Shown here piece after piece: positions 1 to 64,000 of a stretch of 64,000 bases of DNA; position 1 is the stretch's first letter; every line of letters starts with the position of its first letter. The position numbers and the translations under genes were made by a program. The notes under the pieces were generated by a model. That model was not told the origin of the DNA, made no database searches, and was given only the letters and a program-made list of their open reading frames with translations. The stretch is taken from positions 10,974,001 to 11,038,000 of the forward strand of contig OU015568.1 in assembly GCA_907165135.1 (NCBI GenBank). The letters are read 5' to 3'. Origin of the DNA: Oikopleura dioica (Eukaryota > Animalia > Chordata).

Positions 1-1556
1 TTCTGCTCTGACACTATTTTAAAAACCTTCTAAATCGAGCTCGCCATCATGCGTGTCTGTTCGCGAAACTGCACTTTCCGTACTTGGCTCATTGAGGGAC
101 AACATTTCCGCGTGCGTTCTAGTGATACCAAGCGATTCAACGGTGGGCTGATAACTTTCATCTGGCAGGTCGGGTGAGGCGAATCTTTCAGTCTCGGCTT
201 TTGAGGTAGAGGCTATTTCGGTGGAAGCGGCAAAGCTCGGATTCAATCTGGCAAGAGCTTCTTCGGGTGTTTTCATCGGATCCAAGAAGCCGGCTTTGTG
301 CACCATTTGCAGCTCGGGATCACTTGAAATTCGAGTGTTAAACGCATCACTTAATCGAATGAGCTCTTACCTAGGGATATCATCGCCAGTGGGATCTGCC
401 TTCTTTGGACGTCGTTTTCTTTTCGAGGCGGCCTTTTTCTGATCTTCCGTCATCGCTTGATCGATTTCGGGAATCAGCGCTTCAGCTTCGGTTACTTGTC
501 TGTCGATCTCTTCGTTGTCGAATTTCCGCGCTGCTTCTTCTTGCGCTTTTATAAAAGAAGGAGGATCGAATTCTGATTCCAAATCAATCCGGTTGAATTC
601 GTCAATCGTCAACTTTGCTGACGGCGTAGCTCCGAATTCATGCAGGCGTTTTCTAATCGTATTCGGTCCGATTTTGAATACTTTTGTAATATCTTCGATG
701 TTGCATTTGAAACCGTGCATTCTAGCGGCGATTACGAATGCAGCTCCACATATTCCGGCAGGCCGACGACCTTCAGTCATCCAATCCCTGTTCATTCGTT
801 GAACAATTCGATTTGAAGTCTCCATCACTTCCTTGTTCTTTGTCCCGGAATCTCCGAAACCAAGTTGATGAGCAAATCGATGAATATAGAATGCTAAAAA
901 TGAACCTTTAAAAACTTAGTCATTAAGAAAAGACTACCTGGATCGAGCATATGCGGTGTGATATTCAGCTCTTGGGAAAGTTTTAGGAACGTCTTTCCGA
1001 GAATATATACATTGACTTTCAGAACTTGCGAGAAATCGAGAAGCATGAGTTCGTTTTGCCGTGGATTCAGTCGACAAGATAAATAAACGCAGGATGCATA
1101 CACCTAAATGATCAGTTTCAAACTTGCCTTTCTTAATTTCTACCTGTTCGGCTCGTCGACCTCTAGTAAAAGATTTGTTAAGTGCGAGGCGATAATAATT
1201 ATAAGCTTCATCTTCGTGTTGCTTTGGCAAACGAAGCTCTGCGCACAGCCGACAAATTGCTTCCTTTGCTTTTCGAAGAGTCACTTCTCGGTGATTTCTC
1301 GAGCCGATGTGATTTACAGAGTTGTTCAATCCATCAGCAGAGTGGAAGGTTCCGATGATACTCGAACCACCTGCATCTTCGGAAAATTGAATGGACGATA
1401 CGACTTAAAATTGAGGTTAGGAACTTGGATTTGAGAAAACAGGACGTTACTTTGATTCTCTTCAGAAACAGCTCCGCAGTTGGTACAGACAACAGTCCCT
1501 GTAGTCGGGTCTTCTTCTGCCTCGTACTGACCGCACTTTTTACATTTCGTCCCCAT
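1..1556 (-). CDS. BRF1: TFIIIB subunit BRF1 (multi-exon; probably continues beyond the left edge)
   Basis: N-terminal Zn ribbon CKKCG...VVCTNCG; cyclin-fold motifs FTRGRR, LNITPHMLDP, WMTEGRRPAGICGAA, RKRLHEFGATPS, DPPSF; DGELDL motif next to a probable GT donor near position 25. Confidence 0.92.
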
Positions 1557-1650
1557 TTCTAAACTGGAAATTCTAGTGCTGCACATATTGAATCAGAAAT
1601 ATATGCAGAATATATGAAAAGAAGTTACAAGAAGAAAAAGTCATGTGATT

Positions 1651-2452
1651 TTACGATCTGGTGAAGGCTTTTTTCTGAGCTTCAAGAACAATGTCATCTG
1701 GCGAGAGAGTTGAAAAATCAAACAGTGATTCCGTTCTTGGATACTCAAGCATTGAATGCAGTTTCCAGCGGAGAAGGTCTTCTCTGTCAAATCTCGAAAA
1801 TTGGGAGTGAAAGTCAAGTGCTGCGGTTTTTTCAAGCTGCTGCGCGGAATTTTCTTTCGCGGTGAATTTTTTCGCGTTTGAGCAAAACTCGAGCGCGTAG
1901 AGAATATTTGAGCTGTTATTTTGCATTCTGCGTTTGGCGATTCTTCCACAGCTGCTCTTTTTGGCAGTGGAAAATGCATTTCCGTTGAATGGTGATTCAC
2001 TTAAATTAACTAAATTAAACCGCTTTTCAACACGGCATTTACCTTGTTGAGGATGCGAAATTCTCTGAGACGGATAAATTTTCGAGCTTCTTTCTAACAA
2101 GATCCGGCTCATTGTGTAACGATTTGACCTTCTCCGGCGATGATTTGGCATCTAGTTTGGTTTTTAATCCGAAGAGGGATTTCGAGCTTGAAGACTGTTT
2201 TGAAGCTAGCGTTTTTAACGAGACTCCAGATGATCCTTTTACTGAAACTGCAGATGATGATGATGCTTCTTTTGGCTGTTGATTGGATTCTGAGGCGAAG
2301 AAATGATGCGTCTACTTTCATTATTATTCAATATGAATTTCAATTCAGTTCGATAAGTGACTGATCCGATCCTTGAGAAGAGAAGAAAGTGATTTCGTAC
2401 TACTCCCACTCGACTGCCCCGAATGCTTTTTGGCAAGAGCTGCCAAGCTCAT
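1651..2452 (-). CDS. Stand-alone SKI7-like / HBS1L isoform V3-like exosome-SKI adaptor
   Basis: Own ATG at 2452 after a ttttgcag acceptor (MSLAALAKKH...); Ser-rich with repeated SLxxL motifs; ends LFDFSTLSPDDIVLEAQKKAFTRS*, matching the remembered HBS1L-V3 end PFDFKSASPDDIVKANQKKAFTRE. Confidence 0.72.
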
Positions 2453-2501
2453 TCTGCAAAACGAATAAAATGAACACTGGTTATGAAAAAATAAAACTGT
2501 T

Positions 2502-3692
2502 CTATTTGAAAAAGATATCTTCTAGCAGTGGATCAAACTCAATTTGAGAAGGTGTTTGTGTAACAGAGGTAGGAGCAGAGACAATCGAATGGTTGTGATT
2601 CGTTTGGCTGAGGGTTTCTTCGAAGTCGAGCTCGTCGATGAGTTCGACGAGTTTAATCGTGTCGTCGGGGATGCCACGAAGTTCTTGGTCGACGTCGTCA
2701 ATTTGGTCAATCAAAGCGGCAATATCGACTGATGCTTGAGATCGGGGAGAAGTCTTACTTTGATAAATTTCTGTATGATTTCAATCTGCTTACTTTTGGA
2801 AGAGATTGGAAAGAAATGTCCCTCAAAAAGCTCTCCTCAACTTCCGTCTCCGCCTCTTTCATTCTTGATACATTTCTCGAGCTCTTGAAGCTCTGGTGAA
2901 GAGCAAGCTTCTCATCGACCCTTTCTCTGAACATTTTGGCTTGTTCCAAGAGTTTATTTTGTTGCTCCATGAGATCGTCGAGTTGCTTCTGTTCTTGTCG
3001 CAATTGATCGGAAATGGAAATCGTTGAAGTGTTGAGTTCCGCGTTCTTTCGCGTTGGAATTGGTGGAAGTTTTTCTTCAGTAGTAATGTGCAGTTCGCTA
3101 ATGGACTCTTCCTCGTTGTCTGGAATCATGAAACTTGTTTGAGCGCTGATGGAAGTCTTGGCAGTCGCATATTTCTAACAACTGGTTAAATCAGCTCTAG
3201 AATGAATGACAAACCTTTAGTTCTTCTTGCACCTCTTCAGCTCGTCTCTCTGAAGCTCGAGCGGTATCAAGTTGGTGTTCAAGCTGCTCTTTCAATCGTT
3301 TCTCGCGCTCGCGAAAAATTTTCTTTTCCTTACTTCTCTGATGTTTCAAATCAGATATTTTCTTCTTCGCGTCTTCAATTTTCTCGGAGACTTTAGTTTG
3401 CCGGGACATGAGAGATTTCTTGAATTTGTAGAATTCCTGAATAAAATCATTTATTTCAACCATCAGAAAAGATAATTCTTACTTTTTGAGAATATTTCAG
3501 CTCTTTTTGAATCTTTTCATTTTTTGATTCTACGCACTTTTTCAAAGTCAACTCCTCGTCTAGTTTTTCCTCGAGATCACGAATCTTTTCCTCTTTCTGC
3601 TTGTTATCTTGCGTTGCGCATGCAAGTTCTTTTATCAACGCTTGGAGGCGTAACTTATCCTCAACTGATAGAGTCGCGAATCGATCACTCAT
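2502..3692 (-). CDS. Coiled-coil protein, KIAA1328/hinderin-like
   Basis: N-terminus LSVEDKLRLQALIKELA resembles hinderin EDKRRIANLIKELA; consecutive coiled-coil exons at 3456-3692, 3197-3463, 2755-3129 and 2502-2714. Confidence 0.5.
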
Positions 3693-3903
3693 TCTGTTTG
3701 CATCTTATTTTTAATCTACTATGTTGTGTTGCCATACAGAAGTTACTAATTCAATTGATTAGAGGTACAGAAATTTGAAGGTGAAATAGAAAGAATGAAG
3801 TGATTATTGCATAATAGGTATTAGTGAAGAATAGAGACGAAGTTGTTAGAAGAGGCAGGGTTAGTGAGTGTTTCCGTCTCATAAAGAAGCAATAAATAAT
3901 TTA

Positions 3904-4600
3904 TCAAGAAGGCATAAAGTTCTTTGGTTCAAAGCCGATAGCTTTGTTTGGCGATCGGAGCATGGCATTGATCATTTCTTCCATTTCCTGCTCATCTGAT
4001 GATTTCTCTTTGCTGATGGGCGTAAAAGAACGATCGGACTCGAGTTTGTAGCCGCCGAGGTATTCCGAACCAGCTGGTGGTCGTCCTCGGTAATCGTCAA
4101 GGCTCAGCATGGACCAGTATTTCGAGTTGTTCTTCGTTTTTCTTAGAAAAAAATTATTCATGTAAAATTGGAAGTGTTGATATGCGAGTCGGGGAAGATC
4201 GTAAAATACGAGAATGCAAACTTTATATAGATTAATAATATTTAGCGAAAATTGAGTTTGATTTGAAATTTGAAGTGCCCGAACAAGGTCCGAGATCAAT
4301 CTTGTCAAGTGTGCCCTCTACTACCAAAATTTGCAAATTTTCGCAAAACAAACAACCCCTTAGAATAACTCGTTGGTCTTCCATTTTTAGCTTCCTTGAA
4401 AATTATTGCACTCCTTTGAGGTAAGGAAATACCAAGAATACTGTAGAACGAAGAACGGTGATTTCGAGCTGTGAGCTGGTCAAATATTTGAAAAGCGGGG
4501 ACATGAGCGCAAGTTCCATTTGATCTTGGCTGGCACTTGAAATTTCACGCAACAGCGAAATCGATTTATTTATGATCAAGTGCAATTCCATGGGAACGTA
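3904..4600 (-). CDS. Uncharacterised multi-exon gene
   Basis: Exon-like ORFs at 4403-4591 and 3904-4150, on the same strand and tightly packed with downstream genes; no family recognised. Confidence 0.3.
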
Positions 4601-5120
4601 AACCTTCTTCTTACGAAAGTTTTATATAAGAATAACAAAGCTTATGGTCTTTTCGCTATAATACTCACATATTTTCTTGCAAGATGAATGAAAAACTGCA
4701 TTTATCAACAAAAAAAAAACGGTATCATTTGAATTCAGCTTTATACAAATTATCAGATGTTACCACCAGAACCTGAGTGAAAACAAGGAAGAGAACACCC
4801 GGATGTGGCCGAGTTTATAGCCAAGGATGCTCATACTCAAAGGTTCTCAAGTTTGAAAAGCTCGTCAAGAATGAATGGCTTGAGCTGGGTGGTGTTTGCG
4901 CTTCGAGTGAGGTGGCCGTGGGCGAATTGCGCTAAAGCGGCCAATTCACGGAGAGCGCTAAATCGCCGCCGCGCCACCGCGGAACCATTTTTTCATTGAG
5001 AAAATTCAAAATTCTGGCGCCGTACCTTCCACTTTTGTTTTCCAAAGCGATAATAGTAAACTTAAAATTTACGAAAATGAAGAAAACGAGAGATTTTTAA
5101 TGAAAAAAAGAAAGAAGAAT

Positions 5121-8100
5121 ATGAAGATGAAAGTGCGATTCATTTTGTATTGGGCGATTTTAACGAGCTCGCACGCGCTCTTTGAACCTGGAAGATTACA
5201 ATTTGAAGATCATCCGCAGGATCAGACCGTGATTGTTGGCGAAGATGTTAAATTAAGTTGCAAGGCTAATTTACCGAATGTTAAATACGAGGTAAATATG
5301 AAATTTGTATATTAATAAGAGTTCAACCATGGAATTTAAATCTAAAAAAAGCTATCTAAAAGTATCTTATCTTGACAGTTCATCAAGAATATGCTAATAA
5401 AGAAGTAATTAAGTGGCTGTTCAATGAATCCCTTATGACCTGGCACGGAAACAGCTTGACGATCCCGTCGATTAGCTCTTCCGGCGAAGGGCGGTATCGA
5501 TGCCGTGCGACTTCCGACAAAGTCTCCCTCGTCTCCAGCTCATCCCTGGTTCAAGTCTTCGGTACGTTCACTTAAAAATCTTCACGCTCGGGTGGAGCGC
5601 GTGCAACCTCGGGTCAGGCAATTTTCAGCTCTCCCCAATTTTAGCAGGTGGATGGAGAAAATTAATCCCCTTATCAATCAACAACGTAAATTTCACCCTT
5701 TTTTATGAGCGCGATTTAACTTATCATGACCCGGTGCCCTAAACTTTGTGCAACCGGCTAATCCCCAAAAGATACTGCCCTAATCAGATTATTGCACATG
5801 GAGGAGTACACCTTATTTTCCCTTTCAGGAGCCGCCCTTATCGACCACCGCCCCGGAAAAAATACCGAATGCGTTTTTGGCTCTTCCTGCCAAGTCGTGT
5901 GTAGCGCTAGAAGCAGCAAGTTCAATGTCACTTGGCTCAAGAACAACCAGCCCGTGGACAAAAGCCTGATTCTTCCCAATGGCCATCTTGAAATTCCGCA
6001 TGTGGCCTCGAGTGACCTTGGCGAGTACAAATGCCAAGTCAACTTCCACGCTCACCGCGACTCCGCAATCACAACTATTTCTGCGATGGAAGCCCCTAAA
6101 ACTGGCATTGTTCTCAAGCCAACGCCACCATCACGACTTTCCGTTCCCTTTGGAGAAAACATTTTACTTGCTTGTCACGCCGTGGCACCCAATGATCTCG
6201 TAGAATATGAATGGGAAAAGGATGGAGAAAATGTCACGCTGGATGAAAATAAAAAGCTTGTCGGCCTGGGAAATCTGCTTATCGAATCTGCAAGGGGATC
6301 AGACGATGGGAACTACAAATGCACAGTGAAAGGGGATAGACGCAGAGGTAGTTCAAGCGTCACAATCTCTCTCACAGTCACAGGTAAATATACAACAACG
6401 AGTTCAACCAAATAAACAGGGTTAACAGAATTCTTGAAAGTAAAACTTGATCAATCATTATTTCCCCTTGTCAACATTGACACGGGTATATTATGACGGA
6501 TCTGCGATGCATCAATCTTTTTACACAGCCCTTAATCACCACATTTATTTCCTCTCAATAAAATTTCAGATATCCCCTCTCCGGTCTTTCTGAACCGCGA
6601 AAGTGAACTTGCCCAATGTGTCTGTCCAGAAGAAGCGATTTTCTACAAAAATGGAAAACACGTTCGCACTCTAAAATCGGAAGAAAACGCAATCAAGGTC
6701 GACCAAGATGGTTTCTATCAGTGTTTCTGCCCCTCCAAAACACTAGAAAGCGCGGCGATGGAAATTTATAAGATGGACGCGCCCGCGCCGATTCCATTGG
6801 ACATTCTTGAAATTCGCCCAAGCGGGTTCAAAGTCAGCTGGGCGACGAGCGGAAGCGCAAGCGGCATTGTGTACCTTAAATCCCGCGACAAAGGCGAACA
6901 ACAATTCCCGTTTGATGAAACAGTCGAACTGCCGATCGCAGTTACCGCCGGCGACTACGAAGTGAAAGTAGAACTACTCGAGCTTGTCGGAGATACAACT
7001 ACCGGTCCCAGATGGTCGCAAACTGTGCTTGTTCACATCCCACAACCGGACGAAGTGCCACCGAAAGTGACAGACCTCCAGCTGCGGGTTAACAATGGTA
7101 AGCTTATTTGTCGGAATTGAACCATAAAATACATTATAATTAGCGTATTTACCAATCACAGTGACACTTTCCCCTCAACTTTTCATTCAGAAAACTCGAT
7201 TGTCTGTGAATGGACCCCCGTAGAGTTGGCTGAAGACTATATTTTGATAATTGAGGCTGAAAATATGCTCCAGAAAGTGTACTCAAGTGTGACCACTCCC
7301 TTCGAAATCACTTCCATCCCATCGAATATCAAGGTAAAATACAACTTTAATCAACCAAAATTTATATTTTACTTCAGAAAATTCGAGCGCAGCTTCATGC
7401 CAAAGGCCACGAGGGATTCTCTGAGCCGTCCGAATGGATGGAGCTGGAGTTAAAAAGAACGACAAGAGAAAAACCCTTCCCTCGAAAAGCGCTACGTCCA
7501 GCCATTGTAGAAGATGTAAAGCTGTCCCTCCAAGATACGACCACAATTCTTGCGACTTGGAGCAAACCAGATGATAACCAAGTTATCGATAGCTACACAG
7601 TTCGCATTCGCGCAGTTGGCGACTCCGATTGGGAAGAATTCACTGCGGAAGACACAAAGTTTATCTTCACCGATCTCACTCCAGAAACAGCCTATCAAGT
7701 CCGCATTGCCGCGAATGCAGGGGCAGTCAAAGGTCGCTGGTCGAAAACTGTCGTAAACGACATGTCAATTTTGCCAGCAAAATTTTTCGTTGACAAGCTA
7801 AAAGTCTCTACTGAACCAAATCTGGAATATTTGCGGATTCTGAATACGAATTCAACGACGATATCCGTTGTTTGGTCTTTTGGCGAAAATCCGGCTGAAG
7901 ACTTCTACACAAAAATCAGATGGGGAACTACAGACGATACTGAGTACGAGTCAGAGAAACTTGGATCATCAATCCGGATTTACAAAATCGAAAATCTCAA
8001 GCCAAACACGGATTATTATGTCTCTGCTAGGGCATATTGGGACAATTTTCAATCAAAGAGGATTGTTGAAAAAGCAAGCACAACTCCACTGATTGTTCAC

Positions 8101-9748
8101 AAGCCAGCCCCGACGAAATTTCACTGCGAGCCGAAAGGAAATAAAGGGCTCAATCTCGGCTGGACCAGTGCTGGAGCAACTTTTGAAATTCAATACAGAA
8201 TTCAAGCGAAAAATCCTCGCCGTTACGACTCCATTAAAACCCACGAATCTTTTACGTCCACAAAGAATCATGAGTTCACGTTGAAGCCTCTTGAATCCGA
8301 CAAAACTTATGAGCTACAGGTTCGTGAAATTGGCCGTGCCGTGGAATCGGACTGGGGCGAGACGGTTTTATGCACAACAGGCGGCTACAAGCTCTCTATG
8401 CCGTATGGGATTGTCGCTATTCCATCAAAAGAGACTGGAAATCTTAATTTACAGTGGCAAATCGACGACGAAAAGCGTGTCGATGGATACAGCGTCTACT
8501 ACAAGAAACCTGGAAAAGGAAGCTCATGGAATTCCGTGAAAGTCTTAGCCGGAGCTAGATCCTGCCCAATTTCCGGTCTTGAAGCAGAAACCGAATACAT
8601 ATTTAAAGTGTCCGCCGACTCAATGTCTGTTGGTACTAAATCCGTAGAGTCAGACGAGTACCGACATGTTACTGCTGCCGAACCGGCGGTGGCTGCATTT
8701 AGCGAACATTTCTGGTACATCATGATTGGTATTGTCGCCTTATTGACCGTCGGTGTTATATTCGCCATCGTTGCCTTGGTTCGACACAATAAAAATGCAA
8801 ATGGACCAGGCGCCGCTGGACCTGGCACATATCAACAAGGCTCACAGAGATCTGATGACATTTTCGAACTACAGCATCCCCGCTTACAGTAAGCCCTTTA
8901 TTCTTGAAAAAACGACTGACTGTCTATTCAGCGATTTGCCTATTGAACCTCCAAAACTCGTTCCGAATCCCTATCAACAAATTTTACCTCCAAAGTTCCA
9001 TCACCACGCTCATTCATTCATGACTCCCGAAAAGGTAATCAATTTTTCTCAAAAGTATAATAACTAAATTTTCCTCAAGGCCTATTCAACCCGAACCGCT
9101 CCGCTTCAATCCAACGCTGGAGATCTGCTGCACACTCCCGACGCTCAAAACTCACAACTTCACCTCCACCAGCAAAACCTCATGTATCAACAGATGTGGG
9201 AGCAACAAGAGCTCCTGAACCGCGCTAGACACCTCCAACTTTCTCAACATCAACTATGGATCGGCCAGACGCCCCAGCACAATGCTTCGTTTGGTGGTCA
9301 AACTGCTTTCGGTCAAGGGGTCTATCCACAGCCACCACAATTCCCTGGTTCAACTCCTCAGCGTGCTAAAATCGAACGCGCGATGACAGAAAGATTGCCA
9401 AACGGACCTGGTCCCAATCGTTATCGGCCATATAGACGGTAAAATCATCATAAATTGTTAAATATTCATTTAAAATTCAGACCAATGGCCAGAAGAAGCA
9501 TGGGTGCCGAGCTCGCCTTTCTAAAGCTTGACACAGCAAGTTCAGTAAAAAGCTCAGAGCTTCCCATCGCACGGATTCCACTCAAAGACCCTGATTCCTC
9601 TGCTACTCCAACCGGAAGGAAATCTGGCGATGGAGAATCAGCGACGGGCAGTGTTCAAAGCGAAAAAAGTGACCAAGTATTAATGCCGCCACCAATCGGA
9701 CCCTTGTCTATTTCTAATGAACCCCCACTGTCTCCTGTCAACGAATAG
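5121..9748 (+). CDS. Ig-domain/FN3 type I transmembrane receptor, DCC/neogenin/protogenin-like
   Basis: Signal peptide MKMKVRFILYWAILTSSHA; Ig motifs VKLSC...W...GRYRC, VTW...DLGEYKC, YEW...DDGNYKC plus a short fourth (DGFYQC); several FN3 repeats (TAYQVRIAA, TDYYVSARA, TEYIFKVSA); TM FWYIMIGIVALLTVGVIFAIVALV; Pro/Gln-rich tail. Confidence 0.75.
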
Positions 9749-9827
9749 TTAAAATAACTGATGCTGTAAAAATATTGTAAATATTTAAATAAATCTTGCC
9801 CAGACTCGAACTCAAAGAAGAGCGCGC

Positions 9828-10142
9828 TTACTTGTAGAGATGATACACCTTTCCAGGCACTTTTTCAAAGTTGCAGGCTGCATGAGAGAGTTCCTGATCC
9901 TGGTTCGCTTTTTCCAAAACTCCTTGAGCTTCCTGCTGAAGTCGTTTGATTTGATTCGCGATTTGCAGCAGTTTTCCGTGAGCACAACTGACGATGTGCG
10001 AGTCGCCGTTTTGGATGGAAACTGCTAGAGCAGTCAGATCTTCATGTTTAGGAGCGACTAAAAAATAATGATCATTTGAAACGCGATGGGTTTTACTCAC
10101 GTGCTGCGTTTGAGTTGAGCTGAAAATTTTGGCTGTTTCCAT
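9828..10142 (-). CDS. C1orf50/DUF2452-like protein
   Basis: DLTALAVSIQNGD...KLLQIANQIKRLQQEAQGVLEKANQDQELSHAACNFEKVPGKVYHLYK matches the C1orf50 core. Confidence 0.75.
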   Translation of the reverse strand: METAKIFSSTQTQHVSKTHRVSNDHYFLVAPKHEDLTALAVSIQNGDSHIVSCAHGKLLQIANQIKRLQQEAQGVLEKANQDQELSHAACNFEKVPGKVYHLYK

Positions 10143-10270
10143 TTTCAACGAGCTTGACGTCGAATTTGTTCACGTCTTTGTAGGAAATCAATGACATTCT
10201 TAACTGTGTTACTTTTTAAATTTTTTCAAATGCAATAATTTTTTCGAATAGTTTCTTCGCAACAGAAAGA

Positions 10271-12240
10271 CTAGAATCGTTTTGCTAAACTTTCTTTGCT
10301 CCTCTTGAAGCCTCGTTTCTGAGGTTTCGAAGTCAAGAACCGTGTCTTATACTTTTCCTTCATCAATCTATGTGCTTGCTTCAGCGATCGGTTTTCTCCT
10401 TCTTCCCAGTTGTGCGTGGATAAAGAGGAGATGTTCTCTTCCTTGAAATCATCGCTATCAAGAAGACTCATTCCGCCAGATTTAAGGAAATCGGAAATGA
10501 TTTCATCGAGCTTTTCTTCATCTTTCGTGAGCTCCAGTAGATCGAGTTTTTTCTATTCCATGGTTATTAATTGATTTTAAAAGAGTAATAAATATCTCAG
10601 TGAAGTAGAAAAATATTTAACCAAGCCTGTAAATCTTCTGGAACTCCCTCTGTCTCTTCTATTCGCGATTTGAAATGCTCAATGATGTTTCTCTTTGATT
10701 CCTCCGCCTGGCCCATTTTGACTAATTGCGTCAACCTCTTGATCGCCTTTTGATTGAGTCGTCCATCTTCTGACGATTTCGTCATTTCAGCAAGAAATTC
10801 AAGCGATGATGAGAGAAACTCTTTTTCATTTGAGGGAATTAGGTGATCTTCTAGTGAATCTTCATGTCGTTTATAGTTTTTCAAAACTTCCAGCAATTTC
10901 TTTATATCCTTGAAGTTTAACGTCGCCAATGATTTGCCAGGAGAAATGTTCGCGTCGTTGAGAATTTGGAGAGCGATCTCCTCCATGACTTCACTTTTAC
11001 GATCGTCGTCCAATAAATGATATTCGTCGCCATAAAACTCGTCTGACTTTAATTCTGGCCGCACTAGCTCTTGAAGATTCTGGAGCCGTTGCGCAACTCG
11101 TTCTTTCGTCCTCGCCATCGGGTGGCTCATGTTTTTCTTGTCTTTGTAGCTGCTGAAGATTGCGTCGATTATCCTTCCGATTTGTTCTGGCGACTCATTT
11201 AGCAAGAACTCTCTTCTCGGGGTCAATTGAATCCAAATCGTGCCCTCTGCCATTTTAGGCGTGTAAAATGAGCCATAAACTGGCTGAATCTCCTTCGCTT
11301 CAAAGAAATTGTCCACGAGTTTTCCATAAAATGATGTCTTCCCCAACAGATCGCATCCAACTGGCAAATGAAAGTTCATAAAGATCGGGACTCTCCCCGC
11401 TCTGAAAAGTCCCTCGCGATTCCAAACATCTTCCACAAGTTTTAGCAAAAGCATGTTTGTAGCCCAAAACGGAGTGTTCGAGATGACGACTGTATCGGGT
11501 TCGCTGTCCCAATCTGCATCGTAAAGAAGTCCCCTTCTATTTTTGTTGAAATGGAGCTGATCCAGTCGATGATCGAGGGGCTCCGTTCTCACGATTCGAA
11601 CGCCGATTCCGTTGTCGCGCGAAGACTGCGCTATATTTAGCAGCGACTTCACAACTCTTACTTGGTTGATTCAGGGAAGCAAGCGCGCACTTTCTCAACG
11701 GTTTTTTCTGCCTTTTTCAACCACGGACCTTTTATCAGGCTCCACGAATGTGTACGATAGGGGCTCTTTCCTCAGGAAACGAAGCGAAAGTAGGCCAAAA
11801 CCTGGGTAGAGCTCTATCACATGTTTATCGCGGATGTATTTTGAAGGGAATGCGTTGCTTACTGTTTACGGGTTTTATTCGATGATTCCGAAATACTAAG
11901 ACACTTTATGAACAAAGATAGTCTTTCAGAAAAAATTTAAGTAAATATAACCCTTTCATTTCGATAACATCGTCTTATCAAACATGTATCTCGTATTCAA
12001 ATGTTTGCGGTGCTTCACGCCATGATGACGCATGATATCATGCTGAGATACATTTGCGGGCAAATTACGGAAGGTGACATCTTCAGCTGCTTCCGTCCAG
12101 TTTTTGTACTTTTTCCAGTTTGGCATATTTTTCGTTGCGAGTGGGGATTTTTCACCACCTCTCGAGTAGATTTCGTATTCTTTTTCAGGACTTGCTGCAT
12201 CTTTGAAACGCTCAAATCGAATTGATTTGCTCTGAAAAGA
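10271..12240 (-). CDS. Mitochondrial transcription factor B / rRNA adenine dimethylase family (TFB1M/TFB2M-like) with long C-terminal extension; 5' end unresolved (12240-12640)
   Basis: HDIMRHHGVKHRKHLNTRYMFD (TFB1M N-terminal-like); SAM motif I VIELYPGFG; VVISNTPF; REGLFRAGRVPIFMNF; FYTPK. Confidence 0.7.
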
Positions 12241-12704
12241 AAAATTAGTCTTCTATGTTTTCAGAAAAAATAATCAAGTGATAGTGATACTAAGTGCTCG
12301 AGTTTGACCCAAGCTTTTGAGGTCGAACGTGATAATAGATTATCTGTCGTTAAATTCTTCCGTACACACTTTTGATTTTCAATTTAAAAGAATTACTCAA
12401 GGATAATCTTTTGCTAACCTGAAGTACAAACTGTTTCTCCGCCGATGTTGTCCTATCAAACTGATGCTCCTCGCCTTTCTTGAAAAATGGGGAGTTGGCG
12501 AGTTTTGACGAATTTTTTCTTACTTTTCAGGTCTCAGATTATCTTAACTTTCGAATTTATCAAAAATCGTTTGACTCCTCCCTTGAACGACTCTCGTAAT
12601 GTTCCTCGTCCACATTTCGGTGAACCTTTTCTCCGATTTTTACGATTCAATCTCACGGAACGCCCTTAACGTAACGCGATTACAATACAATTTGTAACAA
12701 AGAA

Positions 12705-13358
12705 TTATTTTTCAGAAGATTGACTAATGTTATCAGTGGGTGAATCATGATTAGAACTATTTTGCGCTGCTTTCTGGGCCTCTTCTTCAGCCTTTAGCCT
12801 GTCGAGCTCTGCTTGCGCGGCCTGCTTCTTCCTTTCCATTGATTTCATAAACTCGGGCATATATACAGAAGGGTTGCTTGTAAAGCACTCCCACCACGCA
12901 GTGTAAGCTGGATACGTTTCTTCGTTGGACTTTCCTTCTACTTCTTTTTGAATCATATACTAAAACAGATTGTAAACTTTCTTCTAGGGTTGCATAGATA
13001 TCTTTATTCGTGAGAAATCAACGATGAGATTATCATCGAGTTCAATGTACTCAAGAACTCTCGACTTACATTTCTCCAAAGAGGTCCACAGGGCCCATAT
13101 GGAAGATTATCAACACACGGACATTCCCAGTTAAGCTTCGTCGGGTCCTTATCATTTTTGAATGGTTTGTAAGAGTTGTCCATAAAAGTACTAAACTACA
13201 CTTTATTGATGATCCCAACATGGAATTACGAACGAATCCGAGCAGTTTTTGAGCTCCTTCTTCAGTGCTTTCAGAAATGGTGAATCAGGAGTTTCTTTCG
13301 GTACTGTTGGAATAGTGATAAACACACTTGGACCACGTTCACGTGCTTGCCGACTCAT
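12705..13358 (-). CDS. CHCHD4: CHCHD4/MIA40-like mitochondrial IMS oxidoreductase
   Basis: Spliced exons give LNWECPCVDNLPYGPCGPLWRN|YMIQKE...WWECFTSNPSVY, versus MIA40 INWNCPCLGGMASGPC...ECMQKYPDLY; ATG after ttttag. Confidence 0.75.
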
Positions 13359-13699
13359 TCTAAAATTAGAATCGCATGGGAGAGTTGACTTTTCTTGCGC
13401 CCTAGTTATCAAATGTTGGTGGAAATTCCGATGTCCCTTTGACTACGCTGGATGCCGCCCAGTCTACTATCGCCAGATGGTGGGGATTAACGCCTTCGAA
13501 AAAGATTCGCGATGAATCTCCCGTGGGCGCGCTCACTCCCCGTCCACCAGGGGCGCATATTCACGCCTTCTCCGGCCCTTTCCAAAGCCCCATATAAGCG
13601 CCGGAATCACTCCCGAAAAATCATTCCTTCTCGGGACTTGGAAAATTAAAGTTTTCTGAGTGTACAAAATCAGGGTTTCAGAAATTTTTGTACCTAAGG

Positions 13700-14950
13700 A
13701 ATCTTTATTCTTCCAACTCCTTCAAGCGACTTTAACTAAAAGCTTTTTTAAAATTTACAAAAATTTATCGCGTTTGTTATTCAAGTTGAGCAATAGGAAG
13801 TTTCCGGAGTTTTAGAAACTTTCTTTGATCAACTCACATAGCTCACGCGAAAAACGACATCGATCTTCGAGAGACCTTCGAGAATTGCAATCTAGGGGAA
13901 AAATTGATGCAGTGAGCGAACAATTCTAAAGTTTCTTCAGAAATAAACTTTAGAATGTCTACTCACCGCATTGACTATCCCTTGAAAACCACAATCGAAA
14001 TTCGAGATAAGTTGGGTGAAAATGAGTTCTTCCTTGATTTCTGAACTTATCGTTACCCAATTTTTCGCGCATTACGAGATATCGTCGACCTTCAGAGGTT
14101 ATCAGTTTAATTGTGAACGGCTCTGGGCTGCAAATTCTTATTTCAAAAGAATTGACGCCCCGGCCATTTGAAACGTCCGGAAAGACTAAGAGATAATCTA
14201 TCAGCTATTTACGAAAGGAATTACTAGAAGTACGATTCCATTTTCAGGACATTGCACTTCTTGATTCCCAATGTAAAAAGCTACACCCGACCTTGAAAAA
14301 TCATGATGATTCAGCTGGGCCGCTAGTCGTGCCTTATCCGGAGAAAGGGATGAGAACGGCTTCAGGCTCCGAAAAATCGTCAATCCAGTCTACGAGCATT
14401 TCCTTCCAGTCATTCGCGTCCAAGAAATCGAAATTGATCATGATCACTTTGATACGTTGACTGGGGTGAAATTCGTAAAAATCAACAAAGAGAAAATCTA
14501 ATCTTGAGAAAATTTAAAGCCTTTCGCAGGTCCAAACTGAGAGTGAAAAGAAGTTTGAACTGAGGAGAGACTTTAATAATCTCACATTTCTATTCGACAA
14601 GAGAGAAGTTATTGATTAACCCAAGTGATTGAACTTTTAAAGTTTTCTGAGTATACAAACGATCTAATGTATGTATGTTCGGGAACTTTAGAACTTCATC
14701 ACATACATTCGACACTGAGAGAGTAAATCAAGATATAGAAGTGGATGAGTTTTTAAAGTTTTCCGAGTATACAAAGCGGGTCGGAAAGCTTGTGTAACGG
14801 AAAGTTTTACAAACTCGCCACTTTCGATCGCCTCCAAAATGAAGTGATAAAGAGAAAAGCTTTCAGAAATCATTTTCGGAAGAACCAAGTGTTTCTATAG
14901 AAAAAGCTTGGACCCAAAATGATTTTAGATTTTCTTTTCTCACATTCGAC
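13700..14950 (-). CDS. Possible lineage-specific multi-exon gene or pseudogene
   Basis: Exon-like segments (QRIKVIMINFDFLDANDWKEMLVDWIDDF; RFKWPGVNSFEIRICSPEPF...LWFSRDSQC|gtgagt); no family recognised. Confidence 0.25.
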
Positions 14951-15013
14951 AAACGTTATCACCGAATTTCAAGAGTCAAAGAAATCTGTATTGGCAGAGA
15001 AATTTGTTTCAGT

Positions 15014-17833
15014 TCAAACTAGGGACATTCTGGAGTCTTTTACGGAGGTGATTCGCTTGCCGCACATCATGCAGATTCCTAACAAAGAAAATTCGATCTC
15101 GAGAGTCTTAGAATATTTATAGGCTTACCGGACTAAATTTCGACCCATATTTCTAGCATAGTTGGGTGGTCATATGACACAGTTTTAGAAAGCCTAGCTT
15201 CTTGGCTTTCATTTGGGCACAAATTCAAGGGGTCTGGGTCATGCCCGCAAGGCAATTCATGGGACCTGAAGTCCCAAAATAGGTACCAGAATCCTTCAAA
15301 CTATTTTTTCGATGCCCGTCGGGCTCGAGAGTAGTCAAGAGTCATATATTTAGAAAGCTCAGGCTCTGAGCTTTCAGTAGAGCTCAAGAAATCTTAGCGC
15401 CAAGCGGTTTGTGGCCACGTGGAGGCGCTAGAAGTTGGCGGTGAAAATCCGGAAATGCCGGAAAACTCGGTTTTTGAGTTCTAAACTCGACAATTATATG
15501 TATAAAACATATATAATCAATAATTAACGCATTAAACAGTTGAACCGAGGTCAAACCGGGTGGTCAACCGGATGGTTCGTCGTGGGCCATATTTCCATGT
15601 TTTTGAAGGTTTCTAGAGTTGAACCACCCGGTTTGACCGCGGTTCAATTTTTTAATGTTTTAATTATTGTTTAAGGGATCCCCCCCCCGATTTCCCGAAC
15701 TTTGACCCTTATCTACTTTTTTCTGGTCTTACGTGTGAGGCTGATTAGTAGCTCATTAAAAAGCTCGTTTTTTAATGAGCATATTTTGGTAGAATCAGCT
15801 TCCTAGCTCAAAATTTGCTTATGCATTAGAGGCCATCAAAGTGATTAAGATTTGCGAAAATGGCCATTTTAGACCATTTTCAAAGTGTATCTACTTTTTT
15901 TGTGGCCTTTTTGATTAAGAATCTTTTTGTTTTGCTAGAAAGTTCAGACCCTAAACTCAATATTCTGGTAGAATCAGCATTATCGGATAAGTAAATAAAA
16001 AAATTCTAGTTTTAAAACTTTTTGAAACCATTTTTGCCGTTTTTTGGGTGTTTAAATGCTCTCTAGCGCCAACAATTGGCAGAAAATTCTAGTGCGGTTA
16101 TTATTTTCGTAATCTACACATTCTAAGCTTTCAATAGACCCCTTATTTGTTCTATTTCGATGACAGTGAAAAATCGAAAAAATTGCAATTTTCACGCAAA
16201 GTACAATTTACATGCATTTTCCCGAACTTTGGGCGCCAAAATTTTGGGGGTATATTTATGTAAAGGGGTGCTATCATATATCAAAATGATCCTCAGAACA
16301 CGAGGAATATAATAATTGGGGATAATGACCCGTGCCAAGGTTTTGAAAAATCGGGGGTGATCCCTTAAGTTATAGCCTTGAATATTGAACTTTCGTAGCG
16401 CCGAATCCCTGTTACGAATTTATACATTTTCAAAGAAACCCTACCTAAAATCCAGCGTAGATTTCGAAAAAACCCTTATTTTTAGTACTTTCTAAGGTGT
16501 TTGTACCTAAAAATCGACTTCAAAATAAAACAGACCGTCGTTCTCTGAAAATTTCCATTAAAAGGTAAATCTGGATTGATGATATGAAAGATTGAAGCCT
16601 TATCTCCAATCTAGCGGTGGATTTTGTAAAAATATTAAAAATTACGGCTTCTAGGAACTGGTTTTGATTGTACTTCGAAAAGGAGAGTTGCGCGCGCAGC
16701 CAATGAGAGCGAGGGGAAAATCTCACTCAGCCATCGCTCATCCTATTTTACACGAGAAATTTTGTCGACAGGTTGGACGAAATCTTACTGAGATTCTCCC
16801 CTCGCTCTGATTGGCAGCGCGCGCCACTCTCCATTTCGAAGTACAATCAAAAACCAGTTCCTAGAAGCCGTAATCTTCAATATTTTTACAAAATCCACCG
16901 CTAGATTGGAGATAAGGCTTCAATCTTTCATATCATCAATCCAGATTTACCTTTTTAATGGAAATTTTCAGAGAACGACGGTCTGTTTTATTTTGAAGTC
17001 GATTTTTAGGTACAAACACCATAGAAAGTACTAAAAATAAGGGTTTTTTCGTAATCTACGCTGGATTTTAGGTAGGGTTTCTTTGAAAATGTATAAATTC
17101 GTAACAGGGATTCGGCGCTACGAAAGTTCAATATTCAAGGCTCTATCCTTAAATAGGTTTTATACATATAATTATCGAGTTTAGAACTCAAAAACCGAGT
17201 TTTCCGGCATTTCCTGATTTTTACCGCCAACTTCTAGCGCCTCCAGGTGGCCAAAAACGGCTTGGCGCTAAGATTTTTTGAGCTCTACTGAAAGCTCAGA
17301 GCCTGAGCTTTCTAAATATATGACTCTTGACTACTCTCGAGCCCGGACGGGCATCGAAAAAATAGTTTGAAGGATTCTGGTACCTATTTTGGGACTTCAG
17401 GTCCCATGAATTGCCTTGCGGGCATGACCCAGACCCCTTGAATTTGTGCTCAAATGAAAGCCCAGAAGCTAGGCTTTCTAAAACTGTGTCATATGACCAC
17501 CCAACTATGATAGAAATATGGGTCGAAATTTAGTCCGGTAAGCCTAAATATTTACCTTTTTGAAATGCACAAGTTGAGCAGAAATGCGCTCCTTTTTGGT
17601 GAAGAGTCTTTTTGCAGATTCGGCAGTTTTTCATCTTTTCTTTTTTCATCGGGTCAAATCGGTTCGTACCCTAGAACAGTAAGAAAAAGTGCTGAATTAT
17701 TGTTTTTACTCACCTTTGTCAGGTACTTATTTTCATTTAGCTTCGACGTGGCGTGGGAGCTTTTCGCGCCTGCCTTCCATACTTCTGGAGTGATGATCTT
17801 ACCCCACTTTTTCTCGCATTTTTCACAAGGCAT
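15014..17833 (-). CDS. CRIPT: Cysteine-rich PDZ-binding protein CRIPT (3 exons; last intron 15079-17555)
   Basis: MPCEKCEKKWGKIITPEVWKAGA...LNENKYLTK|...CRICKKTLHQKGAHFCSTCAFQK|GICMMCGKRITSVKDSRMSLV*; class I PDZ-binding tail S-L-V. Confidence 0.93.
15518..15669. repeat. Short imperfect inverted repeat inside the foldback element
   Basis: caataatta...ttgaaccgaggtcaaaccgggtgg pairs with ccacccggtttgaccgcggttcaa...taattattg. Confidence 0.7.
15675..16364. mobile_element. TTAA-flanked MITE with GG...CC termini (Kolobok-like)
   Basis: TTAA|GGGATCCCCCCCCCGATTT ... AAATCGGGGGTGATCCC|TTAA. Confidence 0.65.
16374..17142. mobile_element. ~770-bp palindromic foldback element
   Basis: Arms of ~350 bp (AGCCTTGAATATTG... 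/ ...CAATATTCAAGGCT) that are nearly perfectly complementary, with a short spacer around 16730-16790. Confidence 0.85.
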
Positions 17834-17873
17834 CTGAAACCATTCAATTTCAATAAGGATTCACTATTATTTA

Positions 17874-20825
17874 TTATAAACTGCTGGTGACAGTAAGTTC
17901 CGATGCATCAGGAATATAGGCAGGCTTTGTCGCTTTATCTTCGGTTTTGTTCTGTGTCTTTTCATTCTTCTCTTCCTCAACCTTTTGATAGTCCCGTGGC
18001 TTCGTTTCTTCCTTCCATCTTTGTAGTGCACCGCCCCGGAGGAGCAGGAAAATCAGTTCGTGATGAGGTGTCTTTGATTTTTACAAATATGGGCTTGATG
18101 AAACGGTTGGTACCTGTGGAAACAAATCAACAGGCTTCGCTAGAGCCACTCTAAATGGATCCCCTCGCAAACTCTTTGATTGAGGTTTGCAAAGATCGAC
18201 AATATTTCCCTGAGCCATTTTGTTCGAAGAGTCGCAGGAAACAAAGATAAGCTACATCTCATATGAAAAAGAGGAAGGAGGAGTGCTCTTACCGATTTGA
18301 TTGACGAATTGCCACGCAAAACGGAAATGACCTTTTTTGGGAGTCCTGCTCGTGGTGGGTCCACGATAGCTACTGTTTCTAACTCTTTCTGTAAAGATTA
18401 TTTGATAATTTGAATTAAGGACTAAGAGTTACCTGATTAGCTATTGAACAGAGTTCTGCAACCTTGTCCTGGGCATTTCCAGCGAAAAAGAAACACTTGT
18501 CTTCCAAAGAGTACAGCTTTACATTTTTCTCCGCATCTTTTATCGCTTCCTCGACTATGTCCACGCCGAAGACTTTGTCGAAATAATCAGAAAGCGCAAT
18601 TCCGATACTTCCCGTTCCGCAGCAGATATCCAAAAGCACTTTTCCGTATTCAAGGGTTACAAAAGCTTTCTAATAGAAATGAATTACCATAAGAATTTTT
18701 CGGCGGAAAAAAAATTTTTTGAGATAGTGGCATATTCTGAAAGCCCATGTCAAAATAAGTCGATCCCCAATTTTCTAGGGCTCAATGACGTCATTATGAC
18801 GTCATTTATGATTAATAAATGTCCGAAAATGGTCCAAATTCATGAAACTTTGGAACGCTTTTTGAGGCAGTTATCGTCGGAAATATATTTTTCTGCTTAT
18901 AGGATGTTGTTTGGCAGAAAAAATTACGTGGGGACCCGAGGTTTATTTTTCTAACCGACCGGTTTCGAAAATTACCGGACACTAGAACCGGTTGGTAATG
19001 ATGGTTTGAGCCCGGGTCCCCACGTAATTTTTTACGAAGAATCCGAATCCGCTGAGAAAATAAGGATTCAAAAGCGTTTTTGGCTCTAAAAAGCGTTCCA
19101 AAGATAAAATTTTCAAATGAGCTGGATGACGTCATAATGACGTCATCTTGCCCTAGAATTTGGTGATTCTGGCTGTGCTTTTTTATGTGCTTTAAGAATA
19201 TTGCACTTTCTCAAAAAAAATTTTTTTTGTCGAAAAATTCTTATGGTAATTCATCCTATATAAAATCAATTGGACATTTAAACCCTTATCTTTTCTTTCT
19301 GGCAGTATTTATTACCAAGCGTGCCGAGTTCGTTATACAATTTCGCACATTGATGATAGTGAGTTTGGAAGAAGGAGTCTGGGGAGACCTCAAACTTTTT
19401 GCCCATCACTTGCGCTAGAATCAGATCCGATCCATATACTAATGTTCGTTCGCCTTCCTTTCCTCGCGTATTTTTCCAATAAAATACGACGCCAGAAACA
19501 TTTTCGCATTTTTCACCGATTTCTTTCACCTCTGATCTGAATATTATCTGAAGAAAGGAATATAAAGAGACATTATTTTACCTTGCGACTTCAAGATCTT
19601 CTTCACTAACTTCATTTCGAATAAAAGTAAATGTCAAAACAAGAGAAGATTTTCCATCTGTTTTGAGTCTTCCATCTTCAATTTGATCTTGGTCGCTTCC
19701 GGAAGCTCGCATCATTAATGTTTGCCAATGACCCTAAGGAAAATATAGAAATATCATATAAAATAGGGCTTACTTCATAAGTAGCTGGGCAATAATGATT
19801 AAATTTTGACTTTTTAATGTGTTGCTCGCATAATTCTAGTGCTTCCTTCATCGAGTCCCGGACGATGCAAACATCTCGTGCGCATTCTACTGTAAGATTT
19901 TGGTCTGTATATCTCCCAACGCGAAACCCAACCATTTTTTCTTTCTCCTCATTAAGACCATACGAGAACTCGCACTTGTTTCTGTATCCATTTATGGCAT
20001 CGGCTTTGATACACTCTTCCATCCTAGTTAATCACTTTATATCAGTATTTTTTCGATAACTCACGGAAAAGAAAGTTTAGTCTCGGGGTCCATATTCTGC
20101 ACTGGCCACAAAACTGGACAGCCCTTGAATTCCGTCGCATGTTTTAGTAAATTTGAAATTTTCGCACAATTGGACTTTGATTTGTCATATTTATCAGTGA
20201 CTTGTTTCTCGTAAGGAATTTGTCTCCACGGTGAAGTAACGTCCAGAAGCTTTTCTTTCGTCGTTCGCAAATCGGGTTTCTTTGGTTCCTCATTTTTCGT
20301 ATCTTGGCGAGACTTTCTTGTCATTTTATCTTGAGCAGCTGCTGCGATTTTGGCGACTAAGGGGTTGTTTATAATTTCTCTACCAATAATCTTACCCAAG
20401 GTTTCCTTCTTGAGAGTAAGCCCATCAAGCTGCGATCTAGCGAGATCCCGCTCCTCGTTGTTTTGAAAGCAGATAAAGACCGTCCTGTGCTGCTTTACAT
20501 ATTTGATCTTGTGTGGCTTCATCGTGATATTCTTCGAGATGAACTTTTTCAAATCGCCGTAACCGATCATTCTCGGAATCGGACCAAGCTCGACTTTGAA
20601 TATTTCCGAAGTAAAGAGACCTTTATCTTGGCCGTGACCAAGCAATGGAAGCTTTTTCTCAACTTCTACATTTTCTGCAACTTCCTTTTCGACTTCTCCC
20701 GAATTTTCTACTTTCATAGGCTCTTCTCGTAGTACGGGTTGTTCAACTTCCTCGACTTTCTCCTTCTTCGCTTCGATTTCACATAGATTATCCTCATTAG
20801 GCCTTTTCGCGCCTTCAACTACCAT
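17874..20825 (-). CDS. TRMT2A: tRNA (uracil-5)-methyltransferase TRMT2A
   Basis: LFTSEIFKVEL+RRM; YRNKCEF; FEVSPDSFFQ; LLDICCGTGSIG; VDPPRAGL; IFVSCD; VDLFPQ|TPHHE. Confidence 0.93.
18679..19254. mobile_element. MITE in a TRMT2A intron
   Basis: TIR ATGAATTACCATAAGAATTTTTC at both ends, imperfect complementarity over >100 bp, inner hairpin at ~18920-19030; TSD not resolved. Confidence 0.75.
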
Positions 20826-20995
20826 TCTTGCAAAACAATTTTCAACAAGAGTTATGAATAAGAATTATTTTATTTTGAAGGCACTCAGCAGCAGAACAAG
20901 TTTTGCGCTTATTAGTCAATCGAACAGTCAAATTACATGTACAGTCATATCAATTGAATCAGACAGCAGGAAGTTTTTGGATAGTTTCAGTGGCA

Positions 20996-23121
20996 TCAGT
21001 TTGGTTTGTCTTGTAGACAATCGCGTATAAAATTGAGGCTGTGGCTATACAGTGGATCCACTTTGATAGTTTGATAAAAATTCGCCTCGACTCAACAAAA
21101 AATATAAAAATGGGGATTTTATCAAACCATTCCTTCATCAATAGGAGCAACCATGCCATCATGATCTTTTTTGACGATCTAACTTCGCCAAATCCTGGAT
21201 CTCCCCTCTCCGGCGGAACAATATGAATTTTCAGACCCCAATTGCTTGGAAGCTCTTCCGTCCAGGATAAAACCTTGATTTTCTTTTCCTCAGTCATGTG
21301 TTTGAAAAAAGTGTTGAGGCCGACCAGATCTGATCCTGTACCCCCCAAAAGAAGCACTTCGGGAGAAACAACGGTCTTTACTACTTTTGCTAAGTAGGAG
21401 TACATGTCTTCATTTGATGCGACTTCTGCAACAGGGGAGCCGAGATGAGGCGTTGAAAGAAAAATTACGCCTTTGGTGTTGTCCTGCATCTGAGGGAAAG
21501 TTTTGAGGATTTGCTTGACAACCAGGCCGCCAAGAGAGTAGCAGACAAAGACAACAGGTCGTTCACCAACTCCTGCCTTTATTAACTTTTCGCCGATGGT
21601 TTTTGCCCGTTCTTGAAGACTCCTCGTTTCCAGATCGTATGGACATTGATGTTGCGAAAACAAAATTGCTGTTTCATACTCGATTCCGAGAATTCTGCAC
21701 TTTTTCGGGTTTCGCTGAAGATCACGGACGGACCACTCGCAGAGCCAGTTACATGGAACATCTGGAGCGCCTTCCTGATTTTGATTCTCCTGCATTGTTG
21801 TCCATGTTCCTCCGATAGAACCACCAAGCCCGTGGACAAATACAACGTCTTTTTCAATATCTTTATCTGGTCTGTAGACAGGATCAATGAGAAAGACTCC
21901 GTCTTCAAGAGGGCGTTGAAATTCATCATCTCTGTCCAGATTAGAAAGTGCTCGGACTGCGTGAAGTCTCGACTGAATTGCACAAGAATAGTCATCGACT
22001 GATTCTGCTGCTTCAATTTTCTTGTCGACTACTTTTCTGAGCATTTTGTGGAAGCCAAGGTCGATCATTGTTGGAACGTAGCGATCGTCAAGAGCTAAAT
22101 TGGCGATTGTTCGCATGGCAATGAGTGTTGCTTCTCTAGAAAGTTCTACGCTGTCAAATTTGGGTTCCATCAAGCGAATGAGGAGTTTTAGGATGTCTTC
22201 TACGGCGACATGGGACATGTTTTCCCTAATGTCAGCGTGGCGACGCAGAGCTTTGAGGAGCATCACATCTGCAACGTTTTCAGAGACCTCTACAGAAGGA
22301 GGGAGAAGAATATCGTGCTCCATTGAATTCGCATCATCTGAAAATATAAATGAAGAAGGCATAACGGACAGAGAACGAGAAGTTACCATTCTCCCAGTTT
22401 CGAATATCCATCAGCTCCTGCAGCGCCTGCTCTTGAAAATATTTGACACAGGGCGTAAAAAGATCTTCATCTCGAATACGATCCAAGCTGGGCAACGTTT
22501 CGAAGATTTTGATAAGGATATCGGATATTCGTTCTGATCTTTCTTCCTCTGTGAACTCGTATAGATCTAAAACCGTGGTAAAACCACTAGAAAATAAAGC
22601 CTTCTACCGTTGAGAAATTCAGAATTGTAGTCCTTCAGGCGAGCAAGACCATGCGCCAGCTTTGATTTCCTTATTCTGCTCAGAAGATATTTCTTCTCAC
22701 TCGAAGATATCGTCCTAGAGAATTCGAAGATTGATCACTCATCAAAATCATATGCTTACTCTTCCAAGTCGTCGATCTCCTTCTTCAGCCTCAATAAGAT
22801 CTTGTTTCTTTCATCAACGTCGTCTGAATTCATCGTCGCTAGAATTCTCTCTCTTGAGTCGCCAATAACGATCCCTGTTCGCGCTATAATATCGTATACT
22901 TCGTATTTCAGCCGCGTCAATGGGGAAAGTCGATGTTTCTCGCTGCGAAGAGCAAATTTGTGGCGGAAGTCGTCACCGAATGTGTTGATTTCATAATAAC
23001 TGAAAGTTTCAATAAGATTTCCATTCTATTTTCTCGTCAAGTACCCATAAACTGTTCCAACAGAAGCTCCTGCCAAACCCAACCATTTGTAAAATGTCCG
23101 ATTTCGAAAGAACTGAACCAT
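20996..23121 (-). CDS. SERAC1: SERAC1 phospholipid-remodelling alpha/beta hydrolase
   Basis: N-terminal TM (KWLGLAGASVGTVYG); DVVFVHGLGGS; GVGERPVVFVCYSLGGLVVKQIL; FLSTPHLGS; C-terminal PLYSHSLNFIRDCL. Confidence 0.9.
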
Positions 23122-23171
23122 TCTACAATGAAAACGATATTGGTCTTTGAAATTGAATAAAAGTAAAGAAA

Positions 23172-23442
23172 TTATTTCTGAGATCGAGCAGCATGAGCTC
23201 GATTCATTCGCTCAAGCTGTTGTTTCATCATGCAGTCTTTTAGCTTTTGAGTTGTTTCACGACATTTTCGCCAGTCATTGTGAGTGTACTAAAGTCAGAA
23301 GGAATCGTCAGATAGATACAACTTTTCAATTTAGATTTACCTGGCACTCTTTACTCTCCTCAAGCTCCTTCAAACAACCAGACTGTTCTAGAATATGATC
23401 GAGCTTGTCAAACTCCTCATCCTCCTCAGGATGCTTCTCCAT
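23172..23442 (-). CDS. COA4: Cytochrome c oxidase assembly factor COA4 (twin CX9C)
   Basis: MEKHPEEDEEFDKLDHILEQSGCLKELEESKECQ|YTHNDWRKCRETTQKLKDCMMKQQ. Confidence 0.85.
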
Positions 23443-23472
23443 TCTGAAGAAAAATCACATCGATGGAGATTT

Positions 23473-24271
23473 TCACTTGTCAAGATTTCTGATTTTGTTT
23501 TTGATTTTGTTGGCTCTCTTCGTTTTCAGTACATCCATACCATGCGATGACAAATCACCGGTTACTTTTTCCGAAGTCGCTTTTCTTTGAGTAGGTTTTC
23601 GCCAGGGACTTTCAAGTCTTATTGAGGGATTTTATAAGTATTAATACTGGTTTTCCCGATGTTTCGGTTAATATCGGATTGAGAGCGACCTCTGCCGATT
23701 TATTGTTATAAAAACTGCATTTTACTGACATAAATAAGAATATCATATTCTGAATACGATAAACTAAATGAAACAGAAACAACAAGTGAACAAAGTTCAA
23801 CTATAGTGATCTATAAAAAATGAAGCTTCTACCGGCGTATCAACTAATCTAAGTGGAGATTCTCTTTTTGATTAAATGCCTCTTTTCTTAAATTATTCGA
23901 GTGTGTAATTTCTTCCTTATCAGGCGCATAGTGAGCAACAAACTTAATCGCCGCATCACGAGATGGCACAATGGCATAAACAGCGGTCGGGAAATCTGTC
24001 TGTTTCAAAAACTCCTCGCTGGATTTTGTAATTTGTGGTCCTTTGCGACCATACGCGATGGCAAAGTGGGGTGATGGGCGGTGTTTTCGCACGACGATGT
24101 CTGTCGATTCAGACGCTTCTAAAAATGCTCTTATTTCAATGTCAAAATTTTAAAAGGGAGATGCACACCTTCGCCGTCATGCAGGACCACCCCATTCCAA
24201 ATAAGGGCGTTTGTCGATGACGTCTTTTTAGACGAGCTAAGTCGAGTAGATAATCTGGTCAATCTGTTCAT
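23473..24271 (-). CDS. Uncharacterised protein with a presequence-like N-terminus
   Basis: MNRLTRLSTRLSSSKK (R/S/L-rich, no acidic residues) after a ttttcag acceptor; exons at 23844-24130 and 23473-23610. Confidence 0.45.
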
Positions 24272-24376
24272 CTCAGTTCTGAAAATGAACCAAAATTAAT
24301 ACCATCATTAATTAGATAAATTTACAAGAAGCAGAAAAGGAATGGCGCGGAATATAATGAAAAACGCGAAATAGAA

Positions 24377-26190
24377 TTACTCGCGAACGAGTTTTTGGAA
24401 AACATGATGGAGGCGGATATTCTTTCGGAAGTCGTTGAAGATCGCAAAAATTCGCTCGTCATTCTCTTGCTCCATTTGAAAAGAAATGATGATGTAAAAC
24501 GAGTGCTAGAGAAGTTTCACTGTGTGAATCCGTTTTTTAATCTACCTCGACTTGACCAAGAAAGTACGTTTTATTGCTGGTGCTTCCACGAATGTTCCAC
24601 TTCAGGACCCTTTCTTCCCAGTTTTCGTAATTCTTCCCCTTCGCCGCCTTTTCTTCCTTCCTTTTCTGGTAAGCTTCGAATGATTTCTTCAAATTCTCCA
24701 TTTCGACGCTGTAATCTCGCTTGTTCGCTTCTCGACTGTACCAGCTAACAACGCCGATTCGATCTCCCTTCGCATCGTTGTTCGTGACTTCCTCGATAAA
24801 AGGCATGAAGACGTATTTGCTCGTTGATGAATAATTCTCCGATTTGCTCGGTCGATGATCACGAATCAAGTACAAGGCGGAAGAGTTTTCAACTGTCTTG
24901 AAAAACTCTTGAACACGGCCGTAAAAGTCGAATCTCGTTTGAGAGCAGAGTTTTCTAAAGCCTTCTGCAGGTTCTAAGTTTCCGATTTTCGGAGTGGTGA
25001 TGAAGACGTCGTAGAAAAAGAGGCAGAATTTGGCGAGGAGATGGCCGTGGAGCTCAACCAGCCACTCATAGCTGTTTGGTACCAGATTCTATAATTTGAA
25101 GTTACTTTTTCGGCCTCGGTTAAACCTCGGGTCGGCAATCTTTGTAGAAAACTGAGTCAAGTCCCTGAAGAATCTTTCAAAATAAGCCATTTAGTTTTTT
25201 TGAAAGCTCTCTCATGATCCTGAGACTCAGGACCTGAGTCAGTTTTCTATACACTGTATAGTATACAGGTTGGCAACCTGAGGTTGCCGAACACAGGCAA
25301 ATGATCTGACCTTATTATCGAAGAATGAGATTTTCCTCGCGGAAGCCGTTGGATTGAGCTTTTGATTCCACTTCTTCAGACTCATCTGAGCTCGTTTTAA
25401 TGTTATCTGCGCCGAGATTATATGCAGTTCCCAAATGTCACGGGCCGATTGTAAAATATACTCCAGGGTTTGCAGCTCTAATTTGACATTACAAAAGAGT
25501 TCTTCTTGATCTTCTTTGTTCGCCAAATAGTTTTTGAAATAATCTTCTCTGTTCGTTTCGAAAAGATTGAAAAACTCGCGAAAGTCTGGAGCAATGTTTG
25601 GTTTTCCAGCAGAGTTTTGATAAAGCTGCACGTAAAGATGCAATAGCCGGATTTTGCAGTTGATAAAATCGAGAAGAGGTTGGAAATCCGGACGCTCGGG
25701 AATTTTCTCTTTGATCGACTTGTATTGCTCCGTCAGGTCAGCTTTTCTCGTGAAGATTGTGAAACTCGATTTTTTCTGAAAAACTATTGTAGAAAAAGTC
25801 AACTTTTTATGTAAAATAACACCTGTAAGCATCTATCGAAATCAGTAAGATACGCTTCTTCAGCCCTAATGATCTCTTCAAAAATGTTTCTGACATAACT
25901 CGGTAATCCCTTCGTTTTTGGCAGGGACTTTGTGATGGTGTACGCTTCTTTGAAGCGTCGGGAGTTGATGCAGACGAAGATTTCGTCGATCGAGGAGTTC
26001 AGGTCCAGCTGCTCCTGGGCTGTGCTTTGTCTTACTGGGATTTTTATTTTATTCAAAAAGTAAAAATTTAAAATTATGACCGGAAATGATTAAAATACAA
26101 ATTAACCCAAATTGGGTGATTGATTGAATCGAAGTGTTCAAATCCCTATCTTCTGGAAATGTTTGCGCTTGGAAACTTACTCGACATCAT
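24377..26190 (-). CDS. KICS2: KICSTOR subunit 2 (C12orf66)
   Basis: VKLELQTLEYILQSARDIWE; YEWLVELHGHLLAKFCLFF; NKTYFLGQVE; HSFYIIISF...NIRLHHVFQKL each match the human C12orf66 segments in order. Confidence 0.82.
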
Positions 26191-26458
26191 TTCCCAATTC
26201 TCAAGTGTACATTTACTGCAATTTCTCGGCGATAAACGTCTCTAGATAAATCGACGAGTTTTTCCCCAGGAGCGCGTTCTCGCGGTCCATTGATTGGCCG
26301 ATTCGGAGGCTCTGCGGGAAACGACGGTTTTCTCCTATTTTAGCTAATTTTAGCGAAGTTTAGTTTAGAGAACTCTATTTCTGAGACCATAACTGTATTT
26401 TTATTATAAAACTAATTTTTGAAAGAATTATTTTTCGTTCAAATTCCTCGATTTTTAG
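26191..26458. promoter_or_regulatory. Putative bidirectional promoter
   Basis: ~270-bp head-to-head gap between the KICS2 and SAP-domain gene starts, with a CCAAT-type motif (ccattgattggccg) near 26290. Confidence 0.4.
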
Positions 26459-29400
26459 ATGAAAACAATCGCAAAGCTCAAAGTCCGCGAGCTGAAGTCA
26501 GAACTGACGAAACGAAATGTTGAATTCGAAGCGAATTTTTCAAAAGCTGTTTTGGTTCAAGTATGCAAGATTTTTTTATTTTCTGCAACTTTTGCTGTGA
26601 GCGAAAGTGAAAGGGGCTGAGGATATTTTTATTTAGAGCTTATTGAAAAAATTGAGTTGTTTATCAACTTTTGCAATTTGAAAAGTGAAATCGAAATCGT
26701 GAGATCTGAACTTGAAGTGAATTTGAAATAGAGCTAGAATAGAACCTCAAGGTCAGGCCTCCAAACTATTTTTTATAAAAAAAAAGGGCTTGATTATCAA
26801 AAAGGGCATTTTGTGATAAAGTAAGAAAAGATTTGGAATCCTGGATAAGCAATTTGGAGCGTCAATACAACTTGGAGTAAGAAAGAAGTCGAATAATGTC
26901 AAATGAGGGAACTTCATCTTCAGATCTCAGACAGGAGATACTGGGTATGTTCTAACGGTCCTTTTCCCTTCTCTAGCAGAAATTCAGGGAATCAGAAAAA
27001 GAAGAAAAAGCGCAAGAAAAAGTCGCCGAGTCCGATGATTGACATGGCGGATCTCGATTCAATCCTCGGAATCAACGAGCGTCTTCCTTTCTATGACACT
27101 CCTGCTCCCAAACCAGCAAAACCGAAACGCGCAGAAGAATCTCCAAAACCGAAAAAGCCCAAACCATCAACATCACTAACTCCAAAGAAGAAAAAAGTCA
27201 AACCTTCATTCACACCCGATATGAAGAAGAAGCTAAAAGCTGAAAAGAAGGTGAAGAAAGAAAAGGAGCGCGAATCAAAGAAGCATCGAATATCATCGAA
27301 AAGAAAATCGTCCGAATCTTCGAATGCTCCTTCGGAAGCTGAAAATGACCCACCGAAGAAGAAAAAGAAGGAGCTTCGGAAAATCGATGAAATTGAGGAA
27401 GATTCTAAAATTGACTTGCCCGATCGTGAAATTTCTAAAAAGCATCAACCTGATGTTTCTACGACAGATTCTTCAAATAAAAAAAGCGAAGATAAAGATT
27501 CCGAGCCGGATGATTTTTGGAAAGAATACCTAGTGAATCCTCATTCTGAAGAGTCTGAATCAAGTTCTAAAACTACTGATAAAGCTGTAGAAAACAGTGC
27601 CAAAAGCGAGACTCCGAAAAAGAAACCAAAGGGGAAGCGACGTGGCAAATCAGTTAAGGAAGAAAGGCTCGAAAAAGAGAAAATTCGAGCTGAAAAAGAA
27701 GAGCAGGAGAAGATACGAAAGGAAGAAGAAAAAAGGCTCGAAATAGAGAAGCAAGAACGGCAGCAAAAAGAAGTGGAAAAACGCCGAAAGATGGAGGAAG
27801 AAAAACGATTGAAAGAGATAGAAAAGAAGCGTCAAGATGAGGAACTTCTCGCCAAAAAGAAAGCGAAAGAAGAAAAAGAGAGATTAAAAGTTCTTGCTGA
27901 AATCAAAGAACTCTTGCCACAGGTCCAGAAAAAGCCCTTCAAGCCAGACCTTTCAGTGAAATATCCGCCTTGTGCGAGAGAGGACGACAAAGAAGATCCT
28001 TCAGAAGTGTCCGACAACTCCTCTGCTTCAAATGCTCTTCCGTCAGCCGATCTAGAGAAGATCGACGATGATCTAGCTACGAAGAAGAAGATCGTTTCAG
28101 AGAAAAAGATCATTCAACCAAGAATCATTCAAGATGCAATCATCTCTAGCGTCAACTCTCTCGTTAAAATAACCAAGTCTTCGTCGTCTTCTAGAGATTC
28201 TGTTAATACTAGTATCGATGATGCGAGCAAGAAGTCCTCTCTGTCTTCACAAAATGAAGAGAGTCAGTCAATGCCATCGCTGGAAGCTGTTACTGAAGAT
28301 GACATTGAGTTGGGTCCTGAGGAAGATATCTCTCGAAACCCACAGGATTCTCCAGTAGAAGAATCGATGCAAATTGATAATAAGCTGGGAGATTGTTCTG
28401 AAACTCAAACTGTGGTATCAGAATCTTCGCCTGCTGACCAGAAGGATAGTGAATCGAAGAAGCATCGAATATCATCGAAAAGAAAATCATCAGAATCTTC
28501 ATATGCTCCTTCGGAATCTGTCGCTGCTGACCAGCCTTCTTCTTCTCCTGAAAGCCTGTCTGACAGACTTGAACAGCCGAAAATTCCTAATGGAAATCCT
28601 GAACCTTCTACCACTTCTTTATGCGCTGAGAAAACTCCTATTGTTCGAAAGAAAAAGCTGACCGAAGAAGAAGTTGAAAAACTCATGGATGCGGTAGAAA
28701 CAGATGAAGAGAAAGACCAAATTTGGAAAGATTTTCTAATGCAAGATTCTCTAGACAAACTGGCTCAAGAGCAAAACACTTCAATCGCCGAGCAAACCGA
28801 AGAACCGGCTTCCACGACAGAGAAAGTCGCTTCAGAAACGCTAGAGATTGAGCGAAAACTCGCGTCTTTGGAAACGGAAGAAGAGAAAGACCTTGCGTGG
28901 AAGGAGTATTTGATGAAAGACGCAATCGAAGCCAATGATGGTAAGATCACTTGCGGTAGCAATAAAGACAATGATCCTAAAGATAAGAACGACTGCCCTT
29001 CTGGTGGAAGTAACCCAACGCAAGTTGAAAGCCTCCCGACAAGTTCAAGCTCTGAAAACCCCCCTTGTACATTAACCAATACGACCGAGAAATACGACCC
29101 TACTGAACCAACTACCGATGACACTGCTGCTCTAGAAGAAACGGATAACATGCCACTTACTTCATTAATCGAGGCAATTGAAACCAATAAGCCCAAGCTG
29201 ACACAAAAGAAACAAAATGCCCCTATCGTAGAATTAAATAAGGTAGTTTTTTCAGTTACCATATTTTTTTCTATCATTTGGAGCTTCAACTAACCCTTTG
29301 AAATATATTTTCGATGAATTCTTACATCGGTGTTAAGAAACTGACCGAGGACTTGGAAAATGATGGTCACGATATTGACGAGATTGATTTCAATAAACCT

Positions 29401-31926
29401 GAAACCTTCGGTACTATTTTTGAGGTTTCGATCAAAATAAAAAAATTTTTAGCCAAAAAGCCTGCTCCCGAAGCTGTTGCTCAGAAAACTGCTCCTGCGA
29501 CAAAGAAAAAGCACCAGCAGCCAAGGCATCTCCAGCCACTCCTGCCAGAGCAAAAGCTCCTCCAAAATCAGTTCCTGCTACTCCAACGATTGACGTTAAG
29601 ACCGATCCGGATCGAGCTTCAGTTGCAGCCGTCCCAAACTTGACCGGAGACGAGTTTGAAGTCACGACTGAGTTCGACGTTGACGAGCTCGACAGCGACG
29701 AGAACGACCAAGACGACGCCGATGCGATCGAAATCGGGTTTACTGATGATCTGGTTGAAGAGAACTCTGCGAAGCTCTTCTTCATAGGCCTGAAGGATAT
29801 CAGAAATCAAGCGATCCGCGGTGAGCTTGAGAAGTTTGGAAATGTCGGAGATGTGGTCGAGTTTCAGCGACACAAAGTTGATTTGGGAACTTTTATTGAG
29901 GAAGTCGCCTGTGTCAAAGTCGCATCAGGTAAAGAAAAGAATGTCTATTGGTTTTTAAAATATTGCTAGCCGAGAATGCTACGGCGATCATGAAGCGATT
30001 CAACAACCGGAAGATTCTTGAATCGAAGAATAAAGTTGTCATCAAGCAAGTTATCAACTTCCCTTCCAAGGCGGAGATGAAAAAACTTGTGAAAGCGGCT
30101 GTTGACGACCGCACTAAGCAGATGATCAATGAAGCCAAAAAGCGCTTCTACGACTTGGAGAAGGACTTTGCTCGAGAAAAGAGATCATTAGAGGAAGCGG
30201 CTAGGTTTGTAGTCCAATGAAAAGAGGAAACTAGAATTTTTTTATTCAGAGCGCTTTCAAGCGCAGAAAGCGAGATTTCTACGTATCGAAAGAAACAGTC
30301 GATGCACGAGAAAAATGCCGAGCGTTCGAAGAAACAAGCTCGAGTGCTTGAGGATGATTTGAAAAAAGAACGGGATGTTCTTGAATCCGTTCGAAAGTCG
30401 GCGGAGGTCCAGCGCAAGGAATGCAAGAAAATCTCCGATGAAGTTAGGGAGACTGAAGGTTTGTTTTATTTCGTTTTTAAAGCAAGCTTATTCGAAATAT
30501 TTAGCGGAGCTGCGAAAAGTTGAAAATGAAATCGCGAAAATCCGAGCCCGAACTGGCCAACTTCGCGAGATCAAAAAGCAACGATCTCGTCCTCAAGCCT
30601 ACGTCTCTCCCGTTGAGCCGATCTCGAAGACGATCTACAACGATCCAGTCAACCCAACGATGCCTTCTCGAAGTGCACCAAGATCAACTCGGGACGACGG
30701 ATGGCGGAATGATGGTGGCTGGATCGAAGACGTAAGAAAGGGCATCAGTTTGTTTTATTTTCAAACTTAACTTTAGGACGTTTATGCGTCTAAATACGCG
30801 AATGAAAGACTAGGCGGCCAGTCGAGCTACTACTCTGCTGGCGAAAGTGAACTCGACAAGATCCGTCGGGAGCGAGAAGAGCTCGCCAGGCAAAGCGAAG
30901 AGCTTCGACGACAGCGAGACCAGGACGAATATCATGTTCGTCAAATGGAAGAAGAAGAACGGGCGCTTGAGGAGGAACGACGCCAAATTGAAGAGATGCG
31001 CCGAGAGAATGAGCGCATTCAAAGAGAAGTGGAAGAAGAGAAGCGAAGACAGGTAGAAGAGGAGGCGAAATACGAACAAGAGCGACTTGCTGAGGAACGA
31101 CGTCGTCAGATCGAGCAAGAGCGACAAGCGGAGGAGCGAAAGCGACGCGAACTGTAAATCAGGGGATTGCTTCGTTTCTCAGTATTTATTTTAGGGAGGA
31201 AATGCGAAACCGTGAGCGCGTAAAAATTCTTGAAGAAAAGAAGCGACTTGAAGAGGAGCAGCGAAAGTGGGCTCAAGAAAAGGCAGCCGCAGCTGCTGCT
31301 CGAGAACGCCTTCAAAATCAGCGCTCGAGTTTGGGTGGTTCTGGCCAGCATGTCGCCGGACCACCGCCACGTCAAGAGTTGCGACGAGGGATGCGTCAAG
31401 AGGAGCAGCGGTAATATTTATTTGCTGAAAGTATAAGTTATTATTTTACAGGCAACATCAAAGAGGTGGAGATTCAGGAGCGAACTCCTGGGAAGAGACT
31501 CGAGAGCGCATGCGTCGTGAACGAGATGAAGCTGCTCGCAAACGACCTGGTATGCCAGCCAGAAGCTACGGGCCACCTCCTACTCGTCCTCGAAACGATG
31601 ACGTTATTGTCCTGGACGATGATTCTCCTCCCCATCGTGGGCGAGGAGGTCATCCACCAGTGTACACTGCTCCGCCGCCCGTTCGCAGCTACAATGATCC
31701 ACGACGTGTTCCTAATTATCCACCGCCTTCTCGAACACCGCCCCAACCTCACTCTTACGCGCCACCAACCGTGCCACCACCAACTACTGGGTAGTTATAG
31801 ATTGTTTTCCGCCAATTTACTTCCATTTTAGACGAAGCTGGCCATTCAATCGCCGATAATTCTACGAACACGGCGCATTTTGTCATTTACTGTCACATCC
31901 AATTATTGAAAAATTCCCTCGATTAA
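26459..31926 (+). CDS. Large SAP + acidic/basic + RRM + Glu/Arg coiled-coil protein (SAFB/SLTM-like architecture; could be two genes)
   Basis: SAP-like KLKVRELKSELTKRNV; 796-aa K/E/S-rich exon; RRM-like KLFFIGL...LEKFGNV...VACVKV; long ER-rich coiled coil. Confidence 0.5.
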
Positions 31927-32123
31927 ACAACATTCAGTTATAACAAGTAAAACTTCATCGTTAGATATCTATATTTTGATATCTTTCGTTCTTGAGTTGT
32001 CGTTTTGCATTTTTGTATTTTCCATTCAAGTATTTATATAATTTAAATTATACTAGGCACAGTGGTTTTCGTGTAGATTGGTGGCAGAAATAACTGAACA
32101 GCAGAGATTTTCTAAAGACGAGG

Positions 32124-33640
32124 TCAACTGATGTTGTATTTTGACTTTTGTGTTTCGAAGCGAGCCTTGACGAAGTTGTAGAGGTCATATTCTAGTGCGA
32201 TCGATGTCTTGGTCTTGAAGAAATCGACAGTTTCAGGTGTTAATGAAGCCTTGTTGAGTGTGTAAGTGTCGTTTTTGATTTTCTCCTCGCCTTCTTTTTT
32301 CACATCTAAAACGAATATCTGATGGAGAGTTTTTTATTCTTGCGTTACCAATAGCGCCATTGAAGAATCTAGGCATTAAAGTCTCAAAGAGAGCAAGAGA
32401 AGCAGGTAATTCTTCCGTTAATCCAACGGCAGCATAGTATTTCTCGATGTTTTCTTTGGCTTTGGTGACGGCCCAGGAATTACGCTGGCGGCAGCGGGGA
32501 TCTTGACCGCAGAAGTAGGGTACCATTTGCCATTTTGGCTCCGTACATTCCTTCTCCTAAAAATTATACTCATTATACTACGCTTTTCATGGAAACTTTC
32601 ATCGTTTGAGTATGTACCATGTCTTTGAATTTGAGTGCATTTCTGACATTTAGAAATACTTCCTTTCCGTATCGGTATCATTAAATTTATGAGCAATAAG
32701 GAAGTGTCATAATTGCTTTCAAGGTTATAGTTTTTATTGGCTGATGGCGCAAATTACGTGCAGACGTATTTGCGCAATCAACGAAGACTAACGGTTTCAA
32801 AAGGTTAATGCCTCCTTACCCTCCGCGAGACGCAATCGTTGATATTCATAAGCCGCTTGCTTTCTGACATGGGGACGTCTCCACCATCGCCTTCGAGATT
32901 TCCGTTTCGAATAAAGTAGTAAAAGCTTCTGAATTTTTCGACAGGATCGCGAATAACATTGATGTAAAGTGGTCGTTTCTGCTGATGCTCGGCGAAATCG
33001 ATGAAATATTGATGACGAATGTAAACACTAGAATCTTCGTTAGTTTTGGATATTTTCATATCTAATTGATAGTTGTTTATGTATAAACACTCACCCGGGC
33101 TTTGAAATATCTTTCAGGTGGTCGATAACCTTCTTTTCTTCGTCGCCCGTCAAGAATGGCTTCTCTCCTGGCTCGTACGGACTTTCCACGTGATATTCAT
33201 TTCTGTCACCTGCTCCGAGAATGTATAACAGCCTTGTCATCCATATCGAGCCACATTTGGGCACTCTAATATTGATTTGAGTTCTTTATCCTTATCCATC
33301 TAAAGTAACCTGTTGTAGATTAGAAGATCTGTGTTGAAATCTTCCATTCTGGTTATATTCGCCATGTCGACCTTGGTATTCGGCCTTAGGCCCGAGCCAG
33401 CTGAGGATGATCTTGCTCCTCGCGAATTCGAATCTTCATCGTCAGAGTCAAAGTATCCTGTATACTGCAAAAATGCAATCGGGGCGATGAGAACAAGAAG
33501 AAATAGGGCACATTGACATCGTCCACTGAAAATTTTTAATTGATCTATTAACTTTTCGTAAACACGATTCGTCAAAATTATACTTTATTGTCGTAACATT
33601 ATTATCAAAGTCATTCCAGCTCTCAGAATAATCGATCATA
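32124..33640 (-). CDS. Uronyl/heparan sulfate 2-O-sulfotransferase family (UST-like); start approximate
   Basis: Type II TM; IYNR|VPKCGS (PAPS loop); LYINVIRDPVEKFRSFYYF; VPYFCGQDPRC; VGLTEEL; EYDLYNF. Confidence 0.85.
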
Positions 33641-35915
33641 CTTTCTGCCTTTTATAATCCTGCCGTTTAAATTTTAAGCGCAAGAAGTCAGATCCCAGCA
33701 CTGGTCTATTTTAGTTCAAAGCTAATAATTTAATAAGCACGATTAGTACTTGTGCATTCTGTGATGGTAGCTAAAAGTATGTTGTTTTCATCTTATATTC
33801 ATTTTTATGGCTCTTTTTAATAGGGCCAAGAATATTGTTTCCGAAGAATTAAGATAAAGATTAATTGAATTTGGCTACCTGATGCATCTATACTGCGCCT
33901 GGCGAACAATCCGCCTTCCTCTCATCAGACAATTTTTCGTCAAATTCTCAAGCTCTTCTACGATTGAATTAAGTCTCTTGGAGAAAATAAAAATAATACG
34001 GACTTGAGTTTGCACCTTTACGGGTTTGTCGGTAGCCGTAAAGACGCTCTAGCACGGCGTGGCCCGCAGGCAAAGCCCCACAGAATTCATGAAATTGACC
34101 ACAACCGGACAACCGATGCTAAAGACAATTCAACTTCTCATGTCCGACATGAGTTAATTTTCAATCAATTTTGCAAACTTCTGCTTGCTTTATATATAAT
34201 ATAAAATTGAATGAATGATATTCGACTCATTCAACTGTCAACGAACTCATAACAAGTAAAAGAGAGCGAAATCTTTCAATAAGAAACTCAATTGTTTGAA
34301 ATAGTTCAATAACAATTATTTATTTAAATGATTGGCGAGAATTTATATGAAATATAAAATTACAATCAAGATTTTGCAAACGTGTGTATTGAATCAAATA
34401 CTATTGATCAACAACCCAGTTGAGAAATTAACGTTAGCAATAAAATTTGACTTTCTGGGCGCTTGACTTCGCAGAAAAAGCTCGTGTTATTGTGTGGCAA
34501 TTATGCTGCTTGTTAGATTGTGTAGGTAAGCGCTTGGTGCTGAGAACGGTACCATAAGCGGCGGCGTTGTTGGTTTCGAACTTGCCCAAGGCTACCGACG
34601 TCTGGTCACTGCGATATTCATCTGGGCTGACCACCAAATCAATTTCTATTTTTTAATAAATTTTATCCGATCAAAATCGAAGCAAAGTCCTTGGAGCTCA
34701 TCCCGCGCTACTGGTAAGAGTTATTTCTTCAGAGAGAATTCGGCCTCCTTTTCGGGTTGTTAAAGATTGTCGTCGTTGATTGTTACCGATTTTACGCCGC
34801 GCAGAAATGTAATAGACGGTATTGCTAGCAAAGAAAGTGGATTAGGGTCGTTTTACGAGGGGAGGGGGTAATTAACCGAGTGTAAAGAAAATAACGGGGG
34901 TTGGAACCGGCAGGTTGACCTGGCCCGCTGATCTGGCCGTAAGCCCTTTTCGGAGCACCTTAACCAACACACCAAAATATTCAATCCATATGTACCAAAA
35001 GCACTTTTCCGGGAAGCCAATATGTAAGTCTTTATCACCAAGAGAAACTGCCCCAGCGAGAATGAAATGCGCGAAGACCAGCGCCGGCAATTTGAATTTC
35101 GCGAAATTTCAGGCGAATTTGTGGCCAACTTGAATAGCGGTCGGATTTTTGAAATTATGCGGCCAGAAGCGCTTCCGTGCTTTCGACCCCGGTTGGGGTT
35201 TTTAATTTTCAGGGTGAAATAAAAGACCCTTCACAGGGCAGATTTGCATAATTTTGAGAACATGGACTTTCAACGAAACATCTGACAACTGGCTCTGTTT
35301 AAAAAGCCAAGTATAAAGTAATGTAACGCGCCGCGTAATTATTCAGGAAAATTGAGAAAATTGAATATAGTATTCTAATCATAGAAGTAAAACAGGTTGA
35401 AACCGCATCCCAAAATGTTAGTTCAAGTTGATTTCCATTTAAACACGGGAGAATATTTGTAGAAAGACTATTCACTTTCTCTCTTAAAAAAATGTTTATT
35501 GCCAACACTCAATTACCACATGTCTGAAAGCCCAGTTAACAGAATTATCAGCGGATCAGCTCACCCCAGGATACCCCAGGATACCCCTTTTAATCCCTCA
35601 GAACGTGAAAAATCCGCTTAAAATTGCTACACGTGATTTTTCGCTGTATATAATCGGAGGGAAATCGGCGGTGGGAAAGCCGGCAAAGTTGCGAATATGG
35701 CAGATTCGACAGGAGTCTTGACTTTTCGAAATAAACACCATTCTAATTTAGACAAAATGAATCCTACAGAGAAGGAGAAAGACCACTGGGCGAATAAGCT
35801 ACTTCACACGTCCGGTATTGGCATCGGACACGGCACCGGCAGAGTCTATCCAAGGTATGTTTAGCAAGAGTTTTTTATTGAAAGGGAGATGAAAGAGAAA
35901 GATATCAGGGACAGT

Positions 35916-37023
35916 TTAGTTGTCTGGTTTGATAAGAGCAAAAGAGGTGCATTGAGAAAGGCCGCACATGTTGACACCTCGTTGAATGTTAAAGTATCCC
36001 TCGTTACCCCAGGACTTGCTCCACGAGTTTTTGACGGTCCAGAAGTCAGTTCCAGCTTCATCGGTTCCGAATCCAACAGCAAGGACGGCATGGTTAACAT
36101 CTTGATACTATTTCATTTTGGAAGCAAACCGAAACTTACCTTTGGGTGTATTTTTGCAGGTGGTAGAAGAGTAGGTGCCGCTCTTGTAGTGCATAAAATC
36201 GTCCACAACTTCAAAGGCGATAGAGATCGGCTGGTACATGACCATCGCTTCCGCCATTTCTAGCTCGTCTCCTCGGGTGATGTTGACACTAGATTATTTC
36301 GATAAAGAAATGGTCTGTTTTTATCATCTTTGATACCTTCCGTAAACCTGAACAGCGGCTTTTTTCTGATCGAAAACGCAAGTTCCATCTTTAGCAGTGT
36401 AAGGGTAGTCCGTCTCAGTCATGATTCCAGGCGCAGCAGCAATGTATTCAAAAGCTTGGGAAGGAAGACCGCCGTTGCATCCGTGATTGTTGAAGGCCCC
36501 AGCGCAATCGACAAGTTGTTGTTCAGAAAGAGTGTGGAACTCGGCGAGGTGAATGGCTTGACCAGCTTCGACGTTGCCGGTTGTTGAGAAGGTCCAGCAA
36601 GAGCCGCACTGGCCCTGGTCCTTGACCGGAGAGACCATGTCTCTGTCTCGCCAATCCCAGTGTTTTGGCATAGGTTGTTGAACGCCCTGAAAATAATTAT
36701 GCGGAATTAATCTAATGATGTTTCACCTTTGCAAGATGTTCCTTAGAATTGTAGGAAGTAGCCGAGCAATCTTGGCCAGCTTGCATAAGATAGAAGTGTT
36801 GAAACTCGTCCCAGGTCAAGTCAGAGAACTTGTTCAAGCCAGCGGTCCATCCTCGCTTCTCCTTGTTGATCTGCTCGATTTTATCGACGTTCTTTTCGAA
36901 GATTCCTCTTCGGAAGTCCTCTTCAGCCTGGGTTTCGTAAGACTTCCAGTGCTCTCGAGTCCAGTCTTCAAAGAGACCGGCTTTGGCCGAGGCGAAAAGT
37001 CCAAGTGAAAAAAGCTTTTTCAT
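35916..37023 (-). CDS. CTSH: Cathepsin H
   Basis: ERFNIN-type prodomain; mini-chain QDCSAT; [11 protein letters not shown]; [17 protein letters not shown]; VNHAVLAVG; KNSW. Confidence 0.9.
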
Positions 37024-37369
37024 TTTAAGATATTCTATCTGATTATGATGGATATAGACCTGCGAACTTTGCTTTTATAAAAAGTCATGTTTACGAAGCA
37101 ATTTGAATTGAAAGGATTTATGTGCCGGTGGGATGCATAAAAATATGATTATGGTTCCATAACGGTATTTGCCGAAGGTCTTAAACTTGATTGCTCGAAT
37201 GTTCCATGTGATACCGTTTTATGTGAAATTTCGCTGAAAATAACAAGACAATAACAGCCTCCTTTGCTCTTTCGGAGTCTTTTATGATCCAAAAGCGAGG
37301 TTTGAGTGCTATCCCGGATGAGTAATCAGTCCATTATTTATTCTAAATCGTTGCCGGTTTTTTAAGAAC

Positions 37370-38865
37370 ATGAGAGAATATCACTACAGAAAACCAAGAA
37401 GCTACAGTAGTAAAAGTGTTACGTTAAGAAATCGCCTCATCGCCCTCCTGGCAGCTATTGCTTTGGTCGTCTACGGACTCTCTGGTGGATTTTCAAGCTC
37501 CTCAAGTGCATCTGGAACTTCTAATGGAGGAAATGTTGCCGATCCAAATATCTTTTACACAATCGTCTTTGATGCGGGCTCGTCTGGATCAAGAATCCAT
37601 GTTTATCAATTCACGAGGAAAAACGGAAAACTGGAAATGCTTTACGAGCTTTTTGAGCAAGTGAAACCTGGCCTTTCTTCCTACGCTGCTGATGTTAATG
37701 GTATTCATCGGCAATTTTACAATTTATGATAATTAATAAGGCGCTGTCAAATCCATCGATGACCTCCTTACACACGCAAAGAACTACATTCCAAAAGAAA
37801 ATTGGGCCGACACTCCGCTTGATCTAAAAGCTACTGCTGGTCTCCGCCTTCTTCCAGAAGCTCAAGCCAACGCGATCATCGACGGTGTCACTAAGCTCTT
37901 ACGAGACTCTCCCTTCAAAGGTTAACAGGTCTGATCAAGACTGAATTCAAATAAATATTTCAGTCGGCGCAAATGGTGTTGAAATCATGGCCGGATCAGA
38001 CGAAGGTGTCTTCGCCTGGATGACCGTCAATTTCCTCCTAGGAGCTCTTGGTGGAAGTGGTATTCAAAACACTAAGCCTACCATTGATCTTGGTGGCGGA
38101 TCCATGCAGCTCACGTTCCATCCTAAGGTTCGGCTAAATTAATTTTTCAGTGATTGCAATAAGTTTAGTCTGCGTCTACTGTTGAGGCAGCTCCAGAAGG
38201 TTATGTTATCAAGAAAACACTCTTTGGAGAAGAATTCGACATCTACTCTCATTCATACCTTGGTCTCGGTCTCAATTCCGCCCGAGAAAAGCTCTTTGGA
38301 GGTCCTCCACCAGAGAAAACCCAAGTCACTCAGGTAAAAATCATCGAAAATGACAATCCCCGAATCCATTTTAGGCTCAATCACCATGTTTTCCAAGCGG
38401 CAAACATATCGAGTACACAAATGCTGGCAGTACTTATTCCATCTCCGGCGACGAAGGCGGCTTCCAAGGATGTCTCGGCATGGCACGAGCAGCAGTGAAT
38501 AGCTTCGCGGTTGATAAGCCAAAGGAAATCCTAAACGAAGACATCTATGCATTTTCATACTACTTCGACAAAGCTGCTGACGCCGGCCTGATCGATGAGA
38601 GCAAAGGAGGAAAGCTGAAAGTGGGTGATTACTCGAAAGCGGCTGAGCACGCCTGTGCAAATCATGACAAAGGTATGACAGCTCTATAACTTCCAGACCC
38701 TTTATTTATTGTTTTCTAGACGAGTGGCTTTGCACTGACTTGTCATTGATCACCGCTCTTTTGGAAAGCCTGGGTCTGCCCGAGGATCAAACTCTCCAAG
38801 TCTACAAAAAGATCAACGGTGGCGAAACCGCCTGGGCTCTTGGAGACGCTTTCCAGCTTATTTAG
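37370..38865 (+). CDS. Ectonucleoside diphosphatase ENTPD5/6-like (type II TM)
   Basis: Apyrase conserved regions [38 protein letters not shown]. Confidence 0.9.
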
Positions 38866-39598
38866 AATCCAGAACTTGTAAACATTAGTCAGTTTCTTAC
38901 CAGCAACATTCAAAACGATGCAATACGAAAAAATACCGCCAAGATGCAAAATATCGACAAAAAATTAGAAAATATTTGCTTTAACTTTCTTCATCATCTT
39001 CACGCCTCTGTTATATAATAAACGAACAAGTATATTCATAAGAAAATGTCTATTTTTCAACCCTAAAGAAAATAGAAACATCTAATGAAGCAGTCAAAAA
39101 TCAATCCGAAAATGATGATCTTCCTAAATAAGGAATAACTGCCAGTATTTTTAATTCGGTATGTATCCATGAAAATACCAAAACAAGCATGATTATTAAT
39201 GATCTTCGTAAAGATAAAATGCATTTGGAAAGAAAAGGGTTCAACTGTGAACAAGAGGATAAAAACAAGGGCGGTTTGAGAATGATGCTGTTTACACGAC
39301 TCCCAACCTTGAGAATCAGAATGAGCGAGTGAGCTCTGCCCGTGATAAGTCTTCCTCTTATCACTCTTCTAATTTGGTAATTCAAGAGTTACCGAGTTCT
39401 ATCGCTACGATTGACACAAGTTCCGAAATAGCCACATTTCGACAATAAAAATTAACAGAGCGCAGCAGACTGAAACATCCTCTTTTGGAAAGTTTTTTTC
39501 ATTCAAAGAATTTTCCCGACAGAAAAAGAGACTTTCTCAGCGAATACCTGTCTGTAACTAGAACTGTGAAGAGACCAAGGGGGCAAAAAAACGAACAC

Positions 39599-40184
39599 AT
39601 GTCAGAAGCGACGCTAGCAGAGATGTCAGAAAAAAATATTCTTGCCTTTGGCCTGAAACTGTATCACACAGTCGAGCAATATCGGAAAAGTCTGCTTAGA
39701 TTTTTCATGCTCAGCTATGTTTTGCTTTCTGTGGCAGGGATTTACTGGCTGCGGCCTAGGTATATTGGTAAGACTTGCTTTTGCTGACAGAAGCGTCTCC
39801 AAGGTGCTACTTCAGTTTTTAGGACGTCTTTGTCTTTGGATTTTTTTAATGTTGCTGATTCTAAGTTTAGGACTAATGATGCTTGGGATCGGAGTTTGTC
39901 TATACGTCCTTTCGGAAAAAATCTTCTTCACCATTTTTCGAACACGGCCGCTTCCACGAAGAACAACTCAAAGACACTCCACCATCGTCTCAGTGGAAAC
40001 ACCCCTTCCACCCGTCAAACGACCCTCAATGAAACTACTGAAGCCAACGCTCGAGTCCATTCTGGAAAGTCAGGAGCTCATCGTGACGAAAAAACGTGAG
40101 AGTTGGCACTTTGAACCTTTCGAAAGCGTCCTGAGCATACAAGAAACATGTGAGGACACGGCTGGATTTGATGTCGAAGTATGA
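39599..40184 (+). CDS. Small uncharacterised two-TM protein
   Basis: A gtaag...ttttag intron joins the two ORFs in frame (YI G|RLCLW); two hydrophobic stretches. Confidence 0.5.
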
Positions 40185-41105
40185 AAATTGTACCTTGAAG
40201 AATTCTGCTGTCGCGAAGCTGTAAACAAATAAATGTGATACTGAAATTATGAAATTTATATTAAAATTCAGTATTTTGATGTTGTCTATAAGAACATGTT
40301 GCGGTACATTCTTGAAGTTAAAATAAGTCTGTGATCGTTTGATAATCTTCAGAACTATACCTAACTAAAATTGAAGGTGACCCTTGAAAACAAGCCAGAC
40401 AGGTTCAAAGACGTCTTACAGTATTATGACGAGTCTTTAGCGTAAGAATTGGCGAGATTTCCTTCCCGTCTTCAAAAAAGAAAAACAAGAATTGCCCGCT
40501 CTTTTCCCCGTTTTCATTTCGGAATATCTCAGATCTCCCTCTTTCGCGAGAACCTGTCTGAACCGATCTCCGCCGGTTACGCCAATTCCAACTGTAAAAA
40601 TGTGAGTATTGATTGGCGCGTCGTGCGTGGGTTGAAGCTGGTCAGCACCCCCTGCTAGGGCAGACCGAGCTCGAAAACAAATTTCAGAACAAAATACACC
40701 AAGGGCGGCTTTTTGAAAAAGGCCGACTCCAGAAAACGAACTGACAGAGAATTTTTTCCTCTTTTTTTGAGCGTTTCAAAGGTAACAAACTTTTAAAAAG
40801 AAAAGAACCTAAAATTCAAGTTAGTAATTCTTCCAGCTGTAGAAAATTTAAGTTGAATTTATTCAAAAATGAAGTTCGTTAAAAATCAACAGAAAATATT
40901 TTCCTTGGGCTTTTTTTAGTCTAACAAGGTTTGAACAACCGGTAATTTTTGTTACGCAACAGCAGTTCTATAAGATTCGAGAGCAAACTCAGGTCACGCG
41001 CAAATCCCATGATATTTTCAAATATCAGGAAATCTTTTCGCTAAATCTTCTTGTTTTTTTTTATCGCTACCTTCAAATCAATCAAAGCATGAATTCAGTT
41101 GAACA

Positions 41106-42370
<1,265 letters not shown>

Positions 42371-43288
42371 ATCAAACTCGACTGATCCTGCCACAATCAA
42401 CACTCATGAACCCAGCTCTTCTCCATCATCCGAAACTCCTTCAGGCGACCGCTTTCGGTCGAAGTTATTTTCATTACACTTTCCGTTCTTTCTTTTCAGT
42501 GCTCAACATGTATGCAGAGAACTAGCTCAGCAATTTTCTTGATTTTATATTCTTAGCCTATCCGAAATTTTCTGTCAGTTCCACTTCAATTCTTTTATTC
42601 ATTGGAAAGTTAATAAAAAAGAAATTCAAGTTCAAGCCATCTTCATTAAAATGCAATTGCATCGATCTTCAAAAAGGAAAGTGACGGAATTTTCCATCTG
42701 ATCCGATTCCGCCGGATCATCAGCAGTAAACTCTGTAATAGCGATTATGGCGTAGAGCAAATTTGCATAGTCAAGCGAATATTCGCCGCTTTCCCTTTTC
42801 ATTCTTGAGTCATTTGTGAGGTTGCTTACCCCTTTCAACCATCGTCATAATAAAAATGTCAAGGAGTCCTTAGTATGGGGTACTGAACGCTCTGAGTCCA
42901 GTGAGGGGCAAATATCTTGCCACAAAAGCAACAAAAGAAAAACGATATTTGAAGGTTATTCATGAACAAAGCATACCGCTGTCTTGCAGACTTGGTGCCC
43001 TTGACTTCTGCTATTCTGCGAATCGTTGGATAGACTCCAAAATGGTTTTGTGACCGAGCATTTTTCGCGAGTTTTTCACGTTTCGAACACTAAATTTAGT
43101 AAATCTTCTTGTTTGCGAGAAAACACTAATGGAAAGAGAAATGACGCTAGAAATATTTCACTAAGGGCACTATTTGCGATTGTCGACTTATCCCCTCGTC
43201 GAAAGGGAAAAGTTTTCCCTTGCGCGCTCAGTTTTTGGTGGTCATTTATCAAAGAACAGAAAAACCGACGAGAGAACATCTATAAAAA

Positions 43289-46200
43289 ATGAGACTTCCG
43301 ACTGACCTGACAGTAGTAGATTCTATCAAAGCTGTGATAGAAGACAATTTGAAGGAAGATAAAGATGAATTCATCGAACGAACTGCTGTTACATTGAAAA
43401 AAGACTTTTTTCACGAGCTTTACAAAGAACTTTCGTATGATGTCCACGACTCTTCCGGTAAGAATTCTTCTTCACTACGTTTAGATAAAGTCTTCAGTAG
43501 TCTTTAGCAACAAAATTTACAGAAAGACACTATTTTTAAAGCAAGTAAACAGGAGGGGGTGTCTTTACTGTCTTTGTAACTGTGTATTCTTGAAATTGTA
43601 TCACTGTCTTTGTATCAGTGTAATTTCGACCCTTTTGTATCACTGTCTTATGGTATCATTGTAGTTGTATCTCTGTAGCCGATTTTTTTGGCTACAATTT
43701 TACAAAAGACAGTGATACAATCGCGAAAAATTTTGAATGGGGATTTTTTTTTCAAAATTTTTTTTTTGGTCATTTTTTTTTTATTTTTTCATTTTTTAAT
43801 AAAAAAAATACAAAAATACAATTTATTTTCTTATACAAATATTATATAATGCGCGCGGCAATCCCTATTTTACAATTTGAATGAACTTAATTTAAAAAAA
43901 AATATATTAAATTTCCTATTATTTTCTTATACAAAAATTATATAATGCGCGCGGCGCGCGCAATCCCTCTAATCTATTCCCCAAATCCTGTATAAAATGG
44001 AGGGACTATATTTTGGTAGCTAGGGGCGGGGCGGGGGAAGATTCCACAAGGGCTAATTAAAAACGCCCTATATAGCGATTTTACGCTTTTTTCTCGTACG
44101 GATGAATTATTCACTGTAATCTAAAAAATGGATGAAGCTTCGAACGTGAGTTTCCATCCAGTTTTTTTTGTGTTTTAACTCGCCCCAGTTTTGACGACTC
44201 TGGCGAGGCCTATCCCATTTTCTGGCATAAGCGGTGCCAATCCACATTTTTACAATTCAAATGAATTATGTTTCAAAAATACTTTTAATCATCTATTATT
44301 TTCTTATACAATAGTTATTTAATGCGCGCGGCGCGCGCAATCCCTAGAATTCATGTTGAAGCAAGGAAGCAAGCTTGTTTGCCAGATCAAACTGCTTTTC
44401 CCACGGTTGATTGAGATAACTTTCATCCACGAGCTGGATGAACGCTTCTGGTGCGCGATAAATGTAAATGTAGGAGAGCATAATCTTCGCAGCATGCTTC
44501 GACTCCCCATCGTTCGAGCCTAGTTCCGTCCACAGCGTTCTGATAATATCTCGGTGATGCGTTGACAGAATAAGTGATTCTGGAAGAGCGCGCAAATTTT
44601 AAAAAGTAAATGCCCAAATTGTTCAGCAACTTCTCCAAAAAGCTGGAACACGATTGTAGATGCTTCCGTATCGCCGCAGATATCTATCTTTTTCTTGAAG
44701 AAAATGTCCCAAATAAGCTCGTTTATTAGTGCTAACGTTGATGAGTGCCGATCCGAAATCGTGATTTCTGTTTTTAGCTGCTTTAGTGTTCGCAGGCAAA
44801 TGTTGAGCAGCACAACTGGCGGGAGACTTGACGAGGTGATTTTAATTTGATTGTTCATTACAGAAAACATTGTATGAATCTGTGATTCTGTTGTTTCTGC
44901 GCTGTCCAATGCTTTTTCGAAGATCTTCTGTATGAAAAGAAGAGGGATGAAAACTGAAAGCCTGTTTACCGCAACTAAGTACTTTAGCGCCGTTGCTATG
45001 CTTGTGGACTGGAGAAATGACCAAATCTCGACAAGGGAAAATGGCATGCTTACCAAGTCAGTGTCGAATAACTTCCATAGTCTATGGACCATATGAATTC
45101 ATCTCGATTCTTTACCTTTATGAACATCCGGTAAAACGGATTCCTCGACTCCAACATTCGTCATCGTTAGAGCAAGGCCTTTTTCTTTCTCCCGGTTTGC
45201 TGTAAGATAAAACGTTTCATTGCCCACTTTGACAGTAATTTCCGTCTGCTCGTTCTTATAGTCTTTCATCAAGGAAGCCAGGAAGTGGCTGGCAACGTAA
45301 TTATAAACTCGGTAAGCTTCACCGGCCAACTTCGGACTCAGAGCAACTTCGTTGAGGAGTGATTGGGGGATGGTCGCCTTTGTCTTCTTCTTTTCTAGGG
45401 TTTTTTGGGAGAAGAGCCAGTAAGTAACTCTTGAGCAGCGGCAGAATGAGGGCCGAAATTCTGCAGCATTGAAATTACAGGACGAAAGTCGAAGTTTGGA
45501 GAGTATGAGGTGGTTTCTCTTCGAGGGTAGGAAATGTAACCCTTTTGAGAGATCAAAACAGACATTATTTTATGATAAATAGAGGATGAGTCTTTGGAGG
45601 AGTCAGTTTTCTTTTAATCTTTCTGTCTCTTTCCTGTGCATAAATCCTCTCAGCACTGACCATCGTCTGAGCAGGCCCGATTCCCAACTTGGCCGAGCAA
45701 ACCCTCAACAGCTCGACTGTATTCAACGCAACTGGTCTTTGTTTCGCTTTCGCTTTCTTTTTTTCACTTTGGACAATCGCAGATTTGATATTCTTCACTT
45801 TGCTATGGAGCATATCCGCGATGCCTTGGTCAAAAATTCGCCCTCGTTGCCATTCCGCATATAAGTTTCCGAAATTTTCTGTCTGCACGGCTAAATTTAT
45901 TCTCCAGAATTTCTCCAGCTTGACTTCCGTGATTTGATTGTGTCGCTCGACGCAGAATCCAAGGGTTGAAGTTTGACAAGGCCCGTATGAAGAATTTCGT
46001 CTGAAATCGAGTGAATGCACAGCCGATACGAACGTCTAGTTCTTGTCGAGCATCGACAGAGAGGGACTCGAGTTTGTTGGAAGAGCCGAGATTGTTCATT
46101 GCTTTTTTGATGTCTTTGTCGGTACTGGCGGAGAAATGGGCTCTTTTGACGCTGTTTCCACGAATGTGAGGGATGCAGCACATCACTTCAAACAGATATT

Positions 46201-49200
46201 TTCTCCCTCTCTATCACAATCCAGCCACAAAACCAACTCATCGCAGCTGGAAGACTGCGTCTTCAGATGCTTTCTCATGTGCATTTTTGGATTTGCCTCG
46301 TCCTTATCTAAATTGTCAATGAGGCTCGCATCGTCTTCGTTGAGGTCCCACGCAATTTTCGGCGGGCATTGAAAATGTAAATCTTCGACTTTCCTAAGGT
46401 TAAAACATTCTTTGCAGTATCTTACAGCGCGTGGGTACTGATAAATCGTGTACGAGCTTTGGGTTTCTTCATTAAAATTGGAGAGATTAGAATGTTGAGT
46501 ACTAGAGCATTCTCGATTCTCACAATAGCGCGCTAAGTTTTAAATATGGCTAAAACAGCCATATTTTGGCTTCAGAGTGTGCGTAGAAGTTAACTAAATC
46601 ATAAAAACTTGTTAGGTCCTAACCTGTTAGGTTCCTAAGGAACACTTTTTGACCAATAAAAATCTAAATTTTCAGCAAAATTGGGTCTTTTTCGAAATTT
46701 TTCGTCAAAAAGTCCAATTTTCAAATGCGGGTGTTAGAGTCGAGATAGACCTCCAAAAAATTCGACATCTGGCTGAAGAGAATATCCCTCTTGACTCTCT
46801 AGATACCGCCTTCATAATTGACAACGAAGGTGCTTTGCAATGGGGAAACGCTCGGTTCGTGTACCAATTGGTATTCGAATACCAATTTTGGTATTCGAAT
46901 ACCAAATCTCCTCGAAAATTCAAAATTTGGTGCACCCAAAGAGTGCCTATGCGCTTTTGGTACACGAATCGAGCGTCCCCGTTGCAATGCAAAGTTTGCA
47001 TCTTATTGGAAATGTTGGAGATAGTCCAAATCACTGTCAGAATCTTGCTCGATGACCAAAAGATGAAAGAACAAAGGGTTAGAGAGCTTGTGTATCACTG
47101 TAATGAAGAAGATGCCCCTATTCATGCGAAAGAACTAGCTCATTTTAGATGAGCCAGGGGATCCGGAAGTCAAACATTCACTAAAGGAGACGCATGACAC
47201 GTCTGCGGCCAGACTACTGTAGTGAGCTTACTCTTGAGCGAGATGTTCTCAGTGCGTCCACGAATAAAGGAATGGATAGACAACGCAAATCCCGATAACC
47301 ACTTTCAAAAGTCATCCATGGATAGCAATAAAGGCGAAGCGTGAAACCCACCTAATTCAAGTTCGAAAAACTTTTGGAATCATACACTCGAGCATCGGTC
47401 CATTCCGCGTGAACGTCGATAAAAAGAAAACAAGCCAGACAGATGCTATACTCCGTGAAATTCGGGAAATTAGGCTTCTGCAAGAAGAAATTATCTTCTC
47501 GTTGATTCTCTTCCTCCTGTTTTGTAGAAAATCAAAACTTGTTCATTTTGGATAAAATTCATTTGAATTGTTAAAATAGGGACTGCGCGCGCCGCGCGCA
47601 TTAAATTGTAATAGTATAAGAAAATAAATTGTAATTTTTAGAAAATAAAGAAAAAATGTCTAAAATGAAGAAATTCAGAATAAATTTGGCCCTTTCAAGC
47701 CTATTCAAAATTTTTCGCTATTGTATTACTGTCATTATGGCAAATCAAATCCTCCAAAATGACCTATTCTGCCTGAAAATGGGAAAGGCCTCGTTAGAGT
47801 CGTCAAAATGGGGGCGGCTTATAAGAACAAAAAATTGGATGGAAACTCACGTTCAAAGTTCCATCCATTTTTGGAGGATACAATGAATAATTCATATGTA
47901 TGAGGAAAAAAGTCGAAAATCGCTATAAAGGGCATTATTAAAAAGCCCCTGTGGAATCTACCCCCGCCCCGCCCCTAGCTTCCAAAATATTGTCCCCCCT
48001 AATTAACAAATATTTGGCGGTTAGAAATTCATCCTTTTTTTAGGTTTCAGAGAAAAAATACACAAGTACAAGAAAAAAAACGCAAAATCGCTATATAGGG
48101 CGTTTTTAATTAGCCCTTGTGGAATCTTCCCCCGCCCCGCCCCTAGCTACCAAAATATAGTCCTTCCATTTTATATAGGATTAAGGGAATAGATAAGAGG
48201 GATTGCGCGCGCCGCGCGCATTATATAATTCTTGTATAAGAAAATATTAGATAATTTTATATATTTTTTTAATTTTGTTCAATAGAATTATTTAAAAAAA
48301 TAGGGATTGCGCGCGCCGCGCGCATTATATAATTTTTGTATAAGAAAATTAATTGTAATTTTGTATTTTTTTATTTAAAAAAAAATAAAAAAAATGACCA
48401 AAAAAAAAATAATATTGAAATTATTTTCCCATTTTAAATTTTTTGCCGTTGTATCACTGTCTTTGTACTTGTGTATTATGGTATCACTGTAGTTTGTAAA
48501 ATTGTACTATCGGCTACAGAGAAATTATGACAGTGATACCAAGCAATACAGAATTACAAAGACAGTGATACAATTTTAGGAATACATTGTTACCGTTACA
48601 ATAAAGAGACCCCGTCGTAAACAGCTCATTTAAAAAAATGTCTGTCAGAAGCGGTCGAAAGCAGATTTTCTTTCAATGACTACCAAGTAAATATGTAGTC
48701 ACGGACTTCATAACGGAAATTACTGCCCATAAATGATTCGCGAAGAAGATTCCTGAAGTTCAAGACTTGAACTGTTTACGTTGTGTAATCGTTCTTTTAC
48801 TAGAAAAATCGGAGAACGAAAAGAAAACCCAGCACGTGCTCATCGACTTCATTGAAACCTTCAAACCATTGATATTGGGGAAAGAAAGCTGGCTTTCAGA
48901 AGAACTTCTGGGTACCGAATTATGGTCTCATCTGACGACACCAGCTAAGGTAATCAAAAAGGGAAAAATTTAATGGATAATAATTAAATTTTATAGGGAA
49001 AGACAACGCGAGGAAGGATGCGCCAGTTTAAGACTTATAAAAAGGATACTATAGGAACTGGTTCGTGAAAGCTCACAAATTCGATTATTAAAATTTCACC
49101 TTGTTCTCATACTACCGGGTCATGATAATGAAACGCTATAAAAATTTATCCTTGAGAAAATTTTTGAGAAAAAAAAATCTATAACGAGATCAAAATTTAT

Positions 49201-50816
49201 TTTCATCCTTTGAAGGATAGCATCAATTTTATTATTTGCTTTACACACCTTCGGCAAGCTGATTTCTTAGGGTGTCCCTTGACTTGTTATCTGTTGAAAA
49301 GCTTTGACTCGCTAACCATTTGAAAGTCGAACTTATAAGCGTGATCAGAAACCTCCAACTTCATTTTGAAGAGCAGCCCCTTCGCATCCGCAAAATTCTT
49401 CTCAACTCAAAATGTCCAGATGATGATGTGACCCTCTCTTCCGCCGATTCACTTACGAAGTATTTCAACTTCTGGGAAAAGAAATTTCCTAGTTTCCTCG
49501 AAAATCTATACACTGTATTTTCGATGTTGAAGCTGTCGTCTCTCAAAACCTTTTACGGTAAAATGGATAACGATGAGGAATTGAACGACATCGATGCCAC
49601 TGTCAATAGCAAAAATTACAACGAAAAATTCCACAGTGATGATTCTGGAATCGAATCAAGGCAACGGGGCTGAAAACTTAAAAGATATTACAGGCGTTGA
49701 ACGTAAAAATTCATGACCAACTACCCTTTTCCTATGAGCTCAAGGTTATGAGCTCAAAAGTACATTTTTATTACAGGGAGGTAGGGTACATTTTTTATGG
49801 CACAACAGAAAGCTTTTTAGGAGCTTTTGAATGAGCCTAGTCTCGTCCCAGTAAGAAAAGAGGTAGGAGGAAATCATTTTTTCCCTCTTAGGAGTGAATA
49901 TGATATAGGAAAATTTCAGCCCTAGAAGTCAGTCTCTCGAAGACATTCATTCAATAGACTCGTTTCATTCATCATCCACAGACTCATTTCAACCTGCTCA
50001 ACTGGACTCACTAATCCATAAATTCGAGAAATCATTGAAAGCTCTTCATACCGAAGAGGAACACCCTAGCGATTTTCAAGAGCAGTTTGATATTTGGAAA
50101 GCAAAAATAAGGCAAAACTGCTTCAGTCCATCGAAAATGGAGGAGAGAAATCGACCAAGAAACATTATCCCTCAGGTGGCTATCCAAAGGTAAAAAACGT
50201 TGACTAGTTGTAGTTTTATTCGAATTTTTTGAAGATATGAGCAGACCAGGCAGGGTAATCGGCTCACTGACGAAGGGACTCTTTCTGAGAACAAAAGTCT
50301 TGCTGTGGGCCATGGCTGCTACTTGTCGTTTGAAAAGAACCGACTGATGATGCTAGCAGACTCGCATCCTCTCATTTATTTTGTCAGGCATGACAATCAA
50401 GTTATTGGCAACTCTTCGATAGATGTTGGCTTCAAGAACACTGTTGGTAAGTCTTCTTAAAATTTTTGATATCAACGAGGATAATCATATATTTTAGCCC
50501 TCTTCCCGGACGACAATCAACTTGAACTAATCTTCAAAAACGCCGCAAAACCAAATGAAGGACCCATCCAAATCTTTATCACGAAAAATCAGTAGCGAGC
50601 ATATGCCCCCCCTAAGTAAGCCCCAAAAGAAGTCAACTTATTTGTGATTTCTGGATATAATCATATACTTTAGCCTTCTTCCGGGACGACAATCAACTTG
50701 ACGATGTCTTCTCAATGAAACTAAATGAAGGGGCCATCGAAATCTTTATCACCAAAATCAGAAGAGAACATGTCTTGAACTTAGTAAACTCGCTGCCAAA
50801 CAATAACGTTTTTAAT
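43289..50816 (+). CDS. Uncharacterised gene or pseudogene whose first intron hosts the 5-kb element
   Basis: Exon ending TCC G|gtaag (~43458) joins in frame to gaag|TT CAA GAC TTG AAC (~48760); later exons at 49320-49558 and 50300-50800; in-frame stops near 49055 and 49307 suggest decay or mis-read boundaries. Confidence 0.35.
44344..45092 (-). pseudogene. Frameshifted fragment of an unidentified helical protein inside the element
   Basis: ORF 44520-45092 continues in another frame (44344-44595) and ends at the left TIR. Confidence 0.45.
45100..46480 (-). pseudogene. TOP3B: Decayed, C-terminally truncated DNA topoisomerase III-beta copy
   Basis: EANPKMHM...LWLDCDREGENIC, SVDARQELDVRIGCAFTRFQTK, SYGPCQTSTLGFCVERH, QRPVALNTVELLR, GYISYPRRET, GDHPPITP; frameshifts near 46190, 45990, 45400 and 45325. 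Confidence 0.9.
46700..47520 (+). pseudogene. Unidentified coding-like fragment inside the element
   Basis: ORF 46649-47152 followed by a stop-interrupted coding-like continuation up to the right TIR. Confidence 0.35.
46843..46981. mobile_element. 139-bp MITE with 8-bp TSD
   Basis: TTGCAATG at 46835-46842 and 46982-46989; TIRs ...ACGCTCGGTTCGTGTACCAA / TTGGTACACGAATCGAGCGT... Confidence 0.8.
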
Positions 50817-52707
50817 AAAGTGACGCTTTACATCTGTTAACCTTTCGTAATTGGAACACAGGGAGGATCTTGCGTGGCTGTCGAAGGGGCACAATCGATC
50901 TTCTGATCATTTTTGATTGTCCTTGTTTCAATGAATGTTGCTTTTTCGGTCTGATGAGGATTTTCATAGAGACAAGTACACACTTTCTTCGCAAACAAGC
51001 AGGAAATTGAACCCCATTCTCAATTCAAATCATATCTGTTACTAGTAATAGTTCAGTAATTTTTGTTTGCGACAGTGCAGTAAAAACTTTTTGGTAGACA
51101 TCTGTGCCATTGTCAATTGGCCATTGATACAGTAGAAGACATGATAATTAGGAGTCTTCCCAAGGGTCGAAAAATCCTAATGATGAAAAAGTGCGTCGTC
51201 GAAATAGAATAGAGACAAAAAATAAAGAAAGAGTTCAATGGTGAGATCTGTATATTGCTTCAGACTTTTGGTCCTTCCATTGGTGCTCTATTTATGCTAC
51301 TTGATCAAACTGTGGATGGTAAGTTAAAAACATAATGTTTTTATAATTTATAAAAATAGACTAATTTCCTCCACGAATTATATAATTTCAGAATTTTCAT
51401 TACCGAATTGTTGATTTACTCTATCTTCCTATACGAACTTTCAAGTCGGAAGCGATTTTATTCTCGCACATAAAATCTATTTCTCCCCATAAAGATTCCT
51501 TCTCTCTTTTTAGGACAGTTCAAACAAGTCAAAGCGCAATAACCGACTAAAGGCAGAGGCATCAATGAGACGTGCTGCACTCACGAAATTAGGGATCCGG
51601 TCGAATTACGTAATTTCTACTTGCTTTACATAATTACTGGCCCAGTAAATTACGAAAAGGCGTATTGACCTTGGAAGGTATTAACGTAATACACGCTTCG
51701 TACCCGACACGGAATGTTTCCAGGGCTGTGGTCGCCTTTAAAAGTTCTTTTAGTAACTATGTTAGCAGTTACGTTTACCACAAAATCAGAGTAGCTTCTA
51801 CCAAGTCGATGCTTCCCGGAACTGTTGATACGACCATTGAAAATTTTTACGCTAATGGAAGCGCACAAACACCCTGTAAATAAAGCATCATTTTTTCGCA
51901 CTTGGCTGTCAGAGAAATAGTTAAAAATAAAATAATAGCGTAGTTTTCTGCAAGGCAAGCGTTGTATTCTGCTCCCTATCCAACGTGATCCCTCCGTGCC
52001 CTGCTCGTGTTGTTTTCAACCCTCCGACCGGCCCGGGTCATGAATATATTCGGACAAGCGCGTGCGCCAATGACGCGTGTATCGGAAAAATTTGGCGAGT
52101 CTCGGCGACGATGGTTGTAAATCGATTTATGTGAAAAAGATACTCCCTCGCGAAAATTTCGGATAAGTTGGAGGGGGAGTTTGAACTTTTTTTGAACTGT
52201 GTCAAAGAATTTTTAATTGGAAAGAGAAAATCACAAAGATCGGTTGGAAATTGAACAAAAGCAGTCTTTCGTTGATAAAAAATCTTCAAAGAAAAAAGCC
52301 TGTAAGAAGCCTGTCTGTCCATGGGAACCTTGTCTGGCTGATAATTATGAAACGCAGCGTTTGTATTTTCCCACTGCCTGCCTACTCAACAGCGATCATG
52401 CTCTCGGCTCATTGAGCCCGACTAGGTGAACTCTCCAGAAATATATAAGATTATATTTAATTGCTACATATAGACAGATACAGGGAAAGCACGAGTTGAG
52501 CGAGTTTTCTTGGCTTGGGGCGCAGAGAGAATGAAGTAACGTAAGAGAGACAAAGAGCGGAAGACGGCGACATTGAGGCGAACACCCATTTTAGACCAAA
52601 ACCAACTTGAGAGAAAAAGTCTTTTGAAAAAGCAGAGACCCCAACACAAAACCCCAAATTTTAAATAAGAGCGAGAGCCTGACAAAGCTAAAAAAGAGTC
52701 AAACACA

Positions 52708-55416
52708 ATGGACGAGAAAAAAGACAATAAAGGTAAACGATCAAGGTCAACGGAGTTTACAACTCTTCGATACTTTGATTTTTTATTATTTCTTCTTATA
52801 AAAGTAGTCAGATTAAATTTCCCTTTTTTATACTTTGCTAGCATAATTTTCAGGATTCGATGAAATATGGGATTACGTCCCTGGGTTCAGCGCGAGACAA
52901 CTCTTTCTCACTGTCATTACTGGCCTGATTTCCTTTCAAGACGGCTACATAACCATGTGGCCGATTTTTGCCGTTTACACGCCGAAGACATACTACTGTA
53001 ACTCAGACGCCCGTCTCACTGCCAATTATCAAGCCAATCAAACCCTTTACAACGGAGTTCCAGATTTATGTGCAACTACAGATTATTGCCTCGTTGATGG
53101 ATTCGACAATTTGACCGATCACTCCAGAAAAAGGTTAGAGAAGAATGGTTTTTCATTATTCATTATTTAAGGTAGCGCTTAATTTATGATTGAAAAACTA
53201 ATGTTAAATTAGCTTTCTTAACTTTTATTATATTTAGACGCTCTGGCGGCGGCGGTGGTGGCTCAGGAAAAAGCGAAGGTGTATGTGGAATAGTCAAGAT
53301 CGACAATTTTTTACCCGGCATTGCGTCAAACGACAGCTGTAAAAGATGCCATCAATTCGAAGAATTTGCAAATTCAAATGTTCAACTCGATGATGAACGA
53401 GATTTATGCCCGGATGAATATTATTACAGCGATGAATTTATAAACGAAACCCTGGTAACTGACTTTCATCTGGTGTGCGACAAGCAAGTTGTTAGGCAAA
53501 GTTCACACTAATTTCGAATTCCTTCCGGGTCGTTAAAAAATGGGTGTGTCAACGTAACTATGGCTCGACTTCGGGCGAGTGCGTTCAGCGCATATCCATT
53601 CTCACGAGATGGGGATTAAGTTCTGTTGGTATTTCCGAGCTCTTTTGGTTCTGAGGGGATCTTCTATCTAAATAGCCTTGAAGTTGCATAATAGAATTTC
53701 TCCTTGGGAGTCTAACAGTTTCGAACTTGCAAAAGGGAGACAGTTTTTTCACTTGGTGGAGTAGGCCTTGCGATTGGAAGCTTCGTCGGAGGAGGACTTA
53801 CTGATACGCTTGGTCGAAAGAAAGTCATGCTGTATGCCACTCTTTTGATGGTTATCACTATTGGAATCGCTGGATGGGCAAACAACCTACTCGTTATTAT
53901 GATTTTCTGGACTCTGACCAAGGTAAATGATCGTTTTTAAAATATTTTATAGTGAAAAACCTTCAGATTCTTTCGCAAGTCAAATATTTGGCCTACTCCT
54001 CATTTACATTGGAAATTGTTTCGCCATCCTGGAGGGCATTTGCTGGCCAAATGAACCACATTTACTATGCGCTCGGGTGCATAACTGCTTCTGTATTTTC
54101 TTACTACTTTCGCGACTGGCGAAGCTTCACCTTTGCGACAACTGCCGTTTGTGCGCCGCTTTTGCTTTTTTGGATTTGTGTTCCAGGAAAGCTTTTCAAG
54201 GAAATTTAAACAGAATAGAAGTCTTTTAAGAAAAGAAGTATTAGGAATAAAATAAGGTGCATTTATAAAGCTTTCACAGAATCTCCAAGGTGGCTCATTC
54301 TGAAAAGGCGCAGCTCTGAAGCGAAAGACGCTATCCGAAAACTTATTGGAGCTAATGCCGAAAAGATTGATTCAAGCTTCTACAAGAACATTGAAAACGC
54401 AGAACTTGAGGAGTTAGAAGAAGAAGTAGAAGAATTTGCTGGCTCAACCCATATCGGATCAATGGGCTCACTGGTGAAGTCGTCTTTGTCCTTGAACAAA
54501 CGACCATCTGTGGCGTATACTGGAACACTAGGACTAATCAAGGAGGAGGACTCGTTCAATGAGTTAGAAGAGAAGACCTTCAAAGATATTTTCCGCTTTC
54601 CCGTCTTTCGAAACGCACTCTTCATCATTTTCTTCGCCTTCTTCGTCATCGCAATGGTTTTCATGGGAATTTCCTATAACGCTGCAGAACTTCCAGGAAC
54701 AATTTGGGCCAATAACGCAATTAATGGTCTCCTTGATTGCGTAGCGCAATTTATAAGTAAGTCAGCATGGAGTTTATCACGTTCAAGCAACTTTTAGTTA
54801 TCGTTGTTATGCAGAAAATCGGTCGAAGACATCTTCTTTTTGGAGTTCTTTGGGGCACTGGAATCACTTACATGGCTTCTGAAATTGTGCTTCAGCAGTT
54901 AGACCTTGAAAACATGGATGAAAGCGAAATCTCTTTGATTAAAAATTCGAGTAGATGGCTTGCTTTCACTGGCAAATTCTTTATCTCCGCTGCTTTTTCG
55001 GTAAAGCAAAAGTATTTTTTTCGATTCTAATGTTTTCTTAGGTAATCTACACGTACTCAGCAGAAGTATTCCCAACTACTGTCCGAACAATTGCCCTAGG
55101 ATTCGGCTCGCTTGGTGGCGGACTAGGAAATGTCATTGCTCCTTACATTCTTCAACTTCAAGTAGGGACAAGACTTTATTTTAGGTCTCTCATTAATTGG
55201 TTTTAGAAGCCTCCGATCTCAATCAGATGGCTACCAGCAGCAATCTTCTCAGCCAGCTGTGTCCTTGTTGCATTTTTCCTCCTTCTTTTGCCAGAAACTA
55301 AAGGAAAAGCTCTCTACGAAACAATGGCGGAAGCAGAAAAAGTCTACAAAAATAAGTCCCAGAAAATGCCCGACAACGAAGATAGAAGCCTTTACGAGCC
55401 TGTTGACACTGCGTAA
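52708..55416 (+). CDS. SLC22 organic cation/carnitine transporter-like (MFS)
   Basis: MDEKKDNK|GFDEIWDY; TDFHLVCD; TDTLGRKK; ESPRWL; KIGRR; YSAEVFPTTVRT; LLPETKG. Confidence 0.9.
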
Positions 55417-55780
55417 TCGAAGCGTCAACACTTTTAAATTTAGCTTTTTGAAAACTGTAAAAATACTTATTGCCATCGTTTGAATCAAATAAACTCAATT
55501 CAGCACAAAATTCTCCCTGAGTTTACTTCTATTGACGTTTTGTTGACAGGAGGTTGATTTGATTTTATGATGCCTGTTAGTAATACCACCTTAGTACTAT
55601 CTTACTTAGTGGGTGCTCGACAGGTAGCGAAAGTGCGATTTTGCGCTATAAATCCAATCCAGCGACTGCTTCTTCCATCAGCTGGGATTAACTCGTCTTC
55701 CTCCTTTTAGCCTTCCTTCCTCTCATTTCAGTTCTTGATTTTCAAATCAAAAACAAGAGACTTATTTAAATTTTCGAGCG

Positions 55781-57015
55781 ATGTCTGAGGAAGCCGCCGT
55801 CGAAGCGCCACCAGCTGAAGCTCCACCAGCAGAAGCCCCTGCCGCCGATGAAGTCAAGATTCCTAAGATCAAGGTTAATTCTTTTTCCTGAAAACTTATA
55901 GTTAAAAAAATCAACAAATTCATTTTCTTATATTCATAGGATGGAGAAAAAGTAAGCGAACGATCCCTACACCCCATAAAAAGTCCTTAGTATCATTTTA
56001 ACTGCTACACAGACATATACCCATTTAAAGATATCAAATAGGCTATCATAATATTGCATTCATAGAATCTATAAATGCATCATAAAGTTTATGAATCATA
56101 AATCATAATTCATAAAAAGAAAACATATTCTTTGAGAATATGTAGCAATAAAATTTGCAATAAGAAAATCTAAACGATTCTTAGGGTCATTCAATGGAAG
56201 GCTTGAGCGAATTCGCGCGACAGCGATTGGAGAAGGATCTTAAAGAGTTGGAACGAATGATCAAAGATCATTTTGAGGCTCGAAAGAAGGATGAAGCTGA
56301 TCTTGCTGGACTCCAGGTTTATTAAATTCATCCAGCTTGACAATGAATTCTTACTAGGAGCGAATCGAAAAACGAAAAGTCTACCGTGAAGAGCAGAACA
56401 AGATCCGAGCTGAGCGCGAAAAGGCTCGCCAAGAAGCTGCTATCGTAAGTTTTTCTGTGTTTCACACATTTTATGAGCTGCAAGAGATATCTGAGGCGTT
56501 TCCTCCGGGTCAAGTTTTTTTATTGGATTGTTAAAACTTCAACTGCTTCAATGTCGCATGGCAAAATTAATGGGGATTTAAGGAAGCCAAGAAAAAGCAG
56601 GAAGAACTCGAAGAGCGACGAAAGAAAGAGGAAGAAGAGGCCAAGAAGAATGCTCTTGCAGCCATGTCTATGAACTTCTCTGGCGGTGCTGCCAAGCGAG
56701 AGCGAAAGGCTGGTGGCGGTAACAAGGCCAAGGAGCTCAAGAAGAAGGTCCTCGCCGAGCGAAGAAAGAATCTTAACGTCGATCACTTGACTGGCGAAAA
56801 GCTCCAAGAAAAAGCCGTCGAACTTCAAAAATGGTTCGCCGCCGAGAAGTTACTATCAGAACTTTAACATATTTAGGCTCGTTTCCCTCGAAGAAAGCCG
56901 CTACGACCTCAACGTCCAGTTCAGCCACCTCAAAGACGACCTCAAACAAATGCGAACCCGAGTCAACGATCTCATGGGCAAGAAGAAATCGACCAAGGTC
57001 AACGTGCGAAAGTAA
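55781..57015 (+). CDS. TNNT: Troponin T
   Basis: KIPKIK|DGEK; RQRLEKDLKELERMIKDHFEARKKDE; KKKVLAERRKNLNVDHL; MRTRVND. Confidence 0.92.
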
Positions 57016-57298
57016 AACTTTATCCATATTTGCCTTTATATATTTTACAATAAATGTTTGAACAAGAAATGAATGTTCATTGAACTTGGATTTTCGAAAG
57101 CCAGTGGAAGTGTAATCGCTCCAGAACGAAGTGGACCCTTCTTTGTATTTTCAAATCAAAGGCTAAACCTAGAAAATTGATGAAATTGCTTACTCTTGCA
57201 AAAACTCGTACCTCTTCAATCAAAGCGAGTCTCTACTTCTTGGAATCGAATTTATGTTCTTCTTGGTCGTTTTCTAATGTTGTGTCAGTGGCGGAATC

Positions 57299-59880
57299 TC
57301 AGACATCAGGGTTTTCGTCATTGTCATCCGATGTCTTTTCGGGAAATGTTACCGTGGGTAGGTCGTGATTGTTTTTTCTGTTTTCTGTTGAACTTTCAAG
57401 GACATCGGTCATTTCTGTTGGTGGGCTTGATGGAGACTCGTCAAAGCTTGTCTCATTTATTTCTAGTAGCGGGGCCCTAGATAGTAACTTGGTATCAGTA
57501 ATTGTGTTCACAGCGGACTCAGAGTTATCAGATAACCTACAAAGATGGAGTAGATGGGTACTTATGTATAGAAAGCCTAAATTATTACCCTGAATAGTAG
57601 CCATTCGAGAAATCCGAGTGTTTCGAACAAGTCGAGGGTCTTTTGTAACACGGGTCGAAGAGTGGAATGACTGGATCGCCTTCAGACGCGTCTTCTTCTA
57701 CTCGATGAACGTTCGGTTCAGAACTCGGTTGGCGAAGAATAGAGAATGTGGACGCTTCCGAGCGCCTTCGAAATCGGGAGAAGAGCTGTGAGATCTTCGA
57801 TGACTCAGAGGAAGAGTCTCTTGACTGCCGACGAGTAGATATCTCATTGTAGATGTCCCGGAGCTCCTGATGTTGTTTCCAGCGACGTTCGATCGCTTCT
57901 CGAATTTCTGCTGAGAGAAAACAGTACAAAATTGAAACTAAAATCGAGTCAATTTCGGTCTATAACTTTCGACGCTACCGATGATCCCAGAGCATTGCGA
58001 CAAAACGAGAAAGACGGGATACATCTTCCTGATCACTTCATCATCTAATGCAGTTGCAAAAGGCAGAGCGACATGTTGCATGCCGAGAAGTGGGATCAAA
58101 GAGACTGCAGCTTTCAAAACACTAGAAACAACGGTCTGAATTAATGATTCAACATATGAAATCAATACCCAAAGACGCGGCTACGTCCACTTCCGTGATG
58201 TGGCGCGTTAAGTTTTTGAAAAATGCCGTAGATGATCACCACGAAGACGACAGCACAGATGATGATGTAGATGTAGATTGGAATTTCAATGATGCGCTAG
58301 AAACATTTTAGTCCAAGGATATCGTTCTAGGTAATTTATGAAAGAAGGTTAACTTAACCCCCCGTTAAGTAGAATAGACACGTTTATGAATAACACAGCT
58401 CGTGTTGAGAGGAACAACTATTCCCCGTTGTTTTATTTTGGGCCACTTGGACTCGTTCTAAGTAATTGGTATTTTCGGAGAAACCATTTTGTGACATTGC
58501 AAAAATGGCTGCTTGGATTAGTTCTTACCTCGTAATTATCCTCTTGATCAGTAGCATAGCCGTCTACACAGTTATGATATGCCAGTGCAGCCCACAATCC
58601 GACAGGAATGAGAGGTAACCCCCAGCTTAGTCCGAGAAACCAGCGCATTGGGTTGAATCGTTGAATCAGCAAGAGCGGTTTCAGATGTAACATCACAAGA
58701 TAAATGCCTGAAATAAGGTTAGCTATCCAGAAAAAGGTCAATTTTCGCAGCGGACCTTCGCATGCAAGCCATGAAAAGCATACCAGAACCGAGTACTTTT
58801 GAAAAACCGGATACAACAGACACTGAAGTTGGCATCTGCAGACTTCGAATTCCGATAGAGCCGCGCAAGTACTAAGTTTTTTTTAACCAGTTGATAATTC
58901 AGCGAATTCTCTTACCCATCTGAAACGCCCTTTAATTCAGGAAGATCGGAATCTCCAAGAGCAAGGACATATCTATTCCATCCGCCATACGTATTGTTAT
59001 TTAGATCAATGAGATTCTTCTCGACTTCCCCTAGCCTGGGCTCGACTTTGACTTTCCATTGAATACTTTTAAATAGATAGAAGGCGATGAAGGTGGTATG
59101 CCTGAAAATCATACTATGGATTTGACATTGTTAAGGCAAGTACCTAAGCATAAAGGCAGCGAGCAAATTCATGTGAATGTATATCCTCGTGCATTTTCTT
59201 AGCAAAATTGACATGAGAATGAAGCTGATGAGGCAAAAGATCAAGCTTATGGTCGCAAGCGTCATTGTGTAACCCATGTATTTTATGCTCGTACTCATTT
59301 CTGGACTCATTGGATAAATCGCACTGTCGTTCGTGTCGGTATAATTGGTGAAAGAGCTGCTCGAGTAATCTTGGTAACTTATATCGTAAGACATGTTGGA
59401 ATCGTAATCTACTGATTCGTCTCCATAGTTGCAGTCCTTTAGTGCATCTTCCACGGAAGACCAGCCTTTGGCATCGCAGTTTATTTTTGTATAACTTATG
59501 TCCGCGCCGTAGTCATCATCAAAAGAGCAGGAAAATTCGTTCTGGGTGTTCAATGCAGCTTCGGGAAAACATGCACCCATTTGATACAACGGCCCGCAAG
59601 ACTCTTAAAGATTTCTCATTAACTGTTAAGATGCAATCAAGGGAGTGACGCAATTTTTACGCTTGACTCGCGGACATCAAATTAAATTTGAAAAAATCGA
59701 CGCCAAGGCCAACATATTTAATTCGCAGTCATAAGAGAGCTTACCATTTGGATCGAGCTGCCGTGGTGCAGATAAACACTGGATCGCTTCTGAGATGTCA
59801 TGGCAATGAAACAGATCTCTGCTCAACCCATTTTGGAACTTAACAATGAAGATAGGATTATTGCACTGTCTGAATGACAT
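57299..59880 (-). CDS. Class B1 (secretin family) GPCR, calcitonin/PTH-receptor-like; 5' end unresolved
   Basis: Six-Cys hormone-receptor domain; CTRIYIHMNLLAAFMLR; WLACEG; SWGLP; KAAVSLIPLLG; YCFLSAEI. Confidence 0.85.
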
Positions 59881-61981
59881 GATCCGTGGATCGGATGTGT
59901 ACGAAACGCTTTCATCTTAATTTTGAGCTTGATATCGAAAGCTTAGTAACTCTCTTATTTTAACGAAAGGTCTGCTCCTTTTTATAGAGAATCTTTTAAT
60001 TTCGCGGAGAAAATATTGAATGTACCTTTATAAATTCAGTGTAATATTGTCCAAGCATGATCCGTTGTCATTTTACTTCTTGATTGTCCTCTTAGATAAA
60101 CGCTTCTCCCATTTCCTCTCTATCTTTTTCTTCTTTTCCAATCTCTGTATGTTTCGCGCCAGTGGGTTAATTTGAGTTCTTCTTAATTCTAGCGCGTCAC
60201 TTCTTTCCTAAATCGGAGGTTGAACTCGGAGATTAATAATGAAGCGATTTCCAGCCACCTTCTATTCCCTAGTCCCTTTGGGCACGCAGCTCCACCCAAC
60301 ACACATTTTTGAGTGAGAGTTTCCTTTTAGACACCTCTTTCAAAATACCCTTTCATTTCCATAATTTAAAAAGGCTAAATTTGAAGTAACGTTAATTTTG
60401 CTATATAATGTCTAGTTTCCTATTTCAGACGCATTTTGAGAGAAAAAAAATTGATAATAAATCTGTCTCTTTATTACTTATTCAATCATTGAAAAAAAAT
60501 GCTATGAGGCCTAATTTCTACAATCAATTGTCTGAAAATAAGAAGAAGCATCGTTTCATACCATTTTTAATTGAAATTAATCATGGTTGAACTTTCATTT
60601 TTTTTCAGGCTAAATCTTCAGGCAATTGCTCTTTCTAACTGATTAGTTCTCGACAAAAATTGGTTAGTGAAAAATAAATATAAACGAAAAGAGGAAATAA
60701 AGGAGACAAACACTGGAGCATGAAAGTTCGCGTGCGCAGGAGCTCACCTTGATCTTCAAAATTACTGGTTCAAGAAGTCTCTTTTCTCAACTCTCTCTCT
60801 TTTTTTTAAGTTCTGGTGTAGCAGACTCTTCGATAGTTGATCGGGGATGACGTGAGATCCAAGAAGCAAATTCGTGCAACTGCCCCGCAGCGGCGCCTCC
60901 ACCAAAAGAGAGCTCCACCTCGAATCAGGACATCTCATGATGCGCCAGTAGCGCGAAATGCGCAACAGATGACTTTCCGCCGCAGCCACGTCCAACCATA
61001 ACAAACGTCTAATACCAATGAACACGTACACCCCACGAAGTTATTTCCACGAATTCACACTTTCCAACTCAATATCTTCAAAATAGATACTTCTGGAGAA
61101 CAAATGCCACAAGCACCAGATTCTTCAACATATTTTTAACTGAGCATAAGATTTTTAAAGTTTAAAAATTTTCATTGAAAGTTGAAAAAGAAGACAAAGA
61201 AAAATCTAATAAAAATATTTCAAATCTTATTCAATAAAATATGCCTTATATTTTCGATAAAAATTTCTTACTAGAGATAAACTTGGGTTTTTTATAAAAT
61301 GACATTTGATCCGGGCTGTCAAAATTAAAGTCAAAACGCAAACTGCTAAAACAAGTACCGTCTAATACGATATTACCGTTGAACACGTCGACAGGCACGT
61401 AATTTCGAGGAACCACTGATTGCCGGAATTCGGCGAGGCATTTTTAGAGCACACTCACTTTTGCAGCGCTGTGCGCATTATTGCGGATTGAGCAAGTTGT
61501 AACATCGCCGCTGCAAAATACTTTTACGGTACTTTTAGTAAGTGATTTTATTTGATTAGGAAATTTAAGAAAAACAGATGATCAGAAGAATTTGGAATGC
61601 AGAAGTTCCGTCGAATTCTTCGCATTTTTTCTTCGATTATTTTGTCGAAACAAATTAATGCTAAAAATATTGTTAACACAAAATTGGGAGGAGTTTCTAC
61701 CTGATTTTCCACTTTTAAAAACCAAGAATCGTTTCTCCATTGAAGCTTTCGCATTTTTTGAATTACTAGTCAAAACAAATCAGAGCACCAGTTCGTTTCT
61801 CGGCGGTACTAACTGCAACAGACTTTTTCTAAGACTCTCGGAGGGCCCCTGGAGGGACCGCAAAAGTATTTTAAACTTCTCTTCCTGATTTTAGACCTGC
61901 CTTTTTTGCTACGTGGCGCGCAGCAATAAAAACGTCAATTGTATCACGTGACTCACTCCTTTGTTTGCCCCATATGTGCGA

Positions 61982-62034
61982 TTTAAAGCGCGCCCAGAGG
62001 AGGACGTTGGCGACCTTGAGAACTTTGAATCTGA
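61982..62034 (-). pseudogene. Degenerate fragment of the RPS23 last exon
   Basis: Encodes VRFKVLKVANVLLWARFK versus RPS23 [18 protein letters not shown]; shares gacgttggcgaccttga with ~63508-63524. Confidence 0.7.
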
Positions 62035-62121
62035 CTCGTTTATTCGGATTTTTCGCATAAATTCATGGTGTTTTGTATTTTATTGAGTAAAGATTTCGGT
62101 TCGACACCAAACAACAAGAAA

Positions 62122-63080
62122 TCAATTCATAGTGATGTTGACGAGAGTCCGGTGGTCGTGATCCGGTGCTCCAACTTTATGTCCTCTGACATAAAATGTG
62201 ACGCGTTCTTTTCCCTCGCCGACTGTTTCGCTGCATTTGTTGTCCAAAAAGACCTCAGCTCCTCTCTTCGGACAATCGTCGTACTCATCAAATATTTTTA
62301 CATCCACAGAGAAGCCACCATTCCCTTAGCGAAACATTGGTAGGATAGGACATGTTATATAATTTATACCGTGAATAAGTTTTCCATTGTTTTCCAGCTG
62401 AATTTCATAGTTGTGCCTTCCTTTGTAGTACCTGTTCCCCTTTTCGTATTCTTCTCCGTGCACAAAAAGTCTCCAGCCGTCCTTCTTGACATCAACATTC
62501 ACCCATGAGTCTAGCTTATTTGAGATTTCGTGACGGAAAGTTTTTATTCAAAGAATCAAAAATTAAAATCTCCTTCCTTTAGATGCACACTAGTTGCTCC
62601 TTTAATCAAAAAATCCAAAACATTTCCAATAGTTTCTTCATTCATTAATTGATCATATCCATATCCGATGCTGTCTCTATGCCCGTAGCCATTCATGCCC
62701 ACGTTTTTCGTAAGTTCCTTCAGTTTTTTGACACTTTCTTAAGAAAGAATAATGATCAAGGAAGATGAACTGTTAATACCTGAATAATTCTTTCCCAATT
62801 CCATTTCTCTGATGAAAGCGTTAAGCTCCCCCTCCGCCCTGGCATTCTCTTGTTGCTTGAGTTTGAGATCATCTTTTGCTTCCTCGACCTTCTTCTTCGC
62901 TGCTTTTTCTGCTTCGACGGCCTTTTGATGCGATTCTAAAGCTCCTGCTTCGGCTACTTTTGCACAGTCGGCAGCATACTTGAGTCGAAAAAACTCTTCG
63001 TTGATTTCAATTTTCATTTTCTTCTCAGCTCTTTCATCCCCTCGATCCATTCCTTTTCGTTTTCCTTTGTTCGTGTCCAT
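62122..63080 (-). CDS. Uncharacterised gene with N-terminal coiled coil
   Basis: Exons at 62780-63080, ~62370-62700 and 62122-62330; no family recognised. Confidence 0.45.
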
Positions 63081-63459
63081 ACCTCGTTCTTTTTTTATAA
63101 AAAAGCTCCTGTCTGTGTAAATTTTTGATGAAGAGTAAATTAAAACTCTGGCACTTGGAAAACTCAGTTTACTTTTCAATTAGTCTAGAAAAATGCGGTA
63201 AATGTGGATTTTAACTTGCCTTCAACAAAATAAAACTGGCTATTCTCAACAAGGTCTTAAAATCTGACTCACAGTCCATTCATACCGAAAACGCATTAAG
63301 TTCCTCTGCCCACGTGAGGATCAAAAATTGATACAGTAGCTCTACGTAGATTTTTTACTTCAATAGAAAATATTAGCAACGGAAACAGTTTTTTTCGTTC
63401 TCCTTGGGCTTTATTTTGAAATTCAGTCATAAGCTTTGATTGAACAGAGAAGGAATCAT

Positions 63460-63983
63460 TTATGATCTTGGTCTTTCCTTCTTGCCCTTGAAGAGTGCCA
63501 GGAGAGAGACGTTGGCGACCTTGACAACCTTGAATCGGACACCGGGAATATCACCGACGGCGTGACCGGATCGACCGAAACCAGCGACCAGAACCTGAAA
63601 CGGAAATGATAACAAAAGAGAGAGAGTACGAATCAATACCTCGTCGTTCTCTTCGATGTAGTTGAGGCAACCATCATTGGGAACGAAGGCAGTGATCTTC
63701 TTTCCGTTCTTGATGAGCTGAACTCGGACGCACTTGCGAATGGCGGAGTTCGGCTGCTTGGCCTCGACACCGATCTTGTCAAGGACGATTCCTTTCGCGT
63801 GGGATGAACCTCCGAAAGGATTGGCTTTCAGGGCGGTTCCAAGGTTCGCCTGGAGATCGAAGTTACTGTCAAACTATTGAAAAGACGGGAAGTTACCTTT
63901 TTGTATCCAAGATCGGCCCAACGCTGCTCACGTCGTCGATTTCGCATCTTTCGAGCGGTTCGGATTCCACGTGGCTTTCCCAT
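63460..63983 (-). CDS. RPS23: 40S ribosomal protein S23 (uS12)
   Basis: [12 protein letters not shown]...[36 protein letters not shown]...[21 protein letters not shown]...ERPRS*. Confidence 0.98.
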
Positions 63984-64000
63984 TCCTGGGAGATTTTTGA

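Follow-up and report, generated by a model that had tools for sequence, protein, structure and literature searches.

Does a 5-kb segment of the Oikopleura dioica genome (64.3 Mb), bounded by long inverted arms and filled with pieces of host genes, represent a transposon that has captured those pieces, or a local rearrangement of chromosomal DNA? An initial annotation of the 64,000-nucleotide stretch analysed here (the window) had proposed a Pack-type DNA transposon. We find that the segment (element A, window 43553-48616, 5,064 bp) is a real, recently inserted cut-and-paste transposon. It is very probably a non-autonomous Pack-TIR belonging to a small, unnamed O. dioica family, mobilised in trans, most likely by a hAT-type enzyme, with a cargo acquired by template switching. 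The family appears to be undescribed.

Boundaries and empty site of element A

Element A begins GAGGGGGTGTC and finishes GAGACCCCGTC, and is flanked on either side by a perfect 8-bp target site duplication (TSD), GTAAACAG, which the initial annotation had also seen. The inverted arms, which had been placed at 43553-~44345 and ~47580-48616, are real, with limits that we refined (window coordinates):

43545-43552, no strand: left TSD copy, 8 bp, GTAAACAG; one copy only in empty-site contigs
43553-44351, plus strand: left arm, 799 bp, terminus GAGGGGGTGTCTTTACTGTC
47556-48616, minus strand: right arm, 1,061 bp, terminus ...GAGACCCCGTC
48617-48624, no strand: right TSD copy, GTAAACAG; one copy only in empty-site contigs

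One inverted pair spans 197 nt at 94% identity and is accompanied by many further pairs; when the arms are aligned globally, 89% of the aligned pairs are identical, and indels are numerous. Although some units are duplicated, these long, modular arms are not plain tandem arrays. The subterminal motif TGTATCACTGT (at most one mismatch) occurs 11 times in the window, compared with 0.51 expected, and none of 100 shuffles reached 11; nine of the 11 matches are grouped at 43597-43719 and 48450-48572, in both orientations. The core of the CGCG module, ATGCGCGCGGC, is found three times per side (left, 43849, 43945 and 44322; right, 47591, 48211 and 48315), and the GC-box block, GGGGCGGGGCGGGG, once on the left (44023-44036) and twice on the right (47962 and 48130). 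Both modules are absent from the rest of the window, and the numbers of all three kinds of unit match those initially annotated (multiple, three per side, and one plus two, respectively). The right-arm unit around the GC box is duplicated, with copies 168 bp apart (compared over 110 bp), and CTATATAG lies ~35 nt inward of the left-arm GC-box block. The GC-box and TATA-like modules, which face inward in both arms, are putative promoters that could drive transcription of the cargo.

An allele with a single GTAAACAG, suggested at the outset as a check, was found in three further public runs (three studies), whose contigs join the flanks of A precisely. In two runs the joint is 43544->48617, with 8 nt fitting both sides; in the third it is 43552->48633, with CTCATTT between. 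The empty site is clean in all three of these genomes, none of which has a cargo-less element there, and the flanks in these contigs differ from the reference by ~5-6%. The precise empty site with a single GTAAACAG indicates that the insertion of A is polymorphic and arose by transposition rather than by local inversion.

Captured gene fragments and related elements

In the ~3.2-kb core of A, copies of host genes form a mosaic. Their three parents lie on two chromosomes, and identity to them is 89-98%. The parts of the core are as follows (window coordinates):

44352-44637, minus strand: UNC-79 fragment a (parent C2:9456614-9456927, 89%)
44642-45080, minus strand: UNC-79 fragment b (parent C2:9457606-9458044, 96%)
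45081-45096, no strand: filler, 16 nt, at the UNC-79/TOP3B junction; first 8 nt palindromic with the preceding TCCATAG
45097-46305, minus strand: TOP3B fragment (parent C1:9707931-9709173, 95.7% over aligned bases)
46306-46316, no strand: filler, 11 nt, at the TOP3B/UNC-79 junction
46317-46541, minus strand: UNC-79 fragment c (parent C2:9458554-9458778, 98%)
46552-46761, no strand: copy of a dispersed ~200-bp repeat (>40 genome copies, 72-88%; very high depth)
46769-47494, plus strand: third-locus fragment (parent C2:6891268-6891842, 89-94%)

A mosaic of TOP3B and two other fragments had been recognised initially and stands; the opposite orientations also ascribed to it apply to the third fragment only, TOP3B and UNC-79 both being on the minus strand.

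The three UNC-79 pieces are collinear with their parent, which has a 648-aa exon ORF. Fragment a is without 42 parental coding bases at the a/b junction; we rejected an intron as the explanation of this gap, which is a coding deletion. A 678-bp 'skip' between a and b does not represent sequence omitted at capture, as the reference parent contains an inserted 624-bp MITE. Between b and c, the TOP3B piece stands in place of 509 parental bases (508 letters in the parent contigs). The captured TOP3B piece (1.2 kb) extends from the end of Toprim to about position 305 of Topoisom_bac, and carries four frameshifting indels (deletions of 1 and 38 nt; insertions of 4 and 1 nt). It keeps one intron of ~86 nt, across which the Pfam coordinates run on without a break (position 156 to 155), indicating capture at the DNA level; retroposition of the cargo was rejected on the same ground. 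The parent TOP3B is fuller than the cargo copy, with Toprim and Topoisom_bac ORFs past the captured part, and its best human match is TOP3B (2e-92, versus 5e-49 for TOP3A). The parent of the third fragment lies inside a 320-aa ORF without a Pfam match, and the fragment itself is broken by a small foldback repeat (46838-47002) missing from the parent, one of two small repeats nested in the core. The cargo of A thus consists of decayed, DNA-level gene copies joined by short filler. The suggestion that such elements shuffle exons is borne out in DNA only: on the A locus, one oligo-dT RNA run, possibly from a diverged lineage, gave poly-T matches and no transcripts.

In the genome, the arm sequences occur only at five element loci, and the parent genes are not flanked by them. 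A is therefore not unique, and the family comprises five copies: A and four relatives at four other loci, which share its termini or modules and three of which have their own perfect 8-bp TSD:

B, C1:9550464-9554842, 4.4 kb: perfect 8-bp TSD ATGAAAAA
C, C4:12988844-13015069, 26.2 kb: perfect 8-bp TSD TTAAAAAC
D, C2:997254-1005922, 8.7 kb: GACGGGGTC terminus and GC-box module in common; no recognisable TSD
E, C1:5380206-5380583, 378 bp: perfect 8-bp TSD TTTGATTG; miniature form, no cargo

Comparison of the cargo between copies, also proposed initially, revealed wholly different contents, which in A, B and D match parents extending past the captured piece. B carries a BLTP1 piece (parent in a 1,526-aa ORF) and a KAP-NTPase/ankyrin piece (688-aa ORF), with a 307-bp detour that returns at CCAGT microhomology, and in D a dynein piece (stalk/AAA_9) matches C1:10663960-10665658 at 89% identity. 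The cargoes of A and B are each single-copy. In C, element ends and one perfect 8-bp duplication surround 24.5 kb of single-copy DNA. Its ORFs look intact and include a primase-small-subunit paralogue and a RING-finger gene; this stretch may be host sequence that moved in one piece. Perfect TSDs and intact ends are present in A, B and C alike.

Mobilisation and the origin of the cargo

We found no recognisable transposase in A, B, C or D. The only Pfam match among the ORFs of A was Topoisom_bac, in line with the transposase-free element proposed initially. The 98 ORFs of at least 75 aa in C gave DNA_primase_S, RING and weak noise with no transposase domain, and tblastn of 477 ORFs from five resident hAT loci against A, B, C and D gave no match, though short exons could escape both searches. 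Two exact-pattern scans of the genome, one with the subterminal motif pair and one with a 13-mer from the TIR core, picked up A, B, C and E and, beyond these, only three isolated single matches, close to the 0-2 of a control pattern; the anticipated autonomous MULE, hAT or P partner with the same ends was not found in the assembly by these scans. A motif-pair scan of public metagenome contigs yielded 120 loci, none homologous to the arms beyond the motif. The genome does contain a source of hAT transposase, a resident family of seven copies whose matches to the hAT domain model PF05699 are identical or nearly so (98% identity between the two full elements compared). This 6-kb hAT was rejected as a partner, since its ends differ (CAGGGTGTCAAATCG...) and neither they nor its interior have anything in common with the arms.

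Each of the four copies with a TSD (A, B, C and E) has one of exactly 8 bp. Three (GTAAACAG, ATGAAAAA and TTAAAAAC) fit nTnnnnAn in full, and TTTGATTG fits at position 2 only; position 2 is T in four of four and position 7 is A in three of four, and the chance of at least three of four fitting both is ~0.0025. The TIRs of hAT elements are usually short and start YARNG, whereas the arms of A are far longer than is typical of hAT, and the family termini (GAGGG, GACGG and GAGTA) have G as the first base and do not fit YARNG. Hermes, a hAT element, is documented both to target nTnnnnAn and to require subterminal repeats (PMC10368747). The length of the TSD and its fit to nTnnnnAn favour a hAT-type transposase acting in trans, which on these sequence features is our best guess, hAT being likelier than MULE. 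Such an enzyme would bind the termini and the TGTATCACTGT arrays, which lie in the outermost ~170 bp on either side. The cargo would be gained by template switching while the element was being repaired (filling of the gap left by excision) or replicated (at a stalled fork), with the polymerase hopping between unlinked host loci and then back. Template switching would account for the collinear UNC-79 pieces with the TOP3B detour in A and for the 307-bp detour in B.

It is possible, though doubtful, that the family is as described but belongs to another superfamily with 8-bp TSDs (P, MULE/Foldback, Merlin or Zisupton) and is moved by that family's transposase. Long modular arms with internal tandem units are nearer to Foldback/MULE ends than to those of a typical hAT, the GAG or GAC termini resemble those with which many MULE TIRs start, and the assembly scans gave no hAT partner with matching ends. 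However, MULE and Foldback elements usually make duplications of 9-11 bp (9 bp for Foldback), while all four intact copies have exactly 8 bp and the hAT pattern. The P-element N-terminal domain PF12017 had no match in the genome, in a search that lacked a positive control. MULEs are, moreover, rare in animals, where Tan et al. found no Pack-MULE (PMC8277862).

The route of capture can also be read differently: a cargo-less, E-like element may have inserted first and later been broken and repaired in situ with host sequence, so that the loaded element never moved. We consider such transposition-independent gap filling unlikely, even though it has been put forward as the chief route to single-copy Pack-TIRs in animals (PMC8277862) and each cargo in the family is single-copy. 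The cargoes differ from their parents (by 2-11%) about as much as alleles differ in the flanks, so that landing of a loaded element and later capture in situ both fit. However, the other three genomes have the clean empty site and in no case a cargo-less element, A, B and C retain perfect TSDs with intact ends, and the perfect TSD around the 24.5 kb of C is more easily explained by movement of a loaded unit. That A was never mobile, and is a local inversion, a segmental rearrangement or an assembly chimera bounded by inverted repeats, is hardly credible. Every cargo-bearing copy is unique, and the reference assembly was made from Nanopore reads with haplotypes merged (PMC8008620), but two runs of the source study contain 54-65% of the words of the window. 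The inversion that the initial annotation had set against its own reading, with arms confined to this locus and no empty allele, is contradicted by the four relatives at unlinked loci, three with their own duplications, and by the precise empty site in three runs. We thus retain a non-autonomous Pack-TIR, loaded by template switching and moved in trans, as the preferred reading.

Significance and comparison with known systems

Gene capture by cut-and-paste transposons has a solid record in plants; the known animal cases are mostly small, single-copy and possibly transposition-independent events. Element A is a clean animal example, with kilobase-scale cargo from several identifiable parents, template-switch junctions and presence/absence polymorphism among living populations, and its sister elements span a 378-bp miniature to a 26-kb giant. 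The host is a laboratory-tractable chordate with a 64-Mb genome, which makes the mechanism of capture and the effects of cargo on parent genes experimentally approachable. The family is also a described addition to the repeats of Okinawan O. dioica, 44% of which are unclassified (PMC8008620). More speculatively, and in our view improbably, the family may be active, pick up host DNA unusually often and move tens of kilobases, the 24.5 kb of C having been relocated in this way. Gene relocation and extreme genome scrambling are reported among O. dioica lineages (PMC11067885); such elements would, if this were true, be one concrete vehicle for both, and would also give rise to chimeric genes in a genome that is the most compact of any chordate.

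Like non-autonomous hAT elements (maize Ds; Hermes, hobo and Tol2 derivatives), the family combines 8-bp nTnnnnAn TSDs with subterminal repeat arrays within about 200 bp of the ends, and a miniature (E) with larger, internally substituted members. It differs from them in its GAGGG/GACGG rather than YARNG termini, its inverted arms of 0.8-1 kb, and in that no matching transposase-bearing copy was found in the assembly. In the 'transposing elements' mediated by Drosophila Foldback and in the Ac/Ds macrotransposons of maize, two element ends enclose other DNA; C resembles them in its ends enclosing 24.5 kb of single-copy DNA within one perfect 8-bp duplication.

Plant Pack-MULEs and Pack-TYPE elements (rice, maize and Arabidopsis; PMC8903248, PMC5861414) share with A long TIRs, mosaic cargo drawn from several unlinked genes with introns kept, and a chimera in one transcriptional orientation (UNC-79 and TOP3B on the same strand). 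A differs in its TSD (8 bp, not 9-11 bp) and in the size of its family, five copies as opposed to roughly 3,000 in rice. Turmoil-1 of C. elegans (PMC2572040) is, like A, an animal DNA transposon with protein-coding host sequence (transduplication); there, however, the captured sequence lies in the ITRs of an autonomous-type element, and in A it lies in the interior of a non-autonomous one.

The nearest systems are the animal Pack-TIRs (Tan et al. 2021, Nat Commun 12:4280, PMC8277862), such as Pack-hAT-N8_XT of Xenopus tropicalis and Ssk-FB4 of Drosophila. The initial view that capture by TIR elements is little reported in animals needs qualifying, since a catalogue covering 100 animal genomes lists 370 Pack-TIRs, 208 of them hAT (PMC8277862); neither that paper nor its accessible supplements name tunicates. 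Common to these elements and A are a TIR backbone, a TSD, a host-gene interior with its parent elsewhere, microhomology or filler, and the lack of a transposase, and Ssk-FB4 also has long, repetitive, foldback-type TIRs (PMC8277862). Pack-TIRs are, thus, already known in animals, and A stands out by the size and mixed parentage of its cargo, which amounts to 3.2 kb (three parents, two chromosomes) compared with a catalogue median of 224 bp. The family also differs from the catalogue (PMC8277862) in that its five copies include at least three (A, B and D) whose captured host-gene fragments differ from one another and a fourth (C) that holds 24.5 kb of single-copy DNA with no parent identified, and in that the insertion of A is polymorphic, with a clean empty site.

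The inserted element and its empty site

Element A occupies 5,064 bp between two copies of an 8-bp target-site duplication (TSD), GTAAACAG, at positions 43545-43552 and 48617-48624 of the window, and runs from GAGGGGGTGTCTTTACTGTC to ...AAAGAGACCCCGTC. A repeat search of the window linked its two ends by 41 inverted pairs (the best of 197 nt at 94%), and in a global alignment the two arms were 89% identical over aligned pairs, with many indels.

Inverted arms of A (window coordinates)
43553-44351, left arm
47556-48616, right arm

The TSD, matching termini and inverted arms described in the initial annotation were thus recovered, and its account of the arm modules was exact: there are three CGCG modules in each arm, and the GC-box block GGGGCGGGGCGGGG occurs once in the left arm and twice in the right. 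Neither module was found outside A's arms in the 64-kb window. The window contains 11 matches to the subterminal motif TGTATCACTGT when one mismatch is allowed (0.51 expected from shuffling); nine of them, representing both orientations, lie within ~170 bp of A's two termini. Each GGGGCGGGGCGGGG block (44020-44080, 47920-47975 and 48090-48145) has CTATATAG or a near copy on its inward side, at a distance of ~35 nt. This arrangement of GC box and TATA-like CTATATAG, which aims into the cargo from both arms of A, looks promoter-like; it is also present twice per arm in the related element B. Upstream of A lies a cathepsin-like gene (41264-41830), and downstream an ORF (49308-49670) with a borderline Ribonuc_2-5A match.

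We compared window 43200-49000 with contigs of three other public DNA sequencing runs from three different studies. In runs X5 and X3 the contig passes directly from 43544 to 48617, skipping 5,072 bases, with eight letters that fit either side, and the joint reads flank, a single GTAAACAG, flank. Run X7 has the same joint, plus a small indel in a run of A residues just past it. An empty-site allele with one target copy, which the initial annotation had proposed looking for, is therefore present in all three runs, and excludes a local inversion at this locus. A is a transposon insertion and is polymorphic. Since hAT-type excision usually leaves footprints, the clean single target is most likely the ancestral allele, never occupied. 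The empty-site contigs diverge from the reference flanks by ~5-6% (13-16 differences in 230-268 nt), so that 'recent', applied to the insertion of A, can refer to no more than the time since these haplotypes split. Depth over the outer arms of A is 3-5x single-copy in X3 in spite of the empty site, and arms with at least 90% similarity to those of A must therefore be present elsewhere in that genome.

Relatives of A in the same genome

The assembly used for whole-genome comparisons comprises 64,281,565 bp in 19 contigs. A genome-wide search with A's arms, suggested earlier as a check, revealed related copies at four other loci; these elements, B to E, were recovered by either arm of A, and their ends were read from the sequence.

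Relatives of A (C1, C2 and C4 are contigs of the assembly)
B, C1:9550464-9554842, 4,379 bp, TSD ATGAAAAA
C, C4:12988844-13015069, 26,226 bp, TSD TTAAAAAC
D, C2:997254-1005922, 8.7 kb, no recognisable TSD
E, C1:5380206-5380583, 378 bp, TSD TTTGATTG

B and C have arms that are 94% identical to each other; A's arms are 75-78% identical to theirs. D is diverged (inverted arms of 762 bp, 80%), and shares with A the GC-box module and the terminus GACGGGGTC found at the right end of A. E is a cargo-less miniature consisting of nothing but termini, the motif array and one CGCG module. Two genome-wide scans for exact patterns located the subterminal array at the family loci only.

The interior of C is 24.5 kb, of which the 16 kb searched was single-copy in the genome. 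Besides CGCG modules at scattered positions and, internally, an 87-bp remnant of a subterminal region, it contains several low-complexity ORFs, a RING finger and an intact-looking primase small-subunit paralogue. The perfect TSD (8/8 match, expected by chance at ~2e-5, as we estimate from base composition) argues that all 26 kb were inserted as one unit, and C is possibly a macrotransposon.

The archaeo-eukaryotic primase small-subunit domain (PF01896) is found at approximately seven dispersed loci of the genome, one of them within C. The number is high for an animal with a compact genome, in which one PRIM1 gene is expected, and the loci may represent a gene family or genes of mobile elements.

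Loci with PF01896
C5:14258500-14259359
C5:11241011-11241731
C1:12361908-12362622
C4:1647581-1648325
C5:7008721-7009435
C1:514811-515514
C4:12997839-12998594

Host-gene cargo and its acquisition

Nothing in B, C or D corresponds to the 3.2-kb core of A, whose individual pieces match other loci within this genome.

Pieces of A's core (window coordinates, strand, parent locus and identity)
44352-44637, minus, UNC-79 piece a, C2:9456614-9456927, 89%
44642-45080, minus, UNC-79 piece b, C2:9457606-9458044, 96%
45097-46305, minus, TOP3B piece, C1:9707931-9709173 (reverse complement of parent)
46317-46541, minus, UNC-79 piece c, C2:9458554-9458778, 98%
46552-46761, dispersed ~200-bp repeat, 72-88%, more than 40 genomic copies
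46769-46837 and 47003-47494, plus, third-locus piece, C2:6891268-6891842, 94% and 89%

The initial annotation had placed the core fragments in opposite orientations; this holds for the third-locus piece, on the plus strand, and not for the UNC-79 and TOP3B pieces, which share the minus strand. The third-locus piece is split by a small foldback repeat (46838-47002) absent from the parent. This foldback is 165 bp long, with ends CAATGGGGAAACG...; it and the repeat at 46552-46761 have a summed contig depth of 10-200x single copy in the other runs.

The parent at 9.457 Mb of C2 is UNC-79 (648-aa exon ORF, PF14776 match at 1.3e-39), and that at 9.708 Mb of C1 is TOP3B (ORFs with Toprim and Topoisom_bac positions 3-410; best solved relative human TOP3B at 2e-92, versus 5e-49 for TOP3A). 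Both parents reach well past the captured parts, which indicates that copying ran from gene to element. The TOP3B piece keeps an intron of ~86 nt, over which the Pfam model coordinates are contiguous in parent and cargo alike, so that DNA, rather than mRNA, was the template. The piece, whose aligned bases are 95.7% identical to the parent, has four frameshifting indels and is thus a decayed fragment.

In the reference assembly, a coding exon of the parent UNC-79 gene contains a 624-bp MITE (L040:3983-4606; G000:C2:9456982-9457605) with TIR CAGAGTTCAAAAA... and an 8-bp TSD, GCTGGAAC. Once the MITE and one copy of its TSD are taken out, UNC-79 reads through as an uninterrupted ORF of 820 aa. The MITE is absent from contigs of three other runs, which have 42-44 letters at that point. 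It represents either a disrupted allele or an insertion that is removed as an intron.

B carries 2.1 kb of BLTP1 in two parts (88% and 93%) from a 1,526-aa exon ORF, 307 bp (98%) of a KAP-NTPase/ankyrin gene at one point within the BLTP1 fragment, and a 53-bp piece of a third source locus. In D the cargo is a dynein heavy-chain fragment of ~1.7 kb that includes the stalk and AAA_9 (89% identity), broken by a later-inserted 760-bp foldback repeat (L059:101-860; G000:C2:1002101-1002860). The latter has ~200-bp inverted ends and at least 40 copies genome-wide, in identity classes of 90-94% and 78-80%. The comparison of internal cargo between copies, also proposed earlier, thus showed that it differs: of the four members that bear cargo, three (A, B and D) hold different host-gene fragments.

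At the junction from UNC-79 to TOP3B in A there are 16 filler bases, the first eight of which form, with the preceding seven, a perfect 15-nt palindrome, TCCATAG T CTATGGA (45074-45088), a signature of snap-back or hairpin-type repair. CGATTCTT adjoins the breakpoint in both templates. Where the copy returns to UNC-79 there are 11 filler bases, and what the TOP3B piece replaces is exactly the 509 bases that separate pieces b and c in the parent; TOP3B in A looks like a detour followed by return to the same UNC-79 template. The 307-bp detour in B departs from BLTP1 at ...ATCCA; its last bases are CCAGT, and BLTP1 sequence picks up again at its own CCAGT, with two T added. These junction marks suggest that the cargo was acquired by error-prone template switching, which may have taken place during gap repair after excision or through fork stalling and template switching. 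Both models have been proposed for animal Pack-TIRs (non-autonomous TIR transposons carrying host gene fragments; PMC8277862), and the junctions of A and B match the pattern expected from either. That identity varies among the pieces (89-98%) suggests that capture took place in more than one episode; differing selective constraint could partly explain it.

Mobilising enzyme and comparison with known elements

No member of the family encodes a recognisable transposase, and mobilisation must therefore occur in trans. Each of the four intact TSDs is 8 bp long with T at position 2, and three of the four have A at position 7. Such a fit to nTnnnnAn, the target preference of the hAT transposon Hermes (PMC10368747), has a chance probability of ~0.0025. 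The subterminal arrays of short motifs in both orientations are a further likeness, as hAT transposases need such arrays within ~200 bp of the ends (PMC10368747). However, the family termini begin with G, rather than C or T. An autonomous partner with the same ends, postulated in the initial annotation, was searched for and not found. The genome does have a resident hAT family of seven copies, whose matches to PF05699 (hAT dimerisation) are identical or near-identical and all lie in open frames of 177 aa; a check of one copy confirmed the domain. In a comparison of three full elements, one pair shares 98% identity and the third element stands at 86-91%. The resident hAT ends (CAGGGTGTCAAATCG..., TSD GTGTTAGC) are unrelated to the family's arms. 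One resident element of ~6 kb, at L055:1492-7566 (G000:C5:13843991-13850065), has 84-bp TIRs, CAGGGTGTCAAATCGCGGGG..., TSD GTGTTAGC and a hAT dimerisation domain. The P-element N-terminal domain had no match in the genome, a weak negative. On balance, we lean slightly towards a mobilising enzyme of the hAT superfamily.

A has every defining feature of a Pack-TIR. The catalogue of animal Pack-TIRs lists 370 in 100 genomes, 208 of them hAT, with a median cargo of 224 bp, and only four are multicopy, in addition to the Drosophila Ssk-FB4 family (PMC8277862); tunicates are not named in that paper or in its accessible supplements. In the Okinawa O. dioica assembly 44% of repeats are unclassified (PMC8008620), and we found no description of A's family in the literature on Oikopleura repeats. 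The family is distinguished by kilobase-scale cargo from multiple parents, cargo in most of its members, presence/absence polymorphism and a 26-kb member, features that require no new kind of system.
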